Below, in pieces: positions 1 to 64,000 of a DNA stretch of 64,000 bases (its first letter is position 1; each line of letters begins with the position of its first letter). The DNA is from Paragordius varius (lineage: Eukaryota; Animalia; Nematomorpha), in NCBI GenBank assembly GCA_964247055.1, contig OZ176052.1, forward strand, positions 12,214,001 to 12,278,000, given 5' to 3'. The position numbers and the translations under genes were made by a program. The notes below the pieces were generated by a model. The model was given only the letters and a program-made list of their open reading frames with translations, had not been told where the DNA came from and did not search any database.

Positions 1-879
1 ATTTCAAAATTAAAATTACAAGCAACGTTTTTCCACACAACTTAAAGCAGCAACATAAAATAAATGACAAAAGTCATTAGAAGGATAAAAACAAACAAAA
101 TAAAAGTACTTACTTACTTACTCAGGTATTAATTGTTATTACAATTTACAAACAAATTTCAGGCATAAATAAAAAAAATGTTTATAGTTTTGGTTAAGAT
201 ATTTTTAAACCCAAAATGTATATATCAGGGAGTTGGTTTTTTGTTTTTGCAAAAAAATCTACTTTATGTACTCTTTCGCGCATTAGCAAAAAACATAAGG
301 AAAAATAAAACGGGATCTGGCTGCCTATCATATAAATTTTTATAAAATTTCATAATTTTTAGTAAATTTTTACAACTGAAAAAAAATTTCAAATGAAAAA
401 ATGCACATTATCTTTTTTTTGCCTAGGCTTTAATTACTGTTTTTTAAATGAAACGTTCTCTCCACTATCTTAAATACTCATGTGTGCATGTACAACAAAG
501 TATAAATAAAAATAAATGTGTGTAATGTGATGTGAGATGAGAGGATAGGAGAGTTCAAAAACCTGAGAACTGAACGAACGAACATAGAGAAGAGATATGT
601 TTGGTGCATGTTTTTTGTGGTTTTTTAGATTTTTCAAACATTTTTTTCTTAAAAATTAAATTTTTTTAGCAGAAAAAAAACAAAAACAAAATGTATATAT
701 GTGTGTGTAAAACATAAGGAGATATGGTTATCGACTGACTGGCTCTTCAATATTTCAATTATAATTACGCAATCATCTCATTTGTAAAGTTCGTTTATAT
801 TAATAAACACACACATCAACCAATATAAATTTTAAAAAGACTTCCAAAAATAAAAATGTATCATAAAATTTATCAAAAC

Positions 880-966
880 CTCTTTTTCCTGTAGCAAAGC
901 TCTGTATTGTGCCGCAATTTTTTTAGCTTGATACTGGCTAGCTTCCACTTCCTGACGCATGATCTC
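880..966 (-). CDS. Probable internal exon of an unidentified coiled-coil protein
   Basis: An AG...GT bounded 87-nt open frame, EIMRQEVEASQYQAKKIAAQYRALLQEKE, GC-richer than its flanks, phase 0 at both ends. Confidence 0.5.
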
Positions 967-3154
967 CTATAGGATAGATAATATTGGAATTGTTTTTAAA
1001 AAATATTTTTACCAAAATTTGAGAGTACAATGTTAAACCATAAAAAACGTAGTAGTTAGTAGAGGTGAGTTGAAATATAGTTGTACAAAACAAAAAGTAT
1101 GCAAATGTTAAATATGATATATGGTTATTCTAAAAACTTGTGTACCTTTATTTCCCCTTCATACAATCAGTAATCTAATTTAACTGAAGGAATAAATAAG
1201 AATAATAAAAAGTAGATAGGTAGGCAGGCAAATGATGAGTCTCGCATACAACAATATTTTAGCGGTTAGCCAAACAGGTAAATTCATTTTGATATAAAAA
1301 AACTTGATATGTAAATATATTAACAACCCTGGATTACAACCAACCACTTGAATGATTAGGGGAAAAAAACTTTTTTATGTTTGAAAAACGGCCAATTTAT
1401 ACAAATTTTAGAAATATATCTCTAATATATATATATGCATGTTTAGCAAAATATAAGATAAGATAAAATTATTTAAAATAATACTAACAAATGAACATAC
1501 AAACATATTTATTTATACGGTTATTACTTCTACATGAGAAAAATTACATTTATAATTTTATACGTTATGTTGGCTAACATGTGTTTTTTAGGAATAAAAA
1601 ACCGAAAAATTCATATGGTTAATTTGTTATATGATGATGATAAAAAAGAGCATTGAATTGTTCAATGACAATTATGCATATAGTCAAAGATAAGGTTAAC
1701 ATATTTGTAAAAATGATTTTACAAGGTTTTACTGTTAGTATTTAGTAACTCTCTGCCCATAAAATAGAATTAAGAAAATACGAATTTTGATTTATTTGTA
1801 AAGAACCCTAAAAACTTAGGGTAAAGCTAAAATAACATTTTTTATATAATGTATCCTTGAACAGAAACAGAGTTAACACAAAATATTAATTTATATAATA
1901 TAAGTATGATAATCTCGTTCAATTTTTTCCTATTGAATAAACAAAAAACCTAATTTGTTATATCTTGATGAAATTTGTGTTAAACCTTGGTTTAATTTGA
2001 TTAATCATAGAGCTGGGTGAAAACGGTTATGAATTTATTTATGACCGTACCGTGACCGCTTATAAAAATAAATCCATTTTTATAATTCACGTAATTTGAA
2101 ATAAATACGGAGTAAATATATAAGTGTTATGATTTGACTGGTCAAATCAACCTTACAAATCAGTTTGCCCTAATTATCATAAACTTAAAAACGCAGATAG
2201 AAAACCTTATTCAAAATGCTATAGTAGAGATATATAAGGTGCTGAGCAAACAGGTATCATCTTATATTATAATAAACCCAATTATCATAGCATTTATCCG
2301 GTTAATATCCACCAATTTTGATTAGTGGATTATCTTTTTAACTATTGCCTTATTCGTCTGCCAATATTATTATAACAGTTAGCGATTAAATATGTAAAAT
2401 ATATTTGATATTTCAAAATTATTTGTACTCTTAAAGTATTTTTTGGTCATAAATTTAATCTAATATATTTTAGATTATAATACATAAATACAATTTTTAA
2501 AAGAGCATTCAAAAATATTGCACTACTAAACATATGTAATGGTTAAACCTAAAATTTTGCTAGAAGAATTAAAATTATTAATCATATTATAGGAAGGAAT
2601 ACATAAACGTTCAAATTAAATAAACTAAACTTATCAGATTAGACAAAAAATAATGTATTTTCAATTTGTCATTTCAAATTTTTTATATATGTTAATAAAT
2701 CTTTGAATATTATATAATGCGTTTATTAGTTGTTACATTTGGCTATAATGATGAGTCAAACATCGAAACTGTGCTGCTACCTAAATATAGTTGACAATAT
2801 TATATCTTAATTGATAATATTGTTGTTTTTTATATAAAAAAATTTTCGGTCACGTGTATCGCAATATAAAACTCTGTATATAAAACTGAACTTAGTGATA
2901 AATTAAAAATTTTATATAAAAACTGTATTTAGATTTTAAGCAAATAATCAAACATTTAATTCATCCAGAATAAAACGACAGTCCAGTGTTGGTTATTTGA
3001 CTTTAGGGTTATAAGAGTAAAAATTTATAAATAGTGACCATATACAGTTTAAATTTAAAACAAATGGAATCAAAAAAGGTAAGCCGTTAAATATTCAGTT
3101 TTATAGGCTAAAAAATTTGCAATTAGTGATACAATAATACTGTTGAAATAGTTA

Positions 3155-3490
3155 ACGATTTGGTGTGGAAAGGAAAGACATTAATATGTAAACAAGGGGA
3201 TTAAGAAATGCATTTTTCCTGTAACGACTTGCAGCAGATAGCAGAAGAAATGCGGCCTTCGAAATAAAGACTTATAAGGTAAAAATGAAATGATAAAAAA
3301 ATTAAATACTGATAGTAACAACTCAGGATTTATTAAAACAAAGTTCATCTATAAGGATTATTTTTATGGAAAACGGCATCTCTTAAAAAAGCTTTAGTTT
3401 TTGGAAAAGTCAAAAAAATAAGCAGGATGACTGGAATGTGCTAAGATCTATGTGGTAGGCGTTAAATTAAAGGAAAAAGAGACAATTGGA
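3155..3490 (+). mobile_element. Decayed RTE-clade non-LTR fragment (post-RT C-terminal region)
   Basis: Interrupted translations IFPVTTCS, AAFEI and ENGISLKKALVFGK resemble the RTE motifs VFPVVMYGCESW, DAFELW and SLEKTLMLGK; many stops and frameshifts. Confidence 0.45.
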
Positions 3491-4008
3491 AAGAATTAAC
3501 ATAATTTTCAAGGATCGATTCGATCTAGAAATTTCGTAGCGATTTTCACCTGCATTCACTATATCTACTTCGCTCTGTCATGCGTGAGATTGAGTGGAAC
3601 ACTGAAAAATTTATAGCATTAAAATAACGAAATTTTAGGATGTAATTGAATTCAATCGAAGGGATATGGTTTCTGATTGGCTTCGAAAAATTGTTTCAAA
3701 ACACGATTTTGAGCTTGTTTAAATAAAAAAACCATATTCTAAAACAGGGTGGGAGGAAAAGCGAAATCGACGCTCACTGGATTGATTAACGACCGAAAAT
3801 ACCATTTATTGTAATTAAATAAACTATACATCAACTTTTCCAACATTTTCCCGAATAAATATAAATTCAATATAGAAAAAAATTTCAACTCAGTTTTATT
3901 AAGGAAGTCTTAAAAAAGAATTCAAGCGCCAGGAAGTTTGGATATATGCGAGTATAAATTTTGTATAAAATATGACATATTCTATGGAAAAAATATATTT
4001 ATAATATA

Positions 4009-4590
4009 TCAGGTGTGGTCATAAGTTACCGGTTAACTAAAAGAAGACCTAAGCACAAAGTATGCAGACGATTATACAGACTCTATTTTATTAATCTTTC
4101 CGCAAGAAGACCGTGCTCTGTGTGGGTGTGGTGGGAACAGAACAATATTGTGTATTATAAACTTGTGAAACCGTTAATACACAACGCTCTCGACAACAGA
4201 TGATTAATTTTAACATTGCATTAATCGAAAAAGGACGGGAATGGCCAGAAGGATGGCATAATGATTTTGCCATCGTCTTACACAGCAAAATCACTGAAAG
4301 ACACCATGAAATCGCTTTTATGGGAAATGCATACGCTGAATTTTTTAGACCTGGTGCCACCTGACTAATACAACTTCGAATCAATGGGACGCAGAGCAGC
4401 ACTTTAATAATTCGAAGATGTTGAAAAATGGCTTGACGAATGGTTTTCCGCAAAGGAAAATCAGTTTTTTGGCAAGGCATTTATATACGGATGGACGGAA
4501 GTGTGTAGAATGTATACAATATTTTGAATAAAATAATTGTTTTCTTTCAAAATTACATGTGATCCAAAAAACCGATAGAAATTTATAACT
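4009..4590 (+). mobile_element. Internally deleted mariner (Mos1-like) transposon remnant
   Basis: TA followed by TCAGGTGT...CGGTT resembles the Mos1 TIR. From 4104 to 4531 frameshifted segments read KTVLCVWVWW.QNNIVYYKLVKP, NTQRSRQQMINFNIALIEK, DLVP, AEQHFN, EDVEKWLDEWFSAKENQ, WQGI and YFE*, matching the mariner DD34D catalytic domain and C-terminus. The right TIR is not clearly preserved. Confidence 0.85.
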
Positions 4591-5811
4591 AGTAATAAGT
4601 GTGTCCTGTCAAGCGTTGTGTTGTATTTGTAATAAAATATTTTTAACAATAAAATAAGACAATAGGGCAAAGGAAAAGATTATGGGCTAACACGAATAAA
4701 GTAAAAATGCTCTTTACAATTTCGGTGCATGTTTTTTTTAATCCTTCTTTTGATTTAATGGCATACAAATACGCTTATAATTTAATTTTATATAATATCA
4801 AGTTCTTAGTACAAATACTTATGATAATTTTAGTACTGGTTTTAAAAAATTCGACTATGCTCGGGCCATAAATGAACATAAAACAACTTTTATTGCTTTG
4901 AATGGGCATACACGTTTTCCAGAATCAAACTAGCATTTTTTTAATATATAGATAACTGTTGTGAAAAGAATGAAGAAAAAAAGTTTTGTTTCATATCAGG
5001 ACAATGTTAAAAAATTTTAATTTCTTGACCATAAGTTTATTTTGCTAGTAATAAGGGAGATTTTAAAACATTATTTCACTGATAGTGTGGCTAAACACAG
5101 GACTTCAAAAGAGTGACTTTAACATAATCAACTAATTAATAAAGAAAATGCATAATATCCAAAATCGAATTCGAATGGGGAACACCGGAAAATTACTTAG
5201 AGTCGATTTTTTGTTTGAAAGCAGATTAATTTGGACTAGTTCTACCTATTGCTAAAATGAAAGCGCTGATATATTATCTAGATGATGTTTTTTCTATATA
5301 CATATAAATATTAGTTTCCCCTTTATTTTAATCCAAGATAAATGTGAAAAAACCGTTTTTTGAATTTGTGCGGGTTCATAAACTGGGTGCATTTCGAATT
5401 ACTTTAACTTTATTGTACAAACATTAGCGGAATTATTGTTGTTAAATTAGTTTAATCGTCTAGGCGCTTAACGAGCATAAATTAATTAATTAATATAAAA
5501 ATATTTTAATATTGACTAACTTGAGACAGAAGACTAACTGGAAAATATTTACATATTTGTGCTATTCGAAATATGCGGTCCAAAATCAACAGGAATTAAT
5601 ATTAAATGCACTTATTAAAAAAAATTTACTCATAATATACAATTAATTAAGATTCTAAAAGTATACAGATTATATGGTGCTACTAAAGTACTTATCAATA
5701 GTTTGTAATGCTGAATAAAAATAAAAAAATATACAGTTTATAATCTCTTTATTTTTTTATATTAAAGGGTAGGGACTTAAATTGAATCCGAACTTAGGCT
5801 TTATAACTCAC

Positions 5812-5880
5812 CAGCTCAGGGTTGAGAGTTATGATGGAAAAATGAATAGTTTCTGGCACGCAGTGTAAAAGTCCGGCGCA
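5812..5880 (-). CDS. Possible small exon, may splice to 880..966
   Basis: TAG|...|GTGAGT bounded 69-nt open frame CAGLLHCVPETIHFSIITLNPEL, phase 0-0. Confidence 0.3.
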
Positions 5881-8120
5881 CTACCTACTATAGAAAGATG
5901 AAATTTAATTACAGTTACACTGGACAACAAATTTTTCTGCCATTCGAGTTTTTTGCTTTTTCTGATATTTACCATCATTTTAACATAATTCTGAAAAAAA
6001 ATTAGATTTCCACCTAAGAATTTTATATAATATGAAGGTGTATTATGCGCCATCTTTATCGAAATTTTACTATTAAATGTTTTTCTTTAAAATTATACAA
6101 GATATGCCCATTTATGATATATCATTCGAAAGAGTAATAAAAACTCTACAAAATGCATACTAATATGGATTACATCGACAGTTTATATTGGACTTAAAGA
6201 GCGACAAACGCGCGAAGAGTGTTTTTAATTAATATATTTTTAAAACTAATGGATGAAAATATCAAAATTTGTCTAGATGGTGATGAATGTCCAAAAAAGA
6301 TAAAACAAGAAAGTTTTTTGATTAAAACATTTTTTTATTGCTTTTACTCAAAACAGCCATTTTTAAGTTTTAAAAAATTACCATCTCATCAATATCAATT
6401 TATTATCTTTACGAGACTTATAATTTCAATATATTAAAAAAACAAAGTTTAAGGTATTTTTGATCTTTTATAACCATTATGTAATAAATTTACAGTTATA
6501 ACTATGCATTTTAGTATTCACTATGTAAAATAATTATGATAATAATAATTTTTATTAAAAAAGCAAACCAAAAGCTTTTTCACAGATTTTTTTAAAATAA
6601 GTACTAATATAACCCTAATAATTATATTAAAATAATTTATATGATTTTAAAATTAGTTTTTCTGTGAAAATTTTTGACTTATTTAAGGGTTGAAAATTTC
6701 GACCATATAAACCCAAATAACTTTTACATCCGATTGATTTAAATGACTTACTACCATTTGAAAGATACATTTTTTCGCGCTCTTTTGAATGATATAAAAT
6801 ACATGGCTTCATATCTAAAACTTTTAATTTTAAAAACTTCGCGTTTAATGTTAAATCGGGGCCAAAAATTATCGATAAACTCTAATATAAAATTGGATGG
6901 ACCAATTTTCTTTTCAGATATACTAATGTATTTGAATGAAATGGAATTTAAATTTACAAGAATGACAGTTATAAAAAGTCTAAAAATTTTGTCCAGTCTT
7001 ATCCATAAAAATATTTTTATATTGAAAAGTCACATTGATGTCATTAAGTCAAACATCATTTGAATTGGTATTAGCTTAAATAACAAAATAAATACAGTGA
7101 CCCCATCATACTGGCCTTTAATTAAAAAACTACACATATACACTAATTTGCTTATGCTGATCGTTATGCATTTTTCTAATTTTAAATATGAACCCGAATT
7201 TTTGTTGAAAAAAACAAGTTTGAGGGCAAAATGACCCAAAAATAATTGAAAAATTAAATTTGTTAAATTTTATTATTATTATTTTCAAATACATGTGTAA
7301 AATTATTAGTTATTACATATTATGTAATAATAATTAATATAAATTATATTTTAAAAACAAAAAATAATTTTAATCATTTTATAAAAAAACTTAGTGCTCA
7401 TGTATTTCTCTACAGGGTTAGTTATTGTCGGGGAATCCACGCGCTAATTTTGATATATAGCGATCCTCTCCAAATATTCCGCGGCATAAATTCAAAAAAA
7501 ATTAATAATCTGGCAAATTTTTATAATTTAGATTAGATATTTAAAAAACAGACATGATTCAATTTAAGAGACTTGAATGTGTTAAACAAATTTCGGACTA
7601 CATGATATATTAGCAATAAGTTAAAAATATCTCAGCAAATTTTATATTCAAATTACGAATATTTACACTTAAGTGTCCTCTATTATAAGAGTAAGGTGAG
7701 AAAACTAACTTTGAAAATTATATATATTTATATATATATATATATATATTATATGGCATAAGAGTAAAAAAACAAGATTAGGTGAGAGTGCCCAAAAGAG
7801 TTAATTTTATTTTAAAGGTTTATAAATAAAGAAATAATTAATATTTAAAAATACCTGTGTTGGATCATTAGTGCTTGATTGATTATCTGGTAATTCAAGT
7901 TGATTATGTGTATCTATGTATAATGTTTAATAAAACCGATAGTATCTTCGATCAGAACATCCTTCGTAAAATTTGAAATTTGGGTTTTTAAGCTGGCTAA
8001 ATTTGTACCGAACCATGCCATAATAAAATTATCATATGGTTAAAATAACAGTACCCACGTATGATTGCCTACATTAGGCTAATGCTGCTCTAAATTACAA
8101 ACTAAATAAAATCGCTTTAA

Positions 8121-8702
8121 CACTTGGATACAACACACTCATTTTAGTCCTTCGATTCAAATTGGGGTAGTTGGATACCCCAGGCCTGTTTAAAATCAAA
8201 TACTTTAAAAAGTATGGAAGGAATCGAAACCATGGCATAATTTTGCACTTATATAACATTAATAAACCGAAATATATAAAAAAATTTATTTAAAAATACT
8301 TGATATTACTTATTTTGAGCTAAAACCGAAAGGTAAAAATTTCGTCAACGTGACATGTGTCAAATTTTAAAATTAAAAAATAATACAAAATAAACCGCTT
8401 TTTCTATATCTATCAATGTTAGATGTAATTTATATAAATAAATAGCTTTAGTTTTACCCTTAAAATTAAATGAAGACGATATTTTGCAAAAATTTTGTAA
8501 AATAAAAATGGCGTCGAAGTAGTTTGAGATGGAACTTTTTTTTCAAAACAAAATTTTATCAAGATATTTTGGCATATTTATATAATATTTATCAGGATAG
8601 AAGCATAAATTTAAATTAGGACCGTTTCCTTCAGTAGTTTTTTAAAAATTTTAATTTAAATTTAGTCTGGGGTATTTAGATACCCCAATTTGAATCGAAG
8701 TG
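8121..8702 (+). mobile_element. piggyBac-like TTAA MITE, complete copy (582 bp)
   Basis: TTAA on both sides (8117-8120, 8703-8706). Termini are CACTTGGAT and, in reverse complement, CACTTCGAT. GGGGTA...TACCCC hairpins lie near both ends. Many homologous copies occur in the window. Confidence 0.85.
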
Positions 8703-9194
8703 TTAATGATTTTGATTATTTAGTATACCAAATACCTAATCTAATTCATAATATATAGACCACAATAAAGTAATATTATATGAAAATTATATTTTTAACT
8801 CGTCATTTTCACTTTTTTGTCTTAGTTGATATATTGGTATAGTTTTATATCCCAGAACTCAATAATAAGCTACTGTTTCAAAAAAGCTGATGCCTCAAAA
8901 TAAATAGGATTTACGCTCAAATTTTAGCTAGAAATAAATTTGAAATAAGTAAGCTATTTTAAAAAAAATTTTAGTTACCATTGCTTTTATTTAACCTTTT
9001 TTGCAATGTAGGCATTTTTGCATTTAGTTAAAAAACTTGCCCATTTTGGAAGAACCAAAAAACTACTATTTTTGGTGCCCACATCTAAAAATAAATTTTT
9101 TTTATAAATATCATTTTTGCTTTTTATATGCAGTTAGATTTAACATCGATTTAATTGGGGCAACAAAATACCACAGATTATATTTAGAAGATAT

Positions 9195-9691
9195 TTTCAA
9201 AACTACTCAAAGAAACGGTTTTATAAAATTTATGCTTCTATTCTAATAAAAATTATATAATCCAAAAAATCTTAATAAAATTCCGTTTAACAAAGTTCCA
9301 TATCAAACTACTTCATCGCCATTTTAATTTTACAACATTTTTGAATATATATCGGGTTTATTTAATTCTACAGTTGAAATTAAAGCTAATATTTTATTAT
9401 ACATCTAATATTGAGAAACAAAAAATTTGGTTTATTTGGTATTATTTTTAAATTTTGCTAATGCAAACATGTATTATTGACTGAATTTTTGGCTTTGGGT
9501 TTTAACTTAAGATAAGTTATATCAATATTTTTGAATGAAGTTTTTTTATATTTCGGTTATACAGGTGCAAAATTTTGCCATGGTTTCAATTCATTTCATA
9601 TTTTTGTTATATTAAATTTTAAACAGCCCTGGGGTATCTAGCTACCCCAATTTGAATTGTAGGACTGAAATCAATGTCTTTTATTTAAGTG
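9195..9691 (-). mobile_element. piggyBac-like TTAA MITE, diverged and truncated copy
   Basis: Homologous to 8121..8702 in reverse orientation (aaactacttc..cgccatttt, ggggtatctagctacccc, terminal aagtg). Confidence 0.7.
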
Positions 9692-10182
9692 TCAATAATA
9701 TTTTTGGAATAAGGCACTTAGCTTATCAGAATAAAAAAAATGTGGACACATTTTGCCATTTTTTAATATGGAGCATTTAGCACAAAATTAAATGATTTTC
9801 CCTTATCACTTAGCTAAAATTCTGAACAGAATATATATAAATTATATCAATTTAATTAATTGTGGGCACTGTATGCCCTAAAAAGCTTAAACCATATAAA
9901 ATTTTGCCTGGTACCTTATATTTAGGATATAATTTCAAAAACTACCCCAAAAGGTCATGAAGTTTAGCAATTCATTTTATATCACAGCTGTTTTCCAGAT
10001 CGGAGCTTGCATAAACCGACTTATATTTTAAAATTTCTTCTAATAAAAAATTGTCAAAACTTTTTTCAATATTGAATAAAACCTATAAGTTTCACAGGTT
10101 ATTAGCAACTATTGAACCTAATTCTTATAGCTCAAAAAAAGATTGAAGAAGAATCGTATTAAAATATATACTTTTAAAATAA

Positions 10183-10718
10183 CACTTCGATCAAATTGGG
10201 GTATCTAAATATACTAGTTAATATTTATGCTGATTTTGAAAAACACTGAAAGAAACGGTTTCAATTCATTATGCTTCTATCCTAATAATTAAATAGATAA
10301 ACCAAAATATCGAAATAAAATTTAGTTTTGAAAAAAAAGTTCCTATCATACCACTTAGACGCCATTTTATTTAACAACATTTTCGCAAAATATCGTGATT
10401 TGATTTTAAGGCTAAAAGTTTACTTTATTAAAACCACATTAAACATTGATATAAACAAAAAACTGGCATATTTTGCATTATTTTTATATTAGCTTATGCA
10501 CACATAAGAGCTAAATTAACTTTGGGTTTTACATTAAAGTAAGTAACACAAGTATTTGTAGAAATTGTTATTATATTTCTGTTGATTAATGATAAATTCT
10601 TACTTTTGCCATGGCATTTTATTCAATAATTTTAAATATTTAATTTTAAACAAGCCTGGGGTACCGAACTACCCGAATTTGAGTCAAAATACTGAAACGA
10701 ATGCGTCGTATTTAAGTA
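10183..10718 (-). mobile_element. piggyBac-like TTAA MITE, diverged copy
   Basis: Begins taacacttcgatcaaattggggtatctaaata; internal and far-end homology to the family. Confidence 0.75.
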
Positions 10719-11989
10719 CCAAAAGCTATCAAATTTATTATTTACATTTTCAACCATAATATGCATTTAATGCTAGTCGTATTAGCGAATTAAAATATTC
10801 AAAAGAAAAATGGTTTCGAAAAAGTATGAGAAGATTCATTAGGCATTGGTAAATAAAATTTTTTTATCATCGCGTAAAAGGCTGAAAAAAGATATTTTTG
10901 GCAGTAGTGAAAATATTTTTTAAATTTTTTTATTTTAAATGACGTGGAGCAGAACCGCAAAAGGTCTTACATAATAAACAACACATTTATTGATATCTTA
11001 TTTTTATATATTAATGTTTTTAAACTTCATGACCTTTTTTGTCCGCGATGAAATATTGGGGTAGTTTTATAACCAGAACTTAATGTTGCAAAGAAACTAC
11101 TGTTTTCAAGACTGTTTTGGTTAAAATTTCAATATAAAAGATTCTCTCGTTTTATAAAAAAAGTTAATATACATAGTTTTGTAACTTCTAGAGTCTAATA
11201 TTGTCGCTCCTTAAATCGATTTAATAAAAACTGATTTTACTTGATTTTCTAACCATAATATACTTTCTTTTTAAAAAAATTAACACTCTCATATTGGGGT
11301 AATTTTATATTCCTGGACGATTTTAAATTAAAATATTTAAAAATTAAGGTATTAAGGCAAATTTAAATATTATTTCAGGCGCATTATAGATAAAAAATTT
11401 AAACTTTAAAAATTATAAAAAAATCCTCATCTCAATTTTCGCCGCCTTTTTTCTATAAATTTTTGTCGCCAATGTTACAATAAATAAATTTATATTATGA
11501 TAAATGCAAATAATTGACTTTAAAATTAACTTACATTATACAAGCAAAAACTTGATTTTATTAATCAGCTGTTCAATCGTGTTTTGGAGCTTTTTAGACT
11601 CGTTTTTATATTTATACATACGACCAAAATCGGTGCGTATAAAAAAAGCCGACGAATATATATATTCTGTATGTTTTAAGAAACTTATTTACACTTTTGT
11701 GGTGAATGCTTCATGTCATAAAATGGCAATTGCGCACATTGTTTCAAATATATATAGCTTATTAACTATACTAACTCCCATTAACACATCTAACATAAAG
11801 GCATTTATTTATGTATGTAGATACTAACAACCCAATTTCCGATGTGTTTCTCCGCTCTGAAGCTCATTTCATTACGGGTGGGCAGGGATTGCCATGACGG
11901 CAGGTGGCCGACAATCTTCCGACGCTGCACCCTTTTTTCAAATGAAACTATTTAGGTGAAAGCCAAATGTTCATTCCGAAAAATAACGC

Positions 11990-12900
11990 TTAATTATGGC
12001 ATAAAGAATAAAGCAAAACAATATTTAAAAAAAATTTAATACTAGATATGGGCTTCGAAAATACTAAAACTTTTCGCTTTTTTAAAATAGGCTAGTTCTT
12101 TTACACAGTGAGCACAAAAAAATAACGAACATGAGAAGACCCCAAATATAGGGGCAAAAATGCGCCCCAAAATGGCTGTTTGCTCAATAAGTTTAAAAAA
12201 TAGGGTAGAAAAATCTATTTCTAGTCAAAAATGATTTTGGGGTCTCATTTGCCAAGGGATTTCTTATTATTCTAGAAAAAACTAATGTTCGTTTATTTTT
12301 TTAGCCCCCGCCAGGTTTCGCGAAATAAAATTTAATATAGATGCTAAATTAACTAAAAATATTTTGAAGAATATGTACTTTTTTCAAAAATAAATTTTAC
12401 AAAATTTTTTTGAAACCTACTTTATAATATTTTGAGGCCTTATAAAAACAGAAAACGGTTAAAGATATTATGAAAACTTTAATCAATAATGCTAAATATT
12501 CGCTCCACATTTTTAATTTAAAGGTTCGTTTATTTTCAAAACTTTGATAATCGTTAAAAAAGAGTATTTTGATTTAACATAATTTTGAAGACGAACGAAT
12601 GTTTTAATTTAAATTCTGAGGTGATAGAAATGTAGCGTATCAACGAAAAAGGTTTTACCGTTTCCATCATGTGTCAAAATAGTGTGAAGTATGCTTCAAC
12701 AAAATGCAAAAATCATATTTTTGATTGAAGTAGGTAAAAGCTTGCATAAAGTTTTATCACGCAAGTCTGCAACTTTTGACTTTAATGAAAACTAGCCTAT
12801 TTAGCAAAAAAATTGGTACTTTTGGAGCGAACATCACAATTTTTTAAAATATTGCTTTTTATAGGTAGTCTATGATAAATTTTATTTAGCTCTTAATAAA
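11990..12900. repeat. Degenerate inverted-repeat (foldback/MITE-like) element
   Basis: The segment ~12000-12100 (aaacaatatttaaaaaaa...aaaataggctagtt) is mirrored at ~12785-12870 (aactagcctattt...tttttaaatattgcttt). Confidence 0.4.
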
Positions 12901-14322
12901 AAATTTTTAATATAATATGAGCAAATTTTGACATTTACCGATATGGGGCATTTACCACAAAACTGTAAAATTTTATAACACTCGTAACGGCCAAAACCAA
13001 AAGGCCCATAATAATTCTCATATATTTCTTATCAGAATAATTATATTTCATAAGGTATTTTTTGAGGATATTGTGTATATGAGAACAATGTTTGATAAAT
13101 AAATAAGTAAATTAGCTTTAATGTAGTTTATTTGTAGAATGAAGCTCTGTAGAACTCTCCCAAGAGGTGTGCTCGGACAAAAAAGTGAAAAGGTTAAGAA
13201 GTGGGAATAAAGAGCAAAAATAATGAGGTTTGCAATTTTACATTTTTAAAAATAATTTAATGCATAATATTAGCTAAAAAAATATATTAAATATTTTTTA
13301 ATATATTTAAATCGATCTAGGATTTAAACTTCAAAAGTAATTAAATATATTATACGTGCGTTCTATATTGAGATCAAATCATCTGTCATGGATTCAAATA
13401 TTGATCATTATTTAAAAAAAATTCACAAGTTGCACAAAAAGCAAACCGACAAATTCGAATATATTATAAAAAAATACGAGAAAACTATAAAATACTTAAA
13501 AAAAGAAAACGATGAACTGCGAGGAAAAATATTGTATATAATTGTTATAATCCAGATCCTATACATTACCACAAAGCCCAATCTTGGGTACTTATCCAAA
13601 TGAGTACTCTGCACAAATTTATTCAAAAAGAAAATTACAATTTGAAAAATCATCTAAAATAATTGTGACCGAAAACGCTGATTCCGAAATTTCGTAAATT
13701 AATTATATATATGTAGATTTTCAAAATCCATATTTCCTATTAAAGAATGTCTTGAAAATATAAAAAAGGTAATTTTTGACTAATGTACGCCTATAAACTA
13801 TTATTGTTTATAATGTTTTTCAAATTCAGTTGGAATTTTAAATTGTCTGCTTTTTTGCGATTAGTGAATTTTTGCTTTAATAATTCACTAAATATATATA
13901 GATATAATGTTATCGAAAATATACCTTCAATAAATAATAAAACTATAAAAATCCTTATTTTATAAGCATAAGTCTGCAAATGGTGTTAAAATTAAAAGGA
14001 AAATCAAGAAAAAGGTTTTGAACACCCCAGAACATTTTTGGTCAATTGGGATGCCATCGAACGAAACTCAGGATGTTTGTTTATAAATTCATATATATTT
14101 TAAATTTTTATATGTTTTGTGTTTAATAAATTTCAAATTCTATCTGTTTATTACTTAAATGGTTATGCATATTAAATGTTGTTTGCTGTACGCATATGTA
14201 TGATTTCATAACAGTCATATAAACCAATATATAACGCTATTTATGAACCTATTAGTTTATAACAGATTTGTTCTTATCAAATAATAGACCTGATTTACGT
14301 CCAAACTTTCACGCTTTTTCAA

Positions 14323-14850
14323 CACTTGGATACAAGACATTCATTTTTGTCCTTTGATTTAAATTCGGGTAATCCCATGCTTGTAAAAATTCCAAAAATA
14401 TGAAATAAATTGAAACCAGGGCAAAAGTTTGCGCTTATATAACTTTAATGAACCGAGAAATAAAAAATCCAGTGAAATATACTTGATATTACTTATTCGG
14501 AGGTAAAACCCAAATGTAAAATTTATACAACATGACATGTAAGCAATAGCTAAATATAAAAATAACGCAAAATATACCACCTTTTCTGTTAATATCAATT
14601 TTAAAAATCATTTTGATTAAAATTTAAACATCAAATGTACACCATATTTAAAAATGTAAAAAAATAGCGTCTCAGTAAGTATGATACGGAACATTTTTTT
14701 GAAAACTAAATTTTATATAGCTACTTTGGCCTATTAATTTTTAATAGGATAAGAGGTAAAAATAAATTAAAACCGTTTCTTTCAGTAGTTTTTCAAAAAT
14801 ATCAACTTGTATATTTTCTGGGGTATTTAAATGCCCAATTCGAATCAATG
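14323..14850 (+). mobile_element. piggyBac-like TTAA MITE, diverged copy
   Basis: Starts aacacttggatacaagacattcatttttgtcc and is colinear with 8121..8702. Confidence 0.75.
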
Positions 14851-15083
14851 TTTTTAAAGTAGTATATTAATAAAGGTAGTATTATAAATAGATTATAAAA
14901 AATTAAATACCAAATTAAGTATTCGTTATAACTTTTATGTGGTTAATCGAAACACGCCGTTGCATAGTAAAGTTATGTATCATATATAATATTGGTTTAA
15001 ATGTAAAATCTGCATTGTTTCTTTTGAGGAGCATAAAAAATATGAAATGGTGGTCAACTGCTACGAAACATTTTTAATTTTAA

Positions 15084-15575
15084 GACTTCGATTCGTATTG
15101 GGCTATTTTAATACCTCAGACTATATTTGAGTTCATATTCTAAAACTACTTACCGAAACGGTCCCAATTTAAATTTATGCTTCTATCCTAATCAAAATTA
15201 TATAAATAAGCGCAAATATCTAAATAATATTTGGATTTAAAAAAAAGTTACATATCAAACAATTTCAATGCAAAATATCGTGTTTACCTTATTCAAATCT
15301 AAAATTAAATCTAATTTTTTAGTTAAATCATATCTAACATTGATAGACAGAACAACAAGCCATGTTGATTACATTTTTACCTTTTGACCTTAAAAGAATT
15401 TATATCAAGTATTTTTGAATGAATTTTTCTTTTGTTTCATTCATATGATATAGGTGCTAAGTTTTGCTATGATTTTTTTTCATATTTTTTGAAGTATTTT
15501 ATTTATACAGGCCTGGATTATATAACTACCTCAATTCAAATCGAGGGACTGAAATGAATATGTTGGATCGAAGTG
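15084..15575 (-). mobile_element. piggyBac-like TTAA MITE, diverged copy
   Basis: TTAA-gacttcgattc at the left, gatcgaagtg-TTAA at the right; colinear with the family in reverse. Confidence 0.75.
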
Positions 15576-16735
15576 TTAAATTACGATAAAAATTAGCATA
15601 TACAATTATATGGTTTACGATTATTTTAAAGGTACAATATATTTAGCTATTGCTAAATTATTTTATTAGTCCAGAAAATTCAAAATTAAAGCTTAACTAT
15701 GTATAACTTTTAGCAAACACATAAATATATTCGCTAAATTCGATTTTTTTATTTTAAAAAATTGGAAAATAATTTTCATATTTCGGATTTTAGCGCCTCT
15801 AAAAAATATATAAAGAATCGGATATTTATGACACTACACAGCCAATTATGTGTTAAAACCAATCTACTTTAAAGCTAATTACATTAAAAGCGACGATAAT
15901 TCTATTTCATAATATGTGTTGTCAATTATATTTATAGAATCTAAAAAATTTTATTGGTAACTTTTAAGCGGTCAAATCAAAAATGATAACAAAATTAATT
16001 AAATTTTATTAATATAATCATAAATAACTAAAATTCTTTATGCTTGGTCAATATCTGCTTAATATGTAGAAGCGGTTCATTTTTAGATTCCATATCATCT
16101 AAAAATTAATATTTTAAAACTGTTTGCATTAAAAAAATCTGTATCATTATCTTCTCCATTTAAGATTTTTAATGATGGATTATTTGGGTTTAGATATGAA
16201 TATTTGACAATATTTTGAATTGCCTTTATCTCCATTTCCAATTTTAATTTAAGCCCCATCGATATATTGTTATAAGGGTTTTTTTCCTAAAATTAAAAAG
16301 CAATTACTATTTTGCTTGGCGAAGGATTTTGATCGGAATAGCTATTATTAAAAACAATAATACCTTCGAAGTAGCTTGTTTTGATAATTTTCCATTTCAC
16401 GTATGACGAACTTAAAAATGAACTCTTTTGTTTATATAAATTCAATATGCATTATAAAAATATTCTGATGAAATTTATATATATATTTATTTATTTAAAA
16501 CTCTGCAAATTCTTATTCTCTACAAGTATCATGTATAGCGTAAAAAATGAGCTTGTTGGAATCTCATTTCCACAAAATCAAAGCATCTTGGTGTGTTGGA
16601 CTAGGTTGTTCAAGGCCAAAATTAATATATTTCTCTCAAAATATTATGGGCAAACTTCGTTTAATAATATTGAAATAAACGTAATTTATTTTTTTATGTA
16701 TAATGAAATTATGTAAAATTTTATAACTTAATTAA

Positions 16736-17257
16736 CACTTGGATACAACACATTCATTTTGTCCTTCGATTCAAACTCGGATAGTTAAATGCCTAGAAAG
16801 AAATCGAAACCATGGTGCACTTATATTACATTAATAAACCGAAATATATAAAAAAATTATTCAAAAATACCAGATATTACTTATTTTAAGCTAAAACCGA
16901 GAGGTAAAAATTTAGTCAACGCAGCATGTGTTCAATGTTAAAATTAAAAAATAATACATAATAAACCGCTTTTTATTCTATCAAGTTATGTAATTAAAAA
17001 ATAGCTTTGATTTTACCCTTAAATTTAGATGAAGTCGATATTTTACAAAAATTTTGTGAAATAAAAATGGCGTCGAAGTAGTTTAACATGGAGCTTTTTT
17101 TCAGAGCAAGATTTTATTTAGATATTTTGGCATATTTGAATAATTTTTATTGGGATAGCATAAATTTAACTTGGGACCGTTTTCTTCAGTAGTTTTTTAA
17201 AAATACTAAATCCAATTTAGTCTTGGGAATTTAGATAGCCCAATTTGAATCGAATTG
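16736..17257 (+). mobile_element. piggyBac-like TTAA MITE copy
   Basis: TTAA-cacttggatacaacacattc ... gaatcgaattg-TTAA. Confidence 0.8.
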
Positions 17258-18687
17258 TTAAATATATATAATAATTAATTACCTAATATTTATAAAAAAT
17301 ATTATGGATATGTTTTTTATATGGTATAATTGGAAACAAAAAATGAAACTAATCAAAATATTAAGGTGTAGTCCCATTTTTTGGTAAATTATGCAAACAT
17401 TTTGTGTTGAAATAATATTTTATTTGGATCTCTGCTGGGTAATTTTTGCGTCATCATAATTCCTTGAAAAAGTAGTATAACCACTTCGTTACCTTTTGTG
17501 GTAGTTTCTAAAAACGAAATTCAATTTTAAAATAATTTTCGATTCGAAAAAAAGTTAATAAATTCTTATGGTTTTTTATACCCAATTTGCACTGATATCC
17601 GAAAATATTCTAGTTTATAACATCTTCAAAGAAATATTTACCATTGTGCTCGATTTGGCAATTTTTTGGTTTAAAAATCAAAAATCTTGCAATAATCTTT
17701 TCTTTATTTGCCATACCAATATCCTAATATTTATCAAATTTAAAAGTATTTAAGATTTTTGATTTTGTTCCCGATTTTGACGATTAATTTATATAAAACA
17801 AAGGGAATAATAGATTTCATGGTGCTTTTGGTTGCAGGCCTATAAAAAATCCTTCAAATTGATTGTAGGCGCCATTATGTCAAAAAGAACTATTCAAACT
17901 AAATTTATAAAGTTTATTTTTAAAATCATTACCTTTTAATAGTTTTTTTTATCGAAGAGCATTTATAAATTTTAATATTCTTAAAAATACGGGTAATCGT
18001 AGAAATCAAATGCTTTTTCTATTTGGGGGATGAAAATATTGTTAGTAAAGGTGGTAAATTTATGAGGGTCAAGAACTCTTGCCCGTTTGCTCCTTATTTT
18101 TTATGTTTAGGTGGCAAAATATTTCCTTTTAAAAAACTACTGTTTTTGAAATGATTTATTGATGCTTTAATATTAAGGATGATAACCTAATCGATTGGTC
18201 GTTTACTTTACACATATAAAATCCGTGGCATATATTTAAAATAGATCAAAAGTTATAATTTCTTACCACGGTAAAAAAATAAAATTATTGGATCAGGATA
18301 TGACTCAGTAAGTATGACAAAGAAATAACGTTTTTGCATATGAAATTAAAAATTAATACCTTAATTTATTATTACCACTTACATCTATATTTGAAGTTAA
18401 CACAAACTGTACAGTAAAAATTGTAATTATACGAAAAAAAGTAAAATAATAACTTTTTTTATAAAAGACAACCATACTTTTTATATCTAGATTTTTTTAA
18501 TAAAACCCATTGTTTTAAACTGCAAAGTATAAAATGGAGATATATATTGGTAATATAATCAATTATGTATTTTAATGTGAAAATATTTTTTTAGCATAAA
18601 TTAAGGTTTTAAAAAGTGTCTTTGAAAAAAAGTTTTGTCTTTATATTTTTGCGTTTTGTCCGTATAAATTTTTATTATATCTCACAG

Positions 18688-21422
18688 ATAACCGGCCGCA
18701 TCTTAAATAATAATAATAATTCGCATTTCGATTGTTTTCTTCTCAATGACACTTACAATGGTGAATATCATTTTGTAATTCAATACAATATACAACTATC
18801 GCCTTATATCAACACTTTTTCTGATGTCGTTAACACAAGTATTTAATAGATTTAAGTTTATTTTTTTCCATAAATATTGAATAAATTCAATTTGGGTGTT
18901 CTAGTGTCATCATATGTTATTTGCTACAAGATTTATTTTATTTTAAATATAAAATGGCAACTACATAATTATCAACCAGAAATACTCCATAGTACCATGT
19001 TATCACCAAATTAAAATTAATCAAAATATAAGTATTCATATTTGACATCACGCTTTACTCTGACTTAGTCGAAACGATTTGGATTGACAAAATAATGACG
19101 ATAAAAACTGTAGATTAATAGTTAGTTAGTATTTCGACATTCAGAACATCTCTAAGCATCCATCTATATGAGTAGTAATCAAACCTCGGCCATAAAAATG
19201 CTACCCTGAATTATATATTTAAATTTTTTAATGTATTTATTTTTAGTAAAAATATCTGCAAATAAGTCAAACATCTCTGAAATATTATCGGTTATATGGT
19301 TTAGGCCCCTGAGACAAGGTAAATATTTTTTGTAACCCTTTAAAATTTTTTGAGTACCATTGATCTAAATCTTCATTCGTTTATCATTATTTTGTGGTCT
19401 TTATGCTGGAAAAAGCTGCGTATATAATCATATCGCACAACTATTTTAAAATCTAAATTAAGACGTATTTTCTCAAAGTTTGGGCTCATAGTAATTTAAC
19501 TAAGTAGCAAAAAGGCACCGGTTTTATAAAGGGGGTGTAGATGGGTGTAATTAATATAGGGGTTTGATTAATCGTTTTTTGAGTAAATTGAACACGAATT
19601 CGGAAGCATATCAATTTTCTAAAGGGCTAAATTCATAAAGAATTGATTATGATCGTCGCATTTATAAAGAAAATAAAAATTCGTTTTTCGGTCAATTAGT
19701 TCAGTTTTCTGCAAATTATTTTACATAGACAACATGAAGATTAATTAAAAAAGGACCCGACTATATATCTTTATAAAAAATATTGAACCAAAATTTAATT
19801 TATATGGTCTCATGCGTTTTCCAAAAGTAAAATCTAAACATGGGTGTTTGAATTTTTTGGAATTTAAAATTTGAAGAATGTATATTAATAATATAAAGAT
19901 TTTTGACTATTTAAGGATGAAAATGGAATTTGTAAAAAACTATGTTGGCAATGGTTATTTTTCATATATATTATGGGCTTTTTAAAATTTATTAGGTATA
20001 ATTCAGACAAATTTTCCCAATTATCCCCAACTTTATAAAGATTGGTGCAAATTAGACGCTAAATTAGGCAATGTACCCGAACTACCTATAGTTTTTGGCC
20101 GCGATGATCATTATATAAAGTATATTATTTAAAATAACCCTTTTGGAAACAATTTTCTTATATTATTTATCTTCTAAATATTATCACAGAAAAACGCTAA
20201 ATGATGAAATATCCTATTATTTTGATATTTTTTAAACTTTCTAGTATTTTAAATTAATTATGTGATATCATATATCACATTAAATCAATCTGAATAATTT
20301 AATGCTTAAAGATTGGGGTGTTTTTTTAGTTTATCTCTAACCCAGTTTTAAATCTGCTAGAGAGGCTCAAAAAACATGAAATTTAATACTCCCCTGCCTG
20401 TATTAACAAATCCATTAAATTTAAGATGTTTAAAACGCAATATTTTTCTTTTAAGTTTAGCAAGAAAAATGTTTTTTTATTCCTTAAATAATTAATGTTC
20501 TATGTTGGAATTCCAACAGTGTTGACTCTATATACGGTTTTGGTTAATTTAAAACGCCAGGCGCAAAAACAGTTTACCAATAAACATAATTGAATTTCGT
20601 TTTATTAGTTTCATATTTTTAATTTTTACAGTTTCAAATATCCCTATTAGAAATGTAAACGTTAGTATAGAACAAGGAAATATATTTGGATATATAAGAT
20701 TACGTTTGGAATGTGAAAATAACTCAATCTATACATTCGGTGAAGATGGAACAAACAATTTGATTCAAAGCCTGAGAAACGGACATATAGTGGATTATGG
20801 ATTTAGTGTATATTTATTATTCTTCAAATATATTTTTACTTAACAAATTCGTTTGATTTGACAAAAAGTTTAAATATTTTAAATTGTTAATTGACAAAAC
20901 CTATCAAAATTTAGATATAGCTTAATATTTGGCCAAAATATTTTCGTTATTATTGATCAAACGCTCTTGAAAGGGTTTCATATCTTCCTACCTCTAGTAT
21001 ATGATTTTTAATCAAAAGCAACACTTTTTCAACTAAAAAATAGTATATATTTAGGCGACATACCAAATAAGATTTCGGAAATCATTTGATATGAAGTTGT
21101 GCACTGTTTTCAACAATGACACAATGGAAGAGATTTGCTATGATATACAGATAAAGGTAATTAAACCCATTTTTAATTTAATATTAAAAAAAATACCATA
21201 TTTATTTATAAACATAACATAATTTACTTACAGAAAAAAGTTTTGGCCCTTATAAACGTCATGGACCATTTTATAGTCCTGTTACCATTCAATCTTAAAT
21301 TTGAAAATCAATTCATGATCAATTTTAGCATCAAAGGCAGTCATAGATTCCACACCAAAAAAGAACAAATATTTATCAAATTAAACCTGTATAACTGCAC
21401 CAACGATAATAATAATAAATAA
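18688..21422 (+). CDS. Uncharacterised multi-exon protein, 5' part unresolved (exons 18688-18838, 20632-20807, 21055-21156, 21234-21422)
   Basis: Four AG/GT bounded open exons join in consistent phase (0-1, 1-0, 0-0, 0-stop): ITGRILNN...DVVNT/ISNIPIRNVNVSIEQGNIFGYIRL...DYGFS/ATYQIRFRK...DIQIK/KKVLALI...NNNK*. No family recognised with confidence. Confidence 0.6.
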
Positions 21423-22398
21423 ATTAACCAATTTTCGCATTTTAAACGTTTTTTTCATTAAAAACTAATATATTTTAATAATATAAGATTGTAAGAAGAA
21501 TCGGTACCTAAATCAGTTTATATAGAAATAATTAATTTTGCCCATTTTATTTAAACTAGTATATATTTTGATGTACAGAATAGAAGCACATTATATATTT
21601 TTGTGGCTTTTGTTGCCATTTACCGATTCTATAAAAAATGAGCCTACACCCAGAAGCAAAATCCGAAACAGCTGTTTTTTTCGCAAAAAATACATCCGAA
21701 ACCAAAATTGACAATTTTAAAATGTAATTTGCAAATATTCTTGGAATATATATTGAATACAAACCACGGTTTGATAATTATATTATAAATTTATCTTTAT
21801 TGTATTGTATCGTAGTAAATGGTGTGTGTATAAAAGTAAAAGTTTTTCAATAAAATAAAGGCATTTCGACAGACAATGTGAGATGATAAATAAATTTTTA
21901 ATAATGTGTTAAACACATAACCACTCTGTGTAATATCTATCTATATATCTATGATACATATATATAAAGTCAAATGTTTTGATTATTATTAAATAAATAG
22001 GAATATTAATAATATAAGAAAAAAATAAAACAATTTGTTATTAATTTTAATATTAATGATATGTGTTAGGATGTGTAAGTCATGATAAAAATATATTAAA
22101 AACCAGAAAGTATTATTACAGGGAAAAATACGAAAGCGTTGGCGTTTTTCCATGAAAGGATACAAATATAAAGAATATAAATATAAATATTTTTATAAAA
22201 ATTAATTGGCAACGAGTGTGTGTATATTAAAAATTAATATTTTTTTTCAGTTTGATTTTCGTAAAAAATGTGTGATATGAAAAACAGCCAAATATTAATT
22301 GCGTTTTCTAAGCTATTTTGGGGTCTTTAAATTTTCAAGAATCATTATTATCAAAACTAATTCAAATCTAAAAAAGGACAAAATTCAACATACACGTA

Positions 22399-25300
22399 TC
22401 ACAAAGGATCTGGTGCTGTAGGAGCAATTTGAGTAGAATCAGAAACATTACTTATATTTTCACCAAGGTTTTCAACTGAGTTGGGCTTGGCATTTATGCT
22501 GGATATTAAGGTTTCTGGGTTAGGTTTTATATTATCGTCTTGATTGCAAACGGTATCGGTATTTGAGGCTAAATCACATATAAAATTTTACATTGATGTT
22601 AGCAAGCAAAAAACACTCATTTTTTGACCATTATTTTAATAATATAGAAGTCAACTGAAAATTTTTAACATAATATTGTACAATCTTGGCACATGTAATT
22701 CACTATAAACACAAATAAAAAACCCAAATATACTATAAAAAATCCATAAAAACATATATTACCATAAATTAAACTACTCTGTAAATATCAAATACCTTTT
22801 GTAATAGTTGGCTCGTTCGATGGTAAGTTTAAATTATCATTCTCTTTAGACTGTGTAGTAGTAGGATTAGAAACAACATTTGAAACAGGGTGAGGGGGAA
22901 CAGAAACGGGGACACCTATAACCTCTTTAATTGTAGGCAAAATTGCAATTCTGCTTGAAGCTAAAGCATTCGAAGTCCCAGAATTTGGATTTACAATCAT
23001 TTTGAGATTACTGACATTATTATTTGTGTTGTTGCTGTTTAAGCCATCTAATTCGTCTTGTTGCGGTGAATTTATAATTGTAATCATATTGGTGACCGAA
23101 CCTACCAAGTGATGTGGTGGTTGATCTGAATAATGTGTAAATAAAATTATAAGACAACCGTTTAAATTAAAAGACAAAGGGAAAGCAATATTTTTTGAAC
23201 GTTATTTTTCTATTGAGATATATATATAATTTGGTGAACTAGTACCAATTTACATTTATTATCTATTTTGCAATGCAAAATAGGTTGGATTTTAAAAAAT
23301 CAAGGTTTAAAAAAATGGTTGCCTTTATAAAAAAATATTAGTCTTATAGTGATAAGTTTTGTCTTTATCAATTTAAATTGTTTAAATAAAGTTATATAAA
23401 TTCTGATCATATATCAGCTTGAAAATAAATTATTTATATTATACTGTATATATTGATAGAGCTATCTGTATAATATATAAAAAGTTAAAAAATTGAAATT
23501 AGCCGAAAATAAAATTTCCTTAATTTATTGACAAAATGGTAAATACATATTTCCCTATATATCAATACAGATATTTAAAATACCTAAAACTTATTTATAA
23601 TAAATGGTGCAAAACAAACCGAATCAAATCTTACAAGTAAAATTTATATAAAAAATAAAATAAGGACATACTTGAAGTTTTAATATTATTATTATTGTTT
23701 TCAACAGCTAGCATGAGATCAAAGACAGAACTCTCAGATAAATATCGTTTCCTTTGATGGACATTTTCCACATTTATTATACCTTTAATGCTCGATTTAC
23801 GGTTTTGAATAAGAGGGGTTGGTGGTGATTTATCCGCTATTTCGCCATCGGCTATCATGGTTCCCTCATTTATTTCGTCGTTTTCTTTGTAATATTAATA
23901 TAGAACAGTAAAATTTTAATATAATAAACAACGTGAGTAAGACTAAGAGACAAATAAGAGTTTTTAGTATAAAGAAAGACAGCCATACTTTTAAATATAC
24001 CCCGTGATATTATCTAATAAACTTTGAATGATAAAAATTTTAAGTTGTATAAAAATGAATTTGTTACCAATTAAGTCTATTTGCAACCCAAATTGATAGT
24101 AGGTTTTAAAACAATTAAGGTTAAAAATTATGGTTCATCTTTTTGAAAATAGTGTTCTTTAAAATAATTTCAAATTTTACTGTAATTGACGAATAAGAGG
24201 GAGCCATAAACACTTTTGACCGTTCGAACGTTTCGACGTCTATGTCGCCGCCTTTGTTTTTGTTTCCTTTGTTTTTTGTCGCCTTTTTGCTGTTTTTTAA
24301 TGCAATTTTCTTTTTGTATTTTATTATTATTATTGTTATTATTGGTACAAACAAATGTATGAGCAAAACAATCAGTAATGCGAGTAATAAAGTTTCTTCC
24401 CTCATGGATATTGGAGGATGAATGTCGGATCTAGATAGCCAATGAATATAATATAATTGCATTTTTGACAAGCGAATACTATATTAGCACGGGCGTCAAA
24501 CACAAATGGCTTTGGCATTTGTGGGGCTTACAAAAACCGGGGTGTGGCATTCAAAACAAATATGAGTATTCTCATAAATATTTTATTAGATTTTCGACAT
24601 TGTAAAATGCAAACAAGATAAAACATTTTTTTAATTCATAGCCAATAGAATAAACTTATTCGGAAAATTTGTTTGAAAAATATCAATTTTGCCAAGATTT
24701 TGTGAGCATAATTTTGCAAATCATAAATTTCCAAATTTTTTTGCGGGTAGCGTGTTGGACATTCTTGTCATACACCACAAATTTTTATAATGACCTTATA
24801 TATTCAGTATTACTTTTAATGCTTACGATATACTTATTTAATTTTGAAATATATACCTTCAAGTCTATAAACTATCGAAATTTTTCAGATTATACTTAAC
24901 ATTTTCCATAGTACCCAAATCCTATAAATAGTCAAATTAATATTAAGCAAAGTATGGATTACCTGTTGAGCAACCACAGAGTTATTCTCATTACGTTGTT
25001 GCTGATCATTATTATTATGATTGGTTGTGGCCAAATTAATGTGTTGTTGGGCATTACAAACATTATTGGAATCAATTATTCCATTTTGATTATTGCTGAC
25101 ATTGGCGTTTCCGGTGAAAAAAAGTGCGCTAAAAATGTGAGATTTTCGTTTTGGAAGGCTCGTAAAGAAATTTCTCAATCCATTTATCCAGGATGATGTA
25201 GGATTATTGCTGTTATTAACTAGATTATTGGGTAGAGCACTATCGCTTTCAAGCATCATGTTAATTGCTATGGGGTCATCAGCCAAATTATTTTCACTAG

Positions 25301-28300
25301 TATAAAAAAAGAAAAAACAAATTATTAAAACAAAGTAAAATGCATATTCTCTTAAATTTTTGGAAAATAAAAGTATAATTTCATTTATATGCAAAAAAAC
25401 ATTAAAGAATAGAGATATATTAAAAAATAAGTATTGAAAAATCTAATATCTCAATTAAAAATATTTATATATAATTTTTATTAAAATTAATAAAATAAAA
25501 TTTTAGTGAAATAACAAATTACTTTTTGTTAGTATTGACTTGCTCATCTTTAATGGCCTCTATAATGGTAAATCAGAAATATTTATGGTAAAAAGTGAAA
25601 ATATTCAGACAAATCGTAAAAAATATAAAGAAAATTATTGTTTTAAAAGACAACCATACTTTTGTTATCCTAAATTTTTTCAATATATATCATTTAATTA
25701 CGATTGTAAAATACGTAATTAATTGTCGCAGTACCAATAAATAACTCAACTTCACACTCTTTGCAATTTAAACCAATGAATTATATAAGAAATGAAAAAA
25801 AATACAAGTTTAAAATACGAGAGGTCTCTTGCTTTTATGAAGTTTTGTCATTTCAATTTTAATTGTATTACATTTGATTACTTTTTTTAACATTTAAAAA
25901 TATTTTTTTATCAAACTTAAAACACAAAAAACTCACCGGATGGCAAATTGAGTGATCTTTCTTTTTCCATTTGATTTTCGACAACTGTTACTTGAAAATT
26001 TTCATCATTTTCACCACAAATAGATGATGACGAGCTTTCAGAATTTGTTGAGTTTGATGAAGAATATTCCATATAATTCGCTTGATCATTAGGATCGAAA
26101 TAATCTTCAATGATCCAACTTTGATTAAGGCTGAGTGTTTGAGTACACATTTTATAGATGGGGTTTTCAGCCTTGATTTCGGCATACATGCCCAAGAAAA
26201 AGGACAGAAAAAATAGGACACCACACGAAAGTGTAACGATTTCCCCCCGATTTAATTCGAGCTGTATATGTGTGTCGGTACAGTAAAAATAAGATTAAAT
26301 TGAAATTATAAGAAGTAAAAAATTTTAATTCGAGCTGTATATGTGTGTCAGTACAGTAAAAATAAAATTATTAAAAGTAAAAAAACTAATAACATTTGAT
26401 CTGTAAATATGTGATTAGTATTGTGAAATAATGACTTCTAATTCACATTTTTTCATGTTTTATTTATTAAAGGTTGGATTAAAAAATCAAAAAAATATGG
26501 TGTTTTTAAGTATTTTGTCTTTATATAATAAAAGTGCGATTATTTATAATATATATTGATCAAGTGAATCTAAGGACCTATTTAAAGTTTTTTTTATTAT
26601 AAAATATAAATTTAAGAAAATTCAAATCTAATATACGATAAAATAAAAATTAGTTTTTCATAATTCACCTATGCATATTTATGGAATGACTCTTTCACAA
26701 GGTCACTTCCAACAACAGCGATCAAAATAAGGAGATAAAAAATTAACCAACCACTAAAATGTTTTTTTTGATTTCTAAATAAATTACTTTTATGCAAATT
26801 AAGAGAAATGCATTTTAATTGCAAAAGAAATTTTTAAAGATAAAAAAATCAAAAAAAAAAAAAACTAGAGTAATATATTGATAAAAGTTAAAATATATTA
26901 TCAAAACCGTAAACTTTTTTAATATAGGCTATCGTTATTGGGTAAAAATAAAGAATAGAGATAAAAATTGCTTATACACTTAATTCTGTATTTTATAATC
27001 GATTCACATATAGTCAAAATATAAAAAACTAAAGGTCAACCAACATGATATCCCTTATAATTAAAAAAAATATTCATTTATTTTTCATGTTTTGTCACTT
27101 TTTATTAGTTTCTGCAAAATTTATTTAAAGCCCAAACTATATTCAAAATTTTTGATACGAGGTAATATCGTTTCAATGGATAAAATAATATTATAAACAT
27201 GCATCAAAAATTTTGGATATATACATTAGTTTTAAATAAATTTTATAAGTAAACAGCACTAAAAAATTAATTAGCTTATGCTAATTATCATGCTCTTTTC
27301 CGATATCTAAACAAAGCTCTAATTTTTATGTTTTCTAATCTTCAAAATTAGGAAGATACCTAACACTAAACGAGCCAAAATGATAAAAAATACCTATATT
27401 TTTGAAATATCTTTGTAATATAATTAATCATAATAAATTATTTAAAAAAACAATTCAATATAACGAAAGTTCAATCAATAAAAAAGTAATTTTTTTTTTC
27501 CAAAAAAGGATTGTGCGAATAATGATCCATGTATATTTCCCGCAATCGAGGTCATTATAAACGATAACATAAAATATTCGTTGCCACTTAGAATATTTTA
27601 TAGCTAAATTTTTATTGTAAATTAATTTTTTTGCCTTACGAATATAAATATAAATAATAAACCTCTTCGTGTTTCCGAATGCCCTTGTCCTGATTGAAGC
27701 AAATAACGAAAGCTGTGGCACAACCAATCATAACCAGCATGGAAAAAATGAAAAGTGTGTGAAATATTTTGTCCCTCGTTGAGCAATGCGGCCATTTCCA
27801 ATCTCGAAACTTTAAATGATAAATAGATAAAATTTAAATAGTTTTGTAAAATTTTATGAAATTTAATGCATATTTATTTGATTAAAAAGGGCAAATATTT
27901 TACATATTAAATAAATTTATGTGTTAAGTTAGAAATCGGGCGTGGTCTATATCCATATAAAAAATAAAATATTGCAAAAAGATATATTAAAATAATTATA
28001 AGGATATTTCCTAACCTTAGCATTCAGTATTTTATTTACAAAAAAATTCTAATTTAAAATACAATTTAATTTTATAATTTTAAGCAAATACTCCGCAGAT
28101 CAAATAAAAAACCCGATTTTAATTTTATTGAAAAATTTTAAAATAATGGCCATGTTTCGTAAATAATAATAATTGAATAGATAGAAAAAATATTTTTAAA
28201 ATTAATATCATAAGGGCTCCTAAAATTTTCCGAATAATTAGTTCGCCTATATAGTAATGTTATAGATAAAGTTATATAATTAAAAAAAACAATTTAATAT

Positions 28301-31300
28301 TATGGTTTCTAATCGTGTTAAAAAATTTAATTTTGTCTTGAGATAATAATTCATTAAAAAAAGTTGATAAAACTAAAAAAGTAATAATAACATAATAATG
28401 ATAATAATCGATATAAACTAAATTCGTTTGTGGGACACTGTTATATTAAAATAATATAAAAAAACAACGGTAAAATTATATAATTACGCGTTCAAATTAT
28501 ACAGAAAAAAATTAATTAATCAAATTATCTATAAACTGTAGTGTAAAAGAATAAAAAACCATATAAATTTTTTTAATTATATACATTGTGGATGTTCTTT
28601 ATTTTAGATGGAAAACATACAAAAAAAGGTTTTTAGATAAAGCGCAAAAAAGGAAACAAATTTTTGCCTAAAAGCTATATATTTTTTATTTTATAATAAT
28701 TTAATACTTTTTAAAACAATATCTGTATAAAGAAATAATAGAAAAAAATCAAAATCCGGTCGTTTAGAAAATAATTTATTAAATGATGCTGAAATATATA
28801 CTTTAAATTTTTTCTTCCGATGATAAGTGTAATGGCAAAGTTCGCAAACTTGAGATTTTCGATTTTTGTTGGGGTTAATTTCAAGCCATTTCTAACATAA
28901 AATTTTAGGAATATAGAAATATTTATAAAATATTTAAATATTCATATATTAAATCAATAGATATAAATGACAATATTTTGACTAAATGTCCAACACTGAA
29001 ATATTGTAAAAATTATGACATAAAAAAACATTAATAATAATGAAAATATGTAAATTTTATAGAGTACAAATCTAAGCATTTTATATATATTGCTCATTAT
29101 TTTTTGGCACCCTTCCACCAAACATATCGATTGAAACAAATTAAGAGTGGTGTTTTTAAATACAGTAACTTCATTCAATGTAAAACAAATTTAATTTGAC
29201 CATAATGAACAAGCTTACTGTTAAAACTAGAGGGAAATGGTTTAATTATTGAACCATTCTTTATATTTATTTAAATTTTTAAACTATTCTTTTATCTGTT
29301 AATAAAAATGCTGAGACACCAAAATATATGATTTTCTAAATGCATATTATCTATATAATAAATGAATTAATATTCAATCAACTTTAGCTCCGTTAACATT
29401 TGTTGTAAATAACTAAAACATTTAATTTATGCTGTATACTAACAGCATACTTAAAATAATTTAGGATTAGCAGCTTTCTTGATTCCTCGTACATTATATT
29501 ATAATAAAATTATTTAAACAAATTTTGAACTCTTAAGCAAAATGTTGTTTTTGTTATTTATGATAAAGAATGCGCCGCTGTTGAAATTTGCAAAAATATA
29601 TGATTTCTGCATCAAAAAAATATCATTACCAATGAAAATTAAAATCTGCTCAATTAAAAAAAAAGCTATCAAAGTCTATTTATTTCATTTTGGATATTAT
29701 TCCATATTTAATTCAGTGACCAGAAGAATAAACCTCTGGACACAGTGTTTATTTTCAACTAGAATAAACTGATATCTCCCAAATCGAAACGGGTACCTCT
29801 GCATTCAATTTTATAAGCTGCTCACAGTAAAAATAACCGTTAAAGGCCAAAACGTAAATTAATTTTCATTTATAGAAAAAAAACCATCTTTTACGCTTTG
29901 CCTTTGTAATTTAAAATGCCCCATATAATTATCCTGTGAAAAACTATAATACCTACCGTAAGACAATTCTTATGGACATATTGGACTGAGCCGGCACATT
30001 TACAGGGTGCAATGAGTGTGTTATCCGTTCCAGGCGTTTGACAAATGCGACAAAGAACGAGACCGCCCGCCTCAGAAACCAGGAAAGACGCAGAATCCTG
30101 CATATTGCTTTGAGTAAGGTCTTCGGGTGGGAAGCCTGGAATGGCATATCCACCTATTATGGATAATGTGAAAAAGAAATGCATTCATTGGTGAATTATT
30201 AACTACACACAAACTATACCCTTTTTACAAACTAAAATTACAAGCTCCCTCACAAAATTTTTTTCACCAATAATAAACTCATGCTGATTATATGCTCGTT
30301 GTTCAATAACGTTAGATAAACCAATGATATTTAGATTTGGGGAAAAAAATAATCGGTATTAATTGCACAAGTTGCAGGGTATTTACCTAAGGAGGGATCA
30401 TTAGGAGTGGAAAATTATAAAAGTATTTTTTAAATTACAAACAATTCCAATTTTTAAGCCAAAAATAAAGCATAAAATTTAGACCAATAAAAAGGCTTAA
30501 CTTTTTCAAAATTACAAAATAAAAACCTTAAACAAATTGATATAAAAAGTCTAACCTCGCTTCGATTTTAGCAGCAATTGTTGTTGTTGATGCTGTTGTT
30601 GTTGTTTAAAGTAATGCGGGTATTTATCTTTGAGGAGAACTGGGGCAAAATAATACGGGGATGTATAGGGAGGTGGGGGCAAGAGGGCAGGTCCATTCGT
30701 TGTCATAACGCTAGCTAAGCTGCCCTGAGGATTCGTTCCAATGTAGAAATGAACCGAAGAGCCTGGACTAGGAGGGATAAAGGTCACTGAACCCGGATTA
30801 TGACAAGTGGTGGAAGAAGGATATAATCGGGTCATTGAACCGACCAAAGATGGCGGATGATGGAATCTACTACTTTGTTTAGCGGTTAGCGGGTTTGTTG
30901 GTGTTATAACCGCTGTGTCATTCGGGTTCGGGGGAGTTATGAGTTTTCTAAGGCTTTTACTAGCAAGATTATTTGTCTGAGGTGGTTGTTTGACATTGCT
31001 ATTGGCATTTTTGACGCGTAAAATAAGATGATTTTTATGCGCTTTCTTTCGCATATCAATAGAGGCAGACCGTAATAGAGAGGCATCTGGATCAACTTCT
31101 AAATTTTCACATAATGAGGTGGTTAAACTCGGCCTAGGTTCTAACACAATTATAGGTAAAGGGGCGTTAACAAATTGCTTTCTATCCTCTTTAATACATT
31201 GATTGGTGGATGTTGAAACATCGAGATTCATATTTTTTACAATTTTGTCGTGAGATTTGTTAGTCTCTTCGTTTTTCATGATACCTGAATCATTTTTCTT

Positions 31301-31591
31301 GTTTGTTGACTGATTAACCAATTTGTCCATCAAATTGTCAAAATAAGAAAATGAGTGTCTGTGCCCATTCGAATTTAAATGAGCCTTTGCATCTAGGGTT
31401 ATATCATCCGATGGCAAATCTGAATTTCCAATATAAACCATCCTAGTTTTAGTAGGTGTCAAATTATCTTCCGCATTTTCTTGATTGTTAAGAAGGGGTG
31501 TTTTTTCTTCTAAGCTATTAGTTTGGTCCGTATTAATTGTTTTTACATTATCAACTTCATTGTGAGAATAATTATAAAATTTATGTGGCAT
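22399..31591 (-). CDS. MARCH-family RING-CH (RINGv) membrane E3 ubiquitin ligase with long low-complexity N- and C-terminal regions. Exons: 30556-31591, 29957-30153, 28802-28891, 27663-27809, 25937-26261, [small exon(s) unresolved], 24963-25296, 24181-24430, 23672-23884, 22796-23125, 22399-22568
   Basis: The spliced C4HC3 RING-CH reads CRIC..APCKCAGSVQYVHKNCLT|KWLE...VCELC, followed by two hydrophobic helices (IFHTLFIFSMLVMIGCATAFVICF; IVTLSCGVLFFLSFFLGMYAEI). All listed junctions are GT-AG and phase-consistent except 25937 to 25296, which needs one or two small exons; candidates exist. Assigning the C-terminal exons to the same gene is inferred. Confidence 0.85.
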
Positions 31592-32319
31592 AGTAACATA
31601 ACGTGTGTACTGATATATCCATCAAATTATAAAGGGACCGATAATAGTAAAGCAAAAAACTAAAAACAGATGTTAAAATCCCACATGTGAACATATGATG
31701 AAATTATATTTCGAAGGTGCATATTTTTTTTGGTTAAAAATTAATTATCTAACAATTCTGATTTCCAATTAACATTAAACAAACTGGAATGAATGCTATT
31801 GTTATAGACGAATTCAGTATTATTATCAGTTAAAATATCATGTTTGGTTTCATACAAAGGTTGATTATCCCACTCCATCTCGTCTATATTATCTATAAAA
31901 TGTTGTATAATTAAGAATAAGTATTTATTTCTATTACGAGTGATTGGAAATTACCACTTATTTTAAAATTATGTGATGTTAACAGTTACTACTATTCTAT
32001 GGTTGTTGATGGTTATTATAAGTATTTTAAAATAAAATTTTAAAGGTCCCAACTTTTTTGTCTTCAATATCTCTATTTGAAACTTATATAAAAAAATATT
32101 AATATTAAATAATCCATGTGTGTAATAGAAGTTGCAAAATATAAAAGCTTTTACTTAATATAAATTAATCTAAATTTTACGCTTACAAAAAACATTAAAA
32201 CTCTTTTTTTATAAAAAAATAGATGATTTCCAATGTCTCCGGGCTATAGACAGAACAATTAATGTATTTATGTAATAACACATCAATAGCCCTTGAATAA
32301 CCAATCAAACAAGTGGCAT

Positions 32320-34430
32320 GCTGTATCGAGATAGTGACGCAGTTTTACGCGGGTAGCCTCTAACCAGGGGCGAAACAAAAAAACGCTCGATTAAATTTTT
32401 TGCCTTAATTCAAGTAGGACCTGGAATCATGATTGATTCCATTTGCTCTCGTGATGCCCCAAAACCAAAAAGTCATTCTATGGTGGCGCATTTTTTAGGA
32501 CAAGAGCCTAATTAAGGGGTAATTTAATAAAACCGCTCTACTCAAATTTTTACCTTTTTACGGGTAATATTTCTAGCCCTTATCGAACTCTGGCCTGATA
32601 AGTTTTCTATTATTTGCCTCCAAAATCACGCTGTATCGATATGGTGGCGCAGTTTGACGAGTTGCCCCCTACCCAGAGGCCAACATGAAAAAGACGTTCG
32701 TAAAAAATTTTGCCTTTAAAGGGTTATAACTGGAATAATCATTCATTCCATGGGTGGGGTGATAAAAAAGTCGCACTTGACTTGTAAGCCAAGCGTGGCA
32801 AGTTGAGCAAGATTACTTAAGCCAGCAAGTGTACACTTCAAGATCGGTGATAAAAAAAACACTTAAGTCAAGTCTTGCCTATGAATGTAACAGTTTTTTG
32901 CCACCCAATTCGAATTTTATAGAATTTTTGGATCATTTTCAGCTAAATTTATAAAATAAGGCACAAAAAGATAAAAATTGAATACAATATGCATTTATTG
33001 AAGTTTGTCAAAATCACTGGCACGTATCTTATATAATATTATAGAGTTTTCTAAATTGTGAACCTGGTAATAATTTTTATATTGATGAAACCATTCGCCC
33101 TTAAAACGCTTTCCATTATTTTACCACACTACTCATTTTGTTTGGAGTCCAGTTGCAAATATAATGGGAAGATGTTTATACAATACAACATAATTATTTT
33201 TAATTGATTATAAACATTACATTCGAAATAAATTTATGATGAAATAAATTCTTTACATTGGATAAAAGCGAAGTTTTCTTTTAATAAACGAAGATTTGAA
33301 ATTTTACAAGATTAATATTCAATTATTAATTTTGAGAAATTTTCGAGAATCCATTTTTTTCCGGTCACGGAATTGATATATTTAGCATATTTTTATGTGC
33401 CATGTTAATAAATATTAGCAGAGTCTTTCTATAAATTTATCCTCTTTTGTATCCACCCAATGAATAGATTAATTAGCCAAAAATTATCAAATTAACAATT
33501 TATAGCAATAAAGTTTTGAATTACATATAAAACCTATATTTTGTATATAATAATTTCCAAAATAAATTTATCCATATTATAAAATCTGTCAAGTGTGCCC
33601 TACACCACACTTGCAAAATCTTTAAGTTTTACTTGAACATATGATTATTATCACCTCCTTATCAAATTTTCTTGCTTGACTTAAGTTGTGTAATGTTAAA
33701 TTTTTTTATCACATGAAAGCAAGCTATGACTTGAAAAACATACAAGTCAAGTCAAAAAAATTTTTTTATCACCCGACCCCATATGTTTTTAATAGTTTTT
33801 GGAAGAATTGTTTCCAAACTAAATAATAGGTCAATGATAGCGCATTTTTTAGGGCGTAAAAGGCCTAATTAACGGCTATTAAAAAAACCGCTGGACTTAA
33901 ATTTTTGACTTTTACGAGTAATATTTCAGGCCCTTATAAACTTATGTGGCCTGAAAAATTTTCTGAAAATTAACTCTTAACTAACGTAATTTCGATATGG
34001 TGCAGTTTTAAGCGGGTAGCTTCCTACCCAGAGACTGATACATAAAAAGCGCTTGATTAAAATTTTTGCGTTTTTACGGAGAATACCTGAAATCATTATT
34101 ATTGATTCCATATGATCTCATTAGTTTTTGGAAAAATTGCCTTAAAACTAAAAAATCATTCTATAGTGGGGTATTTTCAGGGCGTGAATAAAAAATCGCA
34201 CGATCTAAATTTTTGCCTTGTTGGGTAATATTTTAAGCACCTATTACACTCATATGGCCTGATAGGTTTTTTGAAATTTAGCCCCAAAGGCACGCTATTT
34301 CCATATGACGGGGCAGTTTTTAGCGGGTATCTCCTTACCCAGCAGCCAATATAAAAAACGCTCGACTAAAATTTTTGCCTTTTAACAGGGAATACGTACA
34401 ATCCTTATTGTTTACGGTCTTATACATTGG
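32320..34430. repeat. Diverged tandem array of ~310-bp units (about 3.4 units), interrupted by a TIR element
   Basis: Unit starts gctgtatcgagatagtgacgcag (32320), gctgtatcgatatggtggcgcag (32630), cgtaatttcgatatggtgcag (~33985) and gctatttccatatgacggggcag (34294), with colinear internal motifs. Confidence 0.8.
32752..33780. mobile_element. ~1.03-kb non-autonomous DNA transposon with GGG...CCC termini (PIF/Harbinger/ISL2EU-like)
   Basis: The left end GGGTGGGGTGATAAAAAAG..CTTGACTTG matches the reverse complement of the right end, GGGGTCGGGTGATAAAAAAA..CTTGACTTG. A sister tandem unit retains the empty site ttccatatg, so AT (or CAT) was duplicated. Confidence 0.75.
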
Positions 34431-34810
34431 GCGAAAAAAAGAATCAAAAAATTATTTTTGTGGACTTTGTTTTTTAAAAAAAATACATTTTACGGGGGGA
34501 GCGGAAAAAAAGGCCTAAAAAGCGAGACGACTATGTTTGGCGCAATCGAAAATAAGTAAACAAAAATCATATTTGAAATTAAAGGGTCCAACACGTTTTC
34601 CGGAAAATTGTCTCAAAGACACGATTTTTTAAAAAAACAGGTTTTTACACGAGGTGGGCCCGAACTGGGGGCCTAATTCAAAAAATGACGAAGCTATTGT
34701 CGGGGCATTCATTAATGAATATATTTTTTTGACATTTGGATTTGAATGAGCCTACCGGTTCTCCGGAAACAGATTACAAAGCCGAGTTATTCATTTTTAT
34801 AAATATATAA
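34430..34810 (-). mobile_element. 3'-truncated copy of the non-autonomous Helitron at 39544..39982
   Basis: Colinear homology (ggcgcaatcgaaaataagtaaa, gaagctattgtcggggcattcatta, taccggtt.tccgg). Its 5' end TTATATATTTATAAAAATGAA matches the TCTATATATTTATAAAAATGAA start of the complete copy. Confidence 0.75.
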
Positions 34811-34849
34811 ATTTTACAAGTTAAAAAACATTTTTTGTTTAATTATATC

Positions 34850-34917
34850 ACTCGCGACCCCATAATTTTGCTCCTCGACCCTAAATGGGGTCGCGTCCCA
34901 TAGTTTAGGAAGCCCTG
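34850..34917. mobile_element. Isolated right terminus of a hAT (Charlie-like) MITE
   Basis: ggggtcgcgtcccatagtttaggaagccCTG followed by ccctagac resembles Charlie-type ends and their nTCTAGAn-like target. The left end was not found. Confidence 0.45.
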
Positions 34918-35431
34918 CCCTAGACGACCTAATTTTAGAATTACTTCTGCCCATTTAAAAGATAGACTGATACCCCATAAATATTACCAAATTTTACAAA
35001 AATTATCACAATTAAAACAGATTACAAAGAACAAGTTAATTAGTGCAAAACATGATTACCGCTTTATAAATATTTTAATTACTATGTATACTTACTCATA
35101 CTGTGTTTCCAATAACAATTGTAATTGTTTGACGTTGTAGGTTCCTCCTCCAGGTATTGATTTTTAGTCATTAAATTTAACCTGAATACATATATTAAAT
35201 TAAGTTTACTCATAATTTTGGATGTTTTCCGTTTTTTGGAACATCCTATTTGGATTTTGGTCGGTTGTTTTGATTTCTTCATAATGGGATGTCACCAGTC
35301 CTCTGTTGATTGAACCTTTCAATACCGAAAATGACACAGTATGAAATTTTTCATTAATTATTGCCAAATAGCACATACAACAAAGAGCAGTATTATTATT
35401 CTATAGTCATTTTTTTCGTTTTTTATTGCTA

Positions 35432-38400
35432 TTAGCCAATATGGATTGATATGCTATCTGGCATTATTAAAAGCAATGTATATTTACTCATACTGTAAAT
35501 ACCTGGGTCCTTTAAACGAAGAGTATTGGCAACACTTCGGCTTAACCAGCTTTCATTCAATTTGGTAAATGTCAGTGAGGATACATTTGTTTTACCAATT
35601 TTGGCATATTCCTAAGAAACAACGCATTATAATTTCAAAAATAATATTCATATATTCAATTATTTTTTCAGTTAGATATCATAAAACAAACCTTTGATCT
35701 CCAAAAATGTTCTTTCAACGTTTTTGTGGTCAAAATCACAGCTGAAATAATGATTAAAATAATTTGAATCAGCACAACTACTCCATATGCCACCACCCAT
35801 TCTAAATTTGAGCCTAAAAATTTGATTAGTGGGCTTGGATGGTCCCTAGTATGATCTAAAATAAATATAAATATATTTAAATATTATATGGTAAACTTGG
35901 CTTATAGATTTGTACCAGAACAAAAATTATCAAACTTAGACGAATTTTATCTTAAATTCGCCTCAGTTTTTAGAATTTATTTAATATAACGTCCTTGTTT
36001 TAAAAATAAAAACCTGAGATTTAACTTACAGTTTTTTATTATATCCTATCAATACCGTTTTTTCTTAAATTAAAGAATATATTCTATAGATCCTTTTAAT
36101 TGCTGAAATGCACTCAACTTTTTGAAATTTTAATTTAAAAAAAGCATAAGCTAATAAGTTTAGAGACGCTTTTTATTGTATACTCTCATTAGAGGAGTGT
36201 CATTATAGGGGAGGGCTACTTCGGTAAAATACTAAATTATTTACTTGATTCGTAATTGTTTTTCCATGTTAACGATTTAAAAGAAACAGTTGAATCGATA
36301 TTGTATGTTGGGGATATTTTTCCAACTTTCAAATTTGATATTTTTCTAATATAAGGTTTGTTTGGATCCCAACAGGTCATATAAATGTATTGGGAATATA
36401 AATTTGGACTTAAATTAGGCTTATATTTGTCGTAAGCTTTGATGTTTATAACACACAATCCTTTAAACTTTGTCTCAGTAGAATTGTCGATCGCTGTTCT
36501 GTTACTTGTAAAATATTTCAAATAATTAAGAAAAAAGAATAATTTAGGCTTTTGGTTTTTTGGATAAGGTTGACCCAGCAATTTTATGTCTTTTATTTCG
36601 GATGAAACGCATAGATTCGGTAATTGGATACGGTTTATTGGAAATGGCTGTATAAAACCATCATTTCGATAAAAAACGATTTCTTTAACAGCCAAAATTT
36701 CTCCAAAGATATATCTTTCGTTTCCATCGTAACTGTTAAAATGGTGTATTGAATTGGAAAAAGATTTTACACTAGTTGTTCCAATGTAATGTAAAATTAG
36801 ATAAAAAGAATCATTGTTCGAATTGGGTGGAATTATACAATTTACTGATATATAGGTATTTATTAATTCATCAAATTTGTCAATGATGATAGGTTTTCTA
36901 TAAGTGATATTCCGTACTTTAATATTTTGAATCGGTTCCTCCTGCATATTCTTATTAACGTTAATTTTATTATTATTAGATATTAATACTAATTCAAATA
37001 TAAATTTAGCATGGCTCTTATCATTTCTATCATCCAAATTTCTATCATTTTTACAAAATTTTGATCTATTGGGCGAGTTGTCAATGTTTATTATACCCAT
37101 TTTGAGGCGAAAATATTTAATTTGATGTGATTGTCGGTTTACATGATAAATAATTTTAAGCTTTGGAAATTTAACTTCAATCAATGTTTTTTCTGCTTGT
37201 TGACATGCAAATTCTAAATTATTAAAACTGCTTTGTTCGGAAGATCCAAAGGATGCATCCATTTCTTTGAAAGTTAAGTCGTAAGAGCCTATAAAATTTA
37301 TGTAAAAAGTGATTAATTATATTATAATATTGGAATCAGAAAAATGTATATTATATCCATTTATTTTTATTTGAGCATACACTTTAAATTATTATAAAAA
37401 TAACCATCATTTACATCGTTGTACCATTAATTTTCCGTAAATTTGTAAAATAGAGAGATAATATAATTTTAAAAGCTTACGGCCTATTATAATAAATTAT
37501 CGTATTAAATTTCTGGCACCAAATACGTTTTAACGCATTCTAGCCTCGGGTTCGCACATTAGTAAGTGAGAATCGGAAAATCTTCAATAAATTCAAATAA
37601 GCGCATTTTAAGTAAGAAACTATCTTTAATTCCGCAAGATTAAATCTTTAAAGAGTATATAAAAGATAAAATGTTTGATGATTTTACACAAATATATTCT
37701 GAATTCGGTAATGATTGGCCTTATGATCCCAAAAACAAGAAAAATTGCTTTTACGGCGACATCAGAATTGAGTCTGACAAGCAGTTAATACATAACCGTA
37801 ACGACTTTCATGAATAACCATTCAAAATTATTTGCATATATGTTGCATGAAAAGGCATAGAAGTAGTATGGAAAAATAGTGAACCCTTTTATATTTTATT
37901 TGTATCTTAAATATTTTACACTGAAATATTAATTGTTTGAATATGACCAATTCATAAGCGATTCAACAAACCCCTTTATAACCCCAAATTGACCCAAAAA
38001 ATTAAGAATTCAATACAAATTTTGACATGCTAATCCTGGTAAAGATATGGCTAATAACCTGGTTCATGAATTTCCGAACATGGAATAATGATGGATGATT
38101 CGTATCCGCGAAAAAAGTTTGATGTCAACTTGAGTAAGCGCCTATGTTCAGAATAAATCTTTCTCGTGAAAACGGTTAAATGTTGAGTTAATCCGATTGT
38201 AATATTTAAAAACCTAGATACCAAAAATATGGGATGTATAGGACAATCTCCATTTTTAATTAATCGATATTTTATAGGAAAATTCGATTGGTATAACGTA
38301 AATGTTACCGGATACTTAAAACCAATGGTTATAGGGCATTCATATTTTATATTATCGGGGAAATAGATAGATAACTGTTTATGAATGAATTTTTTGAATT

Positions 38401-38479
38401 CCTCTAATGAGACCATAGAAAACTTAAAATAAAACAATAGTAAAATAATTGTCAAGATGCGAAGCCTGAGATATATCAT
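35432..38479 (-). CDS. Uncharacterised predicted single-pass membrane protein (exons include ~38056-38479, 36245-37288, 35692-35845, 35503-35611)
   Basis: A 341-codon ORF in very AT-rich DNA, bounded by AG and GT. There is an upstream signal-peptide-like start, MIYLRLRILTIILLLFYFKFSMVS. A downstream exon encodes the hydrophobic WVVAYGVVVLIQIILIIISAVIL followed by basic residues. Some junctions are unresolved. Confidence 0.6.
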
Positions 38480-39512
38480 TTTAAACAATTATGAATAATA
38501 TATCCTTATAAACGGTTAGTCAATCATAAGAAGTAAAAAAAAACCTTATGCTAAAACATTTTTTATATTTAGACCTAGAGGGCTAATCTTACGCTTGATT
38601 TCGTTTTATTGGAGGATACAAAACCATAAATCATCATTAGTGTCATATATAAATGGGGGCGAAATGGAATGGAACAATGACTTTGATATTTATTAAATTA
38701 GTTTACTTGCTGTTGCTGTTTTGTCACTCAGGATTAGCAATTTTTTCAGGACTTATATATGTAAGGAGTTCGTATAAAAGGGTATTCTGGAAAAAAACCC
38801 ATTAAAATTTTTTTGATATTGTGATATCTGGGTATATAATCTCTAATCTATATCACTCATTAATAATAAGAATATAAAGTCAATTCCATTACATTTTTGT
38901 GATGCCCATTAAATATCAGGACATGCGAGCAAAAGCAATAAAAATTGCATTTATTCCACTTATATTGTATTTTATTACTTGATAGGAAAGTTAAAAAAAG
39001 CCCATTATATAATTGTGGATTCTTAAGAAAAAAAAGGTAAATTTATCGATTTTACATTGGAGATAGTCTTCTGTACCAATATGACTCAAGTGTATACCTT
39101 AGGTTATTTATGCTTACCTGTAATTTTCTTATCATTCTCTCTAGATAGGTTGGATTAGGTAAAAAATAACTTAAACATTAAAGGATTTTGTTATTACATG
39201 GAAAAAATACGGATAGTTGAAGACTTTAGGGTAAAAATTAAATATTGTGAAATATATTGTATGAATAAGTATAGGTTTATACAAACAGATAACTTGATAA
39301 ATTCAAAATAATAATTGCATTAAAATTTATTTTATAAACCCGAAGACGTAGCTTTGATAAGGGAATCGGCCAAAAGCAAAATTCTGTTTTGTATTTCGGC
39401 ATTATTAGCTAGTATTGGAAAATATAAAACAGAGAGCCCATTTAGCTAAAATTTAAAAAAATTTGCCCCAAAAAAGTCTGATATAAAAAATATAAATTAG
39501 CCATTGAAATTA

Positions 39513-39516
<4 letters not shown>

Positions 39517-39543
<27 letters not shown>
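39517..39543. repeat. (TA)n microsatellite at the Helitron 3' junction
   Basis: Read directly as atatatat... immediately before CTAG. Confidence 0.9.
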
Positions 39544-39982
39544 CTAGTGTAAATCTCGTGCTGCTACGCAGCCCGAGGAAGTCCTTCGGACCTCTGGGGG
39601 GGGGGGGGAATTATATGAAAAAGGGACAATAAAATGATCCCCAATTTAAAAAATTATTTTTGTGAACTTTGTTTTTTTAAATAAATGCCATTTTACGGGG
39701 GGAGCGGGTAAAAACAGGGCCTAAATTAAAAACGGCGCAATCGAAAATAAGTAAATAAAAATCATATTTGAAATTGAAAACACGTTCTCCGGAAAATTGT
39801 CTCAACCCGTTTTTCACACGGGGTAGACCCGAATTGGGGGCCTATTTCATAAAAAGGGCGAAGCTATTGTCGGGGCATTCATTATTGATTATATTTTTTC
39901 GAAGTTTGGATTTGAATGGGTCTACCGGTTTTCCGGTACCAGATCACAAAGCGAACATTTTTCATTTTTATAAATATATAGA
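39544..39982 (-). mobile_element. Complete non-autonomous Helitron (439 bp)
   Basis: On the minus strand it begins A|TCTATATATTTATAAAAATG and ends with a GCTGC-GTA-GCAGC hairpin 12 nt upstream of CTAG|T. It is inserted between A and T with no TSD, the canonical Helitron signature. Confidence 0.85.
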
Positions 39983-40742
39983 TTATACACTACACAAATA
40001 TATGCCAATAAAAGAATTGTATCAGAATTGTCATGGTAGTTTTGATTTCGAGACTTAAGGATAATTAAGATTTACGCTTTTAGAGTGTTGCCCCGTGTAA
40101 AAAATCTAAGAATTATCGGACATTATGTTAAATTATTTTGTTAACAAAGCTAAATATTTTAAAAATAATTCTTGGGAAAATTTAAAAATGAAAAATTATT
40201 ACAGCTTCAAACCTTCATTACTGTGTTGTGTAATTTGGCTTAAAATTTAAAGCAATTCAATTATTTAACCATAATTAATAATGTGAAATTACGTAAAATT
40301 AGATTAGGAACAAAAAAACGTAATTATATATGAATATCGGAAAAATTATACCAGCTTATAGGGTAATAAATCAACATTTAATTTTATTTACCCTATGTAG
40401 CTGGATTATCTTTTTAAATAAACAGATGATACCAGTTTTGGATATACTGTAAAATATTTACAAGAGTTTCATTGCTAGGGCATGTGAAAATTTTCTAACA
40501 ATCCTGTTCGAATAATTATGGCAAACTTCAACTTGGAAGTTTATAAGAAAATCAAACAAAAATCTTGGGTAATAAATATTTACTTAACTGAAATAAATTA
40601 CATTGATTTATGTTAAGTTATTCATATCCTAACGTAGTGTAAGCATGTTAAAAGTCTTTAAAAATTATATAATTTATATTTATTTACAATCGTTAAATAA
40701 CAAATATAAGATGTATGATATTCCTCTATTTCATAAAATAGT

Positions 40743-42007
40743 TTAATGTTGTTGTTTTTCACGGCTTTTACTGCGGGATTTGTGCTTATGCCTAAAAATA
40801 TTGAAAAATACATATTAAATAAAAATATCTTCATTGAATGAAAGATAAGATTTAAGATTCAAAATAAACAAAAATTAATAGTAAATATCAAAAAATAATG
40901 TAAAGATATATAAAAAATTACTTTCGTTTCCTGAGTTTCAATTTTTGTGGTGAAATGCTCCGCTATAATTATATAAAAAATATATAAATAATAAATTCTT
41001 ATAAAAAACAACAAATTGGTAGAAATGTAGTTAAATATAAATTTGTGAAAAATATTATCTTTTGAGCAAATATAAAAACATTTACGGTTTACATCTTGTC
41101 TATTTTTATCAAATATAAAAGTACCCTTCTTTTGTGATCGGATTGATTTTTACTATCCAAATCTTGTTCCATCTCAATATGTAAAGCGCTAACCCTCGGC
41201 TCTAAATTTTCGGCTTCTTCTAATACATATCGTTTCTGGATAACACACATAAAATATTTATGAGCTATTATTTTAATATATACGTGTTAACATTAACAGT
41301 ACACTGAAAATCTAAATTATGTTCACCCCTTTTGAAAATTATAAAAAACAAAATTGAAGCTAAAAATTATAAAAAAAATGTTAAACTGTGCAAAAAATAT
41401 TGAAAACGGCAAAAGCTAAATATTAACTTGTATCCTAGGCAAAGCTATATCACAAAAGCGATCTGAATGCAAGAGTTTATCGATCAGATCATCCATATAT
41501 AAAAGTTCGAATTCTAAAAAAAGTTAGAGTTTGGTTATTACTTCCTTGCCGATTCATATATCTTAATTTTCTGTAATCATTATAAAGTGGTTCCAAATAT
41601 TTGTAACAATCCATAGATGTGCCTGTGAGGCGTAAATAATATGCACCAAGAGCTCTCAAATATCTTTGAATTATATAAAAAACATTTCACTTAAAATCAT
41701 CATTCTTTATAAATTCCAAAACAATGTCTTTTTCTGGTTGTATTTGAAGCATTTTTAATATCAAGCAGAGAAAAGGGGTAGGCTTGATATTACCACCATA
41801 CACTCCACCCAAATATCGTATGTCAAGGGCTTTGTCGACAATGGATTCGGCTAAAATATAAATCAATGCTATATTACCTGTAAGTGCAAAGCATTCTTCT
41901 TTCCAGTACCTTGAATCATATATACGGGTTCTTATAATTTTCTCAATCAAATATTGAGGATTTGTTCCCTTGATCGTTTTGGCATCTTTTACTGTTCGGT
42001 TAGCCAT
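40743..42007 (-). CDS. PRPF38A: Pre-mRNA splicing factor Prp38 (PRPF38A orthologue), 232 aa. Exons: 41878-42007, 41691-41850, 41542-41663, 41428-41513, 41125-41235, 40922-40962, 40743-40791
   Basis: The spliced product MANRTVKDAKTIKGTNPQYLIEKIIRTRIYDSRYWKEECFALT|AESIVDK...GGNIKPTPFLCLILKMLQIQPEKDIVLEFIKNDDFK|YLRALGAYYLRLTG...LPRIQ|KRYVLEEAENLEPRVSAL... with an RS-like tail matches Prp38. All introns are GT-AG and phase-consistent. The last two exons are less certain. Confidence 0.95.
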
Positions 42008-43192
42008 GTGTTATTTGAATCTGTTAAATTTTCAAAAAACGCGTTTCAGCTTAACTAAAATTAAATCAAGCGCTTAATTGCTCATGGAAAAGCATCTTTA
42101 AAAGAGTAATTTTTGAATTAGTCTTAATTGCAAATATTTTATTGAATCCTATTTATTTATTTTATATATTCATGGTTAATAATATCTTTTAAAAACTTAT
42201 CAAGGCTATATTAAAAATTAATGTCCATGGAAACTGAAATTTTTTATATTAGCCCTCTGCATTTTTGTTTGCCTGAACTCTCTTTAATTTGTTAACAATA
42301 GGACTAAAGTGGAAAATTGTATACAGGGGGACCACGTAAGGGATATGTGAATATATCCATTTTAAAATATGCTTGAAACATAATAAGCATTTTGTTTCTT
42401 GGTATAAATCAAATTTTTTAATAATTTTTAATTTGGATAATTTTTATCAAAAATATGTTATAGTTAAAGTTGATAATTTTATTTATTTATTGGAGCGGAA
42501 ACTAGTTTATGAAAACTATTAGCGTTTGGAATACGATTGCGAAACCGCAAAACTAAAATTTGCAAGCCCGAACTCATTCTTGTTGCAGTCCATATATTAT
42601 ACAATTTTTTAATATGGGTTTACCACAAATTATCCCTCACCAAAGCTATTTATTGGAAATAATGCGATCTAAGTATTACTAGGCATTGCCTTGATTAAAA
42701 CAGTTTACATGGTTTTATCCAACATTTTTTATTATTTTTAAACAGAGAGGACCTAGTAATAGAGCCCTTAATTTTAATAAGGATGAAAAAAATTTAGGAT
42801 CAATATAAAACTGAAGGCAGGTTGCTGAATAAGGTTGCGTGGAAAGCATCTAAACCTTGTTTCTACCAGAACCTTAAACAAGGTAACCCCATGCCTCCGA
42901 AGGTACACAACTTTGTAATGGATAGCATCGTTAATTCCTTAAACATAATGATGAATAAAAACTATTTTTACACGTTGAGCAATGCTGATTATATATGTTT
43001 GACAAACTGACGAGTAGTTATGGTATAAATAATAATAGGGCTGAATTTGATGGCGAGATTAGCTATGAGAAATTAATCCTTGATGTAGAATTATGCAAAA
43101 AACTCATATATATAATGCCAATATAAAAGGATAGGTGTAAGAGAGGCTATTTAAGAGTTAATGACCCATGTTCGGGTAAGTATTACTTGCGT

Positions 43193-43304
43193 CCTTATAC
43201 TTAAATCCTTATGCTTAAATCCTTATGCTTAATTCCTTATGCTTGCGTCCTTATGCTTAAATCCTTATGCTTACGTCCTTATGCTTACATCCTTATGCTT
43301 ACAT
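43193..43304 (+). repeat. Subterminal tandem array, 8 x 14-bp CCTTATGCTTAnnT (left arm)
   Basis: Eight units counted directly. Confidence 0.95.
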
Positions 43305-43342
43305 TTTTGAATAAAAATAATACATTCATCATAAGTCTGCTC

Positions 43343-46300
43343 GGACTTTTTGTTGTGCGGTACCGGCTGACTTAGCTATGGCGGAATTCCATCCAGGCTA
43401 GAATGCAACACGATGATGGTGATGGCAATGGCTTTGCGCGCTGGCAGGGGATTATGTGGCGACTTGGGGAATTGATATACTGCTCTGGAGACGACATGGT
43501 TCTATGATCCTGATCTTTTGGGGAGGGAGGATAATAACTACACTAAACAATCTTCTGCAAAGATCTCCTACTGGGCTCTACGACACCCTCACTGTATGCC
43601 TTTGCCATTCCCGGCATAATTATAGGAGCGCTTGGGGGTGGCGCGTCAGGTAGGCAGAATTGACTTCGCAGCGATTGGATAGCTGTAGCAGTTTGGATGT
43701 AGCTTTAACAGATAAGACTTATTTCATTACCTTATTTAATTACCTTTAATTAATTAATTATCTTTACTATTAACTTTTGTTTGAAAACTCTAATAATTGA
43801 TACTTGCTAATTTGCTGTTTACTTTTACTGAATGACCTTAAGCTATAATGTTGAGCTCGTTTGCATTGTCCTTGCGGGACGGGGCAGTTACCCACCGGGT
43901 CAGCCGTAATAATAATAATGTGCTATGATAATTTATGGAAGGGATACATTCTAGGATACGGTTAGCCTTTACGAATAACCGTTTACGTTTACTACATGAT
44001 AGCTTGATAAGATACCAATCCTATTCATTATAGCCAGCCTTATCTTATTGTTAACGATGATATTAGCCTATCCCGCCCATTGATGCTGTGTCATTCGTTA
44101 GCGATAAGAACCTGTAATTAAATTTATCACTTTAAGATGGACGTCTTATCCTTAAAGGATATTTAAAGAGACTCTATTTTACTACAGTTATTGTCGCCTA
44201 AATTTATAAAAAGTATATTCATGGTAATGCTATAAATCAACGCTCGCTTACCTCATTACTCGCTAGATAATTGGCAACTCATGGTGACGTTTCAAGGATT
44301 TTATTAAAGCAATTTGCAACTCTTGAATATAGTTAAATGTAACATAGATGTGGAAAGCGCATTTGCCAAACTATAAATCAAAATTGAATGCCTGTGATTT
44401 TGCAACTCAGCGTGAATCAACGCGGTATATGAATTTACTACTGATAAGATTATATGTTGATGCGGGAAGAAATGGTTAAAAAATTTTTATTACTCGGCTG
44501 TTATCAGATCCAGATATATTTATTTCATCTATTGTACAATTTTATTACCTCGTTTATACATCCATATGTCTACCCCACATCTTTTAAAATTTGGCTCATG
44601 GAACGTCCCTGGAATTCAGAACAAGTTGGCGGAGGTGAGGACGATCTGCACAAATACCTCCCTCCAACTTCTTTGTCTTCAGGAAACCCGCTGCGCCTTC
44701 AATGGCCGCCAGAAATTTGGTCAACGCTTCACCCTTTTCAGTAGTAAGGCAGAAGGTATGTCTGGAGGTGTTGGATTCCTCGTAAGGCGCAACATTCTGA
44801 GGCGGGTTACTAACTTCGTGCCGCATTCCCATAGACTGGCCGAACTTCACATAAAAATCAACACCAAATGTTACACGCTTATTAGCGCTTATGGACCTCA
44901 TGACATCTCAGAGTACCCTGAGTTTTTGAATGACCTGGGAACCATTCTGGATTCGGTGCCGGCACGGAATCGTCTCCTGATTTTTGGTGATATGAACTGC
45001 CGAGTGGGAAGAAACATATCCTCGTGGGCTATTGGAAGACCTCTTACCACTTCCACCAAGGCAGGTAGACTTCTTGCAACCTTTTGTGATAATCGTCGTC
45101 TATTGATTGGTAACACCTTCTTCCCTGATAGCCAACATGGTCCGTATACAAGAATTGCAAGGAATGTGTGTCCTTCCCAAATTGATTTTGTTATTATACG
45201 GGAGAAAGATCTATCAATGGTGAAGAAAGTTGGCTGCGCGTTATACAACGACCTTATCAGCGATCACCTTTTGATCTGCGCTGAGTTGCAGGTGACCTGG
45301 GTCCCTCCGTGCCCATTCATAGGTCCGAAGTCGGAGTGGGCCACTGTGCTTGGTGAGCTCTCTTCCAGAACCAGGCAAAGACATGTTGTCTACGAGGACT
45401 GGCTATCTGCTGGGACTAAACGATTTCTCCATGCAATACGAAATAAATGTTACACGAGTCGTCGCAGAGCATGGATTAGAGCCAATGCGGATCGCTTGAA
45501 ACGCAAGGACAGGCAGGCGTTTGTTTCCCGATATTTCTCTAAACTGGCGGCTAATGAGAAACACTCAAGAGAGCACTATTCAATGATTCGCTTCCTGCTT
45601 CGACGGCCCAGACCCTGTACTAGTCTACATTCTCATGGCAGGCTCATAATGGATAGCCAGAAGAACGTGATTTCTTTACACCGACATTACACTGATCTTT
45701 TGGGGAATAATAAAATGACCCAGGATGGCGTTGTCAATGATCATCCATTCTCATTGAAATTGAATGAAGGAACATTTCGCCTAGGTATTGAATTTCTACG
45801 AAATTATAAGTGCCCGGGCCAGACCGCAGCGTGGCAGATGCTTGGAAGAAGGAAATAGATTGGTGCACCGACAACATCTTACCTATCATCAATAGTTGGC
45901 TAGAACGTGGCACACTGATGGAGGAATGGGTGGAATGCGAGATAATTAACATTGCAAAACAAGATAAATTAGGCAATCCTAATGATTACAGGGGTATAGC
46001 ACTAGTGAATACAGTGTATAAGGTTTTGGCCAACATTGCCCTGTCTAGACTGCAGTCCTTTGATAATGAACTCCATCACGCAATCTGTGGTTTCAGGCGG
46101 GGAAGGGGAACGATGGATTTATTCTGTTCTCTGGTAATTTTCATCGAGAAAAGCAGGCGACATAAGCACCCGCTCTACTTGGGATTTGTGGATATAACCA
46201 AGGCATTCGATAAACTGGATAGGAAGCATGTCATGCACTTGCTGAAGAGGGTTGATATGGAGGAAAACTTCAAGAACTTTATACTCCACTTGATAATCCG

Positions 46301-47610
46301 TACGCGCAGTCGGGTAGCAGTTGAAACGACCCTTTCGGACTACATATACTCAGAACGAGGCCTGAAGCAAGGATGTCCTCTGTCCCCAAAACTCTTTAAC
46401 TTGGCTATGGACTCAATAGTACGGAAATTATACGCGAGGTTTCCCAACGTCTTTTTCCAGGTGCTCTGCTATGCAGACGACCTTTGCATCTTAACGGATA
46501 CGGAGCTAAACCTGGTGCAGGCCCTGGATCAGCTGGAATCTGAATTGACGCCTATTGGCCTAAATATTAATTATGAAAAGTCAAAAGTGATGATGATAGG
46601 TGGGTCTGATGCGAGGATGTTCAAAACTGTTGGTGGGGAACTGGAGGTTGTGGAGTCCTTTCGATACCTGGGAGTTATGGTGGACAAAAACGGATGCGCT
46701 CTTAACTCACCTCTACTCAGACTTCATTCCGCAAAGCTTATCTTCGACGGATTGCATTGTTTATGGCACTCGAAGGAGGTTGGTCAAAGGCTGAAGTTGA
46801 AAATATTTAAAAGTCTAATTCTCCCTAGAATCCTGTATGGTTTGTCGGTGTGGCCAAATTCTGTCAAACATACCCGCAAGGCTCAGGTATTTGTTAATAA
46901 ATCGTTAAGAGTCATCACGGGCGACATTTACTCCAGGAAAACACGATGCCAACTAGCCACTTGTAAGCTTCATCTAAAAACCGATACGTTGCCTTTAGTG
47001 CTGGGAATACCTCTGTCAAGTCTAAATGTGGTAGCCCACCAACTACGCCATGACGAAATGAGCCCGCTCAGGGCGGCACTAGAATGGAAACTGAATGATC
47101 GTCCAATTTATTGGAAATATAAAAAAACGTGGCTTGGGCGCATGTGTGTTTTCTTACAACGTGTGGGCCTTGCGGAGTCGGAGTTTGTAACTTTAGTACT
47201 GAACGGAGGTTGGAAGGATAAATGTACTCAAATTAAGAAAGAGTTATTAAAAGAAGAAGAAAAGATACATTACGCTAAACGGCAGCGTCGACGAGAACGC
47301 CGGCTTCAGAAACTATCCGCGAAAAAGGCGGACCCGGTGAGGGACAGTCTGTGGTTGTCTGTGACCTTAAATACTTTATTAGGGGGTAAATTACATATAA
47401 TTTAATATTACTATTATTATCGCTCTTAATTTATCGTTCTTGATTTATCTGATACTACATGTTTACTCTATATTCCCTTAGAAGTACCCGGCAATGAAGT
47501 GGCCCCCCCTGCCCTGAAGCGTGTAAAAGCGCAGGAAGGCGGTAAGGGTCGTCCTGTGCGGACAGTGGCGGTTGGGACCATGCCTGCCACACCCTTCTCT
47601 GGATACCTGG
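43343..47610 (+). mobile_element. RTE-like non-LTR retrotransposon insertion (4268 bp) with a 12-bp TSD
   Basis: ATAAGTCTGCTC is duplicated at 43331-43342 and 47611-47622. The opposite foldback arm preserves the empty site, catcATAAGTCTGCTCctagtagac. Confidence 0.9.
44566..47405 (+). pseudogene. APE endonuclease plus reverse transcriptase polyprotein (946 aa if restored), broken by one 1-bp deletion at ~45816-45818
   Basis: Endonuclease motifs GSWNV, LQETR, YGPH, GDMNCRVG, QIDFV, SDH. RT motifs YRGIALVN, GFRRGRGT, FVDITKAFD, GLKQGCPLSP, YADD, FRYLG. Adding one G to CCG-GG-CCA gives KCPGPD, the conserved K.PGPD linker, and fuses the 430-aa and 531-aa ORFs. Confidence 0.93.
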
Positions 47611-49812
47611 ATAAGTCTGCTCCTAGTAGACTTATTAAAATTTCAAAGTGGCATAACTTTAAAAATATTGTGAATTTTTTGATTCTGTAAATTGGAGGAG
47701 GGAAAGTAAAGTATATTAACAAATAATTTATAGGTTTGAGTAATGTTGCTTCAATCTTTTGGCATTACATGGGGTTTACACAACCCCTGTTAAAAAATAG
47801 AAAATTCCTAAAACATGCATACAAAATCAAAAGTTTTTTAGAAGTAGGTATGCATTTTATCCAACTATATTTTCTAGATTATTTGAGTCATGGAAAACGA
47901 AATATTTGCATACTTTGTGAAATAAAAAATCTATCCAGTTTTTCAAATTCTTTAAATTGGAGGATAAAAATGATGTATATACAACAAATTATTTATAGGT
48001 TTTAGAAATTGAATAATCGCATACACATCTTAGTGAACTAAGCTTCTTGAAAAAATATATCTGGAACATACATGTAACACCCAAAGCTTTTTAGAAGGTG
48101 TGCAATTGATTTAACCATATTTTTTAGATTTCGATGTCATGCGATAAAATTATCTGCGCACTTTTTGCATTTTGAGGATGAAGCATTGAAGAATCTAGTT
48201 ATTTTATTGGATTTCATAAAATTTATACTATTTGATATATAAAATTATATATTTATGTTTATTGTCAATAAATATATGATAAATTTACTTTAGTTGCAAG
48301 CGTCTAAAAATCATTTTAATCCACAGTGCACAAAATCGGAGGCTATAAAAAAAATTATGATCAATCAAATATAAAGTATATTAGGAGTATCATGGTGCTT
48401 GGTTTTAGGCCTAACGAATAATATTGATGTATATCCAATTTTGTGGTAATTGTTCCTTATCGAAAGGTTGCAAATTAGGCAAACTTATTTGGAGTCTACG
48501 CTTAAAATTCTAAACTTCATTTTGGTTTTCAAATATAGTTTATATTTAAATGATGTTATTAAAGGACAAACTTTGACCAAAAAGGCCCCTAAATATTTCC
48601 CCAAATTTAAAGCAAATGCTAATCAAAATTTTGAGAAATGTTAAACATCATGAAATTATATATAAAAAATGTTTTTGTGATTTCTTAAAGCACCATAAAA
48701 TACGATTGCCAAAATTTTTAAAAAATCTATTATATTGTCAAATTCTAATTTATATGAAAAATATTATCGCGCATCGGCTTTTTTAAAAAAACTGGCCCAT
48801 TTTAGAGAAGTCCAAAAAGTTGAGTTGTCGCCTACGCTTAAAATTTTAAATTTTATTTTTGTTTTCGAATATAGTTCATATCATAATATAATGGTATTTT
48901 TAAAGGGAAGCATTTAGCTTTCACCAAAAAAATTTATAAATTTGTTTAATTTGCAACCTTTCGATAAGGAACAAATACCACAAAATTGGATATAACTCTA
49001 AATTATTCGTTAGGCCTAAAACCAAGCACCATGATACTCCTAATATACTTTATATTTGATTGATCATAATTTTTTTTATAGCCTCCGATTTTGTGCACTG
49101 TGGATTAAAATGATTTTTAGACGCTTGCAACTAAAGTAAATTTATCATATATTTATTGACAATAAACATAAATATATAATTTTATATATCAAATAGTAAA
49201 AATTTTATGAAATCCAATAAAAGATTCTTCAATGCTTCATCCTCAAAATGCAAAAAGTGCGCAGATAATTCGATTGCATGACATCGAAATCTAAAAAATA
49301 TGGTTAAATCAATTGCACACCTTCTAAAAAACTTTGGGTGTTACATGTATGTTCCAGATATATATTTTCAAGAAGCTTAGTTCACTATCTAAAACCTATG
49401 AATAATTTGTTATATATACATCATTTTTATCCTCCAATTTAAAGAATATGAAAAACTGGATAGATTTTTTTATTTCACAAAGTATGCAAATATTTCGTTT
49501 TCCATGACTCAAAATCTAAAAAATATAGTTGGATAAAATGCATACCTATTTCTTCTAAAAAACTTTTGATTTTGTATGCCTGTTTTAGGAATTTTCTATT
49601 TTTTAACAGGGGTTGTGTAAGCCCCTTGTAATGCCAAAAGATTGAAGCAACATTACTCAAACCTATAAATTATTTGTTAAATATACTTTACTTTCCCTCC
49701 TCCAATTTACAGAATCAAAAAATTCACAATATTTTTAAAGTTATGCCACTTTGAAATTTTAATAAGTCTACTAGGAGCAGACTTATGATGAATGTATTAT
49801 TTTTATTCAAAA

Positions 49813-49924
49813 ATGTAAGCATAAGGATGTAAGCATAAGGATTTAAGCATAAGGACGTAAGCATAAGGATTTAAGCATAAGGACGTAAGCATAAGGAATT
49901 AAGCATAAGGATTTAAGCATAAGG
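49813..49924 (-). repeat. Subterminal tandem array, 8 x 14-bp (right arm)
   Basis: Eight AnnTAAGCATAAGG units counted directly. Confidence 0.95.
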
Positions 49925-52384
49925 ACGCAAGTAATACTTACCCGAACATGGGTCATTATCTATACCTATGGCCGGCCTCTTACACATCACTTGCATCATA
50001 ACTATCGAGGTCCTTTATCGGAAGCATTGGATTGGATAATCGTTCCTTCTCGAAGTACAAAAGGTCTTGTGGCTAAATATGGCCATAAAGCGTGTAAAAC
50101 AGAATGTATGTATTTATAAAAATGGCAATTATTAAAGTTTGGAAAAGCCCCCAACAAATTAAAAACAAAGTTTTATAAAGGAGGAACTCGCCTTACAAAT
50201 CAAAAGCCGGAGAGAAGGGAGAGAAAAAGGAAGACCAACGTCTTATTCCATCCCAAACCACTGCATGGCGCGATATGATATAAACACTGTATTGACAGCC
50301 AGACACAATAACACCCAAGGTTCCTTTAAATTTAAATATGCTATAATTAGGATTATTCTCTAAATATAGCTTAAATAACGCTTGCTATACTCTCTCGGTT
50401 ATGATATACCCGCGATGGTCATCGGTTGGACTCTTCATTTGATTAGTGTGAAGTCATTATGATGTAGTATCAGTTGCTGGAATAAAAAACCCATTATTCG
50501 TGGTTAAAAATATTCCTGGAAATGTTCATTAAATTTAATATAGTGCCTAATCGTAGTATTTATGTTTTTAACATTTCTTTGAATGTTAATTTCCTGTTTT
50601 GGTTTAAAAAGTAAATTAATTATTAAGCAATTTTCAGTTGAATTTTAATATGTATAGATGAGAACTTTTTTCAAATTTTGTATTGAATACCCATGTGAAA
50701 TTATTTTTGGCCAAAATTCAAATCCTTATATTTAACTTTATCTATAAACCAATAATATAGTATAAATTTTACGAGGATTATTGAATGAGTACATATGCAA
50801 AATATTTTCTTTTGATAAAAACCTTTGACAAAAAAATATTTATACAGTTATTAATCCTCTACGATAAGTTCCAAAAACAAAAGGTAATCTTAAAATTTTA
50901 ATAGAAAATCTTAATGTAATTATCTCGGTTTATGACGGAATTAGATTTTTAATAGATTGTATGTAAAATTAAACTTCTGTAAATATACCAAGATTAAAAG
51001 TAAAAATAATTATGATTTCATATTATAATTGTTTTTCTAGTAAATGCAATTAAATATAGCGAAACAATTTAATTTATAGCGCGCGTGATTTTAATCAAGT
51101 AATTTTTAATGGTGGAAAAAACAGTTTCATTTCATCACAATTATTAAAATAAATCGTTTATAATTATTATTGTTAATTTGCTAACTTAATTGTGCATAAA
51201 AAAATTTAAAATTCCTATTAAAAGTAGTAGTTTTTTTTTCATTTATTATCACAAAGTTCAAATCAAATGAAGAGAATGAATAATAGCTTGAAAAATACAT
51301 TAAATGTGTCTAATTTTGTCATTATTGTAAGATTTTCCTAATTTTCACATATTCAAACATAATTCATTGACATTTTTATCAAAATAACATTTCACAGTCA
51401 TAGTTAAAAATTGCTTTAAATTATGAACTAAAACACAATTTTAAAAAAATCTAAATTGCTTCTTAGAAGTACAATCATCAAATAACTGTCAATAGAAATC
51501 ATAGGGGATGAAAGATTTATTAAAATGTTGTTTAATATACAAATTGCCATAGATCATGTGTATAATTTATAAATGCTACTAATTATAAAATAAAATATTT
51601 ACAAATGAAACTTATGAAAAAATAAAATAGTTGAAATTATCGGGGTGCAAATGCAAAATTTATTTGGTTCAAACATATGAAGAATTCAAAAAATGCAAAT
51701 TTATCAAAGCGCTATGGCAACATTCATCCTATTTACAACAATTTATTAATATAATGTGTCCAATATCATTTGTATAAATAAATATTAAGTATATGTAACT
51801 TAAATTAAGTATAATATGCGGTTAAAAATATTTTGTAAAAAAAAATTTTAATTAAAAATTGATGGATTCATAAATGCTTTAATGGTCAAAAATAGAGAAA
51901 TAAGGCTAATAAAAATATTTATAAATATAAATGAAAATATGCATGATCTGTAATTGGATACATGCTCAGTGAAGTTTTTTCAATTAAAATTTTTATAGAC
52001 ATAAAACACATGTTGATGCTGGTGGATGCGTGGTTAAGATTTTTTTCATTATATTTTACAATAAAATATTCTCGAACAATAAAAACAGGAAACATAAGCC
52101 AATTCGTTTTTTAATAAATATATATTATATAAATTAATTAATTTTATGATACATTATTCATATTAAATAAAAATTTATGTTAAAAATTGTCCGGGTTTGG
52201 ATATATGGCAATATTCAAAAAAATAAAATATTTATAATACAGTAACGAGTACCTACATTGGCCATTACGGTTTAAATTGGCTAACAGAGTAATTATTTTA
52301 CATGTCTGTTGCCATGTATGAGATTCATCTATATTAGTTACATTTTTGAAAAATGTCAAGAAGAAATACAATATTTAATTAAAT

Positions 52385-52643
52385 CAGGGGTACCCAACAT
52401 GCGGCCCTCCAAAATACTTCTGAATCCCCACAAGAAATTTATATAAAAGATTTACGAGTGAAAATCATTTTTTAAACAAATTTTTTTCAGATAAATTTTT
52501 CTGAATTTTGGCAATGAACCAGCTAAAAAATTAAAATTAATATAAACTTTACTTTACAGTAGTAAAAATTTAACAAAAAACTTGTTAATGCCCATATATT
52601 TTTTAAATGCGGCCCGCGAAGCCATTTGTGTTAGGCACCCTTG
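52385..52643. mobile_element. hAT-type MITE (259 bp)
   Basis: TIRs CAGGGGTACCCAAC and GTTAGGCACCCTTG (3 mismatches), subterminal TGCGGCCC at both ends, and a degenerate 8-bp TSD (aattaaat / attcaaat). Confidence 0.75.
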
Positions 52644-53363
52644 ATTCAAATACACAACTAAAAAAATGACAAATCTTGTACATACATGTGAAAATGCATT
52701 TTAGCCAATTATAATAGTGAAATGACCAATAATAGCTCTTGTCACTGTAGATATTCACAGTTTAAAATTTAAGTCAATTAACATAATTAAAATGCCAAAT
52801 GAATGTATAAAAGCATCAAATTGTACCGAATAGTTCAAGGTTGTCAACATAAATTCATGCATAAATTAATTTATATTTTACAATGTTAAGTAAAATTACG
52901 TATCACATAAAATAGTTTGCAATTACCGTATTGCCCGCAGAAATATAATTCTATTATTTTTTAGGATAAAATTATCAACACAAGAAAAGTTACCCTTGGT
53001 TAATTTTCACAAATCACTTTAAATTATATTGGAAACATGGATATTTTTTGGTCTGGTTTTAATTTATAGGCTAAGTACAAAAAATATCGATTTTCATTTT
53101 ATGTTCGTCTGGGATACATTGTATGTAGAATAAATGCCATGCTAAAACTTTTGGTTCACTTTTACAAGTGATAAAGTGTTAAGTTATGCATTTGATAAAC
53201 AAATGTTATTGGGTTTTTGGTTATCGTATAAATCAAAATGTTTAAAACAAAAACATTTCGACAAAAAAACCAAGATTTAAATGCCAAATTGAAATAAGAG
53301 AAAGGGGGACTATAAAAACTTTCTCATGAGGTGATAATAGCAAAAAAATGAGTAAGCAAAATC

Positions 53364-54026
53364 TTAAAGGATAGCACATTGTGCACATTTGTTATATTTA
53401 ATATTATCTTTTTTAGTTTTGACCAATTGTTTATCATTGGCTGTATCTGAGGCATCTAGAGAACCATTTTGTTTAACGGTGACTTCCCCTTTTTTGTTGA
53501 TAAAAACTGTTTCAACTTTAACTGTTGCGGGTTCAGAATTACCTTCCACAGGCGGAATAGTCACCATCTGAGCCATAATCTCTCGCATTTGGCCTCCGGA
53601 AGTTATGGAATCATGAGTAGAATCTGGTTTAACTCCATGAATATCTCCATTACTGGCTTTAGGATTCATAATCAAAGAATTCTTATTAGTATTATCATGA
53701 CTTGTGGAGTGTGAGGGGGTATTTAGAGGTTGGTTCTCTGTATTCAAAGCATGATTATGTGGAACGTTTAAAATACCGTTGGGTCCGGATTGGTTATTAT
53801 TAATTTTTAATTTAACTTCTACCAAATTTTGAGAATCAATATTGTCGTCATTTGTCGGAGTCAGGGTAGTTTTATTTATATGTCCATTTTGTTGAACTGG
53901 TAAGGCAAAAGCATCTTTGGGTGGCATACCGTGTTTGTAAGCTTCTACAATAGGATCAACCTCGTGAAAAAGCGCTTTTTGAGGCGAAAATGGATTTTCA
54001 GCTCCAGGTTCAAAACTAAAACGCAT
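53364..54026 (-). CDS. Disordered protein ending in a CaaX box (KCAQCAIL*); the true start is probably upstream across a 28-nt intron
   Basis: 220-codon ORF with a low-complexity body and a CAIL terminus. A GT-AG 28-nt segment at 54016-54043 joins in frame to the upstream MIQPLIIDRVFS. Confidence 0.75.
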   Translation of the reverse strand: MRFSFEPGAENPFSPQKALFHEVDPIVEAYKHGMPPKDAFALPVQQNGHINKTTLTPTNDDNIDSQNLVEVKLKINNNQSGPNGILNVPHNHALNTENQPLNTPSHSTSHDNTNKNSLIMNPKASNGDIHGVKPDSTHDSITSGGQMREIMAQMVTIPPVEGNSEPATVKVETVFINKKGEVTVKQNGSLDASDTANDKQLVKTKKDNIKYNKCAQCAIL

Positions 54027-54984
54027 TCAAATAATAAATTTACTTTGAAAAAACTCGATCAATTATAAGGGGCTGAATCATATGTAAAACAAGCGTAACA
54101 TTTGACAACACTAAACATACTTGAACATAGAATACGAATATTGCCTCATAATTAAATTTAATGTAAAAAATTTATTGCAGATAAATATAATTTAAATTAA
54201 ATGGTGTTTCTATAAATTTTATTGTATATTAATTGCATTCGTTTTCTTTCTTCACCATCCGCGATAAAACCAATGTATTGCTCAATAATCTAAATGACAA
54301 ATAGACATATCAAAATTGATCAGATAAGAAAGTATTGGAAAAACATAAGACATTATACTTTACATGGAGCTTTTTCTATAATAAGTATTTGACTTAGAAA
54401 TTGGTATCCAAAATTAACTTTTGATCGTATGGGATGGAGAAGGGTGGCCTTGTTTAAAAGCAGTAAATAAAAAATAAATTTTGCTTTGTTAGGAATAAAT
54501 AAAATATATACAGTGCTAATTTATAACATATATAAAAATATTCAAATATAAATTCTGGTATTTAAAAGTTATTTAAAACTTTATTAAATTCTTATGATAA
54601 TTTACAACCCCAAGGTGATTTATGGAGCCCTATTTTAAAATATGCTTTCAATCTTTGTATAGAAGCTGGTGGCCTAGCAACTCGTATCATTTGGATGGGT
54701 TTTTTACGTTTGAGCAATCCTAAGCATCTCAAATCATTGAGGAAAAATTAGGTATGTGTTTTAACATTTCGATTCAAATTGGGGTATCTATATACCCCAG
54801 ATATTTATAAAAATGAAGGAAACAGTCCTAATTTAAATTTATGCTTCTATCCTAATAAAATTTATATAAATATGCGAAAATATTTAAATAATATTTTGTT
54901 TTGAAAAAAAAAGTTTCATGTCAAACCAAATTACTTCGACGCCATTTTTTTACAAAATTTTTGCAAAATATCGTCTTCATTTAA

Positions 54985-55539
54985 CACTTCGATTCAAATT
55001 GGGGTATCTAAATACCCCAGACTAAATTTAAATTAAAATTTTTTAAAAAATACTGAAGGAAACGGTCCCAATTTAAATTTATGCTTCTATCCTGATAAAT
55101 ATTATATAAATATGCCAAAATATTTTAATAAAATCTTGTTTTGAAAAAAAAGTTCCATCTAAACTACTTCGACGCCATTTTTATTTTACAAAAATTTTGC
55201 AAAATATCGTCTTCATTTAATTTAAGGGTAAGACTTACATCTAACATTGATAGAAATAGAAAAAGCGGATTTTGTAATATTTTTTAATTTTACAATTTGA
55301 CATATGTCACGTTGACTAAATTTTTACCTTTCAGTTTTAGCTCAAAATAAGTAATATCAAGTATTTTTGAATAAATTTTTTTATATATTTCGGTTTATTA
55401 ATGTTATATAAGTGCAAAATTTTGCCATGGTTTTGATTCTTTCCATACTTTTTAAAGTATTTGATTTTCAACAGGCCTGGGGTATCCAACTACCCCATTT
55501 TGAATCGAAGGACTAAAATAAGTGTGTTGTATCCAAGTG
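54985..55539 (-). mobile_element. piggyBac-like TTAA MITE, nested copy 1
   Basis: TTAA|cacttcgattc...gtatccaagtg|TTAA inside the host copy's cttcatTTAAttttaagg site. Confidence 0.9.
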
Positions 55540-55579
55540 TTAATTTTAAGGGTAAAACTAAAGCTAATTTTTTATTTAA

Positions 55580-56138
55580 CACTTTGATTCAAAGTGGGGT
55601 ATCTAAATACCGCAGACTAAATCTAAAACAACATTTTTAAAAAAATACTGAAGGAAACGGTCCCAATTTAAATTTATGCTTCTATCCTGATAAATATTAT
55701 ATAAATATGCCAAAATATCTTGATAAAATTTTGTTTTGAAAAAAAAAGTTCCATCTCAAACTACTTCGACTCCATTTTTATTTTAAAAATATGAGGGAAA
55801 ATATCGTCTTCATTAAGGGTAAAACTAAAACTTATTTCTTCTATAAATTACATCTAACATTGATAAGGGGTTTATGTATAATTTTTTAATTTTACAATTA
55901 AACACATGTCACGTTGACTAAATTTTTACCTTTCAGTTTTAGCTCAAAATAAGTTATATCAAGTATTTTTGAATAAATTTTTTTATATATTTCGGATTGA
56001 TGTTATATATGAGCAAAATTTTGCCATGGTTTCGATTGCTTTCATACTTTTTAAAGTATTTGATTTTAAACAGGCCTGGGGTATCCAACTACCCCAATTT
56101 GAATAAAAGGACTAAAATGATTGTGTTGTATCCAAGCG
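55580..56138 (-). mobile_element. piggyBac-like TTAA MITE, nested copy 2
   Basis: TTAA|cactttgattc...gtatccaagcg|TTAA inside the host copy's ttatTTAAattacat site. Confidence 0.9.
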
Positions 56139-56370
56139 TTAAATTACATTTAACGTTAGAAAAGCTGTTTATTTTGTTATATTTTTCAATTTTACCTTCA
56201 AGTATTTTTGGATAAACTTTTTTATATATATCGGTTTATTAATGTTATATAAGTGTAAAATTTTGCCATGGTTTTGATTCCTTCCAGATTTTTTAAAGAA
56301 TTTTTTAAGCGGGGTACTACCCCAATTTCAATCAAAGGACTAAAATGAATGTGTTGTATCCAACTGTTAA

Positions 56371-56645
56371 TAACATTTGATATTTATATAAACAGAAAAA
56401 GTCGTATATAATGAACCATTTTTATATTGAGCTTATGCACACATATCATGCATGCTAAATTTTTACCTTTGGGTTTATATCTTAATAATTAATGACAAAT
56501 ATTTTTGAATAAAAATTTTTTTTTCTGTTTATTAATATTATAAAATGCAAATTTTTGCCATATTCTTTTAAATATTTAATTTTAAACAAGTCTGTGGTAT
56601 CCAACCACCCCAATTGAATCGAAATGATTGTGTTGTATTCAGGTG
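56371..56645 (-). mobile_element. Half copy of the same MITE family, more diverged
   Basis: Homologous to the distal half of the family; ends gtattcaggtg|TTAA. Confidence 0.7.
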
Positions 56646-56789
56646 TTAAGGATATCGTACCGCATTTTAGAGAGTCCTCTTTTGGTGGCACCCTCGATTA
56701 ACTCAATAATAAACTTTCAAGCAAATTTGGTGGAGATTAAAACTCTACGTCCGAAATCGGGTGTAAAAAATAACCTGATGAAATATATA

Positions 56790-57840
56790 TATTGTGATAG
56801 TAAAATGTATCAGGATTATCATAGTGACTTTGATCTTAGCCCTTAACACTAATTAAAGAGAGTTATTTATACTTTTTCGGTGACTGCTACATATTAAAAA
56901 ATAACAAAATTCGCGCACATTTTTTTAGATATTTTTTTGATGAAAGCTGGTTTCATCTAAAAATATAACCAAAATATATCATAAATACATATAAAAAGCA
57001 AAACATTATTTTTAAGAAAATTATAGTTTTTTGAGGTGGGCGCCAAAATTCCCAATTTTTTCGCTCTTAAAAAATGGCCCCCGTTTAAAATCAACGCAAA
57101 ATTTTGATATAAGCTAAAAAACTTACTTCATACTATTTTGAGAATCATGTAAACGATTCATAAATATTTTAAGATATTAAAACCCTTTAATATAATTTGA
57201 TGATGTTGAATATTTCTATAGCTTCAAAATTTTAATTCAAATGTTCGTTTGCCTAAAATTTTGGCGCATTGTTGTGAAATAACACACTTTTTATTTATCA
57301 ATAATTTATGGATGATCTAATATTTTAATCAAAATTCTTAGGTAATAAAAATGTTCTGCATCATCGAAATACAAAAGGTTTTATATTTTAAATCGTTTCG
57401 TTTTTATCATGTGTATTTATGAAGTACATTTCAACAAAATTTTCCTAAAAATTAAATTTTTGTAAAAAATGTGCTTTAAAAATTTTTTTTCATGTCAAAA
57501 TTTAGTATATATTTAAATTAATCGCGCAATAGGAGAGCAAAAAAATTTAGGACTTTCGGGGCCCACATCTAAAAATTAAAATTTTAAAAATATTGTTTTG
57601 ATTTTTACATGTTGTTTATGGTATATTTAGTGATAAGCCTCTAGTTTTCCCCAAAAAATTTTAAAAAATGTGCGCGAATCTTGCATTTTCTGATATGAAG
57701 CACTCACTAAAAAAGTATAAATAATTTTCTTAAATCACTCGTAAGGACCAAAACCACCATGATAATCCTAATATATTTTTCTATCAGAATATATATATTA
57801 TATCAAGTTATTTTTTTGCGGACGCTGTGTAATATGTAGA
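56790..57840. repeat. Old degenerate foldback-like element
   Basis: ~56800-57060 (ggattatcatagtg..ttatttatacttttt..ttcgcgcacattttt..gtgggcgcc) is mirrored at ~57550-57780. Confidence 0.6.
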
Positions 57841-58059
57841 TTTTCAGATTATGACGTAAGAAATCGGGTTTAAGAATAAATGAATAAACGCTTTTCCTAA
57901 TATTTTCCGAAAGCACCACATTTAAGATTTGATGCGGGTTTTATCTATCGTACACCATAATTCCACAATCATGGTAAAGATATAAACCATTGCTTTGAGT
58001 GTAGAAAGTTTGGTAGATAGTATCTTATGATGGGGGGATTGGAAAATTTGGTTTTGCTA

Positions 58060-59075
58060 ATGGTTATGCGCCCCGATGTGAGACAGTCCAGATGTTAGGT
58101 ACCAATCTACCGCCAGATGCAATGATAGGGTCAAATTATTTACAGCAATTAATTAGATTAATAGTAAGTCATTGAATATCAAAGATAACTGAAGAGGGGG
58201 GGGGGGACGAACAGACTATGAAGTTTCCATATACTTTTGCTCCGACCTCTGTATGTAGAAAAACAACTGCCATCAAAATCAATTACGGTCCCACCGATTG
58301 GTTTCCTATCTCCAAAGGTGTGAGACAAGGATCTACCTTTTCCCTCCTTCCATAAAACTATACATAGAAACTTAAATAAGCACTCTGAGCTTTCAATATT
58401 TGAGCGCGTATCGGAGGTGTCGTTGTTTGCAATCTCCAATAGTACCCGACGACAATATCTCTTGACAAACCTATTTAAATCTAAAGTAAATGATCCTTAA
58501 CGCCCACCCCTTCCACCTATATTAACACTCAATGACTCCTCTATCTAGGATCTAGGCAATTCTGGTCCCGACATCCGAGCACGGCTTGCACTAGGGCGAG
58601 CAACCATGGGCAAACTGTCCAGAATTAAGAATTTTTCGGTCATAAGGCTTTCAACCAAACTATCCATCTCAAATGCAATGGTTTACGCTGCTATTTATGA
58701 GTCTGAATCATGAGTTTGTAAATCCATAGCCCGCATCTACTCATTTCAAATATGGTGTTTTTGGAAAAATTAGGGAATCTCCTGGAAAGCCAACATCCAT
58801 AATTGATATCTCTTAACTTCGTTGTACCTGTCTTGCTTTACAATCGGATAATCTATAGACAATTAAAATATCTCGTTCATATTCCACGATTCGCTTTGGT
58901 AAAAAAAACATTTTCCTTGTGTTATTCGATGGTACCAGCAAAAGGGGCCACCCTAGCAATGGCTCGATATCTTCAAATCAGTCACAAATATTACCCTTCC
59001 TCAAATAATTGCCACAAGATCGTCTGAAATAAAAAACGCTTGTCTATAAGAAAGCCGAGTCGCCAAGCGACTAGC
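58060..59075 (+). mobile_element. Decayed 5'-truncated RTE-clade retrotransposon
   Basis: Interrupted frames: DWFPISKGVRQGS, RIGGVVVCNL followed by a YADD-like remnant, DIRARLALGRATMGKLS, YESES*, SFQIWCFWK..GISWK. Confidence 0.8.
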
Positions 59076-59621
59076 TTCTAGCATATATGATAAATCATAT
59101 TCTGGTTGTAGTTATAGTGCTTCACAAATTATTGATAAATTCAAAATAAATTTAATAAAACAATATTTGCATTTTTATATTTAAATGAACAACAAAGTAA
59201 AATTTGTTCAATTTTTTACAGCACATAAAATGAGTATAAAAAATTATATTAATTTTAACGGATTAAAATGGGATAATGCGATTAAATATTTATTTAGGGT
59301 ATTTTAAAAAATATAATTCTTGTTTTAACCTATAATTTTTACATGATTCGTTGGTTGAATGTTCATTATATTAAATATTACCCTTATTTAAATGATTTGT
59401 GTTGTATAATCAAACCGCGGCGTGGTTTATAGTTTATTATGAACGAAAATGCGATATAAAAGCAATATTCAGTGGGCCTATCTAACCCTTTACCAGACAA
59501 TAATAATTAATTTTAACTCGAGTTATTTTGTTTTTTGGCAGTTATTTTCTTGTAGAATATAATTAATTCTCGACACGTGAATAGTATAAAAATATATGGA
59601 AATTTATTCAAAAACCTGTCA

Positions 59622-59672
59622 TATAAGTGCCAACGGTTTCGGACACTATAGAGGATGTCCCTCGTCAGCATT
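59622..59672 (-). ncRNA. Decayed hammerhead-ribozyme motif
   Basis: CTGACGA-g-GGACA-tcctctatag-TGTCC-GAAAC-C-GTT. The core and stem II are recognisable; stem I pairs poorly. Confidence 0.6.
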
Positions 59673-60164
59673 AAAAAGAATAAAAATGGATGTGTGAATA
59701 ACTGTTGTTTTTTTTATATATACAATTTTTAAACAATATTTATTGTTGTTTTATTCTTTTATTAAAATATATGGACTCTATTGTTTTCAATTCAAAATTG
59801 TCGCTCCTTCGGTTTTTTTTCATTCTTTTACATTAGTATTGTTGTAAACCTAAAAAATGTTTGTCCCCTCTCAGTGAAAAAAAAGGTTTTAACTTATTAT
59901 TATAATATAGAATAAAGCAACAATAAATATTTTTGAAAAAACTTTATATAACGATTATTCACACATCTATTCTTATTCTTTTTAATGATGACAACGGACA
60001 TCTTTTATAGTAATGGTAATTAACGGATTGGTTATGTTTTGTAATAACAGTTGTTAAAATCCGTAATATAACGATAAAGGATAATTAAATTGAATTAAAT
60101 GAAATTATAAACAGAAATTATAAATTGAATTAAATAAAATTATAAACGATATGTGAAACCCTTC

Positions 60165-60230
60165 GTCAATAGTAATCGCAGACTAGTTTCGTGCTTGTTA
60201 GCACTCATCAGTACGACACAACTATTTGAC
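60165..60230 (-). ncRNA. Type I hammerhead ribozyme (copy 1)
   Basis: Exact reverse complement of 60427..60492. Confidence 0.9.
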
Positions 60231-60426
60231 TTGGAGTTTTCACATATCGATTTCGTATATATATCCAACTTTGCAATTTTGGTATAAATGCAGTTGGTTA
60301 TACGAATTTAAATTAAATTTAATGGTATTTATGAAAATTAAACTGAAAATTTGAAAACAAACTGAAAATTAACTCTAGGGGTGAGCCTAGATTTAGAGTA
60401 TAGCTACTTAGGGATGAAAACTCCAA

Positions 60427-60492
60427 GTCAAATAGTTGTGTCGTACTGATGAGTGCTAACAAGCACGAAACTAGTCTGCGATTACTATTGAC
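60427..60492 (+). ncRNA. Type I hammerhead ribozyme (copy 2), predicted cleavage after C60476
   Basis: Stem I is GTCGTA/TGCGAT plus GTCAAATAGT/ACTATTGAC. Core CTGATGA, stem II GTGC-TAACAA-GCAC, GAAA, and a minimal palindromic stem III (ACTAGT) with a GTC cleavage triplet. Confidence 0.9.
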
Positions 60493-61947
60493 GAAGGGTT
60501 TCACATATCGTTTATAATTTCATTTAATTCAATTTATAATTTCTGTTTATAATATCATTTAATTCAATTTAATTATCCTTTATCGTTATATTACGGATTT
60601 TAACAACTGTTATCTTTTATAGTGTTCGAAATAGTTCGCACTTTTTATTTATTTTATATGCCACGTTTTTAAATGTGTTTCCGTATATTTTTAGTTACTT
60701 AGTTATACCATCCAGTTTGTGCTTTTTTATATTACTTATATCTAATATTTTTATTTGATAAATTAAAAATTGTATAATACATATTTATCGATTGAATCTT
60801 GGATCACAATAGTATTGGTCACTAAAAACCGAGTTTAATGGGAATTATAATAATTTTAAAAAACTCAATTAAGTGGATTTGAAAAAAAATATCTAAATAT
60901 CTTCTAAAAATTCCCCCATGACATATAAGGAAATCACATAAAAGCCAAAACCTTTTAATATATAATTAATTTTAAGGCTTTTAATTTACACTGCATTTAT
61001 TTAATATCACGAAGTACATTTTTACACCTAAAAATGTTTGGTAAGTCTTTAATAATTAAACCTAAATTAGAAAATTTGATAACAATATCATTTCTGGAAC
61101 TTTTTAAATGATACGTGTTAAAATTTAGCAAAAAATTATAAATAATTTAATTTTGAAAATGCTATTTATTTTTTTGTTTTTATGCCAATCCAAACATATG
61201 GAAATTAAGCGACGTTTTGCTCAACTGAAAATGTTATAGCCTTAGGCTATTTTTTATTTTTTTACATTTATATCTCTTATATAAATTTTAACCCTAAAAT
61301 ATTTTTTTCTTGACTTACTTTATCATTAACTGTGTATTGGATGCATTTATACAAATATGATAAAGTTCATAAATACAAAAAAGATTAACTAATTAAACAT
61401 TAAAATTATAAACCTAATACTACCTTTGCTTGTATAGCGGAATTCAATTCCAGCCATTGTTCATTTTTGCAAATGACTTTAATGAGTGTAAGTGCATAAA
61501 GTTTTGGACTAATCTAAAGTTAATATAATAATTATTATTAGATTTAACAAAAAAGCCAGTAACTCACAATAAAGTGGAAAAAATGTAAGAATATTTGTTG
61601 GAGAATTTATAAATGCCTATTATTATATATAAAATTATAAAACTTTGTCGCATATTCGAAGATAAGCGTTATGATAGCTTATATTTGCAAAAAACATAAT
61701 TCAATCGTCGTAATAATTAACATAAATATCCTTCTAAAAATTTTGAAATTATTTAGATTGAACAATAATTTTATCAATAAATTTATTAATTAATCACAGG
61801 AAAACCAAATTAAAAAACCTACGCATATATAAAAAATTTACTTTAAATTCTTGGAGCATAGTGTATGGATCCAATAAATGAATCTAAATGTTAAAATTAA
61901 TAAATAATATAATATATATAATAATGGTTAAAAATATAAAAATATAC

Positions 61948-62150
61948 CAAATCTTGATCGCCAGATTTAAGAATCAAATCATGGTTTTGAAAAGCGTATG
62001 AGAGGATATCAACTACGGTTGGGATTGATTTATTTTTGGCTTGGTGTGATTGCAAAAAGGTGTTAAATTGATTTTGAAAATCAAGTTTTGATAGTGTGTA
62101 CAATCTTTGAACATGTGAAATGTACTGATTTAGTGTGGGTAATACTGCAT
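61948..62150 (-). CDS. Probable internal exon of an unidentified protein
   Basis: AG|...|GTATAT bounded 203-nt open frame (AVLPTLNQYISHVQRLY...KSGDQDL). A following in-phase small exon, IHLLDPYTMLQEFK, lies near 61845-61886. Confidence 0.45.
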
Positions 62151-62470
62151 CTAATTTAATTTTCAAGAAAAAAATGTATGTATACAAAATTATGTAAATT
62201 TAATTAAATATTATATATTGGCCAATTTTTGCAAGAAATCATTATAATAGCGGTGTTAGCTAATGCAAATAATCTTTTTTGATTAAATTAACGAAAAAAT
62301 TTGTACATGATTAATATTAAGTTTGCTAGTTTTTATATAATTTATAACAAATTCTTTTATAAAATTTGTGTAAATATATATATATAGCATGATATCACAA
62401 CACATGTAAATAAGTAATCAACGACAGGTTGAAGTAAAATCGTATTTTTCAAGTTCTTTAGATATATAGT

Positions 62471-64000
62471 TAAAATGACCAGATTTTTTGAAGGAAAAAG
62501 CGGGACAAATCTGAGAAAGGGGAAGAGCATGGGGGGGGGGGGGGGGTACAACCAAAAATTTTTAAACAAAAATTTATTGTAATATTTATTTATTTTTAAC
62601 ACAAATACATTATAAATATAAAAAAAATATTTTATTTTTTGGTATATTTGAGTGAATGCGTTCAGTAGAATGTCATCATTTTTTAAAATATTAAGTCTTC
62701 ACAAGAATTTGTCAAATTATTTTTGACAGATAAAATGGCCTTTAAAGTTTTAACATTTAAATTTGATTTTTCCGATGTCCACACCTGATTTACTGTGGAA
62801 AAAACGCGCTCAGTAGCAGCGTTGGTTCCAGGTAAAGATAGTGCGAATCCCACAATTTTTGAAATATTATTGTATAGAACATAGTTCGTTTCAAAATGAT
62901 GAAATATTCCTACCCATTTCTTTTATACTGTATTTTTTCTGTTGTCTATAATTTAGTTTTACATTAATATTTAACTAATGATACTTCAGAAAAAGGAACA
63001 TTTTCTGAAAGATTACATTTTGGGAATTTTTGGGAGATGCAGATATAATCAAATAATTTTTGAACATCACACCAATTAAATTCTGGTTTAATGTTATCCA
63101 ATTAAAATGATCGATTTCATTGAATTGCTTTTAAATAATATTTACAGTTTGTATAAAACATTATTATATGGTACAGGATATCTTAGCGACTTATTAAGCC
63201 TCGTTTTTCTAAATTGTTTATAATATTGCGGATGGTTAATGGTATAAAATTATTTTCAACCTTTCTTGACGTTGGAATTTTAGGTTATTTACTTCATTGG
63301 CTACTTCGATTGCGCAAATTTTGTCACCTTCTATCATTTTAATAACATTTTGAAAGAGAGAGCTTGATTATGTAGGAACTCTAACCATATTTTTAAAGAT
63401 TCCCTTTCAAAAAACTTTGCCAAATTGTCCTGTGATAAAAAATAGGATTTTAAAGGGTCATAAATTTTTAAAATTCTTTCGATAGCTGGCAGAAGAGCTA
63501 ACCAACGAGTTACAATATCCAAGCATTTATTGATATTGAACTTCTGCATTTTCACAGAATTCCTTAAGCGTTTCAAAGCGTACCGTGTATATATAAAAAT
63601 AGGATTATATTTTAACAACTACATTTTCCACATCTAGGGGTAACAAATCAGCAGCTGTTTGAATAGCGTTGTGGATTATATGCGCTGCACACCCAACGCC
63701 AATAATGTTTTGATTAAGATTATCTGTAATTTATGAAAAATATTTTTTGTTCCCCTCTTGCTTTTTCACCAAAGTTCGTATTGGTGTTGTCAGCGCAATA
63801 TGCGATGAAATTTGTCTTTTAAATTATTTTTTTCTGGAATATTTATTATTGAAGTAAAAATTATGTCGGATTTTTACCGGGTAGAGAAATAAAATCTAAA
63901 ATTTTAATTTTACTCCGGTTTCTGGATCAAAATATCTTATTAAAGTGGGAAATAATTTTGTTTCCTTGTGGTTTGATATATCAGAGTATAGCGATATGAA
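62471..64000 (-). mobile_element. hAT transposase pseudogene with terminus (Blackjack-like), running off the window
   Basis: Fragments IAYCADNTNTNFG, GVGCAAHIIHNAIQTAAD, TRWLALLPAIERIL..YDPLKSYF and the dimerisation domain LPGTNAATERVFSTVNQVW. The end taaaatgaccaga...gcgggaca resembles the TAGGGTGACCAGA...GGGACA termini. Stops and frameshifts are present. Confidence 0.88.

Follow-up and report, generated by a model that had tools for sequence, protein, structure and literature searches.

In L1 elements the second nicked strand of the target is said to prime on the RNA as well (twin priming; Ostertag & Kazazian 2001), giving rise to inverted, 5'-truncated structures within one duplication. In PLEs, a tail of 30–40 bp is often found at one end only, together with an inverted 5'-truncated copy (PMC8557442), and an in vitro study of a PLE has shown that the protein cuts and extends both strands, that the targets are AT-rich and that RT starts at two adjacent internal sites, the spacing of which equals the tail (PMC11167929). 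Animal retrozymes have in a preprint been proposed to be non-autonomous derivatives of PLEs (Li et al. 2026, bioRxiv 10.64898/2026.07.22.740005).

The window, that is the whole 64-kb stretch of DNA that was analysed, is AT-rich with a GC content of ~26–28% and comes from an assembly of 110.5 Mb. When analysing the region 59550–60693 two nested elements were found, a younger one (N) inside an older one (O), and a young non-coding, hammerhead-carrying retroelement has thereby landed in the hammerhead-like hairpin of an older element. The features are given below from left to right; positions on N (S) refer to a ruler consisting of the natural 447-nt unit L019:1501-1947 read in the sense of the ribozyme, used without a consensus of any element.

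59550–59830, minus strand (sense on minus): left copy of O, from alignment to 29 other O arms and the inverted-repeat pairs I2, I3, I4 and I6.
59624–59674, minus strand: hammerhead-like motif of O, better kept copy, CTGACGA-G-GGACA-loop10-TGTCC-GAAAC, from a pattern match.
59831–60011, plus strand: right copy of O before the insertion, identified by aligning the rejoined site locally with the left arm; decayed motif from 59982.
60000–60011, no strand: left copy of the target-site duplication, ATCTTTTATAGT, 12/12 identical to 60612–60623.
60012–60415, minus strand (sense on minus): left copy of N, unit S447 down to S73, from BLAST against the natural 447-nt unit.
60171–60222, minus strand: hammerhead of N, type I, Rfam HH9, E=5.7e-4, 26.7 bits.
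60415–60611, plus strand (sense on plus): right copy of N, S243 to S413, "short" end without tail.
60435–60486, plus strand: hammerhead of N, second copy, Rfam HH9, E=5.7e-4, 26.7 bits.
60612–60623, no strand: right copy of the target-site duplication, ATCTTTTATAGT, 12/12 identical to the left copy.
60624–60693, plus strand: right copy of O after the insertion, with a "short" 3' end, ending ...GTATATTTTTA.

N occupies 60012–60611 (600 bp) between exact 12-bp direct repeats and consists of 32 nt (60012–60043), an arm of 199 nt (60044–60242), a centre of 172 nt and the inverted arm (60415–60613), the two 199-nt arms being 99% complementary. The left copy has the "long" end, with the 32 nt at 60012–60043 as its tail. 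When 60012–60623 was deleted, the rejoined sequence (59982–60011 together with 60624–60644) could be aligned to the reverse complement of 59624–59674 with 41/51 identities and 0 gaps, to be compared with a background of 14.6 ± 3.2 for a 51-mer match across the 64-kb window and a top unrelated match of 30; when gaps were allowed, the rejoined site and the left arm of O were locally similar over ~190 columns. The duplication consists of an A, the 10-nt loop and a T of the hairpin GGACA/TGTYC (TGTTC in the interrupted copy); in the window, each of the two nicks falls within the stem, one base away from the loop. A read-derived contig from the run that holds the stretch best (X1) spans 60584–60981 with 0 differences, so that the right junction is supported by the reads. 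The joint of an empty allele (60011 to 60624) was not listed among the Logan contigs, which are short and break inside N, and none of the RNA runs holds the stretch.

The older element forms a long inverted repeat with its centre near 59830 (pairs I2, I3, I4 and I6), and its left copy has its 3' end pointing left, of a "long" type with a tail of ~37 nt (59550–59586). A search with 59560–60011 gave 83 matches with 65–81% identity, and O covers roughly 0.1% of the genome. Among 29 aligned arms the 3' end is either short (...ATATTTTTA / ...CCATATATTTTTA) or lies ~37 nt further out (long; ...ATTCTACAA / ...GAATTATATTCTACAA), and a possible decayed duplication of O can be seen in AGTTATTTT at 59540–59548 and AGTTACTTA at 60693–60701. 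With one long left and one short right arm, and with an arm identity of about 74–85%, or about 74% of alignment columns, compared to 99% in N, O is of the same build as N and much older. The motif in O, CTGA(G/C)GA-C/G-GGACA-loop-TGTCC-GAAAC-CGT, has its boxes and stem II conserved in 23 aligned copies, while decay has turned the boxes of the interrupted right arm into ATGACAA and GAAAT. Since the Rfam hammerhead models gave no match to O in the window and six other loci even at E<=10, and RNAalifold on O copies gave the stem-II hairpin only, with no covariation or compensatory changes, the motif is referred to as hammerhead-like rather than as a verified hammerhead.

An earlier note on this DNA had described a nested insertion with a 12-bp target-site duplication over the stem II loop and a gapless alignment of the rejoined site to a partner on the minus strand. 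The exact repeats and the host motif restored without gaps bear out both descriptions (41/51 compared to 30 for the best unrelated match), with the correction that the partner, placed there at 59622–59672, is off by 2 and lies at 59624–59674. N is also, as proposed in that note, younger than O (arms 99% alike in N, about 74–85% in O). As for the host being a decayed hammerhead, the O motif has the boxes and a conserved stem II, but it has no Rfam hammerhead match and only the wording hammerhead-like can be kept.

Each arm of N carries CTGATGAGTGCTAACAAGCACGAAAC (also given as CTGATGAGTGCTAACAAGCACGAAACTAGTC), and the 25-nt hammerhead core is identical in nearly all N copies. Helix III is minimal, AC/GU around UA, forming the palindrome ACUAGU, and this accounts for the HH9 score of 26.7 being below the gathering score of 52; at the gathering threshold Rfam reports nothing in the whole 64-kb window. 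On the ruler of N the hammerhead core begins at S274 and the predicted cut falls after S304.

The copy number of N is ~190; BLAST gave 152 or more matches within this genome, and words from its 3' end were found genome-wide in 186 copies (a 28-mer) and 187 copies (a 17-mer). Most copies match query positions 1–404 at 90–92%, the period of recurrence is 447 nt, and the longest ORF in a dimer of the unit is 48 aa. Insertions with clear duplications were reconstructed for 14 of roughly 100–150, and the duplications are 12–18 bp with a median of 13 (for one locus, L024, either an exact 7 bp or 13 bp including one mismatch). In all 14 of these insertions two 5'-truncated copies are arranged in inverted order with the 3' ends on the outside, and the inner junction between the arms is different in each of them. 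The same orientation was seen among the first 100 of the 187 17-mers, with 23 convergent +/- pairs within ~600 nt and 0 in the opposite order. One arm ends at S445–454 and the other at S388–418 in 12 of the 14 insertions (expected frequency of mixed pairs 0.49, binomial p=0.005), leaving a tail of ~33 nt at one end only. Some arms hold 1.3–2.5 tandem 447-nt units inside one duplication, that is, a partial tandem organisation is present in N, and in single-armed copies the truncation points vary, on one side only. The identity between the two arms is 99–100% in 8 twins and 89–94% in 6; that both arms always derive from one template is by the latter six ruled out as a rule, and a palindromic element inherited whole is ruled out by the arm junctions, which differ in every insertion. 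The N of the window is a typical member of the family. Its "199-bp arm" is no terminal inverted repeat of a fixed element, but the overlap of two separately 5'-truncated copies, one of 404 nt and one of 197 nt, with an inner junction that differs per insertion.

To describe the choice of site, the 28 nicks of the 14 sites were aligned, on the top strand after the duplication and on the bottom strand before it. This revealed a motif, T|GTY, common to the N sites, with G at +1 in 15/28 nicks (background 13%, p=4e-7), T at +2 in 21/28 and a pyrimidine at +3 in 24/28. The dinucleotide GT at +1/+2 was found in 15/28 nicks (background 4.2%, p=6e-14), and in 12/24 when the window and L024 were left out. 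Ahead of the nick, ATAT or TTGT is often found, matching N just beyond its start site with 2–5 nt of microhomology (e.g. L004, L010, L012 and L024). On the bottom strand stem II of O reads GAT|GTCC, and 12 nt away the top strand has AGT|GTTC, which was originally GTCC. A position matrix was trained on other insertions (24 nicks, the window excluded). It ranks the site in the window in the top 0.09–0.17% of paired-nick positions in the surrounding 5.4 kb, and in 22 other O copies it places stem II within the top 0.03–0.2% of their own loci. In leave-one-out runs the matrix placed 4/13 sites in the top 1%, with a median rank of 10%, making it a partial model of site choice. The duplication thus coincides with the loop because stem II is a near-ideal double nick site, with GTCC on both strands 12 nt apart. 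Given this motif and uniform access, an estimated 0.02–0.2 N insertions would be expected in O stems genome-wide, which makes the single event somewhat lucky; better survival of insertions in repeat-rich DNA would raise this estimate. The one event observed is compatible with it, given the many windows and features that were scanned.

We consider it probable, with good confidence, that N is a non-autonomous PLE retroelement of the non-LTR retrozyme kind, and that it is an ordinary nested insertion into O, an older element of its own kind, at a good nick site in repeat-rich DNA and with no seeking of ribozymes. Its place among the PLEs is suggested by the architecture described above. Insertion would start from a staggered break, with target-primed reverse transcription on each of its two strands. 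An endonuclease supplied in trans would nick each strand just 5' of G-T-pyrimidine, the nicks lying 12–16 nt apart and leaving 3' overhangs. Each overhang would then prime cDNA at one of two start sites on the N RNA, ~33 nt apart, and having two such RT start sites at this spacing would explain why the tail is present at one end only. Both cDNAs would end before the 5' end of the RNA and be joined head to head, whereafter fill-in of the overhangs would give the 12-bp duplication, and O was presumably made in the same way long before N. The enzyme and the order of the steps are what we infer from these junctions, together with the proposal that it is sequence, not structure, that is read. The genome contains long open frames, of 788 and 485 aa, that end with GIY-YIG domains, and a search with RVT_1 for a PLE RT beside the GIY-YIG matches showed LINE-type only among the best 150 hits.

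A second reading is that the machinery of N recognises hairpins or cruciforms, or hammerhead-bearing pLTRs, and cuts at stem-loop junctions, with other ribozyme elements as preferred hosts. The window itself agrees with this, being nicked one base inside the stem at both sides of the loop, and it has been suggested that PLE endonucleases may recognise the PLE sequence itself (PMC11167929). A genome-wide search for GGACA 6–20 nt before the long end of N gave 1 occurrence, that of the window, and no other N end adjoins an O-type stem II. Before the short end (6–24 nt) GGACA was found 2 times genome-wide, one of them at L014; with a few hundred ends, chance alone would be expected to give about one or two. 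The L014 site (GGACATC) was rejected as a hit in a hammerhead-like stem, its flank being without O homology, and so was L023 (CGACATCC), which sits in an unrelated repeat without ribozyme boxes. No N end (~187 ends, genome-wide) lies 8–45 nt downstream of any CTGANGA box, and among 29 other O arms across the motif 0 are interrupted. A word from the O tail was found beside an N end once, at L020, where a second N copy adjoins the tail of O; this speaks for targeting, and with it 2 of about 24 N loci sampled lie inside O, perhaps from clustering in repeat-rich DNA.

The 14 empty sites showed no excess of hairpins. Over 60 nt, their DNA MFE was -2.99 kcal/mol, compared to -2.90 for 2,100 positions taken as controls from these loci (p=0.25). 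The stem that best closes the duplication measured 3.4 bp compared to 3.0 bp in controls (p=0.06), and perfect stems beside the nicks, with loops up to 100 nt, did not differ from controls (p=0.62); 10 of the 14 sites are without any notable stem. In addition, the hairpin of the window, with a 5-bp stem and a 10-nt loop and already mismatched here (TGTTC), would be unlikely to extrude from duplex DNA.

An argument for a role of structure comes from L012 (C4) and L024 (C7), which share the same 13-nt duplication ATATT(A/T)TGGATAT, starting exactly where a perfect foldback stem of 66–72 bp ends. The two insertions are independent, with N in opposite orientation and different arm lengths, and the foldback repeat is not abundant in the ~270 kb sampled, where no further copy was seen. 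However, the foldback site has ATAT|G and ATAT|C on its two strands, that is 4–5 nt of microhomology to the start site of N in either orientation, and since ATAT|G is present on both strands an explanation in terms of sequence exists for this hot spot as well. A role for structure is still kept alive by two independent N insertions at the same foldback loop edge. Recurrent insertion at ribozymes or hairpins across the N copies is not supported; one foldback repeat was hit twice.

The earlier note had left targeting of ribozymes or hairpins standing beside chance. With 1 of ~187 ends at an O stem II, 0 near CTGANGA and no excess of hairpins, targeting finds no support here, and the comparison of empty sites with hammerheads and hairpins, suggested in the same note, favours its absence to the extent that 14 reconstructed sites and pattern counts over ~190 ends allow. 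We regard structure- or ribozyme-directed targeting as unlikely. Targeting of ribozymes, if real, would have been a new kind of target choice for a retroelement.

A related proposal, which we hold to be doubtful, is that the PLE-type machinery moving N may cut as a symmetric dimer and favour AT-rich segments of 12–14 nt between inverted half-sites containing G/C, making stem-II and foldback loops hot spots, possibly aided by structure. If true, this would mean a built-in bias of parasite on parasite, such sites typically being the loops of hairpin-forming inverted repeats.

The long inverted arms and the 12-bp duplication would also suit a cut-and-paste DNA transposon, MITE or MULE-like, with terminal inverted repeats of 199 bp and duplications of 9–12 bp. 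The arms stop, however, before the left end, leaving 32 nt (60012–60043) that are not part of the repeat, 12 of the 14 copies have unequal ends and the inner junction differs in every copy; likewise, copies with 1.3–2.5 tandem units, and single-armed copies variably truncated on one side only, argue against this reading, which is very improbable. That there was no insertion at all, but an assembly artefact or recombination between repeats in a repeat-rich region where short-read contigs break inside N, is hardly credible in view of the exact 12-bp duplication with a gapless host motif, the independent read-derived contig crossing the right junction without difference and 13 other N insertions with the same build.

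The likeness of N to L1 twin priming is that the second strand would prime too and that inverted 5'-truncated arms are found inside one duplication. In L1, however, what is inverted comes from another part of the RNA, further upstream, whereas the arms of N cover the same 3' region, and the inverted pattern is the rule in N but an exception in L1.

With metazoan non-LTR retrozymes and PLE hammerheads (Cervera & de la Pena 2014, PMC4209133; Li et al. 2026) N shares short ORF-less tandem units and a type-I hammerhead, and also a helix III too short to fold alone, with the palindromic ACUAGU, implying action as a dimer. It differs from the retrozymes in that its ends are at fixed start sites 110–150 nt downstream of the predicted cut (S304) and not at the cut. 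These end positions fit priming of the linear PLE type and not a start at random points of a circle, and the "retrozyme-like" units in this animal would insert as PLE-type linear copies.

There is also a likeness to the PLEs (Evgen'ev & Arkhipova 2005; Arkhipova 2006; Craig et al. 2021, PMC8557442; Frangieh et al. 2024, PMC11167929), with their pLTR tandems, an adjacent inverted 5'-truncated copy and a 30–40-bp tail at one end, and further with variable duplications, AT-rich targets, nicking and extension of two strands, two RT start sites and a hammerhead in the repeat. Unlike these, N and O are without an ORF for RT/GIY-YIG and would be non-autonomous. The nick preference is T|GTY here, whereas ATT has been reported for the Anolis PLE, and many N junctions have 2–5 nt of microhomology while none was seen in vitro. 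Two-strand twin priming as the rule, a tail at one end in 12 of 14 insertions, T|GTY and microhomology are in agreement with the one study made in vitro (PMC11167929) and add to it, and the insertions of N constitute a clean natural data set for the poorly understood integration reaction of PLEs.

In N, the younger ORF-less hammerhead family, arm-to-arm identity among twins was 99-100% in eight cases and 89-94% in six, and with the latter six a single template for both arms had to be rejected as a general rule. The N copy in the window carries an internal duplication:

60086-60147 and 60510-60571, 35-bp internal duplication, one in each arm

A genome search allowing up to 3 mismatches revealed no other occurrence of the 31-mer spanning the junction of this duplication. 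Because both arms carry it with its genome-unique junction, both derive in this insertion from one template, or one arm was copied from the other. The 25-nt core of the hammerhead, CTGATGAGTGCTAACAAGCACGAAA, is letter-identical in almost all N copies of loci L001-L030 and unchanged even in copies with only 80-85% overall identity, which suggests that an intact ribozyme is retained by the source copies.

Two N insertions share the same 13-nt duplication:

L012:1485-1497 and 2311-2323, 13-nt duplication
L024:1146-1158 and 1882-1894, 13-nt duplication

In both, the duplication lies at the first loop bases of a foldback repeat with perfect arms of 66-72 bp. The N copies have opposite orientation and different arm lengths and are two independent insertions; the edge of this foldback loop is clearly an insertion hot spot for N. 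The N insertion of L023 sits inside a further, AT-rich repeat family:

L023:1400-2400; L037:930-1190; L041:10-260; L056:90-340, AT-rich repeat family without ribozyme boxes

This family was also found close to several copies of O, the older hammerhead-like family, which is consistent with clustering of repeats. At one more locus N adjoins O itself:

L020:1210-1499 and L020:1501-1863 (G000:C5:3803316-3803963), single-armed N copy and 3' tail of another O element, side by side

The O tail here stops ~9 nt short of the usual O long end, and no duplication could be recognised around this N copy.

Candidate mobilisers were found among the following open frames:

window 44566-47405, plus strand, two adjacent ORFs, Exo_endo_phos (E=3.7e-10) and RVT_1 (E=3.2e-37)
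G000:C1:4914429-4914680, minus strand, GIY-YIG domain, 26-27 bits, open frame of 788 aa
G000:C3:3781713-3781961, plus strand, GIY-YIG domain, 26-27 bits, open frame of 485 aa
G000:C1:12158515-12158763, minus strand, GIY-YIG domain, 26-27 bits, open frame of 225 aa

The ORF pair in the window is an APE-type LINE and not a Penelope-like element (PLE). The genome gave 1712 first-look RVT_1 candidates, the best 150 of which include many near-identical 1235-aa frames of one family at C2:1.9-3.2 Mb. The three GIY-YIG frames could be autonomous PLEs and putative mobilisers of N and O.

One long and one short 3' end were paired in 12 of 14 N insertions (L001-L025, p=0.005), so the choice of RT start site on one strand is not independent of that on the other; the PLE literature mentions a tail at one end, without frequency (PMC8557442). 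At several junctions the priming strand ends in 2-5 bases (ATAT, TTGT, GT) that match the N sequence just past the start site:

L004, L010, L012, L024 and window 60005-60016, priming-strand match to N

These junctions differ from PLE integration in vitro, where initiation was reported without homology to the cut DNA (PMC11167929).
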